From a virus (lineage: Duplodnaviria > Caudoviricetes): a DNA stretch of 64,000 bases. The stretch is from positions 32,001 to 96,000 of IMG/VR virus record IMGVR_UViG_3300028833_000087. One strand, written 5' to 3'. Every line of letters begins with the position of its first letter. Position 1 is the first letter of the stretch. The notes beneath the pieces were generated by a model, which had not been told where the DNA came from, made no database searches, and worked only from the letters and a program-made list of their open reading frames with translations. The translations under genes and the position numbers were made by a program. This document shows, in pieces, positions 1 to 64,000 of the stretch.

Positions 1-13
1 AAGGAGTATTATC

Positions 14-622
14 ATGCAGATCCAAGAAAATGGCTCAATTAATAAATTATGGATGAAGTATGCTAAGGGGATTTTGAAATCTAATGAAATCCCCAATGCA
101 TATTTTATTGTAAATGATAATATACTGTTAATAGTATTACATTCAACGATATTATATTCTGTTACATTACCAGAACACACAGGAATTTATAAATCATTTA
201 CAGCTTTTATAGATGATAATAAAGAAATGATTCCTGTAGAATTAAATGAGAATTATAATATAAATATAAACAAAACAAGAGAATATTATTATAATTTATA
301 TTATAATTTTAATCAGTATCAAATAATGTATTCTGATTTTAATGTAACAGAAAATCCTAATTATAAAGAATTAATGGATCTTAAAGCTGCAGACGGTATG
401 AGATTATATAAAATACATGCAATAATAGCTTTAGGTATGGTTCATGTATGGTATGTACCTGTATTTTCAGGATTTCCGTCATTAAATAAATCTGATACAG
501 CAGATATTCATATTAGAAAGTCTAATATGAAAGATAAATATTATATAGTAAATTATAAGATTCATAAAGCAAAAATAAAAACAGATGTAGATATGTGGTT
601 TACAGCTGTAGAATTGGGGTGA
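14..622 (+). CDS. hypothetical phage protein
   Basis: 202-aa ORF with AAGGAG RBS; no motif recognised. Confidence 0.7.
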   Translation: MQIQENGSINKLWMKYAKGILKSNEIPNAYFIVNDNILLIVLHSTILYSVTLPEHTGIYKSFTAFIDDNKEMIPVELNENYNININKTREYYYNLYYNFNQYQIMYSDFNVTENPNYKELMDLKAADGMRLYKIHAIIALGMVHVWYVPVFSGFPSLNKSDTADIHIRKSNMKDKYYIVNYKIHKAKIKTDVDMWFTAVELG

Positions 623-626
623 TCAT

Positions 627-923
627 ATGAGAAATCCTGTTATTGTAGATCCTATAAGTTTTATTCAGAAATTTCTTGATAAACAAGAAAAAACCAGAAT
701 ATATATTTATAAAGAATTACAAATACTACACGATATAGACATAGATAATAGCTACAAAGAACAATATCTGAATACTATGTTTACAGAATTATATTTTAAA
801 TGCGCTAATAATACTGTAAGAACTAAATGTCTTAAATGCAAATATTCAGAAGAATGTGATAAATATAGGTCTGAAGCATTACGCACTTTAGAAATTCCGC
901 AATTTAATCCATATGAAATGTAG
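627..923 (+). CDS. small Cys-motif protein (paralog of 932-1300)
   Basis: ELYFKC...C..CKY.EEC.KYR pattern shared with the next ORF. Confidence 0.6.
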   Translation: MRNPVIVDPISFIQKFLDKQEKTRIYIYKELQILHDIDIDNSYKEQYLNTMFTELYFKCANNTVRTKCLKCKYSEECDKYRSEALRTLEIPQFNPYEM

Positions 924-931
924 GAGGAAAT

Positions 932-1300
932 ATGCTTCTTTACCAACGAATGTTAATAAAAGATATACAAATACATGGAATAAAAGAATCTAAAATAGAT
1001 GAATCTTTAAAAGAAAAAGTTCTTTTGGATATGTATTATAAATGCTCATTAGAAACTACTGAACAAGAATGCAATGAAACTTGTTGTAGATATAAAAATG
1101 AATGCTATAAAATGAGAAAAGCAGATATGGAAGAATATATGAAGGTTGTTAATGAGAATGGAAATATTGCTGATCAAGAAGGTAAATGTGATATTTTAAC
1201 AGGTGAAGCGCCAGAAGCATCAAGATATAATATTACTTGTTGTAAAAATTGTTATAGATTTCATATTTGTTTAAGAGCAGCAAATAAGGAGAAAGAATAA
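932..1300 (+). CDS. small Cys-rich protein, possible zinc binder
   Basis: AGGAGG RBS; DMYYKC...C...CCRYKNECYKMR and C-terminal CCKNC...C. Confidence 0.65.
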   Translation: MLLYQRMLIKDIQIHGIKESKIDESLKEKVLLDMYYKCSLETTEQECNETCCRYKNECYKMRKADMEEYMKVVNENGNIADQEGKCDILTGEAPEASRYNITCCKNCYRFHICLRAANKEKE

Positions 1301-1957
1301 TGGGATACTATTTTAATCTTATAAATGATTGGTTTGGTAAAAATAAATTTAAAATTTCGTTTTATAAAAGAACTTCTGTTATGATTAAACCAGGACTTAC
1401 AGTCCTGGTTGGATGTAATGGTATTGGCAAGACAACTTTTCTTCAACAATTAGAATGTGATCTTAAAGAAAAGAAAGAGAAATATATATTTTATAATAAT
1501 CTTTTAGATGGTGGAAACAATGCAAGACAAGCTGCATTAAATAGAGATGATATAGAATTTGTTATGACTTCAGCTGTATCTAGTGAAGGAGAAAATATAC
1601 AGCTTAATATTGGTAGGCTTGCTGGAAGAATTGGATATCTAATACATAATAAATTGGAGCAAAAAGATAAAAAAAATATTTATATTGCTCGATGCAGTTG
1701 ATTCTGGATTAAGTATAGATTATATAGATGAATTAAAAGAAAAACTGTTTCAATTTATAATAGATGATTGTAAGAAAAAAGGTATAGATATATATTTTGT
1801 AGTATCTGCTAATTCATATGAGATGGCTAGAGAATCAGATTGTTTTGATGTATATGAAGGCAAGTATAAAAAGTTTAAAGATTATGAAGAATATAGAGAG
1901 TTTATCTTAGAAAGAAGAAAAATAAAAGAAATGAGGTATGGTGATGAAATTGATTAG
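1300..1957 (+). pseudogene. ABC-type P-loop ATPase split by a frameshift in an A8 run (1669-1676)
   Basis: Walker A GCNGIGKT and signature-like SSEGE lie in 1300-1701; Walker B/D-loop LDAVDSGLS lies in 1685-1957; removing one A gives contiguous DKKIFILLDAVDSGLS. Confidence 0.75.
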
Positions 1958-2873
1958 TTACGAATCTTCGTTAGAAAGATCAGATCACATGTTTAAGAAT
2001 ACATTAATAAAAATTTTACTTAATGGATCAAAGGATATTAATCCTAGACCTAAATATGCAGATGGCACACCTGCTCATACAATAAGCATTAATGGTGTTG
2101 TAATGAAGTATGATTTATCTAAGGGAGAATTTCCTTTAATTTCATTAAGACCTATAGCATATAAGTCTGCTATTAAAGAGATTTTATGGATTTATCAAGA
2201 CCAGACATCTGATCTTAATATATTAAGAGATAAGTATGGAGTTACTTGGTGGGATGAATGGGCAGTTCCCGATCCTGTATCTCCTAATGGATTGATGAAA
2301 ACTAGTTCTTCTATAGGATCCTGTTATGGTCATACCGTTAAGAGATATGATATGATGAATAAAATTCTTGATGGATTGAAGAATGATCCTGATTCAAGAA
2401 GACATATTATAAATCTTTGGCAGGAAGAAGAATTTAAAGAACCTCATGGATTAAAACCTTGTGCTTTATATACTCAGTATATTGTAAGACATAATAAGAA
2501 TGAAGAGACAGGAGAGAATACAGATTATCTTGATGCTATTCTTATGCTTAGATCTTCAGATTTTATTATGGCAGGTACAATTAATGCAGTTCAGTATGCT
2601 GTATTATTATGCTTAGTTGCTAGGCATTGTGGTTATGAACCTGGTGAGTTAACTGTAATGTATAATAACTGCCAGATTTATGACAGGCATATAGAAGCTG
2701 CTAAAGAAATGGTTAATAATAGAAAAACTGTACATGGTAATCCCAAAGTGGTATTAAATCCTGATAAGACAAATTTCTATGATTTTACAATAGATGATAT
2801 TACTATTGAAGGATATCCTATTAAAACTATAAAAGATCAGAATCCTCAGTTTAATTTAGATATTGGTATTTAA
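1938..2873 (+). CDS. thyA: thymidylate synthase
   Basis: EILWI, WDEWA, YG, PDSRRHII, catalytic PC, RSSD...N (dUMP-specifying Asn), QIYDRH. Confidence 0.92.
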   Translation: MVMKLISYESSLERSDHMFKNTLIKILLNGSKDINPRPKYADGTPAHTISINGVVMKYDLSKGEFPLISLRPIAYKSAIKEILWIYQDQTSDLNILRDKYGVTWWDEWAVPDPVSPNGLMKTSSSIGSCYGHTVKRYDMMNKILDGLKNDPDSRRHIINLWQEEEFKEPHGLKPCALYTQYIVRHNKNEETGENTDYLDAILMLRSSDFIMAGTINAVQYAVLLCLVARHCGYEPGELTVMYNNCQIYDRHIEAAKEMVNNRKTVHGNPKVVLNPDKTNFYDFTIDDITIEGYPIKTIKDQNPQFNLDIGI

Positions 2874-2926
2874 ATAAAGGGAGCTACGGCTCCCTTTATT
2901 TTTATTATCATTTAAACACGAGTATA

Positions 2927-3682
2927 ATGATAATAAGGAGGTACCATAAAATGGATTTAAAAGCTAGATACCTACATTTAGAAACTAAACAAACTCCTAT
3001 GGAAATTCCATACGATCACAATAGAGCTGTATATCAAGATTCATATCCTGAACAAAATCAAGAATTTTTAAATAAAAGATTTAATCTTACATTTAGAGAT
3101 CTTAGACAACCTGATACAATTCTAGAGGAATTTGAAGAAAAAGAAGTAAGACAAAGAATATTTAAATGTATAAGATGGGATGTTTCTGAACCTAAAAGAT
3201 GTGTATTTGTTTCTGAAGATTTTGAGTATATTGTACAATTTACTGTAGAAAATGTCCATCCGTTTTCTGTAGATGTATATAACGATACAGAAGGATATTT
3301 ATATACTGTAAGAATTATTAATTCAGTATATGAGCAAGTTGCAGCATATCCTGAGCAAGAAATAAATGTAATAGGATTGGCAGGCACAATTCAATATGGA
3401 TGGATATTTAATGATAGAATGCTTAAAGAGGATACTAATCCTCAAAAAGCTATCGTATTAATGTCTACTTTATCTGAACCTCTTAGTGATATATTTATCA
3501 CTATTAATGATGAAGATAATACTTTTAAGGTATATGATGGCTCTGAAGTATGGTTTAAAATTGATGAGGATTTTGTTCCTCCACAAGAGTTACAGAATTT
3601 GCCAAGTACTCAAAAAATCGTAAAATATAGAGAGTATTATTTTAGAGGGAGAGTACCTTATGGAATACATGAAGATAGCTGA
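2927..3682 (+). CDS. hypothetical protein
   Basis: 251-aa ORF; true start may be ATG 2951 after AAGGAGG. Confidence 0.7.
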   Translation: MIIRRYHKMDLKARYLHLETKQTPMEIPYDHNRAVYQDSYPEQNQEFLNKRFNLTFRDLRQPDTILEEFEEKEVRQRIFKCIRWDVSEPKRCVFVSEDFEYIVQFTVENVHPFSVDVYNDTEGYLYTVRIINSVYEQVAAYPEQEINVIGLAGTIQYGWIFNDRMLKEDTNPQKAIVLMSTLSEPLSDIFITINDEDNTFKVYDGSEVWFKIDEDFVPPQELQNLPSTQKIVKYREYYFRGRVPYGIHEDS

Positions 3683-4565
3683 TTTTAAAGAAAATAAAAT
3701 TATAATAAAGAAATCTGATAAATTTGTAATAAATAATCTTATGCCTGTAGGATTTAGAGAACAGGAAAAGAATAATTTTATTTTTCTTTTTTTAGCTAAT
3801 CAAGATTTTGATGATACCAATATATATTTACAGTTGTTCTTTTCTGCTTCAAATCAGTTTGAATATGATTCTATAAAAAGGCATCCTAATTATATAAAGA
3901 ATTATAAAAATAATCCGGATTCTCTTGATATGTATAAAAAGATGATATCTAATATAAATAAAGATAATTTATATATTACAGATTTTTATATGACAAGAAA
4001 TCCGGATTTCCCGTTATATTATAATTCTTATGCTTATAAAGTCATAAATGATACTGATATTGAGAAGATGAATATATTTATTCCAAGGAATACTTTTGTA
4101 AAATTGAAGTGTTTATTGGGAAATTATAATATATTATCACCATTGCTTCCTACATCTTTAATGTATAAATTAAATATACAGAATATAAAATTTTCTCTTG
4201 TTAGCAGAATAAAGAATATTGGATCTACAATGGTTAGGCACAATGAAATTGATTATATAGATACTCATTATGTAATAAGAGCCGATAATAAAATCTACGC
4301 TATAAATTATAGATCCAAACCAAAACCTCATTTTCTTCCAATGAATATAATGGGACAAGATGATTTTTCTAAATATAAAAATGATTATTATTTAGAATAT
4401 ATATTTACATTTGAAGATAAAGTATATATTATATATCCTGAAGAAAATGATAATAAAGTGATTCTTATAATTGACAAGGATCAAATAAATAATACAAATT
4501 TTATAAATCCATATAATACGATTTACAAGGAGGAAAAGAGAAATGAGAGCACTGAAAATCAATGA
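3660..4565 (+). CDS. hypothetical protein
   Basis: 301-aa ORF overlapping its neighbours in an operon. Confidence 0.7.
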   Translation: MEYMKIADFKENKIIIKKSDKFVINNLMPVGFREQEKNNFIFLFLANQDFDDTNIYLQLFFSASNQFEYDSIKRHPNYIKNYKNNPDSLDMYKKMISNINKDNLYITDFYMTRNPDFPLYYNSYAYKVINDTDIEKMNIFIPRNTFVKLKCLLGNYNILSPLLPTSLMYKLNIQNIKFSLVSRIKNIGSTMVRHNEIDYIDTHYVIRADNKIYAINYRSKPKPHFLPMNIMGQDDFSKYKNDYYLEYIFTFEDKVYIIYPEENDNKVILIIDKDQINNTNFINPYNTIYKEEKRNESTENQ

Positions 4566-5550
4566 CATGTTAAAGCATGATAGTACGATGCTTTATAATC
4601 AGAATTATTATGATAATAAGGAAAAATCTTCTGATACTGAAGAGAAACAGATTGCTGGATTAAATATACCTTCTGATCTTGATGTAAATAAATTTATTAA
4701 ATCTGATGATGATAAAATTATTAAAAGTATTACACCTTTGACTTTATATAATTATAAAGTATCATATCATGATTATGTGCAATTATCTTATTTAGTAAAA
4801 AATGCTACCGGAAAAATATTTATTATTTCTACAATATATGATGCTGTATATGAAGGGGATGATAAAATTTTAGATTTTATTAAAAATCATGTATCATTTT
4901 ATGATGATAAACAATATATAGATAATAAATCCAGGGAGCTTGTTAATAAAACATTAATAAATACATTACCTAATTTTTATTTTGATGGAAATATTGATTT
5001 TGTTGGCGAAAATACATTTTCTATAAATGCAGTTGTAGGTGACGGTATCTATGAGAATGAGGTACAATTTACATTCGATATTGCTATTGCAAATACTATT
5101 AAATTTACTCAGGTTTATATTAGTGAATGTACTTTAAATAATCATGATATTGTATTATGTAATATTCATGGCTCTAATGATACTGAAATGAATTTGTTTA
5201 TAGTGGATAAGGTATTAGATATTATTAATATTGCCACTGTGAATGAACAAAAGACTGCTATATCTATAATGCTTAAAGTTGCTGATAAAGAAGGCAATGA
5301 ATCATTTGTATTATTCTTATGCAATTATGTAAATAATAAAATTCTTAGCAAAGTTAATAGTACACTTGATGATATTTCTAATATGTATAATAATAACGAG
5401 GATTATTGGTTAGCTGAATTCTTCTATAGTACAAAAATAGGAGATGATGGTTGTGTAATTTATTCTACTAAGAATAACAAGTGCAAATATACAACCTTTA
5501 TATTCAATAAAGAATCTGTAGATCAAATTGAAGTATTATTAAATAAATAA
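4543..5550 (+). CDS. hypothetical protein
   Basis: 335-aa ORF with AAGGAGG RBS. Confidence 0.72.
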   Translation: MRALKINDMLKHDSTMLYNQNYYDNKEKSSDTEEKQIAGLNIPSDLDVNKFIKSDDDKIIKSITPLTLYNYKVSYHDYVQLSYLVKNATGKIFIISTIYDAVYEGDDKILDFIKNHVSFYDDKQYIDNKSRELVNKTLINTLPNFYFDGNIDFVGENTFSINAVVGDGIYENEVQFTFDIAIANTIKFTQVYISECTLNNHDIVLCNIHGSNDTEMNLFIVDKVLDIINIATVNEQKTAISIMLKVADKEGNESFVLFLCNYVNNKILSKVNSTLDDISNMYNNNEDYWLAEFFYSTKIGDDGCVIYSTKNNKCKYTTFIFNKESVDQIEVLLNK

Positions 5551-5551
5551 A

Positions 5552-5596
5552 AAAGAGTTTGGTCCTAGGGGATATGCCCCTAGGACCAAACTCTTT
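5552..5596. terminator. 20-bp hairpin, likely bidirectional intrinsic terminator
   Basis: aaagagtttggtcctagggg / cccctaggaccaaactcttt perfect inverted repeat, 5-nt loop. Confidence 0.8.
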
Positions 5597-5738
5597 ATGG
5601 TAAACACTAAATTTATTGCACTTTAGAAAGGTAGGTATTTCTGAATAAAATTTGCTCTAGGAGGTAACAAACTTTACAAGTGCAATTTATAATATAGTTA
5701 AACTTATAAATAAACTATTTATAAGGAGAGCTAAAATC

Positions 5739-6218
5739 ATGATTTATCCAGCTAAAATAAGCTCTTTTCTGAATAAACACCCATTATATGTTCCATATAA
5801 AATATGTAAACCAAATGAACGATTAAAATATTATAGAAGATATTGGTTTGAAGATAGACAGGAAATTATAAAGGTTTTAGAAATATATGAAATAGATGAC
5901 ATTGAATATTATTTTATAAAAATAGGGACAAGTTTATATGGATCAATACCTTATCCAGTAAAAGAAGCTACATATGAATTGGTGCCAGATACAAAAGATT
6001 TATTTTCAAGAGATAATATTATAGGAGATAATAATTATTATACAGGAGCAGAAATAAAATTTTGGTTCTTTTTACATAAAGAGATTTTAAGAAAATATAG
6101 TAAAGATATAGTATCTTTTATAGATCCAGATAGTAAAAATGTATTAAATGATAATATATATTATAAACTAGAATACTATAAAGAATCAATAAAAATAAAT
6201 AAAAAGAATATCCCCTGA
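5739..6218 (+). CDS. hypothetical protein
   Basis: 159-aa ORF with AAGGAG RBS. Confidence 0.7.
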   Translation: MIYPAKISSFLNKHPLYVPYKICKPNERLKYYRRYWFEDRQEIIKVLEIYEIDDIEYYFIKIGTSLYGSIPYPVKEATYELVPDTKDLFSRDNIIGDNNYYTGAEIKFWFFLHKEILRKYSKDIVSFIDPDSKNVLNDNIYYKLEYYKESIKINKKNIP

Positions 6219-6243
6219 GGCATAAACCTCAGGGGATATTCTT
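6204..6243. terminator. bidirectional terminator between convergent genes
   Basis: aagaatatcccctgagg / cctcaggggatattctt inverted repeat. Confidence 0.8.
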
Positions 6244-6279
6244 CAATTAGGAGAAAATATATAAACAATGAAAACAACC

Positions 6280-6894
6280 TTAGCTCATATCGTCCGGATT
6301 GTATTTGTATCTCTCACTAGCAATAACAATCTTGTTAGCACGACATACAATACTATAGGACAGCTTCGGATATTTACCAGGTTCATCCTTTGCATAAGAA
6401 ACAGTAGTTGCAAAATAGCAAGGATAGTATGCAACTAATTCTGCAAGTAATTTAATTTCATCTGTATTCAGATCTTCATCCTGTCTATCTTCATCGTTAA
6501 GAATATGAAGAATCTCAAGCAGTCTATCAGCCTGCTCTTTAGGAAGATCTATATCTGATCTTACAAAAATATACGTTGTATATTCCTTGTCTTCATTAAA
6601 CCAAGCCAAACGACTCTTGGTAAAATATTCAGAAAGCAACGGAATAGATGTTAATGATACAGGTCTAGAATCCAGACATTTTCTTACCACAGTAATATTT
6701 TGATTATTCAGTAATGAATCAAGACGATCTGGATCTACAGTAAAAGCTAAGTCTCTAGATGCTTTGTCATTTCTCTTAGCAGATTTTTCAATTGCAAGCT
6801 TGATATCATTGTAGTCAATAGTATACGGACGTACATTACCATGCTTGTCATTACGCGGTGTGGACTGCTGCCCATCAGTGTTAGGATTAGCCAT
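6280..6894 (-). CDS. hypothetical protein
   Basis: 204-aa ORF with AAGGAG RBS and a late-promoter-like motif upstream. Confidence 0.75.
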   Translation of the reverse strand: MANPNTDGQQSTPRNDKHGNVRPYTIDYNDIKLAIEKSAKRNDKASRDLAFTVDPDRLDSLLNNQNITVVRKCLDSRPVSLTSIPLLSEYFTKSRLAWFNEDKEYTTYIFVRSDIDLPKEQADRLLEILHILNDEDRQDEDLNTDEIKLLAELVAYYPCYFATTVSYAKDEPGKYPKLSYSIVCRANKIVIASERYKYNPDDMS

Positions 6895-7036
6895 CTTTTC
6901 AGTCTCCTTTTCTTTTTATTAGATTTGATAAATAAATTAGCTCTCATCAAATGATGATTAATGTAATGTATAGAAAATCATTAAAAATAACAAGCATATT
7001 TAACTCTCATATAATCATATTATAGGAGGTTATACA

Positions 7037-7765
7037 ATGGAAACTGTTATAGATGAATATGGTATTAAACTTATAAAGAAAATTGAAAAGTGTCATTTAA
7101 CTGCAGTAAAATCTCCTTTTGGAAATATTATAGGATATGGACATAAATATTCAGATAAAGAGAAAATAACTCAAGAAGAAGCAGAAGAATTATTAAAATT
7201 AGATTGGATAATTTGTGCAGATTTTGTTTATAATAAAGAATATGTACCATTTATAGATTTATTAAATAAAAATCAAATAAATGCTTTAATATCATTTACT
7301 ATGGATTGTGGTGTTGTAAGTTTAAAGAAATTATGTGTAAGACCTTTATCTAAAATTCCAAATGCTATGCTTGGTTTTATTTCTGTTGAAGGAATTCCAA
7401 ATGAAGAAAAAGCTAAAAGAAGATTTATAGAACGTGCTATATTTTTATCTACAGAAGATAATAAAAATATAGAGAATATAAAAGAAATAGATCAAGCAAT
7501 GCTTAATAGACTATTTGATAAAAAATATGTAAATAAATTTCCGGTTCCTGATAAAGAATTTTCAAGAAATAAATGTAATCTTGATCAAACAAAATGGTTA
7601 CAGACAGCATTAAAATATGTAGGCTATTATAATGGAAATATTGATGGTGTATTTGGTTCAGATACATATAATGCTGTAAAGTTGTTCCAAAAGGAATATA
7701 CTTTTAAAAAGCCAGATGGTATTATGGATTTAGAATCTATAAATATATTACAAAAATTAGTATAA
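7037..7765 (+). CDS. GH24 lysozyme-like domain plus C-terminal peptidoglycan-binding domain
   Basis: GIKLIKKIE...IGYGH, ITQEEAEELL, LNKNQINALISF, RR..E..IF; C-terminal WLQTALKYVGY...IDGVFG..T..AVK.FQ. Confidence 0.85.
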   Translation: METVIDEYGIKLIKKIEKCHLTAVKSPFGNIIGYGHKYSDKEKITQEEAEELLKLDWIICADFVYNKEYVPFIDLLNKNQINALISFTMDCGVVSLKKLCVRPLSKIPNAMLGFISVEGIPNEEKAKRRFIERAIFLSTEDNKNIENIKEIDQAMLNRLFDKKYVNKFPVPDKEFSRNKCNLDQTKWLQTALKYVGYYNGNIDGVFGSDTYNAVKLFQKEYTFKKPDGIMDLESINILQKLV

Positions 7766-7866
7766 ATATATCCTCCAGGAAAAATTCCTGGAGGATTAAT
7801 TTTCTTTATAATTGTATATTATAATTATGGTAAATACATTAAATTTATACCGAAAGGAGAAACAAA

Positions 7867-8091
7867 ATGAAAAGTATTTTAAAGAAAGTTGCAACAGATG
7901 ATGAATTTAACGAAAGGAATGATATTGACCAGAACGGTGAATATATAATAGCCGAAGGTGATATCAAAGATCTTATTATTAAAGCAAAATCTATTTCTGA
8001 TGCTTGTAATGGTGAAGAAGTAGAAATGCGAATTGTAGATAAAGATGGTACAACAAGACATACATTTGATGAAAATGGAATGGTAAACTAA
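7867..8091 (+). CDS. hypothetical protein
   Basis: RBS, downstream of a TATATTATA promoter motif. Confidence 0.6.
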   Translation: MKSILKKVATDDEFNERNDIDQNGEYIIAEGDIKDLIIKAKSISDACNGEEVEMRIVDKDGTTRHTFDENGMVN

Positions 8092-8105
8092 GAAAGGAAA
8101 TAAAA

Positions 8106-8363
8106 ATGATTATACATGGTACAGTATCAAGAAGACCAAATGAAAGTGATAAAAATCAATATCTTGTTAACAAAGTAGTAGGTATATCTACAGATCATAC
8201 TCCGATTGAACGGCCTTTCCAAATCTTTAATAGTAAAGAAATACTTGAATTATGGTGGGAAGGACTTGAAGAAGATCGTAAGAAAGATATGATTATTTAT
8301 CGTTTTTGTGACGGTAAAAATCCTAAAATGTATACTATTAAAACAAATAAAAAAGGAGAATAA
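8106..8363 (+). CDS. hypothetical protein
   Basis: 85-aa ORF with RBS. Confidence 0.6.
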   Translation: MIIHGTVSRRPNESDKNQYLVNKVVGISTDHTPIERPFQIFNSKEILELWWEGLEEDRKKDMIIYRFCDGKNPKMYTIKTNKKGE

Positions 8364-8365
8364 AA

Positions 8366-9580
8366 ATGGGTAAAAAGAACGATGTAATGAAGAAGTACAA
8401 TGCAATTTCTATGTATGGTGGGAGAATTCTGTCTTCTAGATATGTAGAAAATATCAAGAATGACCTGGTTGATCTGGTTAAAAACAAGGTCAAAGATCAT
8501 TTTGGTAAGGAATTTTATATTACAGATTCTCTTACCAATAGTCCGAATAATAAGTATTTATTCGACTGGCTGAAGAAGTATGACAAAGATTTTGAAGTGC
8601 ATTATTCTAAGCATTCTGAAACTATTACAGATTTTATCAAACTGATTCCGGTAACAAAAGATACATTTATCTATATTGCAACCGGTAACAAGATCGATAG
8701 ATATAATATCTACAATCTGATCAATACGAAAGAGAATCGTAAAGATTATGATATGTATGTATATATTGGCGGTAAGAAAGCCAGAAAGTATATCAGAGAA
8801 TTTGAAAAGATGATGGAACTTCGCAATACAATGAACCGTTCCAATAAGATCTATATTGTAAACGAGGTATCAAATTCTGGATATTCTAATATCAATGTTA
8901 TCGATCTTAAGAAGCGCGAAACAGATACATTGTATTTCTCTAATGGGGAAATGGATCGTATCATTAAGCATATCGATCATTTCGAAACAACCAAGTCAAT
9001 GTATACTGATAAGCAGCTTCTGTACAAGACAGGTATTCTTCTTTATGGAGAGCCCGGTACAGGTAAGTCTTCTCTTGCCAATGCGATAGCTACAAAATAC
9101 AAAAGATCTATTATCACTATCAGTATGAATAAGGTATCTGAGATTGATTTTGGTCAGTTAACTCTTTTGATCAATAATGATGATCTTGATACTTATATAA
9201 TTCTGATGGAAGATATCGATACTCTGTTCTTGAATCGTGAAGATGAGAAAGCAACTGATAAGAATTATAATGATATCATCAATCAGCTGCTTCAGTTCCT
9301 TGATTCAAATACATCTCCGAATAATGTAATCTTCGTAGCTACTACAAACCATGTAGATAAGCTCGATGCTGCATTGCTTCGTGAGGGTCGCTTTGATCTT
9401 AAGATTGAAGTAAAAGGATTAAATAATGATTCGGATATTAACAGAATGATAAAATCGTTTGGTATATCTGAAGATAAAATTCCTTCGATCCTTAAAGATT
9501 ACAAGAACTCTGTGGATAATTTTGACGGAGTATATAATCAATCAAAATTACAGAGTATCATTATTAAGTATATTGAATAA
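8366..9580 (+). CDS. AAA+ ATPase (BCS1-like)
   Basis: GILLYGEPGTGKS, Walker B IILMEDID, TTNH..KLD.ALLREGRFD. Confidence 0.9.
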   Translation: MGKKNDVMKKYNAISMYGGRILSSRYVENIKNDLVDLVKNKVKDHFGKEFYITDSLTNSPNNKYLFDWLKKYDKDFEVHYSKHSETITDFIKLIPVTKDTFIYIATGNKIDRYNIYNLINTKENRKDYDMYVYIGGKKARKYIREFEKMMELRNTMNRSNKIYIVNEVSNSGYSNINVIDLKKRETDTLYFSNGEMDRIIKHIDHFETTKSMYTDKQLLYKTGILLYGEPGTGKSSLANAIATKYKRSIITISMNKVSEIDFGQLTLLINNDDLDTYIILMEDIDTLFLNREDEKATDKNYNDIINQLLQFLDSNTSPNNVIFVATTNHVDKLDAALLREGRFDLKIEVKGLNNDSDINRMIKSFGISEDKIPSILKDYKNSVDNFDGVYNQSKLQSIIIKYIE

Positions 9581-9680
9581 GACTAATTCTCTTTATTCGT
9601 ACCTTTCTTTCCTTAGGGGATAGGCATAATAGCCTATCCCCTTTGGTATGTTAATTTATTTTTTAATTATATAATATAAG

Positions 9681-9812
9681 TATGATAATGAGTGTTTCAT
9701 CATTTTCACTCGTTATTAATCAATCATCTTATCCATTTTAGGGGAGATCGGTAGCCTCCCTAATAAAGGCCGAAATAAAGCAGAGTTCTCAAGCCCCTCT
9801 GCTTTATTTTTT
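9681..9812 (+). ncRNA. putative small RNA: hairpin, H-type pseudoknot and terminator
   Basis: Promoter motif 9670-9678; hairpin 9684-9717; pseudoknot 9738-9773; terminator aaataaagcagag/ctctgctttattt followed by T run; no ORF. Confidence 0.5.
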
Positions 9813-9840
9813 CTTCAGACCCACATTTTATTAATCGGAG

Positions 9841-11034
9841 GTGATTATAATGGCTAATTATTCTCATAAAGTTGGTAATGTTTTATGTATTAATTTATAT
9901 AAAAAAGTATCTGAATCATTAGATAAAAATACAAATAATTTTATTGGTAATATATCTAAATTTATGAATAAAAATCATGAAAAAATTCATGATATAGCAC
10001 CATATGATAATATCTATTTTACTAAATATGATATAGATGATATGTTTAATTCTTTAAATTTATCTCAACAAGAAGTAGATACTATTATGAAAGATTGTTA
10101 TTTTTATAATGTACCTATTAATCCTGAATGTGTAAAAGAACCGTATGTAGAAGTATTAATTCAAGCTATAAGATATTTTGTAAAAACAAATCAATCTAAG
10201 AGAGCCGAATTGACAGCTATTTATTTAACATTTTCAGGTAAGTTTTATGCTTCTATATTCCAAAGTGCATTTCCTTCAGCTCCTCCTTCTAAATATAGAG
10301 CTATAATGGATTATGTAGTAAATAATATGCTTACAGATAAATTTGATCTTAAAAAAGAAGGAACTGTATTCGGTGCTATAAAATCTATGTGTGTTACTTG
10401 GCTTAATACTTATAATAAGTATTTTACAAGCAATACTTCAACTGATGAAGATATGAAAATGATTATTCAGCAGCTTAGAGATAGATTAAAATCATTTATT
10501 CATAATATAATGGAGCTTTATTATGAAGCATATAATAATAAAGCATATATGAATTATGAGACAGATTCTGTAGATCCAGATGATTTTCACTTAGCAGATA
10601 ATGATGCTGCAAAAGCTGCTAGATTAACAGAAAATGTAATGAATTATATGACTTCAAATAAAGTATCTTTGCAAATTTGCAATAAATGTAAAGATCAATA
10701 TGTAAAATCTACTGAAATTTGTGCTATAATGGAAGCTATACTAGGGGATAATAATAATCTTCCTAATGTAAGAAGAGCTGTTAATATTATTATCTGTGAT
10801 TATTTAAGAAAATATCCCGGAGGCTCTATTAAATCAGTAGACTTCGTATCTTATACAATTAAGGCAAAACCTAATAGTAAAGATGAATATCATATAGAAT
10901 TAAAGAAAATATTAAGTGATTTCTTAGATGCAAATTCAGTAGCATATAGGCGCAAATCTGAAGCAAGGAAAGCATCGTATTATAGATCAATACTTATGTA
11001 TTTTGCATTTGTAATTAATAAAGTTGCTAATTAA
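9841..11034 (+). CDS. hypothetical jumbo-phage protein
   Basis: 397-aa ORF; GGAGGTG RBS favours ATG 9850. Confidence 0.75.
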   Translation: MIIMANYSHKVGNVLCINLYKKVSESLDKNTNNFIGNISKFMNKNHEKIHDIAPYDNIYFTKYDIDDMFNSLNLSQQEVDTIMKDCYFYNVPINPECVKEPYVEVLIQAIRYFVKTNQSKRAELTAIYLTFSGKFYASIFQSAFPSAPPSKYRAIMDYVVNNMLTDKFDLKKEGTVFGAIKSMCVTWLNTYNKYFTSNTSTDEDMKMIIQQLRDRLKSFIHNIMELYYEAYNNKAYMNYETDSVDPDDFHLADNDAAKAARLTENVMNYMTSNKVSLQICNKCKDQYVKSTEICAIMEAILGDNNNLPNVRRAVNIIICDYLRKYPGGSIKSVDFVSYTIKAKPNSKDEYHIELKKILSDFLDANSVAYRRKSEARKASYYRSILMYFAFVINKVAN

Positions 11035-11054
11035 AAATAAAAGATCCCTGAGGT

Positions 11055-11912
11055 TTACACCTCAGGGATTAATAATTCTCTTGTATAGATATAATTATCT
11101 GATGTTATTATAAGTTTTTCTTTTACAATAGCTTTATCTATTAATTCGTTACGTGATATATCAAATTTATCTAAGAATAAGAAATATGTAGATTCTATAG
11201 ATACATCACCAATATAATTTGTTTCAGCTTTATACAATGCTCTATTTTCAGTATCATTATCCTTATATATTTCTTTTACAAGTCCATACTCATCATAATT
11301 AATAGTAAGCGTATATAATAATTTTTCTTTTTCATAAGCTTCAACAATTTTAGGCTGCTCTTTAAGGAAAATTATATCATCGCCACCATCTCTAAGATCA
11401 TGAAAATCATAATGTTTATTTTTTACAGTAAGAAACATTTTCTTTTCTAGAAAATAATCTGTACTAAATAAAATATTATTTTTTATTTTATGAATCTCTC
11501 TTATAGAATTATAATTAGTAACTCTATTAGGACCAGTAACATTATACACTGTAGCTATAAATTCTGAAGGATATCTTCGTTTATTTACAGTAAATTTATC
11601 TGTAAGTCTTATTTTATATTTTCCTTCAGATATACAATCAATAGTAGATATATCAGGAGTTCTAGCACTATCATAATTAGCAAGCCAGTCTATATCTTTA
11701 TTAAGATATTCTCTTCCTTTTGTTATTTTCCTAATCTGAGGACAAGTACCTCCTTTGATTTCTAATTCCCAGAAGTTAAATCCAGGTACATTATTATCAC
11801 ATTCTTTACCATCTGCTATCAATTCAAAAGCTTGATCTTTATATACAATTTCATCAGTATCCAGTTTTTTGTTTTTAATATAATTATACCTGTAAATAGT
11901 ATTTGTATTCAT
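11055..11912 (-). CDS. hypothetical protein
   Basis: 285-aa ORF with AGGAGG RBS and AACA-N6-TA motif upstream. Confidence 0.72.
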   Translation of the reverse strand: MNTNTIYRYNYIKNKKLDTDEIVYKDQAFELIADGKECDNNVPGFNFWELEIKGGTCPQIRKITKGREYLNKDIDWLANYDSARTPDISTIDCISEGKYKIRLTDKFTVNKRRYPSEFIATVYNVTGPNRVTNYNSIREIHKIKNNILFSTDYFLEKKMFLTVKNKHYDFHDLRDGGDDIIFLKEQPKIVEAYEKEKLLYTLTINYDEYGLVKEIYKDNDTENRALYKAETNYIGDVSIESTYFLFLDKFDISRNELIDKAIVKEKLIITSDNYIYTRELLIPEV

Positions 11913-11980
11913 ACTTTATCCTCCTTTAAATTAAAAATGTGTTAAAATACTGGTAGGAGTTAATCCTACCAGTATATAAA

Positions 11981-13408
11981 TTATAAATTATTCATTGACT
12001 TTCTATATTCAGTTGCAGCATTTGCAAATTTAGTAGCACCTGTTTTATCACCATTACGTCTTTTATTTTCCATATCATAAGTCATCTTTCCATAGCTTAC
12101 ACTAAGTTCATGATAAACTTTTTGCTCATCTTTCTTAGTAAGATGCTTAGATATAAGTGAACAGAAATCAGGAAGCGTTCCTTTTTGATAAAAGCTCTTC
12201 TTACTATTAATAGATTTCTTATACATTTTAGAAACTCCGATAGCATGCTTTGCTAATTCTTTCGAAAGCTTGTCTGTTTCTTTTATAGATGTATAATGCT
12301 CAATAAGTTTCTTTGCTCTATTAATTAAAGAAGCTTTAGATTCATAATCTACAGGTTTGATTTTAGCATCTTCAGGAACAGAAGCTTTCTTTAATAGAGT
12401 TTCTTTAATAATCTGAGCTTCCTTACTAGTCCAATTATCAAAAGATTCTCTATATTTATCTACAATGAAATCAGAACCAAGATTAATAATCTCTGTAGAG
12501 AATTTAATCATAGAATTACCACAAATCTTTTCAATCTGCTTTTGATTTACAAGATAAGCACCAACATATGTAGCAACCAATACACTTGCAAAACTGGTAA
12601 ATAATTCACTTGCATACATTGCAGAAGGAGTAAAAGCATAAGCCCACTTTGATACAAATACTTCTGTAGTTAATCCTTTGAGCTTAAAGTTTTCAGCAAT
12701 AGCAGTTACAAAATTATCTATATCATTAAAGTTTTCTTCTTTATAATACAGATCATATGCATTGATATTACCAACAGGAACTCCTGCAATTTTAGCTGCT
12801 ACATTCTTACTATATTGATCAAGCTCTTTACCCATGATATTTTTCATATAGTATAATACTGATAAATATGCAATCTTAGTTTTGTTCTGTTCATAGCCAA
12901 CAATGCGCATATAATCAATAATATAACTAAACATTGCTGAAAAACATTCTGCACCACTAATGGTAATATTAGAATTATTAAGCAATCTTGTAGTATCAAA
13001 TTCGTATAAATAATAACAAAGAGCCTGGAATAAATAAGTAATTAAATATTGAGGGTTTTTACATACATAAAATCCGTCTTTAAGATTTAATATTCCAGTA
13101 AGGTCAATAAATACTTTACGTCTAGCATTTTGACCTTCTCTTAAATCTTTAGCCATAAATACTTTAAATGCTCTAGGCATTTCTTTATTATTAACGCATA
13201 ATACTACATCATCTTTCATCATGAGAGAATATAATACATTAGATCTCTGTAATCTTTTAATTTCTTCTGCAACTCCATTAAATTCAGAAGATCTTTTATC
13301 TTCAATACGATCTGCTTGAATAATAAACTGAGATAATAATTGATTGTGTTTCTTTTGTTCAAGATTATATAAATAACTATCATTATATGATTTTTTAGCG
13401 ATTTGCAT
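11981..13408 (-). CDS. hypothetical protein, possibly virion-associated
   Basis: 475-aa ORF with AAGGAGG RBS and AACA-N6-TA late-type motif. Confidence 0.72.
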   Translation of the reverse strand: MQIAKKSYNDSYLYNLEQKKHNQLLSQFIIQADRIEDKRSSEFNGVAEEIKRLQRSNVLYSLMMKDDVVLCVNNKEMPRAFKVFMAKDLREGQNARRKVFIDLTGILNLKDGFYVCKNPQYLITYLFQALCYYLYEFDTTRLLNNSNITISGAECFSAMFSYIIDYMRIVGYEQNKTKIAYLSVLYYMKNIMGKELDQYSKNVAAKIAGVPVGNINAYDLYYKEENFNDIDNFVTAIAENFKLKGLTTEVFVSKWAYAFTPSAMYASELFTSFASVLVATYVGAYLVNQKQIEKICGNSMIKFSTEIINLGSDFIVDKYRESFDNWTSKEAQIIKETLLKKASVPEDAKIKPVDYESKASLINRAKKLIEHYTSIKETDKLSKELAKHAIGVSKMYKKSINSKKSFYQKGTLPDFCSLISKHLTKKDEQKVYHELSVSYGKMTYDMENKRRNGDKTGATKFANAATEYRKSMNNL

Positions 13409-13515
13409 GACAGGAACCTCCTTATACAGTCAATATTAATACGATGTTCCGCTGTGCACAATTACTATATATAATTATATTTGACATCATTATAATCTAT
13501 AAAGGAGGTTATAAT

Positions 13516-14283
13516 ATGACTGATTTGGAATTAACAAAAATAAAATTCTTTATATTAGGTTATACACAAAATGTAATTAAGAATTTCTTTCCTGATATTA
13601 TTGATTGTGAGGAAATTGATAAGCATCATTTGCCAAAGAAAGATCCATATTTTAGATTACAATGGTGGTTTTATGAAGAATACAATAAAATTTATATTCA
13701 TTTCGAAGTAATGAATAAAGGTAATATTGGACCTGATTGGGACCCTGATCCGGAACATGATTATATAGGTTTATATCAAGAAATAAATAGAATAATACTT
13801 AGAGATTTTTATAATGATTTAAAAATATGGCCAGAAATTATAGGTCCTTCTATAAATCATTATTTGTATACTACAGAAGGGGATGCTCCGTTTGTAGATG
13901 AGTCTATGAGAATAACAGCTAATACATTTACTTGGTGGCCTATTTTTGATGATGAATCATTTTATTTTATAAATGATCAGCAAGTAAATATTCATGCATT
14001 TGCACCTTTTGTTACTGGAGCTGAAATAGATAATGCTTTTGGCAGAAGACGAGTTGAAGAATTATTAGAACTGTCTAATAGATATTATGATATTTGGAAA
14101 ACTGATCCTGAAGAATATATTAGAGTTTTTCCTGATTATTTTGAAGAATATCGCACTATGTATAATAATGATTTTCATTGCACTTTATTTAATATGGATG
14201 AATATGAAAGTAATCATGAAAATTCCGGTATTCATTATGAGTATCTCAGTATGGAATTTCCAAAACCTCCTCCTAAACCATAA
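13516..14283 (+). CDS. hypothetical protein
   Basis: Start moved from 13444 to ATG 13516, which follows AAAGGAGG. Confidence 0.7.
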   Translation: MTDLELTKIKFFILGYTQNVIKNFFPDIIDCEEIDKHHLPKKDPYFRLQWWFYEEYNKIYIHFEVMNKGNIGPDWDPDPEHDYIGLYQEINRIILRDFYNDLKIWPEIIGPSINHYLYTTEGDAPFVDESMRITANTFTWWPIFDDESFYFINDQQVNIHAFAPFVTGAEIDNAFGRRRVEELLELSNRYYDIWKTDPEEYIRVFPDYFEEYRTMYNNDFHCTLFNMDEYESNHENSGIHYEYLSMEFPKPPPKP

Positions 14284-14403
14284 TATTTTTATTGATTATA
14301 CGAACAAGGTCTGCTAGGAAACTAGCAGACCTATTATATATTAATTTACAACAATATAAACTTTTTAATAACTAGTGAAATTAAATAAATTGAGGAGGTA
14401 ACA

Positions 14404-15285
14404 ATGAATCATAAAGCGATTATAGAGAAAGATAATACTATTATCAATTTATCTAATACAGATAATTTTCCTTGTATAAAAAGTACAGCTTTGGAAGATT
14501 GCTATACTCTTAAAAATATATCAGAAAATCAAAGAGATAAAAGATTTAGTTATTATGATTTTTATGGTGTACCTGTTCCAAGAGTATCAGAAATATTAGA
14601 ATATTGTTCTGATCAATCTAGTATTATTAAATGGGCGGCAAACTGTGGATATAAATATAATAAAATAAAAGATGATGCATTAAATATTGGTACTATGGTT
14701 CACGAAGCTATAGAAAAATATTTAAACAGAGAATTAGATATCGGAGAATTAGATACAGAATTTGGAAATAATAAATTATCACAGCAAGCAAAAACAGCAT
14801 TTAAAAATTTTATATCTTGGCAAAGATCTTTGGAATTTGCTGGATTTTATTTTGAGCATATATATGCTATAGAAGAAGTAATGTCTTGTCCTTATTTTGG
14901 TGGAACATGTGATGCTATTGTAAGAATTAATGGAGCTGATTATGTAATAGATTTTAAAACTTCTAAGCAAATTAATACAAATTATCTTGTTCAATTATCT
15001 GCATATTATTGGTTAATAAATAATGGATATTGCAAAGTTATTAATCATGTAGATGGTGTAGGTGTTATTAGAGTAGATAAAAACTCCAATAATACATATG
15101 AAGATTTCTTTTTAAATGCTCATATTCCTTGGCAAAATGAATCATTAAATGTGTATATAGAAACATTTGGAGCATTCTGTAATGCTTACTACCATGGTAT
15201 AAATTCTATGGTAGAATATAATAGCACCAAACGATCTGTAGCTAAAACTGTCTATAATACTTTAAGAGGTGAGGACGTATGGTAA
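14404..15285 (+). CDS. PD-(D/E)XK exonuclease (lambda-exo/Cas4-like superfamily)
   Basis: PRVSEIL, GTMVHEAIE, GGTCDAI, VIDFKTS, QLSAY. Confidence 0.88.
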   Translation: MNHKAIIEKDNTIINLSNTDNFPCIKSTALEDCYTLKNISENQRDKRFSYYDFYGVPVPRVSEILEYCSDQSSIIKWAANCGYKYNKIKDDALNIGTMVHEAIEKYLNRELDIGELDTEFGNNKLSQQAKTAFKNFISWQRSLEFAGFYFEHIYAIEEVMSCPYFGGTCDAIVRINGADYVIDFKTSKQINTNYLVQLSAYYWLINNGYCKVINHVDGVGVIRVDKNSNNTYEDFFLNAHIPWQNESLNVYIETFGAFCNAYYHGINSMVEYNSTKRSVAKTVYNTLRGEDVW

Positions 15286-15839
15286 TGATAGATTTGGACA
15301 AGAATAGAATTATAGGTGACTTTTTAGAAATAAATGCTGAAATATCATATAATGAATCTACAGCTAAAGGATTCTTTAAAAAGTTATTTATAAAAAGAAA
15401 GAGTAAGAAATATAGAAAAAGATTGATAGAGTTATTGCAAGATTTTGTTAATTCTGATTATATTCTTACTAGAGATAATTTATATGAGGCTTTTGTATAT
15501 TTTTATGATAGTAAAGATATTTATACTCCTAAATATCTTAAAGTATATAAGCCTGATAATAAAGATGATGATATGTCGTCACGTATAGAAGGATTAATAA
15601 ATTATAAACATACATTATGTCTTATTCATTTAGATTCGGACAGAAACGATTTTGATTTAAATGTAAAATACAATGATCCTATTGGAGAAATGTCTAAAAT
15701 TGCTGTTACGAGATCTGAATTGAAGAATGATTTTATTCTTAGCATGGAAGTAGCAGCTATAAATAAATATCTTAAAGCGGAAATAGCAGATTTCATAATG
15801 TCTCAAATGGAACCATTCATGAAGGGAGAAACAAAATGA
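15279..15839 (+). CDS. hypothetical protein
   Basis: 186-aa ORF in replication operon. Confidence 0.68.
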   Translation: MVMIDLDKNRIIGDFLEINAEISYNESTAKGFFKKLFIKRKSKKYRKRLIELLQDFVNSDYILTRDNLYEAFVYFYDSKDIYTPKYLKVYKPDNKDDDMSSRIEGLINYKHTLCLIHLDSDRNDFDLNVKYNDPIGEMSKIAVTRSELKNDFILSMEVAAINKYLKAEIADFIMSQMEPFMKGETK

Positions 15840-16657
15840 ATGATAAAAAATTCTATTTACCGATGCTAGATGATGACTATGTAAATTATAAACCTAGTGC
15901 TAAATTGATTAATGCCTATATTAATACAATTGAATTGTCTGAATATATTAAAAGAAAGCAAAAAACTGATATTATATCTTTTGAAGATGGAGAAGATTAT
16001 GTTATTGATGAATTCTTCTCTAATAAGCTTTCTAAAGTATTAGAAGTATATGATCAATATCAGAATTTGTTTAGTAATCCGGAATTTGATTCTCAAAATA
16101 TAAATGATTATTTTGGAAATTATTTTACTGCGATAGAAAAATTTATAGATCTTGTGATATTTATAAATGATACAACTTATCATGATAGTAAAATGGAATT
16201 TGTAAGGTATAATGAATCTAAGAAAGCTTTATTATTTGATCATTATGTAATAGAATTTGAATCTACAGCTATAAATTTAGATTATGATTCTCTTTTAGAT
16301 GCATTGGACAATAAGCCGAATTTAAAGTTAGTAAAAATCAGGAATAAAACCACAGAGCTATTTAACTTCATACAGGGATATGAACCTGAATTTAATGATA
16401 TGGAATCTGTGATTTTATTTAAAAATATTATGAGAGCTACTTGTATTGAAATTGCATGCAAGCTTGAAGAGATTTTTATGTCAGCTTTAGATTTTGCCAT
16501 TATTGGTTTAGATATTGATGAAATATTTAAAACTTTATTCATAAATAAAGGAGAATTATATATCTATGATGAAGAATCAGCAATGCAAAGACAGAATAAT
16601 ATCAATACACCTGTCAGACGTCCATTTTGGCGCTTTCGATCCAAAAATTCAGTATAA
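15836..16657 (+). CDS. hypothetical protein
   Basis: 273-aa ORF in replication operon. Confidence 0.68.
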   Translation: MNDKKFYLPMLDDDYVNYKPSAKLINAYINTIELSEYIKRKQKTDIISFEDGEDYVIDEFFSNKLSKVLEVYDQYQNLFSNPEFDSQNINDYFGNYFTAIEKFIDLVIFINDTTYHDSKMEFVRYNESKKALLFDHYVIEFESTAINLDYDSLLDALDNKPNLKLVKIRNKTTELFNFIQGYEPEFNDMESVILFKNIMRATCIEIACKLEEIFMSALDFAIIGLDIDEIFKTLFINKGELYIYDEESAMQRQNNINTPVRRPFWRFRSKNSV

Positions 16658-17681
16658 TATATTATCAGAACAATTTATAACAAAATTATATTGTCTTCCG
16701 TCTATAGATATTGTCTCTATAGACGGAGATTTATTTGATAAAAAATATATGGGTAATTCTGAACCAGTATTATATGCAAATAAGTTTATAGACGATATAG
16801 TTCAGATAGCCAGAATAAAAGGATTCTCTATAATATGTCTTAAAGGAACTCCAAGTCATGACGATAATATGCTTCAATTATATTATCATTATATGGAAGA
16901 TCCGTCTATAGATTTTAGAGTTGTAGAATCTATTCAATTTATAGAAGTAAAAGGAATAAGAATATTATGCATTCCGGAATTACATTCTTTAGATGAAGAG
17001 ATCTACAAACAAGTATTCTTTAATTCTGGTTGGTATGATGAAGCATATATTCATGGTACATTTAAAGGAGCTTCTATTGCTAGACCTACAGAAAGAGTAT
17101 TAGAACCGAAAGATTTTATGTATCTTACAGGTCCAGCTATAGCAGGTCATGTACATAATGGTGGATGCTTTAATGGTTTCTTTTATTATAATGGATGCCC
17201 ATATAGATGGAAATTCGGTGAAGAAGAAGACAAAGGTTTTCTTATAGTAACTCACGATATAAATTCAGGCTTATATTGGACTCAATTTGAAAAGATTGAA
17301 TCTTTTAGATATATTACTATATATCTTGATGAATTAGTAAGTACTGATCCTAAAATTATTATTGAGAATATTAATAGAATAAAAGAAGAGCAAGCTATTG
17401 ATTTTATCAAGATAAGATTTAGGTGTAAGGTGGATGGTGGAAATAAAACTATATTAAATAATTATTATAGAAATAATCCTACCACTAAAATAGAGTATTT
17501 AGACGTAGAAGAAGCTGAAGAACAGAGAAAAGCAGAATTACAAGAAAAGGAAGAGCAATATTCTTATCTTACAGATAACTCGATTTCTGATCTTGAGAAA
17601 CTTGTACGATATATCAATACTTCAGAAGGATCTGAATTTATAACAGTACAAAAAATAACAGAATTACTAAATGAGTTGTAG
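16566..17681 (+). CDS. SbcD/Mre11-like metallophosphoesterase nuclease
   Basis: SDVHFG, DGDLFD, KGTPSHD, HGT, GHVH, YNG motifs. Confidence 0.9.
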   Translation: MMKNQQCKDRIISIHLSDVHFGAFDPKIQYNILSEQFITKLYCLPSIDIVSIDGDLFDKKYMGNSEPVLYANKFIDDIVQIARIKGFSIICLKGTPSHDDNMLQLYYHYMEDPSIDFRVVESIQFIEVKGIRILCIPELHSLDEEIYKQVFFNSGWYDEAYIHGTFKGASIARPTERVLEPKDFMYLTGPAIAGHVHNGGCFNGFFYYNGCPYRWKFGEEEDKGFLIVTHDINSGLYWTQFEKIESFRYITIYLDELVSTDPKIIIENINRIKEEQAIDFIKIRFRCKVDGGNKTILNNYYRNNPTTKIEYLDVEEAEEQRKAELQEKEEQYSYLTDNSISDLEKLVRYINTSEGSEFITVQKITELLNEL

Positions 17682-17732
17682 GTTATAAATGGTTCAAAAA
17701 CTTTAATTTAATCTCAAATTAAAGGAGAAAAA

Positions 17733-19526
17733 TTGATGGTTATTCAGAGGAAACAATCTAAATCTATAAATCCTAAGAAGAAACCTATATCTTTAAATTT
17801 AGATCTTTCAACTCTTGACATTCTTTGCAGATATATTTTACAATCTCATGTATTTGTAAAAGTGGAGCATCTGGTTAATCTTAGAAATTTATTAATCAGT
17901 ATAGATCCGAAAACTTATGAGAATGAGCAAGAGAAATTTAAAAGATTTAATTTTCTTTTTAAGGGTTTAGAAGCTAGAATAGAAGAGAAACTGGAAGATA
18001 GAGATATAGTATTAAACTATATCAATGGTGGATTAACATATAAACTTGATTTTATCGATTATAATAGATTAACTTTATCTCAGCAAGAAATATTTCATAT
18101 ACATAAATTGGTTGCTGATATATTAAAATTCAAGTTTATGTATATTGATGCAGATGAATATCTTGATATATTAACAAGATTTAAAACTTGTGATTTTGAG
18201 AATAGAGGAAATATAATTAATGAGTTTGAAAATCTTATTGATAGAACCAAGAATAATTTCAGAAATGCCAGAATAGAAGATAATGCAATAAATATGACAT
18301 TTAGTTTAAGAGATGGAATATTTGAAAATTGTATTACAAATGCTTATAATATCCTTACAGATTCTAACAGAAGACTTATAACAGGTATGCAAGGATTTAA
18401 TGAGATAGTTGGTGGTGGATTAGAAGATGAGCGAGTATATATGTTATCCGGTACAGCTGGAACAGGTAAATCATTTGCTCTACTCAATATAATATATCAA
18501 ATAAAGAAATATAATCCATATTACAAAACCAAAGATCCAACGAAAAAACCTTGTATTACATTATTGACTATGGAGAATACAGTTGTAGAAACAATTGCTC
18601 GACTGTTTGCTATTATAAATGATCATGGCGGTGGTAAAATGGCTAACTATTCGTTAGAGGATGTATTAAGAATCATGAGAGAAGAGGGCCAATTATATCT
18701 CAACGATAGTTCTCCAATTGATATAGTCATAAAATATAAACCAAATAAGTCTGTAGATACAAGTTATTTATATACTTTATATGATGATTTATCAGATGAA
18801 GGATATGAAATGATATTGTTAGCTCAAGATCATATTAAGAGAATCAGATCTATTTATAATGGAAATGAACTTAGAATTGAGCTTGGTGATATCATGAATG
18901 AATTTAAAACCTTTGCTATAGATAAGTCTATACCTGTTATGACAGTAACTCATCTTAACAGAGAGGCGACTAGAGTTCTTGAAGAAGCTGCTAAGAAGGG
19001 AAATCAGGATACAGGTAGATTGGTTGGAGGATATAATATCGGTGAATCTATGCTTTTGATCGATAATGTTGATTGTAATATAAATATTACTAAAGACCAT
19101 GATACAGATGGTAATATGTATATGTGTTTCAATTCAACGAAGATGAGAGATGATAGCATGAAGAGTTATATTTGTCAACCATTTGCCGTTGGTTCTAAGA
19201 TAAGATTACTTGAAGATATTGGTGGACCTCCACAGTATAAAGAATCTATACATATTGCTCCTGAAATGAAGAGACATCCTGGAATAGTAAATTCACCTGG
19301 AATGTCAATGTTTGAGTTCAATAATGTATTGGATTCTTCTGATAAAAAAGAGGATAATCCATTCGACAAGGATTCTTACGCATTGAATTCAAGCTCAGAA
19401 ATACAAGATAATTTAGATGATATCAGAAATGTTCTAGGATTAGAAAATTCCAATGATGATATTATCTGTCCTGTAAGATTTATAGATGAATCTATAGAAA
19501 GCTTTAAATTACCCTCTAGGCAGTAA
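17733..19526 (+). CDS. DnaB-like replicative helicase
   Basis: TGMQGFNEIVGGG, Walker A GTAGTGKS, TMEN, QDHI, THLNR. Confidence 0.88.
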   Translation: MMVIQRKQSKSINPKKKPISLNLDLSTLDILCRYILQSHVFVKVEHLVNLRNLLISIDPKTYENEQEKFKRFNFLFKGLEARIEEKLEDRDIVLNYINGGLTYKLDFIDYNRLTLSQQEIFHIHKLVADILKFKFMYIDADEYLDILTRFKTCDFENRGNIINEFENLIDRTKNNFRNARIEDNAINMTFSLRDGIFENCITNAYNILTDSNRRLITGMQGFNEIVGGGLEDERVYMLSGTAGTGKSFALLNIIYQIKKYNPYYKTKDPTKKPCITLLTMENTVVETIARLFAIINDHGGGKMANYSLEDVLRIMREEGQLYLNDSSPIDIVIKYKPNKSVDTSYLYTLYDDLSDEGYEMILLAQDHIKRIRSIYNGNELRIELGDIMNEFKTFAIDKSIPVMTVTHLNREATRVLEEAAKKGNQDTGRLVGGYNIGESMLLIDNVDCNINITKDHDTDGNMYMCFNSTKMRDDSMKSYICQPFAVGSKIRLLEDIGGPPQYKESIHIAPEMKRHPGIVNSPGMSMFEFNNVLDSSDKKEDNPFDKDSYALNSSSEIQDNLDDIRNVLGLENSNDDIICPVRFIDESIESFKLPSRQ

Positions 19527-19544
19527 TGCCTAGAGGGATTTTTC

Positions 19545-20438
19545 TTAATAATAAATTCTGTAAATAAATCTTAAGCCAGAAGTTAAGCTTTGAAGCAATC
19601 TGTAGCTAAAGTTAAGTTTAGTATAAGGGGTAATATTAAAGTACCACTTATAACCTGTAACTTCGTCAGTTCTACTATAAGCATGAACCAAACTAATACT
19701 ACTTACTCTAGCTTTAGGCCATGTAAGAATTTGCTCAAAATAGTCTTTAAAATCATCTTTATTAATTACTAACTGAGTTTCAATATAAACTTCACAAGCT
19801 TGCGTTGTAGCCACTCTATAAATATTTTCACCTACAACCTGGGTTCCATCTGCATATTGTACATGTAACTGAGGCTGAGTAGAAAATTTCTTAAAGTAAT
19901 AAGCTACTTTATTCTTATAAGCATCAGGAACTCCTGTATCAGGATACTGCTTTCTACCAAAATAATACTGTCTTAAATCTGGAGAAATATCATGAGTTGC
20001 ATCTACAAATTTAAACGGGAAAATCTTATCTGATGCTATATTTTCAAGATCAGCATCTGTAGAAGGTTTAATCCTGTCAATAAAATTAGCTACATAAATA
20101 TCGTCCGGATCATTACCACAACCAGAATCATCGCAACAAAACAGACATACAATATCATCTATCTTTTCTCCCGGAGTAGGACCAACACCAATATCAAGAT
20201 CCATTTCTTCATTATATGTAGGAGTATGAATAGGAGAATCAACACCAAAAAGCTTTAATGCATTATGCATTGCTCCTGTAACTACTACACGATTAGAAAC
20301 TGTTTCTTTTAAAACATCATCTTCGTAGATATCGATTTCTGTCCTTGTAGGACCTCCTTTGAGTCTTTCTAACAAAGGTACCTCTTTAAGGTATTCTTTA
20401 ATCTCAGATCCATCTGATAATACTATACCATCTAACAT
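19545..20438 (-). CDS. probable virion structural protein
   Basis: 297 aa, co-oriented with and directly behind the 1180-aa acidic gene; function inferred from context only. Confidence 0.55.
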   Translation of the reverse strand: MLDGIVLSDGSEIKEYLKEVPLLERLKGGPTRTEIDIYEDDVLKETVSNRVVVTGAMHNALKLFGVDSPIHTPTYNEEMDLDIGVGPTPGEKIDDIVCLFCCDDSGCGNDPDDIYVANFIDRIKPSTDADLENIASDKIFPFKFVDATHDISPDLRQYYFGRKQYPDTGVPDAYKNKVAYYFKKFSTQPQLHVQYADGTQVVGENIYRVATTQACEVYIETQLVINKDDFKDYFEQILTWPKARVSSISLVHAYSRTDEVTGYKWYFNITPYTKLNFSYRLLQSLTSGLRFIYRIYY

Positions 20439-20452
20439 TTTATTTTCCTCCT

Positions 20453-23400
20453 TTAAATATCATCAACTATCCAAACAATTATTGGATTTGGATCAGGTGC
20501 TACCCAAGTAGTTATAGGATGAGTTATTTCATAATCATGATTTGCTATCTTATATTCGTGTACCTGTTTAAATAATTTATCTCTATAATAATCATGATCA
20601 TTATAATGATAAATCTTATAATCAGGTTCATCTGCAGCTTGATCACAATATTCAACCCATCTTCTATATAGATTATCATCATCTAATAATTCTATATTCT
20701 TAGTTATCATTACGCAGTACCAGTCTATAAATACTTTGTAATCTCTAAGATCCTCAGGTGTCATATGTTCCCAATCATTTTCCCAATCCAACCAAATATT
20801 ATTCATGCTATAACCGCTATCTTCAGTATCAGGAACCATATTGACATACATAAATTGAGACATTCTTTCTGATCCGCCTTTACGCTGTCTATCTATCATT
20901 CGTGTAATACCTGTTACAGCTCTAAATAATCTGGTTGTAGGATAACCTGCATTCTTATCTGATATAAAATGGCTAATGAAATAATCTTTGCGAATATAAT
21001 CACTAGGATGGAAAGGATATCCGCCGTTGATATCAAATATATCTGCATTAGGATTTAATTCAGCACTACCGCCATTAAGATCCCATAAATCTAATCTACC
21101 GGAAGCACTAGAATCACCGCCATCTACCATTTTCCAAGGTATACATTTGTTAGGATCAGCTAAACCACCATCTACCATCTTATAATTTCTTTTATCAGAA
21201 GCGTCTCCTCCATTGTAATCATGATTATCATCTAAATCAGGTTCATATACTTCAAACATATCAATTACCTCTTTAAATGACTCAGAATAATTATAGTGGA
21301 AAGAATATTCTAACATTTCTACGTAAGCTGTATCAGTAGTTTTTTCTTTATCCCATCTTCCGTATACAGATTCTAATGTATGATACTGATCCCTAGCATA
21401 ATCACCATTATTTAAAGGATCTCTGTTATTTACTATAACATTAGGCATAGGATCAAGAAAACTTACTTTATATGATTTAAAGAAATTAATCATTAAAGTA
21501 ATATAATTTATAACATCTTGTACACCATTGGTTGCTGTAAAGGAAAATATATAATCTAATCCATCAGCAGATAAATAATACTCTAAAGTAGTAACAATAT
21601 CAGATATTACATTTCTAATATTATCACGTCTAGTTTCAATATTAGGTTCAGTATTAATTCTATTGAAGAAAGTATATAATACATAATCTCTATGTAATAA
21701 TATTTCTTCATATTTATTCATTTTGTGACCATTATAAGTGAATCTTTCATAATCAAAAGTCTTAGTAAATAAATAGCTAAATACAAATTTTACAACTTCA
21801 TATTCATAATAATCTTTATCAAATGCAGTATTAGGATCATCAGGAGATACTTTATTATATCCATAAGACATAAGATCTCTTAAATGATCATATATAGCTT
21901 TATTGTTGTTATATATTTCATTTAATTCATCTATAGAAGTTATAGTTACCGGAGGTATAAAATTTTCAACTCCTAATTCTTCAAGTGTATATCCTCGTTT
22001 AAAATTAAATTCACTATGTCTTTCATAGCCAATGACATCTTGTAGCCATTCAAGATCAGCTTCCATATTAAATCCAAATACTCTATGATGCTCACTTTCA
22101 TTATTAAACATAGTAAACATCTTTTCATTAATCCAAGTTAAATATTGACTTTGATCAATTATACCATAAACTTCCCAGAACATATAATTTTTATCTATAC
22201 CAATATCAAATAATTGATTTTCGGTAATAGATCCTTCAACTGGTTCATCATAGTATATATCTGGACCATAGTAATCTATATTTTCATCAAAGTATTCTAG
22301 TAATTCGCCTTGAGTATAGTATTCTACAAATTCATGATCAGGAGCTTCTATAAATTCTCCATTTAATATTAATAGAGGTTCATAATCCGGAAATGGCTCG
22401 GTTTTTTCTTCCTCTATATCATTAGGAACTTTTATAGTTGTATCCAAATCATCATAACTATAACTAAGCGCTACCAATAAAGTAAATAAATCAGACAGAT
22501 TAAATATTTTTTCAGGATCAATACTGGGAACCATTATCTGTTGCTCAGCACTCTGGAACTCTATATTTGTTCTAGAATCTGTAATCATGCCAACAAAATA
22601 TGACATCTGAAATGCATATTCACTTAAAGAAATATCAGATTCAAGAGTCATTAATTTTGTAGGTTCAATAATGAAATCTCGTATAAGATGCTCTTTATAT
22701 ACAGCTTGATGCTGATTATATTGATCATCAAAATCAAAGAATTCTCCGTCCCAATATTTATCAGCATATGTCATTTCATCATAGCTGTATCTATAAGCTG
22801 GATCTTTAATATGATCATCATATGTACCATCTATTTCTGTCTTGATAAATTCAAGATCAAAAGCATTCAACTGACTATCAGGATCATCAGGATTAAATTC
22901 AACATATCCTCCCAATCCATCTGGACGCTGCTTTTTAAATAAATAATATTTATAGATTTTGGTATCTTTCATACCAAATATATCTATAATATCAAAATTA
23001 TTTTTATTAGAAGATTTATATTTAATAAGTTTATTTAAAGATTTTACAATTCTTACTTGATATCTTAAAGGTATATTTTTATAATAGTCTACACCGTAAG
23101 ATTCCAAGAAATATTGAACAGATCTCATATCAAATATATCTCTTCTAATGTACCATTCAGGTACATCAACAATCATATCAGCAAAAGTTTGAGCTATAAG
23201 ATTTATAATCATGATAGCACTATAATATTCATTATTGAATTCATATGCTTCTTGATCATATCTATCGATATAAATCTTTCTATTATATCCATATAATTCG
23301 CTATATCTATCTTTTACCAATTGATCTACAGACGGCATATATAATATTTCCCATTTAAAAGCTCGTCTTATAGCAACATCATCAAGACTTTTATCTCCTA

Positions 23401-23995
23401 AATGTCTCAGATATTTATAACTAAATTGATACTTATATTTTTCAATAAGTTTATCAATAACACCAAATGTAGATAATACAGATATAACTTCAACAGATTG
23501 CTCATGTAATGGCTTAGAAAAATCTATATCTGATGTATCATAATCATCAGGAAAATCATTTTTGGTAATATAAATATTATATTCAGTAGTACCATATGGA
23601 GGTAAACCTATTAAAGATCTATAATAATTATTCTTTTCCTCATAATTATCTTCAATATATTGACAAGCATAATCTAATAATGGTTGTCTTTCTTCTACAG
23701 GTATCTTGCTTCTATCATACAGATACTGATATATTTCATCATAAGAAAAATGACCATAAGTTTCCAGCATCTTATAGGTAAAAGGGCATAACTCAAATGT
23801 CATTCTGCCATCAAGAACCATCATATAGTATGTAGCATCATTTAATGATTCTTCTGTTTCATAGTAATTGGCCAAAGTATCATTTTTAATAACTATATTG
23901 GCTAAAATAATTTTACAGTTATAGACAATTTCGTCCATAAGAGCATGCTCAGTATATACTTTGCCGTTTACAGAATAGCTCATGCCTATTTTCAC
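20453..23995 (-). CDS. large acidic protein, probable virion (baseplate/tail) component
   Basis: 1180 aa; C-terminal (D/N)GG repeats (YNGGD, VDGGL, VDGGD, LNGGS, INGGY); late-type promoter motif upstream. Confidence 0.6.
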   Translation of the reverse strand: MKIGMSYSVNGKVYTEHALMDEIVYNCKIILANIVIKNDTLANYYETEESLNDATYYMMVLDGRMTFELCPFTYKMLETYGHFSYDEIYQYLYDRSKIPVEERQPLLDYACQYIEDNYEEKNNYYRSLIGLPPYGTTEYNIYITKNDFPDDYDTSDIDFSKPLHEQSVEVISVLSTFGVIDKLIEKYKYQFSYKYLRHLGDKSLDDVAIRRAFKWEILYMPSVDQLVKDRYSELYGYNRKIYIDRYDQEAYEFNNEYYSAIMIINLIAQTFADMIVDVPEWYIRRDIFDMRSVQYFLESYGVDYYKNIPLRYQVRIVKSLNKLIKYKSSNKNNFDIIDIFGMKDTKIYKYYLFKKQRPDGLGGYVEFNPDDPDSQLNAFDLEFIKTEIDGTYDDHIKDPAYRYSYDEMTYADKYWDGEFFDFDDQYNQHQAVYKEHLIRDFIIEPTKLMTLESDISLSEYAFQMSYFVGMITDSRTNIEFQSAEQQIMVPSIDPEKIFNLSDLFTLLVALSYSYDDLDTTIKVPNDIEEEKTEPFPDYEPLLILNGEFIEAPDHEFVEYYTQGELLEYFDENIDYYGPDIYYDEPVEGSITENQLFDIGIDKNYMFWEVYGIIDQSQYLTWINEKMFTMFNNESEHHRVFGFNMEADLEWLQDVIGYERHSEFNFKRGYTLEELGVENFIPPVTITSIDELNEIYNNNKAIYDHLRDLMSYGYNKVSPDDPNTAFDKDYYEYEVVKFVFSYLFTKTFDYERFTYNGHKMNKYEEILLHRDYVLYTFFNRINTEPNIETRRDNIRNVISDIVTTLEYYLSADGLDYIFSFTATNGVQDVINYITLMINFFKSYKVSFLDPMPNVIVNNRDPLNNGDYARDQYHTLESVYGRWDKEKTTDTAYVEMLEYSFHYNYSESFKEVIDMFEVYEPDLDDNHDYNGGDASDKRNYKMVDGGLADPNKCIPWKMVDGGDSSASGRLDLWDLNGGSAELNPNADIFDINGGYPFHPSDYIRKDYFISHFISDKNAGYPTTRLFRAVTGITRMIDRQRKGGSERMSQFMYVNMVPDTEDSGYSMNNIWLDWENDWEHMTPEDLRDYKVFIDWYCVMITKNIELLDDDNLYRRWVEYCDQAADEPDYKIYHYNDHDYYRDKLFKQVHEYKIANHDYEITHPITTWVAPDPNPIIVWIVDDI

Positions 23996-24072
23996 CTCCC
24001 TTAAGTATTAAGTTTATATAGATGTGAAAGTATATAGGGAATAACTTAAAAGTAATTTGGGAGGTATATTCA

Positions 24073-24807
24073 ATGGAATCAATAGTATTAAGAAATGAAT
24101 TTAACCAATATCCTGATATTATTAGTTATGACGAAAAGAATCCGACATTAACTTCTCCGTATTCAGATACAGATTGTCCTTTCTATATGACAAAAGATAT
24201 GCTTATAGATGTAGATTTATTTAGAAGCTTTGTAAAGAATGCCGAAGCTAGTTTTAGAGCTTCTCATGAATATAAACTTTATAAATCTTATCTTATAGAA
24301 TATTTAGGAATGAATAGATGCCAAATATTTGGTAATATAACTAATGAAGATGCTAAAATAGAATTACATCATAATGTAATTGGACTATTAGATATGTGTA
24401 TTCTTATAACTTCTCATGTAGTAAATACTGTAGGATATATAACTACATTTGATCTAGTTACAATGCTTATTCAAGAACACTATGCAAATAATGTAGGTGT
24501 AGTATTTTTATCTACCACAGCTCACCAATTATATCATCATGATGATGAAGGATATTTACCACCAGAAATGACATTTGGTAAATGGTGGAATTTATTATCT
24601 AAATATAAATATGGTATTACTTTTGACTTAGCAAACAAGATAGTAAATTATTTAACTAATTATTCTAATAATAAGGTAATAACAGTACATCCTAGACTTA
24701 ACGATGTAATATATAGCTATGCTAATTTTAATGAATATTGCAATGTAAGTCCTCAGGAAGCTGGATATTTACCTGATATGAGCGAATTTATGGAGGAAAT
24801 ACAATGA
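24073..24807 (+). CDS. HNH-like fold protein (paralog of 26124-26915)
   Basis: FR.S.EY..Y...GMN.C...IELHH...L..T.HQLYH pattern. Confidence 0.6.
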   Translation: MESIVLRNEFNQYPDIISYDEKNPTLTSPYSDTDCPFYMTKDMLIDVDLFRSFVKNAEASFRASHEYKLYKSYLIEYLGMNRCQIFGNITNEDAKIELHHNVIGLLDMCILITSHVVNTVGYITTFDLVTMLIQEHYANNVGVVFLSTTAHQLYHHDDEGYLPPEMTFGKWWNLLSKYKYGITFDLANKIVNYLTNYSNNKVITVHPRLNDVIYSYANFNEYCNVSPQEAGYLPDMSEFMEEIQ

Positions 24808-25250
24808 TTAGAGATATTATGAATATTTGGATTGGTCTTATAATGACTTCAGTTGTAGTACTATTATATTATAATACTATAATAAATGAGAAAAAGAAGA
24901 ATCTTCTAAAAGAAAAAGAATTAGAAAATCAAAAAATGGAATTAATGATGAAGATTGATACTAAAGCTGCAAGAGCTGAAATAGATTCTTTAATTGAAAG
25001 ATACTTTGGAGAATATACACTATATAATTTTGTAGCTCAAAAAGTAGTATATATTAAGAAAGAAGACGCCGAATTAGCTGTAAAGGAAATTACTAAAAGA
25101 ATTATAATGAATATGTCTGAAACTTATATATTCTATATGAAGATACTATATTTTATTGATGATGAAGACGGACTTTTGGAAAAAATTACTGATATGGTAT
25201 CTGAGCAGATGATTTCTTATATGGTAGAATATAACAGACCAAAGGAGTAG
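24804..25250 (+). CDS. membrane-anchored hypothetical protein
   Basis: N-terminal hydrophobic helix followed by a charged coiled region. Confidence 0.65.
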   Translation: MIRDIMNIWIGLIMTSVVVLLYYNTIINEKKKNLLKEKELENQKMELMMKIDTKAARAEIDSLIERYFGEYTLYNFVAQKVVYIKKEDAELAVKEITKRIIMNMSETYIFYMKILYFIDDEDGLLEKITDMVSEQMISYMVEYNRPKE

Positions 25251-25259
25251 GGCTAAGCC

Positions 25260-25925
25260 CTACTCCTCTTTATCGTTAAATAATTCTAACAAATGTCTTA
25301 CAATAGTATCTTTACCAGAAGCTGTTCTACCGACAATACATATGATAGCTTTAGGATCATAATCTTCAACTATTTTACAGAAAATATTAGATACTGTACC
25401 ATTAAGATAAGGATTATCATTAATAAAAGATGTATAAGGAATAGAAGCAGCTTCAAAATCGGTAAATTGTTTATCTTCTGATGAGTCTCTATCCTTAAAT
25501 TTCCACATATCTTTAGCTGTACATTCTAACCCTAATCTTTGCATATATCTTCTATATCTATTATTGAAAGAACAAGTAATGTGATAAATATTAAGTTTAA
25601 CTTCAGGGTGTCTTTCTTGAATATCTTTAATACCATTAGGATCGATAATATAAACATTATGATCTTTCATTTGATCGGTTAAAGTAAAATATCTACGATT
25701 ATTGATCTCAGTATATGCAAGAATTTTATCTTTATCTTTTAAAATTTCATCAGCTTTTTCTTCAGAAATAAATAAATGTTCCACTCCATCTGTTTCGCCT
25801 AATCTTTGAAGCCTTGTTGTATAAGATATAAAAGGAATAAATTTCTTATCTGATATTAACTCTTTTACTGATTTACCGGTTTGCTCTTTTATTAAAAGTT
25901 TTACTGTTTCTTTATCGTATATCAT
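25260..25925 (-). CDS. guanylate kinase-like protein, circularly permuted (P-loop at C terminus)
   Basis: ISYTTR.QR.GE.DGVEH.FIS, LAYT, IIDPNG, plus C-terminal IICIVGRTASGKDT; start ATG 25925 after AAGGAGG. Confidence 0.85.
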   Translation of the reverse strand: MIYDKETVKLLIKEQTGKSVKELISDKKFIPFISYTTRLQRLGETDGVEHLFISEEKADEILKDKDKILAYTEINNRRYFTLTDQMKDHNVYIIDPNGIKDIQERHPEVKLNIYHITCSFNNRYRRYMQRLGLECTAKDMWKFKDRDSSEDKQFTDFEAASIPYTSFINDNPYLNGTVSNIFCKIVEDYDPKAIICIVGRTASGKDTIVRHLLELFNDKEE

Positions 25926-26123
25926 AGTTTTATCCTCCTTTATAAAAAATAAAAAGTCCCGGGAATTATTCATTCCCGGGGGCAACAAAATGAGTGTAAA
26001 GTATATAGAATTCGTGATGGTTTGTGTGCTATCTGGGGGATAAGCGTTGTATGTATAGTTTAATATTTTCAGGGGTGGGTTATTAAACTATTTTGTAACG
26101 AATCTATATACTTTACACATATG

Positions 26124-26915
26124 TTATTCATTACTGTAAAATATTATTGGTATCTCTAGTTCTTCTTTTTTATTATCTTCTATCATTGGAAGCATATAAT
26201 TATTACTCTTTAATACATCTATTCTATTATGCATATCTTGGTTAATATTAGTTATTTCCGGCAATCTATAGTTTTCATTTTTAATATCCACATTGACTTT
26301 ATTATAATTCAAAATATCATTATTTAATAACTCATTAGATTGTTTTGCTGTATAATTTTCTATTCTCTCTAAAACATCTATCTGTTCATCTGTAATAAAT
26401 GGACGATAGTATGTAACGAATAGGTCATATCTTCCTAAAACTGTATTTATAGGAATAAACAATCTATGAGCATGTACCAATTCATGAACTGTCTTAGATA
26501 AAGGAATAAGTCCTATCATATTTTTATAATGCAAAGACATTATTTCTTTAGCAACCATCCATACAGATACATTTTCATTATAATAACAGCGTTTCTTATA
26601 AACTATATTTGCTATATCATCTAATGAAAATGGATAATGATGTATCTCTATGCGGATATCAAATCCTTCAGAATTACTTACTCCTTCTATGAAACTATCT
26701 TTATTCATTCCATATTTATCTCTGATAAAGTTTATATATCTTCTATATTCAAAAGACTTTCTTACAACTTGTTTTATAGTAAGTATATATTTATTAAATT
26801 CTTTATCATCATCAAGATTAAATGGATTTACATTTTCTATTTCAGGTACATCTTCTAAAGCTATATAATTTTGTAAATTATGATGCTGAGCTTGTATAGC
26901 ATCAGGATCTATCAT
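26124..26915 (-). CDS. HNH-like fold protein (paralog of 24073-24807)
   Basis: VRKSFEY..Y...GMN...IEIHH...LIPLSKTVHELVH. Confidence 0.6.
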   Translation of the reverse strand: MIDPDAIQAQHHNLQNYIALEDVPEIENVNPFNLDDDKEFNKYILTIKQVVRKSFEYRRYINFIRDKYGMNKDSFIEGVSNSEGFDIRIEIHHYPFSLDDIANIVYKKRCYYNENVSVWMVAKEIMSLHYKNMIGLIPLSKTVHELVHAHRLFIPINTVLGRYDLFVTYYRPFITDEQIDVLERIENYTAKQSNELLNNDILNYNKVNVDIKNENYRLPEITNINQDMHNRIDVLKSNNYMLPMIEDNKKEELEIPIIFYSNE

Positions 26916-26975
26916 AGTACCACCTCCAAAAATACAATATAATTATATATTATAAATCTGTAAAGGAGATCAATT

Positions 26976-27527
26976 ATGACTTTAAAATTTACAATAACAG
27001 TATTTGGAATATCTTTATTTTTAGGAATTGTTATATATTCTATAAGAGTATTACTAAATGTATATAAAGTGTACTCTAAACCAAAATATGAATCTTCTAA
27101 AAAATATTTTAGGGAATTATTATTACTTTTGCAAGATGAAGCTTTAAAATTAAGAGATAATACTGATCAAAATACATTACTTATAGAATTTGATGGTACT
27201 AAAGATATTATATTTTATTTATATAATAAAAGACCTAAAATAGATATAGATGGCGAAATATTCGTTTATATAGGCATAATGCCTTTTGGTAGAGTAATAA
27301 GCTATAGAGATTTAGATCCTATTTATATATTTGATACAGCAACTGGTAAAGAATATTGCAAATATAATAGATCTGTTTATAAAAGAATAGATAAAATGCG
27401 CAAAGTATTATCATCAGATGATCCAAATGTAAATGTGAATGTAACTTGGACAACAGAAGATAAAAAAGTTCAAGATATAAAAAGAGATTTTGTATTGGAT
27501 AATTTAGAAAGGGGAAGATTACCATGA
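26976..27527 (+). CDS. membrane-anchored hypothetical protein
   Basis: N-terminal TM helix; TATATTATA motif upstream. Confidence 0.65.
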   Translation: MTLKFTITVFGISLFLGIVIYSIRVLLNVYKVYSKPKYESSKKYFRELLLLLQDEALKLRDNTDQNTLLIEFDGTKDIIFYLYNKRPKIDIDGEIFVYIGIMPFGRVISYRDLDPIYIFDTATGKEYCKYNRSVYKRIDKMRKVLSSDDPNVNVNVTWTTEDKKVQDIKRDFVLDNLERGRLP

Positions 27528-28063
27528 ATGGTATTGATAAAAGCGTTTTATCTGTATTGATAAATATGAAATCTATAGGTATAGTCTATGATGAAAAGAA
27601 GGTGGAACCTATGGTTATTAAACCCATGGAAAATTATTTAGAGATTACTTTAGATAGAAGAGAAAGAAAACTGTTTAGTTCAGATTGTATGAGTAGTTAT
27701 ATATGTGATATAGCTATAAAGAATACTATATGTAATCAGGAAATCCATATGAAAACTGATGAGATTATGATGTCTGTATTTATAGATACAATGTATTATG
27801 CAGAGAATAATCCATCTACAGGTTTATGTTTTAACGATATGAATATAGCAATAACTAACGATGGTAAAATAGTAACCATGAATATTCATACTTTATTTAA
27901 TAATAATCCTTTACAGCAGACAGTTACATTTACTACAGATTCATTTGAATATTTTATAGATTGTTGTTACTTTATGTTTCTTATAGATATAGATGATGGA
28001 GATATGACAAAATATTATAATCATTATTACCAAGAGATGATTGAATGTAATGGAGGATTATAA
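27524..28063 (+). CDS. hypothetical protein
   Basis: 179-aa ORF in operon. Confidence 0.65.
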   Translation: MNGIDKSVLSVLINMKSIGIVYDEKKVEPMVIKPMENYLEITLDRRERKLFSSDCMSSYICDIAIKNTICNQEIHMKTDEIMMSVFIDTMYYAENNPSTGLCFNDMNIAITNDGKIVTMNIHTLFNNNPLQQTVTFTTDSFEYFIDCCYFMFLIDIDDGDMTKYYNHYYQEMIECNGGL

Positions 28064-28482
28064 TGATAATAGGAGAATATAAAACAAAAGAAAATTATAC
28101 AGTATTAATATCTGCTGGATCATTATATCCTTTAATAAATATAAATATATTAGATTGCCTTGGACTTACTGTAACTTCTTTTATGATGTCTCAAGATATG
28201 ATAAAAGAATTTTTTAACGATGTAGATCATTGTATCAGCGAAGCAGACTCATTTATATTTAAAATACCATATAATGGTATAAGAGATATGATGATTAATC
28301 TTGTATATAATGATGAGGATAAAATTGTAATACGATTAGCTGATACAGATGGAATTTGTATAAATCCTATAATAATGATGAATACAGATACTGAGCATTT
28401 AAAATTATTCTCTGCTCAAATTGAAAACGATATACATGATAAATATAATTTTTATAATGATTATATACAATATATATGGTAA
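28063..28482 (+). CDS. hypothetical protein
   Basis: 139-aa ORF with GGAGG RBS. Confidence 0.65.
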   Translation: MIIGEYKTKENYTVLISAGSLYPLININILDCLGLTVTSFMMSQDMIKEFFNDVDHCISEADSFIFKIPYNGIRDMMINLVYNDEDKIVIRLADTDGICINPIIMMNTDTEHLKLFSAQIENDIHDKYNFYNDYIQYIW

Positions 28483-28520
28483 TATAAAACTATTCAATTT
28501 ATTATAGGAGGTAATTTTAA

Positions 28521-28862
28521 ATGCATGACGGACTTTTAACAAAAGTACAAGAAGAAGGCGATCCGAATTTCGATCCGAGAATGCCGTATGTTAAGAAAGA
28601 TACTGTACAGCAGATGCAGAATCTTGCACAGCAATTTAAGTATTCATCATGTGATGAGATGTTTGGTATTTTGGATGTTTTAGAAGAAAATATTCAAGAT
28701 ATTAAAAAATACATGGAAGAATATCAGATCGCTGATGCCAATTTTGCTAATGGATCTATCGACAAAAAAGATTTATCTAAATCGAAAGAAAATGTCTTGG
28801 CAAATATTAGCAAAATGCAATATCTTGCACAGAAGCTTACAGGAATGAGCGCGTATCTGTAA
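28521..28862 (+). CDS. hypothetical protein
   Basis: 113-aa ORF with AGGAGG RBS, followed by a hairpin. Confidence 0.65.
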   Translation: MHDGLLTKVQEEGDPNFDPRMPYVKKDTVQQMQNLAQQFKYSSCDEMFGILDVLEENIQDIKKYMEEYQIADANFANGSIDKKDLSKSKENVLANISKMQYLAQKLTGMSAYL

Positions 28863-28903
28863 ACAATAACCCCTGGTTCATATGAACCAGGGGAATTTTA
28901 TTT

Positions 28904-31900
28904 TTAAACTTTTGAATCATCATAAGGTATTCCCATAATATCTTTTACAGATCTATCAAGTTCAATCATAAGCTTATTAATAGATCCAATCAAAGGAATA
29001 CTGGTAACAATACGCTTATCAATACTGGTATTACCTACGAATGCAGATACATGCTCATTAGGTCTGAAAGCAGTATAAGGTTCTTTACCCAAAGGAATCA
29101 AGTTTTTCTCAACACCTTTATTTGCAGCAAAATATACAATCTTATCACCGATACCTAATGTATCATAGTATTCTACATAATACTCTACAAGTATAGCATC
29201 TTGTGCTCGTTTCATTTTACCTGTAGGAGGTAACTTATAATGAGCAGGAAGCTCATTAGCATTAATACCATTATCTTTGTAGATTTTAGCTCTAGCCTTA
29301 ATAGGCTTCTCATACTCATTAACCATTTTAGCCATAGAAGGAGTCATCTCGTCTATGTCAATAGTTCTGAATATCTTAATGGCAGTAATAGTACCTGTTA
29401 CTTCAGATATAAGTTTCTTTTTACCTAACTCAGATACTTCATCTTTAGAAAGAGTTCTCATAAGAGAGTCAGCATCTTCATCTTTAAAAGGAACTTGCCA
29501 AGACATAAGAACATCGCCACATTCTACATGATTCCCTACTTTCAAATAGTTTACGATATTAACTTCTTTATCTAATACTGCTTTATATTGTAAGTCAATT
29601 CTTGTAGCCAAAGCCTTTGCCATTTCTTCTGTAATAACACCAGAGTCTTCAAAGTTCTCATCAGAGTTAATAATAGCTACTTTAGCTAATTTACCTACAT
29701 TGAAAGCAAGATTATCAGATTCACCCAAGCTATTAGAGAAACTAAGTTTATCATATGCTAATACTTGATTAGCTTTAAACTTCATTCCTACTTTTATTTT
29801 TTCATCAGCATCAAGTTTAAGAGGCACAAAATAACCACCATCAGAGTTATGCTGAATATTTTCTTGCAAATCAATATAATCTTTGGTACCATCTTTATAT
29901 TGTACAAGAATATACTTATTTTCAACATACTCTACAACTTCTCCATCTTGTTTAGACTTATAAGCAAATCTATTAGATGTCATATAAGGCATAGCTTCAT
30001 CTGTACCATTAGTAACCAATAAAGGATCTGATTCTTCCGTACGAACCTGATGTTTACATGTTTGAATGAATGTCATACCAACACGCATTGGCGAATCATG
30101 TGTAGATACAAAAGGAGTAATACCCTCAGTTACAGTAAGAGAATTAGTTGTATTCATCTTATCTGTAGAACCATCCGATGCTTTTACAAATCCTCTTTCA
30201 GGATCTACATTAGCATTCATAGTAAGCTGTCTAGTTACACCAGCATTACCAGCGAAACCTGTAGACATACCTAATACATTAAGCATAGTTTCATCATATC
30301 CACGCTTATCAAGTGAATAAGCTCTATCAGAATTCATACCGGAAGGCCCTTTAAAGGTAACTGCATTAGTAGCATCAATTTCATTTAAAGCATTAATACA
30401 AGAATCGGTAGCAGATACAGAATCAGTTAAGAATTTATCAATAACTGCAGTCTGCTTTATCGTAATACCAGGAGCATTTCTCTGATGTCTTATAGCATTA
30501 GCATAAGCTGCATAAGCATCAGCCATTACTTTATAGGTATAAGCAGCTACTAATTCATATCTTCTAAGTCTTCTAGAAGATGTATCTGTATGCTTGATAA
30601 ATTTATTATCACAAAGCAAACTATTAGCATATAACAATACAGAAACATAGTCTGTAGGCATCTTATACTTCTGAAGAATCTCTTCAGTAATAGGATCAAT
30701 AAGAAGATCTTTGAAGTTATCAAGACCATCAGCTTTCATTCTAGAAGCAAATTGATCCAAGAATTCCAAATATAAGTTTCTGGAATCTACTTCAGTAATA
30801 GAATGCGATTCTGTATCACATGCTTTAAGTCCATTAAGTAACAAACTAGCATCATAATCATTAGCATTGAATACTACAAATCCATCTTTAAATTTGATCC
30901 AATCGTAATTTAAATTAGCTCTATCTGCAGATGTTATTTTGTCTACTATCTGATATTCAATCTTACCTTTTTCAAGTGTACTTCTTAATCCTTCATGTAA
31001 TCCACAGATTACTATAGTAGGAATAAGACTACTCATTATAGAGCATCTAGAATAAGTACAAGACTTACTTGCTGATTGAGATCTTAATAAATCTAAGAAA
31101 TCTTTCCAATCATGCTTTTCTTCTAAGAGTACCAGTAAATAATGAATGAATGATTCTCTAGCATCATTAGCCATATAAATAATTCTATCTTCTTCTTTAT
31201 CATGAGCAAAAGGAATACCTTTAGTATCATCAATCTTATATTTAGCTCTAATATCATCTTGATTAAAATATAAAGTTAATGATTTGGATTCAATTCTATC
31301 ATAGACAGAACCAATATCAATATAATCTATAGGAAGATTATATTTATTAGATACTTTAATAGTATTACCAACCATAAACTTAATATTTCTACCCTGATAT
31401 TTATCAGCAGCTTTTAAGAATCTAGATACATTAGCCATAGATCTACCAGTCTGAATCTTATTAGCACCACGAGGTCTATTATAAACAAAGATTTTATTAT
31501 AATTAGATATAATCTGCGCAGCATTTACTTCAGTTTTCAATATAGGCATATTAAAGAACTGATTCTGTAAGCTATAATAGTTGCCTCTAAGAAGGAATCT
31601 ATTATCTACCATAATAGGAATATCTAATTTAATAGTAAATCTTTTACCTCTAAAGTCTTCCATTTCTACAGTATAAGTTTCAATTCTATCTTCAGAATTA
31701 GTAGCATCTTCTACAGAAATATTTCTAATACCAATAGGAATTGATGTCTTAGTAAAATGCTTAAAAATATTAATAATATCTTTATCAATATTATAATGCT
31801 TATCAAATTCAGGATATTTCATATCTTTCCAAAGATCAGCATTAGGACCACTTACAGGAATATCAATAGTAGTAGCCTTTGTATCTACAGTTTCCTGCTT

Positions 31901-33718
31901 TAATATCTCATCTATAGTTTTACCTTTAATAGTTTTATTATTTAATTCTTCATCAAGTTTATTTAATCTTGTTGATCTACCAGCAGTCAAATCGATATTA
32001 CTATCATCATTATTTTCAGCATCAAGATCCATAAGCATCTGCTTTAATTCTTCATCATTTTCCATATCATCCATTGCTTGATCTTCGGATGATACATCAT
32101 CTTGATATACTGCAGTAGCTATTTTATCTGCTATATGCTGTTTAGTAACATCGTTTTGCTTTATTTTACTGAATTTAGGATTCTGAGTAAGAGCAGTTTT
32201 AGAATAATTCTTCTTTTCTGCATTTTCCTCTTTCTCTATATTTTCAACTTTCTTATTAGTATTTTTATTATCTGCTTTATAATATTTCTTAGCAGTTTGA
32301 ATATTTTTATTAATTAACGCTTTATTAGCTATAACAGCTTTTGTAGCAATATTAAGTTCAGGAGTAATATCTACACCTTTAGCAAGTTCAATTTTATCTA
32401 CAATATTGGCTTTAATTGCCTCTTTAGAATCAATATTTTCAGCGCTTGTATCAATATCTTCTTCGTCAAAAGGCTCATTTTTGATCATCTTAGTAATAAA
32501 TGTTTTATATTTAATACATAATCTTTTAAGAGGAATTCCTTCTGATTTAATATCTTTGAAATTCATCTTAAAATAATTACTATCAGATACAAATACAATA
32601 TCTGTATCACCAAAAGTAGAATATAATGTATTGTCTTCTCCATTAAACATTAACCAATAGATTAATGATATTGGATTTACATCTTTCTTATAATTCCAGA
32701 AATCTGCAATATGCTTCTTATTCCAATCTAATACTGGAATAAAAATAGTTTTCTTCTTGTAACCAGCAGCTTTCACATTAGGATTATTAATTAATCTATT
32801 CATAAATGATAAGAATAAATTTAATCCTTTATATAAACTCCAGTTATTATTCTGGCAGAATATATTAATATAATAAGAAAGATCTACAAACAGATTTCTA
32901 TTAGCATATCTTTTAATTTCAGGGAAAGTATATTTAATCCAAGGATTATCTTTCTTAGCCTGATCATATAAAAGAATAACTTCTTTACGCTTTTTCATTC
33001 TATTAGCATAAAGAATTTGTTTTAATTTTGTATCTTCTTTCTTACCTTCTAATATAGTATCTACATCTTCTCCAATAAACATCATTTTATCGCAAAGATT
33101 GATACCACCTATATATCTACCATTTGAATCAAAGTATTCTTGAATTTCTTTTACTGAAATTATACTTTCATCATTAAGACTTTCATTCACAGGATGATAA
33201 TAATTACTAAATCTATTATTCTTTCCTACAGTAGGATGCATATTAAATTTCTTTATAGCTTTAATAATATTTTTTGCTAATTCTTCTTCATGCTCTTTAT
33301 CTACATAATTAAAAAACTTAATAGCAGATTTTACATGAGCTTCTGTATCAAGAGGATATTTCCTTTGAGAAGGAATACCAAAAGCAGAATCAGGCAATTT
33401 ATTTCTTTCAGCTGCAGACATCTCTGTTATAGACTGATAAGATTCAAATTCAGCAGATTCTTTTATATTTTCATCTTCTTCCTCTACCTCTTCTCCAACT
33501 TTACCGGAAATTAAGAATGTAACTCCTTTATCAATATAATATGATTCGTATCTTAATTTATTGATAAAAAGTTTATGATTCATTAATCTATTAGAAGAAC
33601 TATAATTTGGAGTAAGAAGATACAAAGCAGAGTATTTCTTTTTACTATCTTCTATAGTAGGCAAAAAAGTTTTTGTCCTATAGATTTTTAAATTTTTCAT
33701 ATTATCTATGAGAATCAT
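28904..33718 (-). CDS. phage multisubunit RNA polymerase beta subunit, N-terminal part (likely virion RNAP)
   Basis: Beta-like motifs TPF..HDSPMRVGM..Q..H (cf. DDANRALMG.NMQRQ), NFEDSGVI, GDK.....NKGV; the protein stops before the C-terminal GQRFGEME region, as in split phiKZ-type beta. Confidence 0.88.
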   Translation of the reverse strand: MILIDNMKNLKIYRTKTFLPTIEDSKKKYSALYLLTPNYSSSNRLMNHKLFINKLRYESYYIDKGVTFLISGKVGEEVEEEDENIKESAEFESYQSITEMSAAERNKLPDSAFGIPSQRKYPLDTEAHVKSAIKFFNYVDKEHEEELAKNIIKAIKKFNMHPTVGKNNRFSNYYHPVNESLNDESIISVKEIQEYFDSNGRYIGGINLCDKMMFIGEDVDTILEGKKEDTKLKQILYANRMKKRKEVILLYDQAKKDNPWIKYTFPEIKRYANRNLFVDLSYYINIFCQNNNWSLYKGLNLFLSFMNRLINNPNVKAAGYKKKTIFIPVLDWNKKHIADFWNYKKDVNPISLIYWLMFNGEDNTLYSTFGDTDIVFVSDSNYFKMNFKDIKSEGIPLKRLCIKYKTFITKMIKNEPFDEEDIDTSAENIDSKEAIKANIVDKIELAKGVDITPELNIATKAVIANKALINKNIQTAKKYYKADNKNTNKKVENIEKEENAEKKNYSKTALTQNPKFSKIKQNDVTKQHIADKIATAVYQDDVSSEDQAMDDMENDEELKQMLMDLDAENNDDSNIDLTAGRSTRLNKLDEELNNKTIKGKTIDEILKQETVDTKATTIDIPVSGPNADLWKDMKYPEFDKHYNIDKDIINIFKHFTKTSIPIGIRNISVEDATNSEDRIETYTVEMEDFRGKRFTIKLDIPIMVDNRFLLRGNYYSLQNQFFNMPILKTEVNAAQIISNYNKIFVYNRPRGANKIQTGRSMANVSRFLKAADKYQGRNIKFMVGNTIKVSNKYNLPIDYIDIGSVYDRIESKSLTLYFNQDDIRAKYKIDDTKGIPFAHDKEEDRIIYMANDARESFIHYLLVLLEEKHDWKDFLDLLRSQSASKSCTYSRCSIMSSLIPTIVICGLHEGLRSTLEKGKIEYQIVDKITSADRANLNYDWIKFKDGFVVFNANDYDASLLLNGLKACDTESHSITEVDSRNLYLEFLDQFASRMKADGLDNFKDLLIDPITEEILQKYKMPTDYVSVLLYANSLLCDNKFIKHTDTSSRRLRRYELVAAYTYKVMADAYAAYANAIRHQRNAPGITIKQTAVIDKFLTDSVSATDSCINALNEIDATNAVTFKGPSGMNSDRAYSLDKRGYDETMLNVLGMSTGFAGNAGVTRQLTMNANVDPERGFVKASDGSTDKMNTTNSLTVTEGITPFVSTHDSPMRVGMTFIQTCKHQVRTEESDPLLVTNGTDEAMPYMTSNRFAYKSKQDGEVVEYVENKYILVQYKDGTKDYIDLQENIQHNSDGGYFVPLKLDADEKIKVGMKFKANQVLAYDKLSFSNSLGESDNLAFNVGKLAKVAIINSDENFEDSGVITEEMAKALATRIDLQYKAVLDKEVNIVNYLKVGNHVECGDVLMSWQVPFKDEDADSLMRTLSKDEVSELGKKKLISEVTGTITAIKIFRTIDIDEMTPSMAKMVNEYEKPIKARAKIYKDNGINANELPAHYKLPPTGKMKRAQDAILVEYYVEYYDTLGIGDKIVYFAANKGVEKNLIPLGKEPYTAFRPNEHVSAFVGNTSIDKRIVTSIPLIGSINKLMIELDRSVKDIMGIPYDDSKV

Positions 33719-33965
33719 ATTTAAATCCTCCTTATATCAAATTATAGTGATGTGAAAGCGCAGTAAATATTATAAAAGAAAAAAGTTCCCGGAGACTTTC
33801 GTCTCCGGGAATGGCATACGTAATGAATCTGTGGACCTATCATTTAATAGGTTTACTTTATAGTTACTAATTTTATAAATAATTATATAATATAATATTG
33901 AAAGGAGGTTAAATCATTTAAAAGTCACATAAACAAAAATAAAATAAAAAAGAGAGGAAACCAAA

Positions 33966-34823
33966 ATGGAAAATCAAGTCGTAAATTTAACAATGGACGG
34001 AAAAACAATAGGAATAGGTATATATTCCTTGGTTGAAGACAAACAACTCACAAACAAACAGGGAGATATTCTTATTTTTAGAAATATTTCCCAGGCAAAA
34101 ATGTATGTTGAAAATGCAAAAGGATATACAAATCATTTTGATTATGACTTTAATATTATCATTAATGATAGTATTATAGATTATTCAGACTTTGATTTTG
34201 TAAATGGCGCATATCAATTATACGGTAAAGATGAAAATACCAATGGTAATTTCATCTACAATGTATATCCTGTGGAAAAATTTGCTGTTACCAGGCTTGG
34301 ATATATTGTGTTTAATGACAATGCCAGAATTATTGGTGATAATGAAGCCGGCAAAAAGATCTGCAAACAGAATTTTGATGATCTTAAAGAAGCAGTAAAT
34401 AAGGTAGTGAAATATCCGAATAAGAAAAACGCGCTTCAGAGTGTCAAAAGAACTTATGATACTCTGAATATTAAAGTTAAAAGAACTTCCGGGTCTATCA
34501 ATGTATTATATAATTCTCAGATTATGAATATTAATCAGAATCGAAAGAATTTACAGCTTAGATCTTTCCAGTTCAACAAGGAAATGGATAAGTATAATAC
34601 ATTGTATTTCTTCATTCAGAAGGAATTTTATGAACCGGACTTCTTCGGCACAACGCAGACATGTGTAGAAGCATTTGATGATATTATCAAAGAGCTTCAA
34701 AAGAAAAGACCAGATGTCAGATTGGAATATCTTGATATAAGAGTTCCGATCGAAATCGGTAATGATCTGGTTGAAAAATATAGTAGAAGGGAGAAGAAAT
34801 ATGATCAGAGTAATAAATCTTGA
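33966..34823 (+). CDS. hypothetical protein
   Basis: 285-aa ORF downstream of early-type promoter motif. Confidence 0.7.
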   Translation: MENQVVNLTMDGKTIGIGIYSLVEDKQLTNKQGDILIFRNISQAKMYVENAKGYTNHFDYDFNIIINDSIIDYSDFDFVNGAYQLYGKDENTNGNFIYNVYPVEKFAVTRLGYIVFNDNARIIGDNEAGKKICKQNFDDLKEAVNKVVKYPNKKNALQSVKRTYDTLNIKVKRTSGSINVLYNSQIMNINQNRKNLQLRSFQFNKEMDKYNTLYFFIQKEFYEPDFFGTTQTCVEAFDDIIKELQKKRPDVRLEYLDIRVPIEIGNDLVEKYSRREKKYDQSNKS

Positions 34824-35565
34824 TCCCAACAGTGATAATTATATTATGAACGAAGAGGGAGAAAGAATTCGCCATCTCGATGATACTACGCTCTCCCGGA
34901 TAGTTTATATCAATGGTCATGGATCATCTGAGATTACATGGCAGTCTGAATTAAAGAAGCAATTCTGTGGTATGTATTATACAGAAAAGCTTTATGACGA
35001 TGATAACGCTGTGTACTATTTCGATGATGGTTATTACAACAAGATGTACAATTCCGGATATATCGTGTTGAATAACTATGACGGTATGAAGGCATCGAAG
35101 GAACTCGGAGAAAGTATTTCCAAAAAACTCTTTTTCAAGATTCATGAAACTTTCGAAATGCTTCAACATGAAAGTATCGAAAGAATCGATGAGAAAGAAA
35201 AAGATCCTGTGCTCATTGTGAAGATCAATAGTTTTCCGTATGAGTATACAATCAGATGTCGTAGTACAACTTCTTTGTCTGAAGCAAATCAGATGAGAAA
35301 GATCAATAATCTTCCATTTTATCCGTTTGATGTAAGAATGGATAAATATGGTACATATTACATTGCATGCTATGCTAAGCTGCAGAACGATGTGATTCTT
35401 GATGATCTGGATAGAGAAAGTATAACTCCTCCTGATAAATACATCATGAATCTACTTATGAATTTCACACAAAAGATAAATAACGAGAGTAAGAGTGATA
35501 TCTATCATTATGAACCGGTAAAGGCAAAGAAGCCGGTGATCTATTCCGAGAGGAATGACATTTAA
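34801..35565 (+). CDS. hypothetical protein
   Basis: Start moved to ATG 34801; shares an MDKY.T.Y motif with the previous ORF. Confidence 0.65.
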   Translation: MIRVINLDPNSDNYIMNEEGERIRHLDDTTLSRIVYINGHGSSEITWQSELKKQFCGMYYTEKLYDDDNAVYYFDDGYYNKMYNSGYIVLNNYDGMKASKELGESISKKLFFKIHETFEMLQHESIERIDEKEKDPVLIVKINSFPYEYTIRCRSTTSLSEANQMRKINNLPFYPFDVRMDKYGTYYIACYAKLQNDVILDDLDRESITPPDKYIMNLLMNFTQKINNESKSDIYHYEPVKAKKPVIYSERNDI

Positions 35566-35630
35566 TGTTAACCCGCTGTGAAAAACAGCGGGTTTTCTTT
35601 TTTGACATATACGTAAAGGAGGTGATGCCA

Positions 35631-36089
35631 ATGGAACTTAAAGACTATGGAGAATCCAGTAAGTTCTACAAGGATGAGTATAAAGAATATAAGAAAGAAC
35701 TTGAAAAAGTTGAAAAGAACAAAACTGCATTCATGTGGATCACTGAATTTTCGAAAAAAGTAGTCGTGGTAATTTTTGTAGCATATATACTTATGGCTAT
35801 TTTCTCTTGTGTTATGGTATTTCTGTCAATGCGAATTACAGGTATGGTATCAGGATTAGAAACCTTGATTACTGAAATGAATACTACATTTAGAGATATC
35901 GTTGGTGGATATCTTGTAAAAGCAGGTGTAGAGAATGCTGTAAAGATCGGTGGAAATTACTATGTAGGTGTAGCAGATGCTAGACTTCGAGAACTCAGAG
36001 AAAGATTAAATCTTAAAGGAAAAGACACATTTGAAACAGATGACTGTTCTGATGGAGCTTCCTTTGAGAACTTTGATGAAGAATCATAA
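35631..36089 (+). CDS. membrane protein
   Basis: Hydrophobic segment VVVVIFVAYILMAIFSCVMVFL; AAGGAGGTG RBS. Confidence 0.7.
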   Translation: MELKDYGESSKFYKDEYKEYKKELEKVEKNKTAFMWITEFSKKVVVVIFVAYILMAIFSCVMVFLSMRITGMVSGLETLITEMNTTFRDIVGGYLVKAGVENAVKIGGNYYVGVADARLRELRERLNLKGKDTFETDDCSDGASFENFDEES

Positions 36090-36167
36090 AATAAGTCCCT
36101 AGGGAGAAAATCCCTAGGGATATTTATTTCTGTCAGCATTAAAAAATTCGATTATATATTATAATTG

Positions 36168-36668
36168 TGATAGGTGGATAGTCATACGGATCCACATTAA
36201 CTATCCATGCAGCCGAAGCAACAAGTTTCGGAACACAGTCGTATCTGGCTACGCAAGCGACGATAAATAAATCAAGTGTAGAAGATGACTCGTCGAACCA
36301 TATCGCGAGTATAAAAATACATGGTTAAGAATGGCTTCTAACTTGTAAAAGAAGAATGCAATTTATATTGCATGACTTAGAGCCCGAGCAAAGCTCGTTA
36401 AACAATACTCGTAACAGGGTCCTGAATGCGAGTATAAATAATATTTGGGTTGTAGCAAGGCTTGAGCTAGCGTAAAAACCAGAGAGCTACACGCTGCTGT
36501 AGTAGACCATCGCGTGTATAAATAAATAGAGTGGTCGAAGCCTTTGATTCCGCATGGAGCCCTGGGTCAAAGGAAAGCCAAGGAGAAAAAAGGGCTCCGT
36601 TTTAACAACAGGGCAAAAGAACAACGGGCTAGTGTAATACTAGCCCGCCCGTAATGGGTTTTATTTTT
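36168..36668 (+). ncRNA. large structured ncRNA composed of tandem H-type pseudoknots
   Basis: ORF-free, GC-elevated; TATATTATA at 36155-36163; at least 5 pseudoknots with A-rich linkers; hairpins and T run at 36625-36668. Confidence 0.7.
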
Positions 36669-37111
36669 TATAAGTATTTATAAGGTTCTTCACTTCTACC
36701 ATCTTTAGTTTCTACAACGATTATACTTCCATCAAAAAAGCTATAAATCTTAGGATCTAATAAACTGAATCTTGATACATATTTTCTTTTTTCATAATTA
36801 TCCTGAGGGAATCTTAACACCTCAGCATAATTATCACACAGTATAACTTGATGCATATTCTCATAATCTATATCTTGAGATTTTAATTTAAATATATCAT
36901 AGTATTTATTATTATAAGAATAATGAGTATCAATATATGCTTTAGTAGTTATAGGTAATAATTTATAAGTACCATTAAAATTATTAACTGAATTAATTTC
37001 ATTTGCAATTATAAGCATTTTCTCATCTAAAGTTCTATATTTATAAAAATTATCCCAATCATTTATAATTTTTATAAGTTCTATTTCAGTATCATTATTT
37101 ATACAAATCAT
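36668..37111 (-). CDS. hypothetical protein
   Basis: 147-aa ORF with GAGGAGG RBS. Confidence 0.65.
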   Translation of the reverse strand: MICINNDTEIELIKIINDWDNFYKYRTLDEKMLIIANEINSVNNFNGTYKLLPITTKAYIDTHYSYNNKYYDIFKLKSQDIDYENMHQVILCDNYAEVLRFPQDNYEKRKYVSRFSLLDPKIYSFFDGSIIVVETKDGRSEEPYKYL

Positions 37112-37378
37112 CTAAGATACCTCCTCTTTTTATTAAGAATGTAAAGCTGTATATTTATAGTTATATATTATAAATATGGAACATATAGTGATTCACCAAA
37201 ATACTACGCTTACCTCGTAGTCATAACGGGTACGATGCACCCGAAGCATCCCCACAGCAAACCTAAGCTAATGGTAAAAATTCTGGCACAGGTATTGGAT
37301 TCGGCCTGGTTAAATAATAGAATTGTAGGGATAGGTAAGATCCCACTTCCTAATTATATTAGGAGAAAGGAGGTCGTT

Positions 37379-38398
37379 ATGATAACCTCTACAAATTTTG
37401 GTACCGAAAACTTTGCAAAGTCCGCATCAGAAGTATTGCGGAGCGCTAAATCTGTTGTGTTGTATGTCCACGACGGATTGTTTCATGCTGATGATGTACT
37501 GTGTGCTGTTCTGTTCGAGGCACATTATAAAAATATCGACAGAAAGGTTATTCGCCGTCGAATGACAATTGATGATATCGAGGAGTTAAAATCACTCGAC
37601 GATGGCATCACCCGTATTGTCTGTGATACAGGGTGTCAGGATTTAGTCACAGACAACTTGTTAGTGCTTGATCATCATTCGGATAACAAGTTAACTTACA
37701 TGAATGGTGTACAGTATGCAGCTGTAGGAAAGTTTGCTAGCTGCTTACGCTGGGCATTTCCTGATTCCAAGATTGCATCATCAGGCCTGTATAATTTTCA
37801 GAAGACAGTGCTCTGGCCAGTTGAAGTTCAGGACAATGGTCAGAAAGCTGAGGATCTGAACATCCAACTGTATCCTAATTTATTTAGCTGGATTAGTGTT
37901 TTCAACTGCTCATGGAATGAAGATTGGACCGAGTCTAGTGACAGATTCTTTGAAGCAGTTGAGCTGGCGACTAAAATCCTTGATCGCCAGTTTACAAGAT
38001 TGGAAGGTCTGGTCGAAGCTTGGGAAATAGTAGAGAATGAAATTGAATCTCTGAATCCTTCCGAGATACTTGTTCTTGGCAAGTATGTTCCTTGGCAGGA
38101 GCCGGTAATTGGATATAATCAGCTACATTGTAACCAGATTAAGCTGATTATATTTAAGTCCACCGGAGATCAGTGGAACTGCCAGTGCGTCCCTGTAGCA
38201 CTTGGTAGTTTTGATACGATAATTAAAGCACCGGAAGAATGGGGAGGTAAGACAGGAGTTGAGCTTGAAGTCCTGTCTGGTATAGAAGGAGCAGTATTCT
38301 GTCACCGTGGACTTTGGCTCACTGTATGGAAAACAAAAGACGCTGCTCTTAAAGCTGCAGAATTAATTCTGGATAAAAATTCTACAGAAAGCGAATGA
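37379..38398 (+). CDS. MYG1/UPF0160-family DHH exonuclease
   Basis: HDGLFHADD, LDHH, APEEWGG..G.EL...SGI.GA.FCH; start after AAAGGAGG. Confidence 0.88.
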   Translation: MITSTNFGTENFAKSASEVLRSAKSVVLYVHDGLFHADDVLCAVLFEAHYKNIDRKVIRRRMTIDDIEELKSLDDGITRIVCDTGCQDLVTDNLLVLDHHSDNKLTYMNGVQYAAVGKFASCLRWAFPDSKIASSGLYNFQKTVLWPVEVQDNGQKAEDLNIQLYPNLFSWISVFNCSWNEDWTESSDRFFEAVELATKILDRQFTRLEGLVEAWEIVENEIESLNPSEILVLGKYVPWQEPVIGYNQLHCNQIKLIIFKSTGDQWNCQCVPVALGSFDTIIKAPEEWGGKTGVELEVLSGIEGAVFCHRGLWLTVWKTKDAALKAAELILDKNSTESE

Positions 38399-38530
38399 AA
38401 GCCGCAGTGAAAGGTTAAAATCTGTTATATTAAATAAACATCTAGGCTCATTTGCCTGGGTGTTTATTTTTAAGCAAAATCACACATATATAATCTATTA
38501 ACTTTATTTTTTATTGTAAAGGAGGCTATA

Positions 38531-39241
38531 ATGATAACAGTAGGTAGATTTATTATATTAAGTGCAATAGTATTTTCTTTATTATGTCTTGTTATTCTGT
38601 ATTTTATTTATAAATCAGAATCACCAACACAAAAAGAACATTCTAAAGCAAAAGAATTTTTATCTAAATTTAATGATATTATATATCAAAAATTAGTAGA
38701 AGCTGCAAAGAAATATAATATAGATGAAAAATTTGATGATTATTTTGCTTTTGAAGATTCAATATTAGAATCTGGATTTATTTTATCTTGGAACTATATA
38801 AAGGATAAAGTAAATGAAGATACAGAATTAACTAAAAAGATTAAATATAAATTATTTAGCACAAGTGATTTTACAATAGACTATATAAGATCAAATATAG
38901 TAGTTAAATCTGATATAAGAAAAATAATTAATAATATTTGGCTTGAGAAGTTTGAAAGGCGTATCGAGGAATTAGAAGAGGAAGAAGATATTTCTTATGG
39001 TATAGATGAAGAAGGAAACAAAGTACCATTAGTTGGAGATGATTATATCGAAGATGTAGATATGGAAGATATAGAAATAGAATCATCTGAAGACTTTGAT
39101 TCTGGTATAGAACCTATGCTTCAACAAAAGATTATTCCTCCTTCTGAAGCTGAATATGTTACAGAAGTAGATGAAAATGATGAGATTATAATTGATAATA
39201 ATGGTAGAAAACGTAATAAGAAAAATGGTAGATTTGTATAA
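38531..39241 (+). CDS. membrane-anchored protein with acidic C terminus
   Basis: N-terminal TM helix; D/E-rich tail. Confidence 0.7.
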   Translation: MITVGRFIILSAIVFSLLCLVILYFIYKSESPTQKEHSKAKEFLSKFNDIIYQKLVEAAKKYNIDEKFDDYFAFEDSILESGFILSWNYIKDKVNEDTELTKKIKYKLFSTSDFTIDYIRSNIVVKSDIRKIINNIWLEKFERRIEELEEEEDISYGIDEEGNKVPLVGDDYIEDVDMEDIEIESSEDFDSGIEPMLQQKIIPPSEAEYVTEVDENDEIIIDNNGRKRNKKNGRFV

Positions 39242-39255
39242 GGAGGATAAATAAT

Positions 39256-39441
39256 ATGGAATTAAGAATAAATGGTAAAATAGTTAGTGATAATAATTCT
39301 TTATTACTTACACAATACAAATCAACTGAACCTTTTATAGCTCAGTCTGATGCTATATATAGAAAGAATCAGGAAGAATATAGAAAGAAGTTAATAGAAG
39401 AAATAAATAGAAGAAGTGCTGAAGGAAGTTATGATGTTTAA
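39256..39441 (+). CDS. hypothetical protein
   Basis: 61 aa with AGGAGG RBS. Confidence 0.55.
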   Translation: MELRINGKIVSDNNSLLLTQYKSTEPFIAQSDAIYRKNQEEYRKKLIEEINRRSAEGSYDV

Positions 39442-39488
39442 AAATAAAATACTCCTAGGCTATATAGCCTAGGAGTAAATTTTTCTTT

Positions 39489-39791
39489 TTACTTCAGAGA
39501 CTCTTTGAAAGCCTTAGCCGGCTTAAACTTAGCAACCTTCTTAGCAGCGATCTTAATGGTCTCACCAGTGATCGGATTTCGCCCTTCACGAGCAGAACGC
39601 TTTACAGCTTCGAAAGAACCAAATCCAGCAATCTGAATCTTATCACCCTTAGCTACAGTCTTTTTGATTACATCAGCTGTAGTGGTGATTACATCAGATA
39701 CAGTTGCCTCTGTAAGAGTGTTCTTTCCTGCTTTCTTGTACTCGGTGTTAACCTTTGCCTGTACTGTCTTTGTGAGTTCTTTTTGAGTCAT
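39489..39791 (-). CDS. hup: HU-family DNA-binding protein
   Basis: GDKIQIAGFGSFE...R.AREGRNP.TGE.I.I.A.K..KFKPAK. Confidence 0.93.
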   Translation of the reverse strand: MTQKELTKTVQAKVNTEYKKAGKNTLTEATVSDVITTTADVIKKTVAKGDKIQIAGFGSFEAVKRSAREGRNPITGETIKIAAKKVAKFKPAKAFKESLK

Positions 39792-39933
39792 CTCTCGTTC
39801 CTCCTTGTGTTTTAAAATGTTTATTGGTTAATATTAGCATCATTGCTATATATTAATATGTAGTTATATTGTTAGAATTTAATAAAATATATTTTCATTA
39901 TATATTATAGATATGACACAATAGTAAATTTAT

Positions 39934-40257
39934 TTGGAGGATTATATAATGGACAAAATGAGTGATTATGGCGCAACTTATTATCGAAAGAAAATTTCAG
40001 ATAAAATTGATTGTAAATTGCTTACAATACCAGAAACATATTGTTTTGACAAATTTGGTCAATATGGACAAGAATCAAATGAATTTTATAAATATACGAA
40101 CAGAAATGAGATAGATGAAGAAAATGAAGAATTTGAAAAATATTCAAAGATAAGAAATTATGTAATGTGCGATAGTGTATCAGAATTTTCAGAAGTTAAT
40201 TATAGAAATATATCTTCTGATCATAATTGGTGTGGACAATTATCAGATTATAAATAA
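39934..40257 (+). CDS. small KISD-motif protein
   Basis: KMSDY, KKISD, QLSDY; likely start ATG 39949. Confidence 0.6.
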   Translation: MEDYIMDKMSDYGATYYRKKISDKIDCKLLTIPETYCFDKFGQYGQESNEFYKYTNRNEIDEENEEFEKYSKIRNYVMCDSVSEFSEVNYRNISSDHNWCGQLSDYK

Positions 40258-40567
40258 AGGAGGTTAAGTTTATGGTTATCGAAGATCCTGAAATTATGAA
40301 CTACATTGAGCATGTAGAACAAATTTATTTTATCACTGGAATGTTTTGTGGTATAACAGTAGCAGCTTTAATAATTTTTACAATAATAACTGTATACATT
40401 ACAAAAAAGATGGACGTTAAGGAGGATAAATAATATGGAAAAATCTATTGAAGAATCAAATAAATTATTAAGAATTATTATAATTCTTGAAATTGGCGGT
40501 TTAATTATAAACGCAATATCTACAACAGCTTTAATGATTTTAATTGGAGAATAAGGAGGATTTATTT

Positions 40568-41041
40568 ATGAAAGAAATCAATATTACAGTATATGAAACT
40601 GAAGATGGTAAGAGATTTTATGATAAAGAAAAAGCTGAAGAATACGAGAAAAAATTTAATGAATCTACTGCTTTGTCTGAAGCTTTAAATAAATTTCGTA
40701 TAAAAGAAAAAGGACCTCAATATCTTCCTAATGATACACCTTCGTTGATGCCAAAAGATTATGATTGGTTTTATGTAGAAAGTGAAGAAGAATATGATGA
40801 ATTGAATAAATTATTATATAAGATGTATAATGGAAGATTTCATCAGCAGTTCAGTAGTAGTAAACGAGATATGTTAAAATTTCCGACTTATATTTATTTG
40901 TCTCATACTTTTAATAATTTCGGTGCTTTAAGTATATTAGAAGAAGAGCATAATAGATATGAAAATAACTGGAAATATTTTTTTAGTTTCTTTAACAATT
41001 TAGATGAAAAAAGAGATCACGGTGTATTGGAGGAAGAATAA
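40568..41041 (+). CDS. hypothetical protein (paralog of 41714-42202)
   Basis: Y.T.DGK.F....AEE and WFYV.SEEE motifs shared. Confidence 0.7.
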   Translation: MKEINITVYETEDGKRFYDKEKAEEYEKKFNESTALSEALNKFRIKEKGPQYLPNDTPSLMPKDYDWFYVESEEEYDELNKLLYKMYNGRFHQQFSSSKRDMLKFPTYIYLSHTFNNFGALSILEEEHNRYENNWKYFFSFFNNLDEKRDHGVLEEE

Positions 41042-41247
41042 TGATTCATGAAACGATAGGAGATAGATTAAAATATCAATTAAAATTACGCAAAATGTCT
41101 CAAAGAGAATTTGCAAATAAAATAGGAATTAATGAAGTTACGTTGGGAAGATATATAAATGATAAAAGAATTCCGAATGCTGATGTAATTATATCAATAT
41201 GTAGAACTTTATGTATATCGAGCGATTGGCTTTTAGGATTAATGTAA
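41041..41247 (+). CDS. XRE-family helix-turn-helix regulator
   Basis: IGDRLK...MSQREFA.KIGI....L..Y....R.P...I..IC..L.IS.DWLLG. Confidence 0.9.
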   Translation: MIHETIGDRLKYQLKLRKMSQREFANKIGINEVTLGRYINDKRIPNADVIISICRTLCISSDWLLGLM

Positions 41248-41260
41248 AGGAGATAGAATA

Positions 41261-41518
41261 ATGTCAGATGGTGATTTTATTGGTATATGTATCGGAATGG
41301 TAATATTGGGAATGATAATAGCAGATTTAATACGAGTAATAAGAGATTGGAATAATGATAATTCGGAATGGATAATACTTCCTGACGAAAATAATGATGA
41401 TATTATAAAATCATATACATATATTTGCAGTAAATGTCATATGGTAATTAAAGATAAAAATTATAAGCATTGCCCAGGATGCGGACGATTTATGACTAAT
41501 TATAAGGAGGAAAAATAA
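41261..41518 (+). CDS. TM helix plus zinc-ribbon protein
   Basis: N-terminal hydrophobic helix; CSKC...CPGCG. Confidence 0.65.
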   Translation: MSDGDFIGICIGMVILGMIIADLIRVIRDWNNDNSEWIILPDENNDDIIKSYTYICSKCHMVIKDKNYKHCPGCGRFMTNYKEEK

Positions 41519-41713
41519 TGTTAGCCGATTTGCGATATCCAAATATAGGTTTTGTGGATTTTTCTAAATCTGATAATACTGAAAGTTGTACATGTAGTAA
41601 TTGTAGAGCAGAATATTTTTCAAAAGAATTTATAGAAGAGACTTACGGATTTACAGTAGATGAAAGAAAATATCATGAAAAATTTGAAGCTAAGTTAAAG
41701 AAAGGAGTATAAT

Positions 41714-42202
41714 ATGAATTCTGATGATATTGAAGAGATAATTAAAAATGAAACTTATTATAAAACTTCAGATGGAAAAGAATTTTTAAGAAAATATGAT
41801 GCTGAAGAACACTCTAAAAAATTAAAAGCAAAACAAGAATTAGAAAAATATAAAACATTTTTTCTTATCATGGGTTCTGATATTCCTGAAATCTATAGTT
41901 TTCTTAATACTTCTTTTACTGAATGGTTTTATGTAAAATCAGAAGAAGAATTTGAAAAATTATTACAGTTATTAAATATTAGAGATGAAAGATACTATAA
42001 TGATAAGGTATTACTGAGGGTTCAAATGCAATTTCCTGATTTTATATATAAAACTCTTTCAAGAGAAAATATGCCCAGTAATAATATTCATAATATCGGT
42101 AGTTTATATTGTTTAGAATATCTATTTAATATTTATAACAATTCTGCTACAAGATTTTTTAATAAAGTTAATAATCTAAAAAAAGCTAAGGAGAAACAAT
42201 AA
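41714..42202 (+). CDS. hypothetical protein (paralog of 40568-41041)
   Basis: YKTSDGKEF, WFYVKSEEEF. Confidence 0.7.
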   Translation: MNSDDIEEIIKNETYYKTSDGKEFLRKYDAEEHSKKLKAKQELEKYKTFFLIMGSDIPEIYSFLNTSFTEWFYVKSEEEFEKLLQLLNIRDERYYNDKVLLRVQMQFPDFIYKTLSRENMPSNNIHNIGSLYCLEYLFNIYNNSATRFFNKVNNLKKAKEKQ

Positions 42203-42585
42203 TGAAAGTATTTATATCACAGCCTATGAGCAGTAGAACAGATGAAGAAGTTTTTGAAATGAGAAGAAGATTAAAGCATCATATGATATTACATTGTCTG
42301 AATAAATATAAACCTGACGAGATAGAATTTTTATCTACATATGATGATCAATATAATCTTAATCTTACCAAAGAAGATTTAGAAGGTAAGAAAGAAAATA
42401 TATTCAGATTGGGACATGCTATTCAGTTATTAGCTGAAGCCGATTTTGTAATATTTGCTCCTGACTTTTATACATCAAGAGGCTGTAAAACTGAATATAA
42501 AATCTGCAGTTTATATAATATTCCTTTTTATGTAGCGTCAAATTTAAATGGAGAAAATAATGAGTCTCAAATCAACAAAAATTAA
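42202..42585 (+). CDS. DUF4406-like / nucleoside deoxyribosyltransferase-fold protein
   Basis: KVFISQPM...L..AD...F......SRGC..E. Confidence 0.7.
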   Translation: MKVFISQPMSSRTDEEVFEMRRRLKHHMILHCLNKYKPDEIEFLSTYDDQYNLNLTKEDLEGKKENIFRLGHAIQLLAEADFVIFAPDFYTSRGCKTEYKICSLYNIPFYVASNLNGENNESQINKN

Positions 42586-44846
42586 TATAAATACATTAGC
42601 GTATAGAAATAAAGTCTTTCTATACGCTAATTTATTAAGTTTTCGTAGTATTTATAAAAGGAATAGGGAAGTTACTACTATAAAAACAGATAACAATAGA
42701 GAATATGTAATTTATAGAATGTCAGGCGTATATAAAGCTACTATTTATCCAAAAATCTCATCTTATATAGGTTCAATAAACAAATTATCAGATAAAAATG
42801 GTGGTTAATAAATGGAAATAAAATTTAGTTTGCAAGATCATATGAAGTATTTATGCGATTTAAAGATGTCTATGTATAATAAGTTTAGACTTGGGAGAAG
42901 ATATAAAATATCTAATTGTAAATATAAAGCAAACGGTGTATATGAATATGCAAATACAAAACCTGCAATTAAAACAGATAGTAGTACAAAATATGTATTA
43001 TTTAATAATTCTAAAATAAGTAGTACTTATCAGAAAAAATATAAACGAATAAGTGGTTTTAATGATAAACTTGAATCTTTTACTGATGTAGCTTATAGAC
43101 CTTATTTTTATGCAGAAGAAGATGAAGAATGGAATGATAAATAACTTGTAATCAGAAAGGCATAGATATGAATAATCGAAAAATAAGTGATCATAATAAA
43201 ATATATAAACATAAATTATCTAATATTCCACCAAATTATAATTCTATAACTCTTGAATGGGATGATGAATTCGATGGTCAGGTATATAGATGGAGTGGTC
43301 CAAATGCTAGGGCTTTCTGTTATTTTGCTGTAGAAAAATATAATAGAAAAGGTTATTCGTATAACTATGCAACAAAAAGAAAATCATATGCTTATAGAAC
43401 TATGAGTGAATGGATAAATGATAAAAATATTTTTAGCAAAATATCAGATTATATATTAAACTGGGCTAAACGATTTAGCGTTGAAGGTGTATATTCATCA
43501 AATGATGAATATGAAGAAGATGAGGATTGGGAGTGGGATGATGAGTGATTTTGATAAAATTAGCGATTTCTTCGGAGATCATAGACCAAAATTATTTTAT
43601 CATAATTATAGAAAAAAATCTATATCTATGGTGTATAATACTGGAGGAGGATTTAGAGAACCTAGAGAAAATATAATGCCTAATAAATATTTTACAGAGG
43701 TTGCAAATGAAAAATATAATGAATGTATGACTGGTGGATGTCATTATAATGAAATAACTAAAAAAGTTTCTTATGCATATAGACGAATAAGCGAATTTAT
43801 ATTAGTTTGTGGTCATGTGAGAACTGGTAAAAATAAAATAAGTTCATTTATCAATAAAAATAATAAATTTTGTAAATCAAGTCCGAGGGTTGAAAATGGA
43901 TAATAAAGAACCAACTACATCTGATCTTCTTAAGAATTTTAATAGCTATAAATTTTCAAAAATTACATACTATCAGGTTCAATCTCATAAAAAGTTATCT
44001 GATAAAATACGTAGAGGAAAATGTGAATGTATTAGAGATGTATCTCTTGCATCTAAAAAGTCTTTAATATTATATAAAATAAAAAGTGCTATAGAAAATG
44101 CTTCTGATAATATTTTCTTTGATAAAAAAGAAATTAAATTATTATATAGAAAAATATCTAGTGTTAAAAGCAATAATCTAAAAATATCTACTGAAGCTGT
44201 ATGGAAATCTAGACGTATTATTTCTGATTATAATTTATGCAGCGAGGAATACTATTATGAAGAAGATTAGCGATTATAATACTGGATATTGTAAATGTCT
44301 TAAAAATTTTTATTCTTTTAATAAAAATCATAGGTTTGCATTAGCTAGATCTGATAAAAATAGTTATGTTAAGAGTTTACGAGATATAATAAGTCCATTA
44401 ATATTATATAAATTTCGTGAAAAGCTTATTGATAAATGCTGCAAAAGATATAAAATGTATTTGGAAAGCATTATATCTCGTAAATGTTTTTCTGTAGAAG
44501 CTAAATATAAAGATGATTTAGAAGAAGAGGTATGGGATGATGAAGAAGATTAGTGATTGGAACTGTCCCTGGCATAAACAAATTCTACTAAAAACTTCTG
44601 TCTTAGTAAAAACTTATAGAATATTTTCCAAGAAAAGTCATCTTAGTAGAAAAAATACATTAAGGAAAATTATAAATGATAATTTTATTGCATATAAATA
44701 TAATAATATATCGAATATCAGTAAAATATCAGACTGTTCAAATCAATATAATAGACATAAAAGAATAACTTCTGAAGCTGTTATAACTCGTAAATGTATT
44801 TCTCTAAAAGTTTATTATAAGGGCGATTTATTAGAGGAGAATTAGA

Positions 44847-45158
44847 ATGATGAGAAATAAATATTTTTATTAAAAAATAACTAAATATTCTAATTATCGT
44901 GATAATAAATCTATCAATCAGGTAGTTTATTTTGGTCATGGTGGTGCTGGTAAATTAAGTGATTTTAAATTATTTAAAAAATTTAAAAATTATGCCGATA
45001 ATTGTAATCGTACATTTGAAGTTTTTTATAATATTAATGGAAAAGACTATCATAAAGCTATGAGTGGATATGTTAATAAATTATATACAATATCAGAACA
45101 GCAATTTTTAATAAAGAATAAGAAAATTAAATTTTCAGAATTTTATGAGGAAAATTGA
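44847..45158 (+). pseudogene. KISD-family gene with premature TAA
   Basis: GAGGAG RBS, ATG 44847, in-frame TAA at 44871-44873; the frame stays open (KLSDF, TISE) to TGA 45158. Confidence 0.6.
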
Positions 45159-45160
45159 GC

Positions 45161-45461
45161 ATGGTAATAGGAAGACCAAAAAAAGATTAGCCAATTTATA
45201 AAATCAAGCACGATTTGTTTTTCAAAATACAGAAATAGAAAATATAATATTAGGCATCGGAAATTAAAAGAGCATCCAGGGTTTGATGATCAAATAGATT
45301 TTCCTCCTACATATAAACGAATATCAGAAGCTAAACTTGATAATGTTATATTTTCTATTGAAGCATATATTGAAAAATCTTCGTTGTCTAGATATAGATA
45401 CGAAAGATATCATGGTAATAAATTTTCTAGTATGGTAAATTGTACTATAGGAGTTAAATAA
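45161..45461 (+). pseudogene. KISD-family gene frameshifted in an A7 run
   Basis: Removing one A at 45178-45184 gives MVIGRPKKISQ...KRISE... ending at the TAA that overlaps ATG 45461. Confidence 0.6.
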
Positions 45462-46607
45462 TGCAAAAACTAAACAATATAAGTAGTGCTATTTTTAATA
45501 ATTCTTATTATCATAACAAATTGTCTTTACATAGTTTATCTAATAAATTTGGTGTAAATGCAAAGTATGGTGGTAATTATGATAATTATCGTACAATGAT
45601 GAAAGCTAAATTCGCTGAAGAAGAATATGAAGCTATATATCATGATAGACATAAGTATGATAGATTAAAAGATTATAAGAATCTTCTCTATTGTATTAGT
45701 GATTATGGAGAACGATTTTATAAAATCGAGAAAATGACATATTATACCAAATCTATTGTATATTGTGAAATATTAAAGTTATCATATTATGCTGCAAGAG
45801 CTAAAAGAAAAGCTAGGAGAGAATAATATGAAAGTCAGTGATTATCAAAGATATGCTAGAAATAAAAAGAAAATAACTATTGAAGCTAAATCATCTAAAT
45901 GCATATTTAATGATATCTCTAATAAATATATTTGTATATCTGATCATATTAATAATCCTATAAATAGAGACATCAATAAAGCTATAGAAAATATGAAAAA
46001 ATCTATTATAAATTCATATTTTGGGATTGATGCAATTCCTCAAAAAATTATGATTCCTTTGTATAAAATTAATTCTAAAAATATAAAGCGAATATCAGAA
46101 TCTAAAGGTGATAAACTATTTAAAATATCTAATACATATTGTAAACAGTTTAAACTTAGTAGAATAGGGAGATCATATGAAAATAAGTAATTTTTTAAAT
46201 TGGGATGATTCTTCAAAAAAGAAAATATCTTTGATAGCTTTGAAACCAAAATGTTCCTGCGGGTTAAGTAAATATAAAAAAATAGATGATATGCTTTTAT
46301 TGAATGAAAAAAGATATATTAGCTATAGACGAAAAACTGATAAAATAATTAATAATTCAGCTTTCGGAATTGCATTAAATATAGATTTTGGGTCTTTATA
46401 TCCATCTGCTACAGGAAGTCATATATTTAATAAAATAAAGAAAATATCAGAATCAATTTCGCGAATCAATAAATTCTCAAAACGAGATATAATAGAACAG
46501 AAAAAGATGAGCAAAATAAGTGATACAATACCATTATATTGTTATACTAAGTAAAAAATTCACATTAGATCTACTAATATATAATATTAGAAAGGTGGTG
46601 ATTATAT

Positions 46608-49521
46608 TTGATTTGGGACAATTCTCCTACTTTAACTAAGTATAAAGATACTATGGAGAGATGTATAAATTTATATTATAAAGATCCTCCTCCTAAATCA
46701 GAATTAGATAAGATATTAGATTATAGTATTCGAAAGCGTTATAAGAAATCTAAAATAGAAGTAAATAACAGTTATAAGAAAACTGTTAGTAATTCTACAT
46801 TATTATCCATAGCAGATTATATCGAATCAAGAAAGCCTATAGTAACAGCATATGGTACAATGTTTGAAAAGCATTGTAACTCATCTAATCTAATGGCTGA
46901 AACTGTACAATCATTTCTTGATCTTAGATCTGAGCATAAGAAAACTATGTTTAAGTTTCCTAAGGGATCTGAAGATTTTGAAAAGTATAATCTGCTTCAG
47001 CAACTTGATAAGATCGACGCCAACGGTATTGGGTCCAAGAATTATATATGCCGCCCGGGTTCGAAAGGATCAGGTGAATAAATGCACGAAATTGCTGGGA
47101 AGTGATAATGCTCTTTAGCCTATATGGTGGGGAAACTCAGAAACAAGTAAAGAGATGGTATATGGTGATAGTAAGCCTAAGTACTTTATAATTCACAATC
47201 AGCCTCCATTATTATGGATCATCGACTATCGAAAGCTAACCAAAATAAGGTATAGAAATATACACGAAGTGAGTAGAGTAGGGAAATTCCCGAATAGTGC
47301 AGTACCTAAGTCTCTATGAGATATGGTAAAGATATAGTCAGCGTCGAACGATATATGGAATTCTTGGTTTATACACATCCTTGCTGTATAATGTAAACGT
47401 AGCAACTACAATTACATCTCAAGGTAGATCTTTAGTATCTTCTATGTGTATGCAGTTTGAGATGTTTTTGAATGATAATGTACAATTCGGATCTATCAAT
47501 GAGGTATTACAGTTTATAGATAATATTAAATCAGAAGCTCATACTCGTAGATATAATGATATGGTAGAACTTGATGATTATTTTGCAGTAAAACCTCAGG
47601 ATGTATTCTATAAATTGGTAAAGAATTGTACTTGGAGATGGGTAATCAATGAAGAGGAAATGGATATACTTTGGAAAGTAATAAATAATCTCAATCAAGA
47701 AGATTTGAATAGAGTATGGTATAAGAATAATCTATTTGAATTTTGTGAGAATTCCAAAGTATTTAATAGAGTAAGAAATATACTGAAGAAATTAAACCGT
47801 CCGTTGTTTAATTCACTTGAGATTCCTGAAGAGATTGCTGATGATATAAAAGAATTCGGTGATTTACTGATGGAGTATGTCTATTATAAATATATGATAA
47901 TAGATAGAGTGGATAAATGTGATAATATGATTAAGTCTGTTGTTATGGTACTAGATACAGACTCTAATATAGTATCACTTGATGGATGGTATAGATATGT
48001 ATCTGAAAAGATATCTGGTGAGGAATTTAATATTACCAATTATGATATTCCAATGACAATATTTGATGTCATAGAAGGCGATACTTTTAATTTTGATAAG
48101 TTCCCTGCTAGATATAAAAATACAGATGCAAAGAATAATTGGATGCAATGTATGACAGAAGCAAATGGGTCTAAATATGATTATGATTTTGATACAGATG
48201 AGATTGTAGAAATGGATCATTTCAATCATCCAGAAGTAATAACCTGTAATGATAATATGAGATATTCTATAATGAATATTCTTGCATATGTATTAGACAG
48301 AGTTGTTAATGATTATATGAATCAGTACTGTATTAATAATAATTCTGTTTATAAAGACCCCAATGATAAGTCGAAGTACTATCGTAAGTGTAGAATTATA
48401 GCAAAGAATGAGTTCAGGTCAAACATTTAATTAGTAGTATTGATTAAATGCTTAAAAATCGTAGATGTGAACTTGTATGAGGATGGAAAACTCATACTGG
48501 CAACCTCCTTAACTGCTGGGGTGATTTAATCATATATGCTACAACATAATCCGAAAGGATAAGTGTGAATGCTTGAAAAATATATGACATACTTCGGTCA
48601 GCAGCGAAGCCTACATTGAAATTTGTGGGAATGCTCATCGACTATCGAAAGCTATATATCTATATAGAAATATATAGATTGAAAATAAGGTATCCATTAG
48701 TAAGAAGATACACGAAGCAAGTAGAGTACACTATTTATAGTGGAAAGAGGAGGACCCTCCATAGAACTTGGTAATAGAGTTCAAGGGATATAATATAGTC
48801 AGACGTAAATTACGTTGCATTTACCAGATTAATGATGACTGTTACTAAAAAGAACTATGCTTCTCTTCAAGCAGTACAAGAAGGTAATATGGTTCCTGAG
48901 GATAAACAGTTAGATGTAAAAGGAATAGAATGTCTTACCAAATCATCTAAATCTGAGTATACTAGGGATGCTTTGAAGAAGATATTATTGGAAGATATTA
49001 TGAAAGTTCCTGCTATAGACCAGTTGAAGTTTATTAAGGATATAGCTATATTCCAGAAGAGAATTATTAATTCTGTAGAATCTGGTTCTAAGGAATATTT
49101 TAAGCCAGCTACAGTAAAGGCAGTAAATACGTATGATAATCCGATGAGTCAGCAAGGTGTAAAAGCATCTGTAGTTTGGAATGGAATCAAATCTGCAGAT
49201 TATCCTGCACTGAACTTAGAGGAAAGAAATGCTATTGATATTGCCAAAGTCAAAATCAATAAAGCAAATGTATGTAAGATTCAAGAATCATTTCCAGAAG
49301 TTTACGAAAACTGTTTAACCCTATTAGAAGATTCCAATTTTAAAGATGGAATTGATTGCATAGGAATTCCGCTTGATACTCCAACTCCTGAATGGGTGAT
49401 GGAATTTGTAGATTATCAAGAAATTGTTGATAATAATATTGGTGGCTTCCCATATGAATCTATAGGAATTAAACAGATAAATAAAAATAACGTAAACTGG
49501 ACTAATATTGTAGAACTGTAA
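46608..49521 (+). CDS. divergent family-B DNA polymerase, three exons (46608-47027, 47351-48413, 48815-49521)
   Basis: Splicing restores motif B (KIDANG|IYG) and KNEF|AFTRL...KKNY; motif C LDTDS is in exon 2; DVKG in exon 3. Confidence 0.85.
47028..47350 (+). mobile_element. group I intron without homing endonuclease
   Basis: 5' exon ends in U, intron ends in G; IGS tatatatgccg pairs both exons; P7 gacta/tagtc with the conserved aagatatagtc element. Confidence 0.85.
48414..48814 (+). mobile_element. group I intron without homing endonuclease
   Basis: Core catcgactatcgaaagct...atatagtcag shared with intron 1; U|...G boundaries restore the frame; exact junction is inferred. Confidence 0.8.
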
Positions 49522-49549
49522 ATGCAGTAACAGTTATATATTATAATTA

Positions 49550-49657
49550 CGAGTGATGGCGGAATAGGTAGACGCTAATAGAGGTCGGTTAGATATCGAA
49601 TGAATAGGCTAGGCCAGAGGTCGGTATTATGTAAGGTGCAAATCCTTACTCACTCTA
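49550..49657 (+). tRNA. atypical tRNA-like RNA with expanded anticodon/variable region; identity unassignable
   Basis: Acceptor gagtga/tcactc; Leu-type D arm tggcggaataggtagacgc; T arm gtaagg-tgcaaat-ccttac; ~55 nt between D and T arms; promoter motif at 49537-49545. Confidence 0.65.
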
Positions 49658-49788
49658 ATTATAAACAGGGCTGGGTCGTACGGCAGCACGCTTACTAGAT
49701 AAGCACTGATCCGAGAGTTGCTGGGGCGGTCTGACTTGGTTAATATAGTGGTGGGGCGTATCGACCTATTTTTAAGAAAGGAGATACT

Positions 49789-50025
49789 ATGATAGTTACA
49801 AATCAAGACACGGAACTTGAGTTGAAAACTATTTTAGGAAAAATAAGTTCTGCTAGAAATAAAGAATTTTCTGGTACGAATAGAATGGGCTGTTCTGAGA
49901 ATTGGCATGATATATACTATGCAATTGCTCAAGTATTTACAGATAATGAATTAGCCAGTATGTCAAAAAGAGAAATAGATAATTTAATAAAATTAGCAGA
50001 AGCGATCCAGGAGGCATTATATTGA
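49789..50025 (+). CDS. hypothetical protein
   Basis: 78 aa with AAGGAG RBS. Confidence 0.62.
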   Translation: MIVTNQDTELELKTILGKISSARNKEFSGTNRMGCSENWHDIYYAIAQVFTDNELASMSKREIDNLIKLAEAIQEALY

Positions 50026-50187
50026 GAAAATATAAGTGGTTAATTGATGGTATAAAAATATCAAAAAAATAAGAAAATGTGGAATAGAAAAGTCAGACGA
50101 GCAAAAAACTTATCTAATCATTGTTTTTACAAGAAGCTTGCTGGTGAATCAATGTGGGATATGATACCTTAGAAGGGAGGTGATATA

Positions 50188-50328
50188 ATGGGACAGCAAA
50201 TCGGAGTTATTACTGAAATTGGTGATATGGGTCTTGGATTCGAACCTCTTAATGAGACAGATCAGATGAAATATGATAAGTCTCAAAAAGAGAAAGACGA
50301 AGACAAGAAAGATGAAGAAAAGAAGTAA
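50188..50328 (+). CDS. small charged protein (46 aa, below the ORF-track cut-off)
   Basis: GGGAGGTG RBS; MGQQIGVITEIGDMGLGFEPL... Confidence 0.55.
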   Translation: MGQQIGVITEIGDMGLGFEPLNETDQMKYDKSQKEKDEDKKDEEKK

Positions 50329-50371
50329 ATAAGAAATCTCGTACAGCTCTCCAACTGAAAAGGAGGATTGT

Positions 50372-51184
50372 ATGAATAATAATCAAGTTAAAGCTGGTAT
50401 TTTAGATTTTTTAGTAAAAATACTGGCTATATGTTGTGTATTTATGGGATTAGCAATAATATCCTTAAAAGCACAATATAAAAAGGCAACAGAAGCAGCC
50501 GAAAGTGAAAAGGCTAATTACGAAGCAAAAATCTTTAATCTGTCATTTTCTAATACAGTAGCAAAGAATCAGATGGAGAACCAGATAAAAGATTATGAAG
50601 CGACAATAAATGATTTATATGATGCTTGTGAAGTATTAGATAATCAAAATAAGTCGCTGGTTGCGAGTAATGAAGAATATTACTCAAAGCTAGAAGAAGT
50701 TACTGATAAACTTGAGTTGTACGAGAAATATGATTATGCATTATTCTTTGGAGGTAAACGAAATGATATTACTTACGATCAATTAGTTACTCTAGAGGAT
50801 TGCATAGATGAATCCAGTATACCTGATCCAGATTTAATTCTAGCATGGGTTATGGTAGAATCACACGGTTTTACTGGAGCCAACAATCCTAATTCTTCAG
50901 CTAAAGGATATGGGCAATTTCTAGATGGTACTAGTAAATTTGTTTATACAAAATTGCTTGGAGAGAAAGGATGGACACCTTCTGTAGCATATGATGGTGA
51001 AACCAATATTCGTATGATGGTTGCGTATACTGACTATTTATATGATTATTATGGTGGACCTTATGGTATGCTCAAAGGATATACAGGATCTTCAAATCCT
51101 GAGTTTCTCAACAGTTATACAAGTAAGCTTAATACTTACTTAAGACATGCTGGGAAAAGTTTTAACGATATGTATCAATATTAA
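50372..51184 (+). CDS. membrane-anchored coiled-coil protein with lytic transglycosylase (SLT-like) domain
   Basis: TM helix, coiled coil, LILAWVMVES...SSAKGYGQF. Confidence 0.82.
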   Translation: MNNNQVKAGILDFLVKILAICCVFMGLAIISLKAQYKKATEAAESEKANYEAKIFNLSFSNTVAKNQMENQIKDYEATINDLYDACEVLDNQNKSLVASNEEYYSKLEEVTDKLELYEKYDYALFFGGKRNDITYDQLVTLEDCIDESSIPDPDLILAWVMVESHGFTGANNPNSSAKGYGQFLDGTSKFVYTKLLGEKGWTPSVAYDGETNIRMMVAYTDYLYDYYGGPYGMLKGYTGSSNPEFLNSYTSKLNTYLRHAGKSFNDMYQY

Positions 51185-51248
51185 CTAAGTTCCTTGAGGT
51201 GGAAGCCTCAAGGAATTATTTTTCTCAATGACAAAGGAGGACACCTAA

Positions 51249-54200
51249 ATGGCATATGCAATTCAAAGACAGAATTTAATATCGGAAGTAAAAGCTTATC
51301 TAGTAAATACAGTATCATGTAAAGATACAGATGAGTCTTTTTCGACAATGCATACTTATTCAGATGAAGTGAATGATGCAATAAAATTTAATGAACTTGA
51401 AGATGTAGTGAAGTATATAAAACGATTAATAAATTCTGATGCTAAATTGAGGGATGGTCTGGTTGAAAAATATCTTAGCAAAGATAAAAGTTGTATTATG
51501 ATGAACAGATTTGATATAGACAAACTAGAAAAGAGTTTTGATGATTTGTTTTTGGCATTTTTTATTGAGAATATTTCCACCTGTAATAGATATATTGTTT
51601 ATGACTATGATAAAAATGAAGAGATATTGATACTGGACGATATCGGAAAACGAGGAGAAGGTAGCCATATAATAATTACTATACCACATAATTCGAGTAT
51701 ACCAAAAGAATTGATATTGTTGACTCAAATTAGATTAAACGAGGAGGATAATTAAATGGATAAATTAGAGAAAGTAAACTAAAACATTAAAGAACTGATC
51801 GATATGATAATATTTTATTAGCAATTTGTTGGTCCAATGGCTAATGGTAATTGTGAGCATTTTGATTATTCCGGTCGAGATTGTGATAATTGTGATAAAT
51901 GTAAAGAAATGTATTTTGAAAAACGTAAACAGAATTATTTAGAAAGATTTATTGTAAAATAAAGGAGGAAAATAATATGTCAATGCCAATCAAAAAGATA
52001 ATCGATCTCAATACGATGAATAAAGCGGACTACTTTAAAAAATATTATGTAATAACAAGAATGAGCAAAGATAAAAACGAATCAGAAAGAGTGCGTCTTT
52101 ATCTTACATTTAGTGGTGATTTTAATCACTTAGATGCAGATTGGGAACCTGATCCTGATAAAGCAGCAAGATTTATATCACCTGAATTTGCTGTTGAATG
52201 CTTTAAAAACTATGTATCTAAAATAGATATGCTTCTTGAAGATGGAACTAAAGAAAATAAAGAGATAATAACAATTCGTGAATTTTGCGAATATATAAAA
52301 TATGATAAAGATTTAGAAATGGATTTTCATATATATTTAGATGGAAATGTAAGCTATTTATATGAAAAAATGTAAAAGGAAGGAAATTAAATGAAAGATG
52401 AAAAACAAAAAGTATTAATATTAGATCAATATATGGATAGTGATATAAGTGTATACTATTTTATTATCGAGATATATCATTTTGAAGAAAAATTCTCATC
52501 ATATTTTATTTTAAAAGAGAATAGTACTGATTGTTGGACTAATGATATAACAGAGGCTACTAAATTCATATCTAAGGATGAAGCTGAAAGAGAATTTTTT
52601 AAATACTATCGAGAATTAAAGATAAAAGAAGAGAGTTGTACACTTGTAGATTTTGCAGAAGTAACAGATATGGATAAGATAGAAAAGGGTAATTTTGACT
52701 TTGTTATAAGAAGTGTACTAGAAGTATTTTTAGAGAAAGAAAATACAATAGTTTATATCAAAAATTGTACAAAAAAGACAGCAGGTTTTTATAATATTAT
52801 ATATAAGAAAGGAGAATAAAAATATGTCGAGTGGAGTAGAAAAGGTAATTAATTTATCAGAATTTAAAAAGAAAAATGGTTATAAATTTTTCTATATAAT
52901 AAGCAGAGAGCGTGAAGGAGTTTCCGGTGAAACTGGAGAATCGATTGAAGATGCGAAATATACAGAATATCTTCAATTTGAAGGCGAATTTAATGAATTA
53001 AAATATGACTGGACCGATGATATATCCAAAGCTGCTAAATTTAAAGCAGCTGAGCTTGCAAAAACAATGTATGAATATTATGTGGATGATATAAATATTA
53101 TAGACGATGGAGGAAAAGGTACCATGTCTATATGCAATTGTTATATGTATACTGAATATGATACAGATCTTGATATAAAATTTTGCATATATCAGTTAGG
53201 AAATGTGGAAACATATTTTGAAAATGTCTAAATAAAAATAATATAATTAGGAGGAAATCAATGGTTAATAGAGATGTAATAAAATGTATACAGATAATGC
53301 TTAATGATGATGCAGAAAAAGTACAACCTATGGCTAATGGTTTCGGCGAAGGATGTTCTTATTATCAAGGATATATAGCACATTGTAGAGATTTTTCTGC
53401 AAAGCTGGAAAAATTTGCAGAAACTTTTCCGCCTAATGAAATTAATATTGTTCCTGAGATTGCACTTTTAACAATTGAAACCTTATCGAAAGCATTAGAA
53501 GCGAGGGATAATGATAATGAAGAAATTTAAATTTGTACTTGAAGCTGAAATTAAGGAAGAATTTGATGAAGATGTGAAAAATATTATAGCAGATGCTATA
53601 GAAAAATTGGTTCCTTATGCAGAAAATGGAGTAAAATCGAAATATGTTTCCAAAAATAAAATCTCCAAAAATATTACTAACAAGTCTATTTGTGATTTAA
53701 TTAGAATACAAATTGAAAATAGGAAGAATGAAATTCTGGATAATGGTTTTGGATGGATAATAGCTATTCAAAAGACTTCAGATAAAAAGATATACTTCGG
53801 AGAACCTGTTAGATCGAAGCCGACTTATGTTGATGATTTTAAGAAAGCTGTTATCTTTTGGAGTAAAGAAGAAGCTATGCTAGCGTTCGAAAGTTCAACA
53901 GGGTTTAATTTAAAAAAGATAATTTATTCACAAGCATATCCTTTAGTACAGCTGTGTACTGTACCTGTAACAAAATCGGAAGAAAAATCTAGAGATGATT
54001 TTATTGTTCTTGTACCGATCGAGGGAGAAGTTGTTGTGAGTGAATATATTATACTAAATTACAATGGAGAGGAGTTTGAATAATATGGACAAGATTTTTA
54101 AAGAGATGAGTTTATGTAACAAGTACTATGATGGTGATTTTTATACAATTGCCATTAATAAGTACAATAAGAAGAATGAAAGGCGTGTAGAGTTTTATAA

Positions 54201-57200
54201 GAAAGCAAAGTCTGAGAAGTCCAAGATATGGGTAAAGGATGTATTAGATAGCACAAGATTCAAGGATTATGCTTCTGCTATAACTCATCTTGAGAAGACT
54301 TATGACTGTGAAATCGAGTATATATCTAGTGATAGAGGTGATTGTGATTATATGATCTGTCATGTGGTACTCGAAAAGGGATTGCCAGTAGGATTTTCTT
54401 ATCTCAACTTCAAAGCTAAAAGTTCAGAAAAATATAAGAATTATCCTCAGTATATTCATGATTCTAATGATGATAATGCTAACATTCATGTTCCGTTAGG
54501 ACCTGCTTTACAACTTCATATACCTGAAGATGAGATAAACGATTTAAAAACCCTTATCAATGAATGCTATAAAGAAAAAGCCAAAGGTGGAAAACCTCCT
54601 GTGGTAGTTGATAGTATTCCTATGCCTGATTTGGTAAAAGATAATTCTTCAAATAACAAAGAAATACCTCATAAGTATTATGTAGAGTATTATGTATTAG
54701 TATTTCATAATGATGAAGGTAAAGATTGTTATTTTCAGGGGTTTAATGAATATGGTTGTGAGTCATACGATTCTTTTAAATATGCAAAGAAATTTAATGA
54801 TTTCGACTCAGCATTATCAATGACGATAGCTTTAGAAGATCCTGTTCCTATTGAATCCTGTGAAAACAATGATCCATGTAAGTTATTCTCTATAACTAAA
54901 ATAAGAGAATACAGTAATGGTAATTGGTTTGTAATTGACAGTAAATCTTATAAAGATTTAGATGAAGAAGATGCAGATGAGGAGTGATAATATGGCAGAT
55001 ATTAAGATCAATATTACTGGTATTTCAGCTGAGGACATTAAGTCCTTGGCTGATAAAATCAGCATTGAAACAGATAAAAAAGAAGAAATGTATTATGTAT
55101 GTAATGATAGAGAAAAAGGTCCATTCAAGGACTATGATAATAAATATGAGGCTATTGTAAAATACGAAGAAGAACATAATGTATTGCTCAGAGAAGTACC
55201 AAGAGAGATGCCCGAAGAAAAATATTCTTATTCGTCAAATATTGCTTATCTCTATACTTCAAATAGTAGAATGCTTGCAAGATTTGTTGAGATTCCTAAC
55301 GATACATACTATGAAATAGATGAAGGAAATATAACGGATGATGATTATCCTGATCTGTTCTTAGTTAGAACAAGCACTCTTGAGTCTTGCATAGATAAAA
55401 TTATGACTTATACAGGTGCTGAATATATAATAGAAGTTAAGAGAGAAGAAGATAAAGAATTTTCTTATGATCTTATGGTAGATTATTGTGTTGGAGATGA
55501 TCTTATCGATAGAAAATATTATAATCTTGCAGAAAGGCCAAGATATAAATATTATTTCAACACATTTCATGATTCTAACAAAAATCCTATATACTTCGAT
55601 TCTGAAAAAGAAGCAATACAATATGTAGAAAGAAATTTCAAAGTAAAATTAGTTGAACCTAATGAAATGTTACAAATGTCAAATGATTCTTTAATAGAAC
55701 TTATATGTTGTACACAAATAGGTCCGGAAGAAAAGATAATAGATTCAAAGATGTTTTATAGGATTAATATTGATGCACAGTATAAGAAAATTTTTGATCT
55801 AGGAATCTCAATTGAAGACAAGTTAAAAAATTTGCTTAAAAATCAGGAAAATAAAGATGCAAATAAAGAATATTATTGCTGGAACGATAATGAACTTCAT
55901 GGATTTCCTAATATAAGATGTACACAAACACCAGACGGATTTGAATACATATATCCTCAAGAATTCAAATCTTGTAAAGAAGCTATTACATGGTATGAAA
56001 ACAATAATCAAGTGCATCTTGAAAAGACAACCATAACAAAAGTTCTAGCTTTAGAAGATCCGGACAAATTTACTATTTTAGAGCATCATTATCCTATCAA
56101 AGTAACCGATAATGATAAGAAAAGTACCAAGATAGTAAATAAAGTATATTACGAAAAGATTTAACTATAAAGATCCCATTGTTATTAGCAATGGGATCTT
56201 TATTTAAAAGAAAGGAGTGTAATAATGGAAATTAATTTTAATTTTAATGTATCTTGCGATAAAGAGCATTTAAAGAAACTTCAGCATTTATTAATTGATG
56301 AAGAATATGATGAAATATTGGATATACTTGCATCCGAAAAAGAATATGAAATTAAAGATTTTAAAGGAGAAGTAGTTGATAATAATAAAAATAATGTGTT
56401 GACTATTCCTTATAAACAGGATGATTATACAATTACAATACCTAAAACAATACCGTGTGACGGATCTGCACCTTTAAATGGAATTGATCATCTTTATAGA
56501 CCTGATCAGGTAGTATATGAAACATGTAATGAACCTGCAGAAAATGTATTAAAATTATATACTGAATCAAATATTTATTCAGCTGAAGGTAGTTCAGATC
56601 TACCGGATGATGTGAATATAAATAGTACTCCTGATGATTTTCATTATTCAATGCCGATAACTACTGAAGAATTAGAAAAGGTTAAAGATATAACAGAGAA
56701 GACAGCTGAAACTTTTAATAATATAATGAAAATGGTCGAGTTTACTGATGAGAAGAATCATATATTTGAATTTGCGGAATCAGCTAAAAATGGTTCTATA
56801 CAATGTAGTACAATTGAAGCAGTAAATTTGGCTGAAGCTATAAGATGGTATGAATCTACAAATAATGTTGAGCTTGTATATTGTGATATCATAGATGAAT
56901 ATCATGCTGAATCTATAAAATTATTGGATGATGTTGTTCGTATTGTTATAGAAGGAACGTGTTATTTCTTTCGCAAAAGAAGCCCTCAATTTTATTATGT
57001 AATTAAGAATGATCATAATCTTTTCTATACTACAATTAAATCTGATTTAACAGGAAAAGATATTATAACATTTATCGATTCTATAGAAAAAGCAGATCAT
57101 TTTGAATTTATTCAAAGTGCAAAAAATGTTATTGATCATAATAAAGATTGTCAAGATAAAGATTTTACAATTATAAAATGTGCTAAGAGAATAGCTGAAA

Positions 57201-57797
57201 TATATTGTGGTGAAGGTAGAATCATTAAATTTAATGAATGGCATTACAAATGTGAGGGAAATAAAGATGACAGAAGTAGAAATAACAATGAAGATGAAGG
57301 TTGATGAAGATTTTATAAATGAATTAAAATATATAATCGATCATCATATTGAACAATTAGTAGACTATGATAACTATCCTGAAATAAAGACTATCTATGA
57401 TTGTAAGCTAAAAACACCTAATCAAGATGAAGATCATTATGATAGATATATTGCAGGATTTGTTGATCCGATCAATTTTAATGTTCATTATATGAGTTAT
57501 TTTGCCGCTTTTGATCCTAAATCCAAAACTCCTAATGGGTTTATGGTTAATAGTCCTAGACAAGCTTCAAGATATATTTCTATTGAAGATTTTGAAAAAG
57601 ATTATGGATCAAAAATAAAAAATAAATTAACGGAAAAAAGATTATTATATACACCTGCAATAAATAGTAGAGAAAAAGAGATAAAATTTAAAAATATTGT
57701 AGAGATGATGAATAACGAACCGTATAATTTATTTATATTAAAAGTAGATCCTGGCTTTAATATAAAAGAAATGTATGTATTGAAGGAGGAAAGATAA
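51249..57797 (+). other. tandem cluster of acidic ORFs sharing a (W/Y/F)x(D/N)xxxAxxF-type domain
   Basis: ORFs at 51249, 51977, 52391, 52824, 53261, 53511, 54064, 54962, 56225 and 57207, each with an RBS; the motif is present in most. Confidence 0.7.
51756..51962 (+). pseudogene. small gene with two in-frame stops
   Basis: GAGGAGG RBS; TAA and TAG in frame; later PMANG (shared with ORF 53261) and CDNCDKC. Confidence 0.5.
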
Positions 57798-57982
57798 TGA
57801 ATGAAAAATTTTATTTTGACACAGATGTGATGAGTGAAGATGAAATACTAAAGGTATACATTCCTGATAAATCATTGGGAGAAAATGTTGGTCGTGTACT
57901 ACCTATCATAACGAAATCTATATTTATTGAATGCTATAATAGGTGGATTAAAGAATCTGAAAAAGAAAAGGAGGAATAATAA

Positions 57983-58525
57983 ATGAGAGTTATTACAGCA
58001 GTAGAACAGTATATTCCTAAGGAAGGTGATATTACAGTATTTCTTGCAGGTGGTATCACTAATTGCTGGGAATGGCAGGATAAGATAATTGAATTATTGA
58101 TGGAAAAAGGAGATGCTAAGCAATCAAATGAATTAGTTATCTTTAATCCTCGCAGAAAGAATTTTCCTATTGATGATCCGAATGCTTCTTATGATCAGAT
58201 TTGCTGGGAATTTAAAATGCTTGAGAAAGCAGATATCTTTTCTATGTATTTCTGCGGCGATACTCCTTCAGACCAGCCTATCTGCATGTATGAATTAGGT
58301 AGAAATATCGTTCGTATGCAGATGAAGTATCCTGCAGAGTGGCAGAAAAGAATCATTGTCAGCTTAGAAAGTAAATACAAGAGAAAAAATGATGTAATTA
58401 TTCAGACTGAGTTAGCGACAAACGATAAGATTAATGTAAGACGCTCCGATGATCCTCTTAATGTAATAGACATGCATGTAGCTGATATCTATACTAAATA
58501 TATTAATTTAATAACTAAATTTTAA
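57983..58525 (+). CDS. nucleoside 2-deoxyribosyltransferase-like protein
   Basis: VFLAGGIT...WQ, IFNPRR, QI.WE...LE.AD, PIC.YELG. Confidence 0.82.
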   Translation: MRVITAVEQYIPKEGDITVFLAGGITNCWEWQDKIIELLMEKGDAKQSNELVIFNPRRKNFPIDDPNASYDQICWEFKMLEKADIFSMYFCGDTPSDQPICMYELGRNIVRMQMKYPAEWQKRIIVSLESKYKRKNDVIIQTELATNDKINVRRSDDPLNVIDMHVADIYTKYINLITKF

Positions 58526-58832
58526 GAAGGAGTAAAAATGAAAGTACCAGATGTAAAAGTTAGAGAGACAGTTGAGGTAAATCTTAAACTTGCTAGAACA
58601 GCATATATGGGTACATATGAAAATATAGATTTTTTATCAAAATTATACACTACTATCAATGAATTTTGCGAAAGATATGATGTTTATGCAGAAGATATCA
58701 AAGTAAATGCTAGTATATCTAATATAGATTAATGTTAAACCCTGAGGATTTCCTCAGGGTTTATTTTTTAATAATTAGCAATACTCTTAACTTGCTTATA
58801 ATTAGTAATATTCTAAAAGGAGGAATATATTT

Positions 58833-59930
58833 ATGAAAGTTCTGCTTATAGGTATTGGTGCTGCTGGTAATAAAGCTGTAGTTCAAGCTGTAGAAGATAA
58901 GGTTATTGCTGAAGAAGATTCTATTATTATTAATTCTACTGATAAAGATTTCCCAAAAGAATTTAATGGAAAGAAAATGATTTTATCTCCTAATAATCAG
59001 GGATGTGGTAAAGAAAGAGCAACTGCCTATGCTTTTACTAAAGCTCTAATTGAAAATGATACTCTTAATATTGATTGTTCTAAATATAATACAGTAATTG
59101 TTTGTGCATCTGTTGAAGGTGGTACAGGATCTGGTTCAGCTCCTTTGATTGCTAAATACTTTAAGCATGTCCATAATAGAAATGTACATGTGATTGCTTT
59201 TATTGGATTTGAAGATGATCCTAGAGGATTATCAAATACTGTAGAATTCTTTAAAGAATTAGAATCTGATCTTATTGTACAGACTATTAGAAATTCTTCT
59301 TTTATGAAACAAGCTGGTGGTAATAAGTTTAAAGCTGAAGAATTAGCTAATAAAGAAATGAGCAAGAGAATTAAGATTATTACTGGTCAGCAGTTTCTAA
59401 ATTCTGAACAGAATATTGATGATACTGATATTCTTAAAGTATCAAATACTGCAGGATATATGACTGTAGAAGAAAAGTATTTAGATAAGAATTTAGAAAC
59501 TGTAGAAGATTTTAATAAAGTGGTTAAGAATATGATTTATAATTCTCACTCTATTAAATCTAATTCTCCTAAGGCTATTCGTATTGGTGTTATTCTTAAT
59601 ATTGAACCTGGTTCAGAAGATGCTATTGATTATACATTTACTGATATCACTGAAGCATATGGTAATCCTTATGAAAAATATCTTCAGAAACAATGGGATG
59701 GTAATAAAGAATATATTCAGTGGATTGTATCTGGTATGCAGATGCCGTTAGATGAGATTAAAGAGATTTATGATAGATATCTTGCTGAATCTGATAAGGT
59801 ACAGAAAGACGCTGATACTTTCTTTAAAACAATGGAAACAATGCAGATGGATAGTAGTAATTCTAGATTCGATATGATTAAACCTGAAGAAAAGAAAATG
59901 AGCAAAGATGCATTTTTAAAGAATCTATAA
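58833..59930 (+). CDS. tubulin/FtsZ-family GTPase (PhuZ/TubZ-like)
   Basis: IGIGAAGNK, GCGK, tubulin signature GGTGSG, T7-like NIDDTD. Confidence 0.9.
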   Translation: MKVLLIGIGAAGNKAVVQAVEDKVIAEEDSIIINSTDKDFPKEFNGKKMILSPNNQGCGKERATAYAFTKALIENDTLNIDCSKYNTVIVCASVEGGTGSGSAPLIAKYFKHVHNRNVHVIAFIGFEDDPRGLSNTVEFFKELESDLIVQTIRNSSFMKQAGGNKFKAEELANKEMSKRIKIITGQQFLNSEQNIDDTDILKVSNTAGYMTVEEKYLDKNLETVEDFNKVVKNMIYNSHSIKSNSPKAIRIGVILNIEPGSEDAIDYTFTDITEAYGNPYEKYLQKQWDGNKEYIQWIVSGMQMPLDEIKEIYDRYLAESDKVQKDADTFFKTMETMQMDSSNSRFDMIKPEEKKMSKDAFLKNL

Positions 59931-59935
59931 TTAAA

Positions 59936-59961
59936 ACCCTGGACGAATATTCGTCCAGGGT
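59936..59961 (+). terminator. hairpin ending the tubulin gene
   Basis: accctggacgaa/ttcgtccagggt. Confidence 0.75.
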
Positions 59962-59978
59962 AATATATTAAATAATAA

Positions 59979-59987
59979 TATATTATA
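59979..59987 (+). promoter_or_regulatory. phage early-type promoter motif TATATTATA upstream of the pentamer array
   Basis: Same motif at 7815, 26946, 36155, 37164, 39901 and 49537; variants at 9670, 33886 and ~63175. Confidence 0.65.
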
Positions 59988-60010
59988 AATATGAAAGGAG
60001 GTTAATAATT

Positions 60011-60526
60011 TTAGTAATTGTGTAGTTGCGTACTACGATGTGCGGTTAGGCTAAGTATATGCTTTGTATTGTGCGGTAGAGCGATGTGGTGTATATGTAT
60101 AGTAGTGTATTATTTTAGTTCAGTAGAGTAAAGTAAATGTGAAGTGAAGTGCTGAAACTTGTAGTGTGGCATATGTAAGGTTTGACAATGTATTGTCGAG
60201 TAAATGTATAGTGAAGTATGGTAACGCCTAGTCAAGTACAGTAGTGTAAATGCATAGTCGAGTCCTGTGTCGTAAATGTATTGCCAGGTAGTATGGTGTA
60301 CTAGTATAGTCACTTACTGCTCAGTATAGTCAAGTAAATGTATTGTGACGTAGCATAACGTTATGTTCAGCGGTGTAAATGTATAGCGACGTAAAGTTTA
60401 GTTCTGTAAATGTATGGTAATACACATTGTGCCAATACGTGGTAATGTATTTGTAAAGTAAGGTATATTTAAATTACGTGAAGTAAATGTAAAGTAAGGT
60501 TGGGTAAAGTATTATTAAGTAAATAT
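60011..60526 (+). repeat. pentamer-periodic array, left arm: (NNNGY)4-8 blocks separated by AAATGT-like hexamers
   Basis: Example: aaatgt-atagt-gaagt-atggt-aacgc-ctagt-caagt-acagt-agtgt-aaatgc; about 14 blocks by manual parse. Confidence 0.9.
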
Positions 60527-60539
60527 TTAAAGAAAGGAG

Positions 60540-60845
60540 ATGGTGTTTATGCATGATATGAGAAGAAAGAAAGATCGAATTTGGCGTGAAGCCAAAGGAA
60601 TCTGCTCTCATTGTGGTCATAAGATCTATAGTATGAGAAATAAAACTTTAGATCATTTTATTCCAAAATCATGCTTCGGATCTTATGATGAGAGAAATTT
60701 ATTTGCGCTATGTAAAAGATGTAATGAAGAAAGGGGGAATGCTCTTGTAGGACTTGATTACTATGTATATGCGTCTGAAAACAAAAAGATGCAAGCATAT
60801 CAATACGGACTTGAATACAATACCAGAACATCTTCTATGCAGTAA
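60540..60845 (+). CDS. HNH endonuclease (McrA-like, two CxxC pairs) embedded in the array
   Basis: CSHCG...TLDHFIPKS..GS....NL..LCKRCN..RG; AAAGGAG RBS (start could be ATG 60549). Confidence 0.88.
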   Translation: MVFMHDMRRKKDRIWREAKGICSHCGHKIYSMRNKTLDHFIPKSCFGSYDERNLFALCKRCNEERGNALVGLDYYVYASENKKMQAYQYGLEYNTRTSSMQ

Positions 60846-61178
60846 ATGTATAGTGTAGTGAAGTGGAGCCCAGTAAATGCAAGTTAAAGTCTAGTATCAT
60901 ATGGTATAGTACAGTAAAGTATATGTAAAGTACGGTGTAGTAAAATACAGTAAATGTTTTGTAGGGTATTGTGCCATTTTGTGAAGTGATTGTATGGTGA
61001 AGTAGAGTACAGTAAATGTAAGGTGTAATGGAGTATGGTCTGGTAAAGTAGATGTGAGGTAACGCACAGTTTTGTGCTGTTGGATGATGTATATGTAAGG
61101 TGAGGCGTAGCAGTGCTGAGTCGTGTGGTGTAATGGCGAAGTGGTGCAGAGTCATGCTTTGTGATGTAAAGTAATTGT
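60839..61178 (+). repeat. pentamer-periodic array, right arm
   Basis: Example: atatgt-aaggt-gaggc-gtagc-agtgc-tgagt-cgtgt-ggtgt-aatggc; 9 blocks by manual parse. Confidence 0.9.
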
Positions 61179-61183
61179 TCGAT

Positions 61184-61223
61184 TATACAAGCATACTTAC
61201 AATTTAGTAAGTATGCTTGTATA
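61184..61223. terminator. 17-bp perfect hairpin closing the array
   Basis: tatacaagcatacttac / gtaagtatgcttgtata; there is no clear U tract, so it may be a processing or stability stem. Confidence 0.6.
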
Positions 61224-61244
61224 TATCCGAAAGGAGAATATTTA

Positions 61245-62138
61245 ATGAGTTTATTTGATAATTTTTTAAATCAAATAAAAGAAAGTCCTAAATCTGAAAA
61301 AGTTCATATTCCTCTATATAATACTATAGAGTATAAAATATCTACTTTAGTAGATATGATAAATAATGTAGATTCTATATCTGATGAAGAATTAAAGAAT
61401 GTAATCATAAGACAGCATAAAATGATATTAAATTATGATCCATTCTTATCTAATCAAGATACTAGAAGATCTGCATTAAAGTTATTTACAAATAAAAGGT
61501 TCCTTAATTTATTTCTTGAAGTTATTGGATTCTTGGATTTATCAAGAGAACAAGTTATTTGTATAAATAAACTTGCTTATGATTATTATGTATCTAATAA
61601 TAAAGAAAAAGAAATATCAGAACTATTATTATCTATTTGCTATCTTATCAATAATCAATTGATTATTCGACTTTCTGCAAAGATGGATATTACAAATGCG
61701 AGAGTTTTATCAATGATAGCTAACTCTACATTTAAAATAGAAAAGAAAGTTCATAGAGTAAATGTATTCTTTTTAAAGAAAGATACAAATAAAGAATTTA
61801 CTGTACAAGATTATATAGATATTTATATAATACTATTTGATCATTTTAGAGAATTATTTACATATTCAATGTTTGAAGCTTGGACAACTCCTATCACAGA
61901 TGAGTGTGCTCAATTACAATATGATAGATTCTTAAGAATGTCAGCAGCTTTAATAATTATGCTTGATAGTTTAACAAGTAAAGATATAGCGACAGTATTA
62001 AGAGAATATGGCTACACTTTGTCTATGATACCGAATAGTCCTATTAGATTTTCTATAAAGAATATGAAAAAGTATGATAGAATCAAAGATATAGCACATA
62101 GTCTTGAAGTAAATGAAAATGATATTTTAATTCCCTAA
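61245..62138 (+). CDS. hypothetical protein
   Basis: 297 aa with AAGGAG RBS; helical character. Confidence 0.72.
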   Translation: MSLFDNFLNQIKESPKSEKVHIPLYNTIEYKISTLVDMINNVDSISDEELKNVIIRQHKMILNYDPFLSNQDTRRSALKLFTNKRFLNLFLEVIGFLDLSREQVICINKLAYDYYVSNNKEKEISELLLSICYLINNQLIIRLSAKMDITNARVLSMIANSTFKIEKKVHRVNVFFLKKDTNKEFTVQDYIDIYIILFDHFRELFTYSMFEAWTTPITDECAQLQYDRFLRMSAALIIMLDSLTSKDIATVLREYGYTLSMIPNSPIRFSIKNMKKYDRIKDIAHSLEVNENDILIP

Positions 62139-62236
62139 GGAGAAATCCTTAGGGATGTTTTTATTTTTTCACAATCATATAATGATATATCTAATATCAC
62201 TTAACTAAATATAATTTAAGATTGGAGGATAGATAA

Positions 62237-63127
62237 ATGAAAATTAAAGCTTTTAAAGGATTTAATCCTGATATGACTTGTAAAAAGTTTAAATTTGTTC
62301 CTGGCGTGGAATATAGTATGGATGAAGATAAAATTAATTTGTGTACAAGAGGATTTCATTCTTGTATTATTCCTCTGCAATGTTTCAGCTATTACAAACC
62401 ATTAGCAGGTGTATTTCATGAAGTAGAAATAGATGGTGCTATGGAAATAGCAAAAGCTAATTCCAAGATAGTATCATCTAAAATTACTGTAGAAGAACAT
62501 GAATTAGATTCTAAAGAAATAGTTAATGAAACTTATGATTGTATTGAGATGCTTACAGGTGATACAGATTATCACGATACAATATTAGAAGATCTTTCAG
62601 AAAAATTAAAAAATTCTAAAATTAAAGGATCTATTAATGTTTCTAATGCTTATCGTTCTATAGCAGCATCTAATATAGATGATGATTTAGGAAATGGTTC
62701 TGTTATTAATACTGGCGGTAAATCTATTGCAGCATCTGTTGGTAATGATAAATGCGTTGCTACATCTGATACTAATTCTATAGCTGCATCTGTTGGTAAA
62801 ACAAATAATGTGATATCTGCTGGATCTAAATCTATCGCTGCATCTATAGGAGATTATAATTTGGTAACTGCAGGTAATCAGGGTGTAATTGCAGTATCTG
62901 TTGGTGAGCAATGTAAAGTTATAGCTGAAAAAGCAGGTTCTATGGCTATTATTACTACAGATTCTATTGGAAAAGGAGCTTTAAATTCTTATCTTGTATT
63001 TGTAAATACAGTTAAGAATGCTGATGAAACTACTATAGATAAAGTTATTACTATATTTATTGATGGTTCAAAATATCGTCCAAATACTTGGTATAAATTA
63101 GATAATGGTGTTGTAAAAGAAGCATAA
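62237..63127 (+). CDS. phage protein with KAFKGF/GFHSC N-terminal domain and ~11-aa SIAAS repeats (probable beta-solenoid)
   Basis: KAFKGF..DMTC, LC.RGFHSC..PL.CF.YY; repeated SIAAS(V/I)G; YRPNTWYKL. Confidence 0.72.
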   Translation: MKIKAFKGFNPDMTCKKFKFVPGVEYSMDEDKINLCTRGFHSCIIPLQCFSYYKPLAGVFHEVEIDGAMEIAKANSKIVSSKITVEEHELDSKEIVNETYDCIEMLTGDTDYHDTILEDLSEKLKNSKIKGSINVSNAYRSIAASNIDDDLGNGSVINTGGKSIAASVGNDKCVATSDTNSIAASVGKTNNVISAGSKSIAASIGDYNLVTAGNQGVIAVSVGEQCKVIAEKAGSMAIITTDSIGKGALNSYLVFVNTVKNADETTIDKVITIFIDGSKYRPNTWYKLDNGVVKEA

Positions 63128-63254
63128 TATATAAGCCCTAGAGGAGAAATCCTCTAGGGTAAATTTTTTCATAATTATATATAATATATGTGTAAAATAG
63201 TTTTGATTGTATCCCTTATACAATCATTAAAAATCATTTAAGGAGGAAACAAAA

Positions 63255-64000
63255 ATGGTTGAAGAACAGGTAATGAAGGTGCGTTTAACGTTCCTGCAGG
63301 ATGTGCTGGGAACACAGCCCACAGACTCAAAGATCTATGAGTCCTTTCTGGCTACCAAGATGAGAAAAGAAATGGAGAAATCTGGGTACAAGGAAGAGAA
63401 GATCGATGAGAAGATCAATAAGGGTATGGAAGCACTTCCGAACAACGAAGATGGGGAATTCTATCGTGATGGCGTTACGGTATTTCCTCGTCTGAAGATC
63501 AAGGAAACCGGAGAAGAGATCCCGGCTATTGAAGGATACTTACTCAAAGGATTCTTCAAGAATGCATGCTGGGCATGTGCAAAAGCAGATGGATTGTCCG
63601 CAGAACTGTCAGCTTACAAAAAGTACATTGACAATATGACTGATGTAAATGAGATCAGTCCTATCATTGTCAACGACGATGTAAAGAAATACATGGAGGA
63701 GCATAAAGGAACTCTTCCTTTATTTCAGCGTCCGATCAGAATTTCCGACAGAAATGGTGAGCGTGTAGCGCTTGCTTGCTCAGAGTATGTACCGGCTGGT
63801 AGCTATATCGATTTTGAAATCACAGCTATGTCTGAAGAGGCATTGAATTTCGTTATCGAATGGCTCAACTACGGCAAGCATAATGGACTTTGCTGCTGGA
63901 GAAATTCTGGTAAAGGAAAGTTTGACTGGATCGATCTTGATCTTGGTGCTAAGAGGGAGATTAATCCCAAAGCAATCAAGAAAAAAGGTAAGAAAAAGAA
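63255..64000 (+). CDS. Cas7/Csm3-like RAMP-fold protein (runs off the window end; absent from the ORF track)
   Basis: AGGAGG RBS, at least 248 open codons; KVRLTFLQDVLG, PAIEGYLLKGFFKNA, SEYVPAGSYIDFEI, glycine-rich loop GLCCWRNSGKGKF. Confidence 0.8.
   Translation, partial: MVEEQVMKVRLTFLQDVLGTQPTDSKIYESFLATKMRKEMEKSGYKEEKIDEKINKGMEALPNNEDGEFYRDGVTVFPRLKIKETGEEIPAIEGYLLKGFFKNACWACAKADGLSAELSAYKKYIDNMTDVNEISPIIVNDDVKKYMEEHKGTLPLFQRPIRISDRNGERVALACSEYVPAGSYIDFEITAMSEEALNFVIEWLNYGKHNGLCCWRNSGKGKFDWIDLDLGAKREINPKAIKKKGKKK

What the first reader, a model, noticed from the sequence alone, without database searches (positions are those of the whole stretch)
63255..64000. Unannotated stand-alone Cas7/RAMP-like gene with Lys-rich tail
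Seen: an open frame from ATG 63255 to the window end, missed by the track because its stop lies outside the window. Motifs parallel Csm3/Cas7: first beta strand ending LG; PAIEGYLLKG (cf. P.IPGSSLKG); EYVPAGS.IDFEI (cf. E.VP.G..F.F.I); G-loop GLCCWRNSGKGKF (cf. GLGG..SRGYG.V). It is more GC-rich than the flanking genes and ends in KKKGKKK. Inference: RNA-binding backbone for the nearby array, or an anti-CRISPR Cas7 decoy.
Basis: partly seen in the sequence, partly recalled or inferred. Interest (0 to 1): 0.82.

Follow-up and report, generated by a model that had tools for sequence, protein, structure and literature searches.

The report
Phage Vipr (Cas7-like) guide-RNA backbone gene
The open frame is a real 254-residue gene for a lone Cas7-like protein of the phage "VIPR" systems first described in 2026 preprints, which coat five-base-repeat guide RNAs encoded beside the gene; it is a clean further example of a published kind, not a new kind.

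Summary
The ORF is real: ATG 63255, stop 19 nt past the window end, 254 aa. Sequence libraries are blank for the single protein. A confident AlphaFold model (pLDDT 88.5) matches Csm3/Cas7 chains best in two independent structure searches (Foldseek E 8e-8; VIA Z 13.2). The family profile hits type VII Cas7 and Csm4 at the glycine-rich loop.

The gene is not an orphan. The only three 5-nt-periodic GY-NNN arrays in the 121-kb record lie next to it, one directly downstream. In 62 of 80 phage loci encoding homologues, such an array lies within 300 nt on the same strand. This is the architecture of VIPR systems (Vipr RAMP plus pentamer-repeat vrRNAs; bioRxiv 10.64898/2026.04.26.720920 and .720927). 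The family is distantly but detectably related to the solved SUSP1 Vipr.

New here:
- The raised GC matches the codon bias of the major head gene, and the two genes share an identical 23-nt ribosome-binding region, which suggests high expression.
- The two SUSP1 residues that read the first G of GGY are not conserved, which fits the GY repeat.
- No targets were found.

This scan has reported VIPR loci before on other DNA (hundreds of genomes) and on this same locus. Verdict: new member of a known kind.

The parts
63135..63160 (+). Terminator hairpin of the preceding DUF7666 gene; it marks the start of the vipr transcription unit
   Evidence: Terminator-like site at L001 1436-1461, 11-pair stem followed by a T run; DUF7666 match for ORF 62237-63127.
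63173..63186 (+). AT-rich promoter-like motif AATTATATATAATA upstream of vipr (inferred phage promoter)
   Evidence: The motif AATWATATATWATA occurs 21 times in the window against 7.2 expected. Exact copies lie here and before array 1. Promoter function is an inference.
63237..63259 (+). Translation initiation region, 23 nt identical to that of the major head protein gene
   Evidence: Second 100% match in the genome at C1:108514-108536, minus strand. The alignment shows the shared segment TTTAAGGAGGAAACAAAAATGGT. That ORF matches the major head protein family phrog_20655, E 1.5e-16.
63255..64000 (+). vipr coding sequence (residues 1-248 of 254). It continues 19 nt beyond the window to a TAA at L001:2318-2320. 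Beyond the window, in L001 coordinates, follow a hairpin plus intrinsic terminator (2324-2384), pentamer array 3 (about 2400-2791) and a 17-pair terminator (2793-2829).
   Evidence: ORF. Model pLDDT 88.5. Csm3/Cas7 are the best structural matches. Profile hit to type VII Cas7. Single copy in the genome. 3' hairpin and terminator: -31.2 kcal/mol, z -5.4. Array 3. Final terminator.
59974..59987 (+). Second exact copy of the promoter-like motif, in front of array 1
   Evidence: It follows a perfect 13-nt hairpin at 59936-59961.
59990..60535 (+). Pentamer array 1 (GY-NNN register broken by 6-nt A(A/T)ATG(T/C) steps); candidate vrRNA array
   Evidence: GT autocorrelation peaks at lags 5, 10, 15/16 and 20/21. 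This is one of only three such regions in 121 kb, all on the + strand. Unit parsing with mostly 5n+1 spacings.
60540..60845 (+). HNH endonuclease gene (101 aa) lying between arrays 1 and 2. It is either an accessory (vap-like) gene or a homing-endonuclease insertion.
   Evidence: PF01844 HNH, E 3.3e-8; many HNH PHROGs. The VIPR paper lists HNH-containing Vap proteins. Its role here is untested.
60836..61185 (+). Pentamer array 2
61184..61223 (+). Perfect 17-nt inverted repeat closing array 2
   Evidence: Inverted repeat I1, arms 61184-61200 and 61207-61223, 100% complementary.

Best explanation
The gene encodes the Vipr protein of a phage VIPR system. Vipr is a single-RRM RAMP protein related to Cas7/Csm3. 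It is probably made in large amounts and polymerises head to tail on transcripts of the neighbouring pentamer arrays, one protomer per 5-nt repeat. In that model it holds the constant G-Y of each repeat in protein pockets and displays the variable bases for pairing with a target. By analogy with the characterised type II systems, the resulting filament binds double-stranded DNA of competing mobile elements, or possibly host defence genes, and silences it. Shown here: the fold, the family, the genome-wide and family-wide linkage to 5-nt-periodic arrays, the absence of cas genes and CRISPR arrays in the record, and the expression-type codon bias. Inferred: RNA binding, filament formation (prediction only), DNA targeting, and what is targeted.
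For: (1) Fold. The AF2 model has pLDDT 88.5 and pTM 0.82. Foldseek against the PDB gives 142 matches at E<=1e-3, and those listed are chains of type III Csm and type VII effector complexes (best E 7.7e-8). VIA-align over 48,161 chains ranks a Csm-complex chain first (9g9a_D, Z 13.2, rmsd 3.6, 167 residues) and Csm3 6ae2_B second (Z 12.2). Cmr4, Cas7-11, type IV and type I Cas7 follow.
(2) Sequence. The family profile hits type VII Cas7 (E 2.1e-6) and Csm4 (E 1.1e-4) across strand 3, helix 2 and the G-loop. A BFVD homologue is named 'Cas system-associated RAMP superfamily protein'.
(3) Arrays. The only three GT period-5 regions in 121 kb lie within 4.5 kb of the gene, all on its strand, one directly behind it. 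In 62 of 80 IMG/VR loci with a homologue, a GY period-5 array lies within 300 nt on the same strand, although such arrays make up only 3.2% of those bases (examples).
(4) This is the published VIPR architecture: a lone RAMP plus pentamer-repeat vrRNAs in phages, including YNNNG repeats and staggered arrays. The published structure has one protomer per repeat in a helical filament.
(5) Link to the characterised protein. I located the SUSP1 locus and its Vipr, which equals PDB 36pp_D. Profile against profile gives probability 68%, E 4.9e-5, over 178 collinear columns. The SUSP1-clade HMM ranks 68 members of this family ahead of all 2116 decoy ORFs.
(6) W215 (invariant) and R216 (R or H) align with SUSP1 W178 and R179, which hold G2 and Y3. 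H17 and D177, which read G1, have no conserved counterpart. This fits a GY rather than a GGY constant.
(7) A three-copy prediction scores 0.54 against 0.01 for the best of 3 controls; the mark was reached by 20 of 30 proteins solved as pairs of one chain and by 1 of 23 solved as single chains. The three runs agree in at least 50% of contacts and partner pLDDT is at least 71. Contacts are head to tail and involve helix 1 and the G-loop. The model supports binding but does not show it, and likeness to solved Cas7 filaments may contribute.
(8) Expression. The TIR is identical to that of the major head gene. Codon usage correlates with the head gene (r 0.69) more than with bulk genes (r 0.46), and the gene ranks 2nd of 85 ORFs for head-like codon use. 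This is expected for a protein needed at one copy per 5 nt of guide.
(9) No Cas1, Cas6 or Pfam RAMP match in the record, and the gene is single copy.
Against: The sequence link to the characterised Vipr is distant; hhalign probability is only 68%, and the SUSP1-clade HMM does not detect P0001 itself. The array units are short (3-9 pentamers) and lack the long structured 3' tail of type II vrRNAs. P0001 has Cys where 42 of 50 relatives have Gly in the G-loop (position 213). The record is estimated 49% complete, so cas genes elsewhere in the phage cannot be excluded.
Confidence: 0.85

Rival explanations
1. Anti-CRISPR decoy: a stolen Cas7 subunit that poisons host type III or type I effector complexes by joining or capping their backbone.
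For: The fold is that of Csm3/Cas7. The gene stands alone in a phage and appears strongly expressed.
Against: It does not explain why homologues in 62 of 80 phage loci sit beside 5-nt-periodic arrays on the same strand. It also does not explain why the family's conserved residues are the RNA-holding G-loop Trp/Arg shared with SUSP1 Vipr. The family is far from any host Cas7 in sequence: there is no Pfam RAMP hit and no single-sequence PDB hit. A recently captured subunit would be expected to be closer.
Confidence: 0.03
2. Fragment of a conventional CRISPR-Cas system (type III, IV or VII) whose other genes and CRISPR array lie in the unsequenced half of the phage genome.
For: The record is only about 49% complete. 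Some jumbo phages do carry CRISPR-Cas systems (general knowledge).
Against: No Cas1, Cas6 or Pfam RAMP match occurs anywhere in 121 kb. The gene is monocistronic, with its own promoter-like motif and terminator. Homologues in 40-50 kb phages also stand alone among cI/Cro-like, SSB and RecT genes. The neighbouring repeats have a 5-nt period, not the 60-80 nt period of CRISPR.
Confidence: 0.03
3. It is a Vipr-type filament former, but this GY-NNN clade does something other than silence rival DNA. For example it might bind RNA, or regulate the phage's own or host genes, using a pairing rule different from the published one.
For: The constant motif differs (GY, not GGY), and the G1-reading residues are absent. 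The guides are very short. An HNH gene is embedded in the arrays. No experiment on this repeat type appears in the VIPR papers I read.
Against: The fold, G-loop chemistry, helical bundle and array layout are collinear with the DNA-binding type II protein. The best matches of the guides in the phage's own genome are no better than those of shuffled guides.
Confidence: 0.08
4. The periodic regions are DNA-level elements, such as a centromere for the tubulin-like segregation protein encoded just upstream of array 1, or an origin of replication, and their nearness to the RAMP gene is coincidental.
For: A tubulin/FtsZ-family gene (58833-59930, PF00091 E 2.8e-10) ends 23 nt before the first periodic region. 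TubZ-type systems use iterated centromere repeats (general knowledge).
Against: The same kind of array accompanies the RAMP gene in small phages, where the conserved neighbours found were cI/Cro-like, SSB and RecT genes, not tubulin. The arrays are strictly strand-asymmetric: GT on + only, and the complementary AC signal reaches at most 3 against 18. They are also bracketed by promoter-like motifs and terminators. Both features point to transcripts.
Confidence: 0.01

Closest known systems
VIPR systems with alternative YNNNG repeats and 'staggered' vrRNA arrays (bioRxiv 10.64898/2026.04.26.720920, methods and fig. S18 legend); non-canonical VIPR arrays such as WGT/NN (bioRxiv 10.64898/2026.10.21.760802)
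   Same: A lone phage-encoded RAMP gene flanked by non-coding pentamer arrays. The constant part is G followed by a pyrimidine and the other three positions vary. Units abut one another with 5n+1 spacing rather than being separated by long tails. No CRISPR array or cas operon is present.
   Different: Those papers give no experiment or reading rule for this repeat type in the text I could read, and their tables were not available. I therefore cannot say which of the seven types this is, or whether this clade was in their set. Features specific to this case are a jumbo-size AT-rich phage (its protein also occurs on a 236-kb contig), about 30 short units in three arrays, an HNH gene inside the arrays, a Lys-rich tail, and head-gene-like codon usage.
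Type II VIPR of Escherichia phage SUSP1 (Vipr = PDB 36pp_D; GGY/NN vrRNAs; cryo-EM filament, bioRxiv 10.64898/2026.04.26.720927)
   Same: Collinear domain order: strand 1, helical bundle, helix 1, thumb-like hairpin, helix 2, G-loop, last strand. The G-loop core G-x-G-x-W-R...G-[RK]-F is shared. The family-level sequence relation is detectable. Arrays lie both upstream and downstream of the gene.
   Different: No direct pairwise similarity to P0001. Here the repeat constant is GY rather than GGY. SUSP1 H17 and D177, which read the first G, have no conserved counterpart. There is no adjacent small vap1-like gene. The vrRNA units are shorter and lack a pseudoknot tail. P0001 carries two insertions (about residues 33-70 and 139-155) and a basic tail.
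Csm3 / Cas7 backbone subunits of type III-A and type VII CRISPR effectors (e.g. 6ae2_B, 9g9a_D, 8yhd_A)
   Same: Best structural matches (Z 10.6-13.2). Shared RRM core and glycine-rich loop, with significant profile similarity at the G-loop. Predicted head-to-tail self-association resembling a Cas7 backbone.
   Different: It does not reach the Pfam RAMP model. No cas10, csm or cas6 genes and no CRISPR array are present. The associated RNA has a 5-nt rather than a 6-nt register. I did not test for the Csm3 catalytic aspartate.

Membership tests
VIPR (Vipr protein + vrRNA) | Small stand-alone RAMP-fold protein with one RRM core, glycine-rich loop, thumb and helical bundle | tested here: met
   Model pLDDT 88.5. 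Csm3/Cas7 rank top in Foldseek and VIA-align. G-loop profile hit. The order of secondary-structure elements is collinear with the published description. Assigning the 156-179 hairpin as the thumb is an inference.
VIPR (Vipr protein + vrRNA) | Homology to an experimentally characterised Vipr (SUSP1, PDB 36pp) | tested here: met
   Met at family level only, and the relation is distant. hhalign A3 against A2 gives probability 68%, E 4.9e-5, 178 columns. The SUSP1-clade HMM ranks 68 family members before the first of 2116 decoys. That HMM does not detect P0001 itself.
VIPR (Vipr protein + vrRNA) | Flanking non-coding arrays of tandem pentanucleotide repeats with a constant G-containing motif and hypervariable positions | tested here: met
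   Three GY-NNN arrays, the only ones in the genome, with one directly downstream. The variable positions carry little information. The same linkage holds in 62 of 80 homologue loci.
VIPR (Vipr protein + vrRNA) | Encoded by a virus or provirus, without a CRISPR array or cas operon | tested here: met
   The record is a virus contig with major head, tubulin-like and radical-SAM activase (Fer4_12) genes. No Cas1, Cas6 or Pfam RAMP match. Caveat: the record is about 49% complete.
VIPR (Vipr protein + vrRNA) | Arrays are transcribed into small RNAs that co-purify with the protein | not testable with these tools
The only indirect signs are promoter-like motifs, terminators and strand asymmetry.
VIPR (Vipr protein + vrRNA) | Protomers oligomerise into a filament, one per repeat | tested here: met
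   Prediction only. The three-copy model scores 0.54 against 0.01 for the best of 3 controls; the mark was reached by 20 of 30 proteins solved as pairs of one chain and by 1 of 23 solved as single chains. The runs agree in at least 50% of contacts and partner pLDDT is at least 71. Contacts are head to tail through helix 1 and the G-loop. The pass may owe something to likeness to solved Cas7 filaments.
VIPR (Vipr protein + vrRNA) | Guides match natural DNA targets under a gapped pairing rule | tested here: inconclusive
   Twelve exact-match collection scans with four guides under 0-skip and 1-skip rules found nothing. A mismatch-tolerant local scan was no better than shuffled guides. Exact matching and an unknown rule make this a weak test.
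VIPR (Vipr protein + vrRNA) | Accessory vap gene in the locus | tested here: inconclusive
   An HNH gene sits between arrays 1 and 2, and HNH-containing Vaps are mentioned in the paper. No accessory gene is conserved across the 80 homologue loci.
VIPR type II (SUSP1 / P. fulva clade, GGY/NN) | GGY constant trinucleotide, and the residues that read its first G (H17, D177 in SUSP1) | tested here: not met
   The repeat constant is GY, and the base before G is A 47%, G 24%, T 21%, C 9%. D177 aligns with Q or C and H17 falls in a gap, whereas W178 and R179 are kept as W215 and R216.
CRISPR-Cas type III Csm3 / Cas7 | Reaches the curated RAMP family model | tested here: not met
   No PF03787 match at E<=10 in the genome. 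No RAMP family in Pfam, NCBIfam or PADLOC scans of the protein.
CRISPR-Cas type III Csm3 / Cas7 | Part of a cas operon (cas10/csm, cas6) next to a CRISPR repeat-spacer array | tested here: not met
   The gene is a monocistronic unit between a DUF7666 gene and a pentamer array. No Cas1 or Cas6 in the record.
CRISPR-Cas type III Csm3 / Cas7 | Catalytic aspartate for target-RNA cleavage | not tested
   No residue-level structural superposition was available. No invariant Asp follows strand 1 in the family alignment, but equivalence was not established.

The most novel reading that the evidence does not exclude
This large Vipr clade, which adjoins GY-NNN arrays, may read three variable bases per pentamer rather than two. 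It lacks the two residues that clamp the first G in SUSP1 Vipr, so that position would have become a pairing base. The clade would then use a recognition code (NNN plus 0 or 1 skipped target base) different from the published xNN rule. In this jumbo phage the system would be expressed at capsid-gene level with about 30 very short guides.
Probability: 0.35. Interest if true: 0.55.

Novelty: new member of a known kind. Interest (0 to 1): 0.3.

Why it matters
VIPR systems are proposed in the 2026 preprints to be an ancestral, phage-borne relative of CRISPR effectors, with a programmable gapped recognition code. Only the GGY/NN type has been studied experimentally in the papers I read. This locus adds a well-delimited example of the GY-NNN, staggered-array form in a jumbo-size AT-rich phage.

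It offers two testable leads. The first is a residue-level reason why the constant motif is one G shorter. The second is signs that the protein is made at structural-protein levels. Neither changes the picture of what the system is, and the targets and reading rule for this repeat type remain open.

Tried and rejected
Direct family scans of the protein found nothing useful. Pfam gave only a sub-threshold cwf21 hit and PHROGs gave E 0.075. NCBIfam, PADLOC and phmmer against PDB sequences gave no hits.

tblastn against annotated phage records found four unannotated gut-phage records and no neighbour names.

Target hunting drew a blank:
- Four guides were searched as exact patterns under 0-skip and 1-skip rules in IMG/VR (7 scans), metagenomes (2) and genomes (3: plus none further), all with zero hits.
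- A mismatch-tolerant scan of the phage's own genome and 1.1 Mb of related loci under skips 0-3 was indistinguishable from shuffled guides.

Clustering of genes around the 80 homologues found no conserved accessory gene. It found only cI/Cro-like HTH genes, SSB and RecT at variable distances.

Foreign origin as the cause of the high GC was considered and set aside in favour of expression-linked codon bias.

The 297-aa ORF at 61245-62138 gave nothing in Pfam, PHROGs or the ESM Atlas.

The single-sequence hhalign against SUSP1 Vipr was weak (probability 6%); only the profile-profile comparison was informative.

Full report
**The observation**

The window is bases 32001-96000 of a 121,433-base IMG/VR virus record with 29% GC, estimated to be about half complete. 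Reading on in the parent record (L001), it ends at a TAA 19 bases beyond the window. The product is 254 residues and ends KKKGKKKKADDEE.

**Is it a RAMP?**

The single sequence matches nothing useful in Pfam, PHROGs, NCBIfam, PADLOC or PDB sequences. It nevertheless belongs to a large family:
- 111 clusters at 90% identity.
- 1,131 representatives at 50% identity with E<=1e-3.
- Relatives on at least 570 IMG/VR contigs.

Most members are about 200 residues long and none carries a Pfam domain. With a 25-sequence alignment, AlphaFold2 gives a confident model (pLDDT 88.5, pTM 0.82).

Foldseek against the PDB returns 142 matches at E<=1e-3. The listed ones are chains of type III Csm and type VII effector complexes (best E 7.7e-8). 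VIA-align, which does not rely on Foldseek, ranks a Csm-complex chain first (Z 13.2, rmsd 3.6 A, 167 residues) and crystallised Csm3 second (Z 12.2). Cmr4, Cas7-11, and type IV and type I Cas7 follow.

A profile of 50 family members also reaches type VII Cas7 (E 2.1e-6) and Csm4 (E 1.1e-4) by sequence alone. The motifs lie on the invariant or near-invariant columns of the family. The observation and the RAMP reading both stand.

**What surrounds it**

I scanned the whole record for dinucleotides recurring at lag 5. Only three regions stand out, all GT on the + strand: window 59953-60591, window 60776-61218, and a third that starts just after the gene's terminator. The first two are separated by a 101-residue HNH gene.

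The regions parse as G-Y-N-N-N pentamers interrupted by six-base steps, giving unit lengths that are mostly 5n+1. The gene has its own upstream terminator, a promoter-like AT-rich motif that also precedes array 1 (21 copies in the window against 7.2 expected), and a strong 3' hairpin plus intrinsic terminator (z -5.4). Array 3 ends in a 17-pair terminator. Radical-SAM activase (Fer4_12) and NrdD-like genes follow on the other strand, not cas genes. No Cas1, Cas6 or Pfam RAMP match exists in the record, and the gene is single copy.

**Is the linkage general?**

In 80 IMG/VR loci encoding homologues, a period-5 GY array lies within 300 nt of the gene on the same strand in 62. Of these, 35 are downstream, 16 upstream and 11 abutting. 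Such arrays cover only 3.2% of the bases examined. In GC-rich gut phages the constant is GC; in large AT-rich phages it is GT. This finding rests on the sequences alone.

**What it is**

[quoted passage not shown] They describe phage-encoded stand-alone RAMP proteins (Vipr) flanked by non-coding arrays of pentamer repeats (vrRNAs). The canonical repeat is GGY/NN, but YNNNG, NNNGG and NNNNG variants and 'staggered' arrays are also noted.

In the SUSP1 system the RNAs co-purify with Vipr. One protomer binds each repeat in a right-handed helical filament. The constant bases are sequestered, and the variable bases pair with double-stranded DNA while skipping every third target base. The system silences rival phages and satellites.

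I located that locus in the SUSP1 record and confirmed that its 195-residue gene is the solved Vipr, PDB 36pp. The relation between the two families is distant but detectable:
- Profile-profile comparison gives probability 68% and E 4.9e-5 over 178 collinear columns.
- The SUSP1-clade HMM places 68 members of the present family ahead of all 2,116 decoy ORFs.
- That HMM does not detect P0001 itself.

I therefore file the gene as a Vipr of a clade distinct from type II. The type number cannot be assigned because the preprint's tables were not available.

**How it most likely works**

The order of elements in the model is as follows:
- strand 1 (residues 5-13)
- helical bundle (25-59)
- helix 1, beginning Y95..G99..K102
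- a long hairpin (156-179) carrying invariant R159, R162, G168 and R170
- strand 3 and helix 2
- G-loop (209-222)
- last strand

This order matches the published Vipr description. In the aligned G-loop, SUSP1 W178 stacks on the second G and R179 holds the pyrimidine. These correspond to W215 (50 of 50) and R216 (R or H).

D177 and H17, which read the first G, correspond to Q/C and to a gap. That gives a simple reason why this clade's constant is GY rather than GGY. It is an inference from a moderate-confidence alignment.

A three-copy complex prediction passes its controls, scoring 0.54 against 0.01 for the best of 3 controls. The mark was reached by 20 of 30 proteins solved as pairs of one chain and by 1 of 23 solved as single chains. 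The runs agree in at least 50% of contacts and partner pLDDT is at least 71. Contacts are head to tail and use helix 1 and the G-loop. The tool warns that likeness to solved filaments can produce such a pass.

**The raised GC**

The gene has 42.5% GC and 45.9% GC3, against a mean GC3 of 19.3% for long ORFs. The only other place in the genome matching its leader is the start of a 587-residue ORF that is the major head protein. The two genes share an identical 23-nt ribosome-binding and start region.

Vipr codon usage correlates with the head gene (r 0.69) better than with bulk genes (r 0.46). It ranks second of 85 ORFs for head-like codon choice, with no ATA codons and a preference for AAG, CGT and ATC. 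I read this as a sign of high expression. That suits a protein needed at one copy per five nucleotides of guide, and it argues against recent foreign origin.

**The tail**

The basic-then-acidic tail is modelled with low confidence. It is shared by the closest relatives and by the homologue in a 243-kb phage. It is absent from most small-phage members. Its role is unknown.

**What remains open**

- No RNA data could be obtained.
- Twelve exact-pattern collection scans with four guides under 0-skip and 1-skip rules found nothing, and a local mismatch-tolerant scan was no better than shuffled guides. The targets and the reading rule are therefore unknown.
- The variable triplets show a mild shortage of sense stop codons (38 seen, about 57 expected over four phages). 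This hints at coding-sequence targets read in codon phase, but the evidence is weak.
- Whether the HNH gene is an accessory protein or a homing-endonuclease insertion is undecided.
- No accessory gene is conserved across the homologue loci. In temperate gut phages the gene lies in the early region among cI/Cro-like, SSB and RecT genes.

**Verdict**

The decoy alternative is not supported.

The system is a VIPR system, published in 2026. This scan has already reported VIPR loci in hundreds of other genomes, and members of this same protein family in about 20. Notes and follow-up reports also exist for this very locus. This is a new member of a known kind and of modest interest. Its main value lies in the two leads above and as a defined GY-NNN example for experiment.

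Noticed in passing
window 63237-63259 and G000:C1:108514-108536 (L086, minus strand): The vipr gene and the major head protein gene share an identical 23-nt ribosome-binding and start region. They belong to a small class of GC3-rich, ATA-avoiding ORFs. Others in that class are a 299-aa ORF at genome 4337-5236 and a 387-aa ORF at window 37235-38398, both without PHROG hits.
   Followed up: partly
window 58833-59930: A tubulin/FtsZ-family gene (PF00091 E 2.8e-10; weaker Tubulin_2) ends 23 nt before the first periodic region. This fits a jumbo phage with a PhuZ/TubZ-like cytoskeleton.
   Followed up: no
window, 21 sites, e.g. 26941, 59974, 63173: The AT-rich motif AATWATATATWATA occurs 21 times against 7.2 expected. 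Two of its exact copies (59974, 63173) follow a terminator hairpin and precede a transcription unit. It is a candidate phage promoter.
   Followed up: partly
L003:7998-13350 (IMG/VR contig of 242,978 b): The best viral-contig homologue (39% identity) also has a Lys/Ala/Glu-rich C-terminal tail. It is followed by about 4.6 kb of GT-type pentamer arrays, far longer than here.
   Followed up: partly
L004-L082 (gut-phage loci): In temperate 40-50 kb phages the homologue lies in the early region, about 1 kb from cI/Cro-type HTH genes (41 of 80 loci) and upstream of SSB and RecT genes. Its arrays use GC rather than GT as the constant.
   Followed up: partly
arrays at window 59990-61185, L001:2400-2791, and arrays of L003, L074, L077: The variable triplets between constant GY pairs have codon-like position bias (first position purine-rich). 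Sense stop codons are mildly depleted (38 against about 57 expected), but antisense stops are not.
   Followed up: partly
window 61245-62138: A 297-aa ORF between array 2 and the DUF7666 gene has no match in Pfam, PHROGs or the ESM Atlas feature search. Its relation to the VIPR locus is unknown.
   Followed up: partly
window 62237-63127: A DUF7666 protein (phrog_4433, E 1.6e-34) with a C-terminal half made of SIAAS-like repeats lies directly upstream of vipr. Its function is unknown.
   Followed up: no
L001:2324-2352 (23 nt past the window end): The first 3' UTR hairpin (GTAGCAA / TTGCTAC) encloses a short stretch written in the array's own GT-pentamer style. It could be a binding site for the protein on its own mRNA.
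   Followed up: partly
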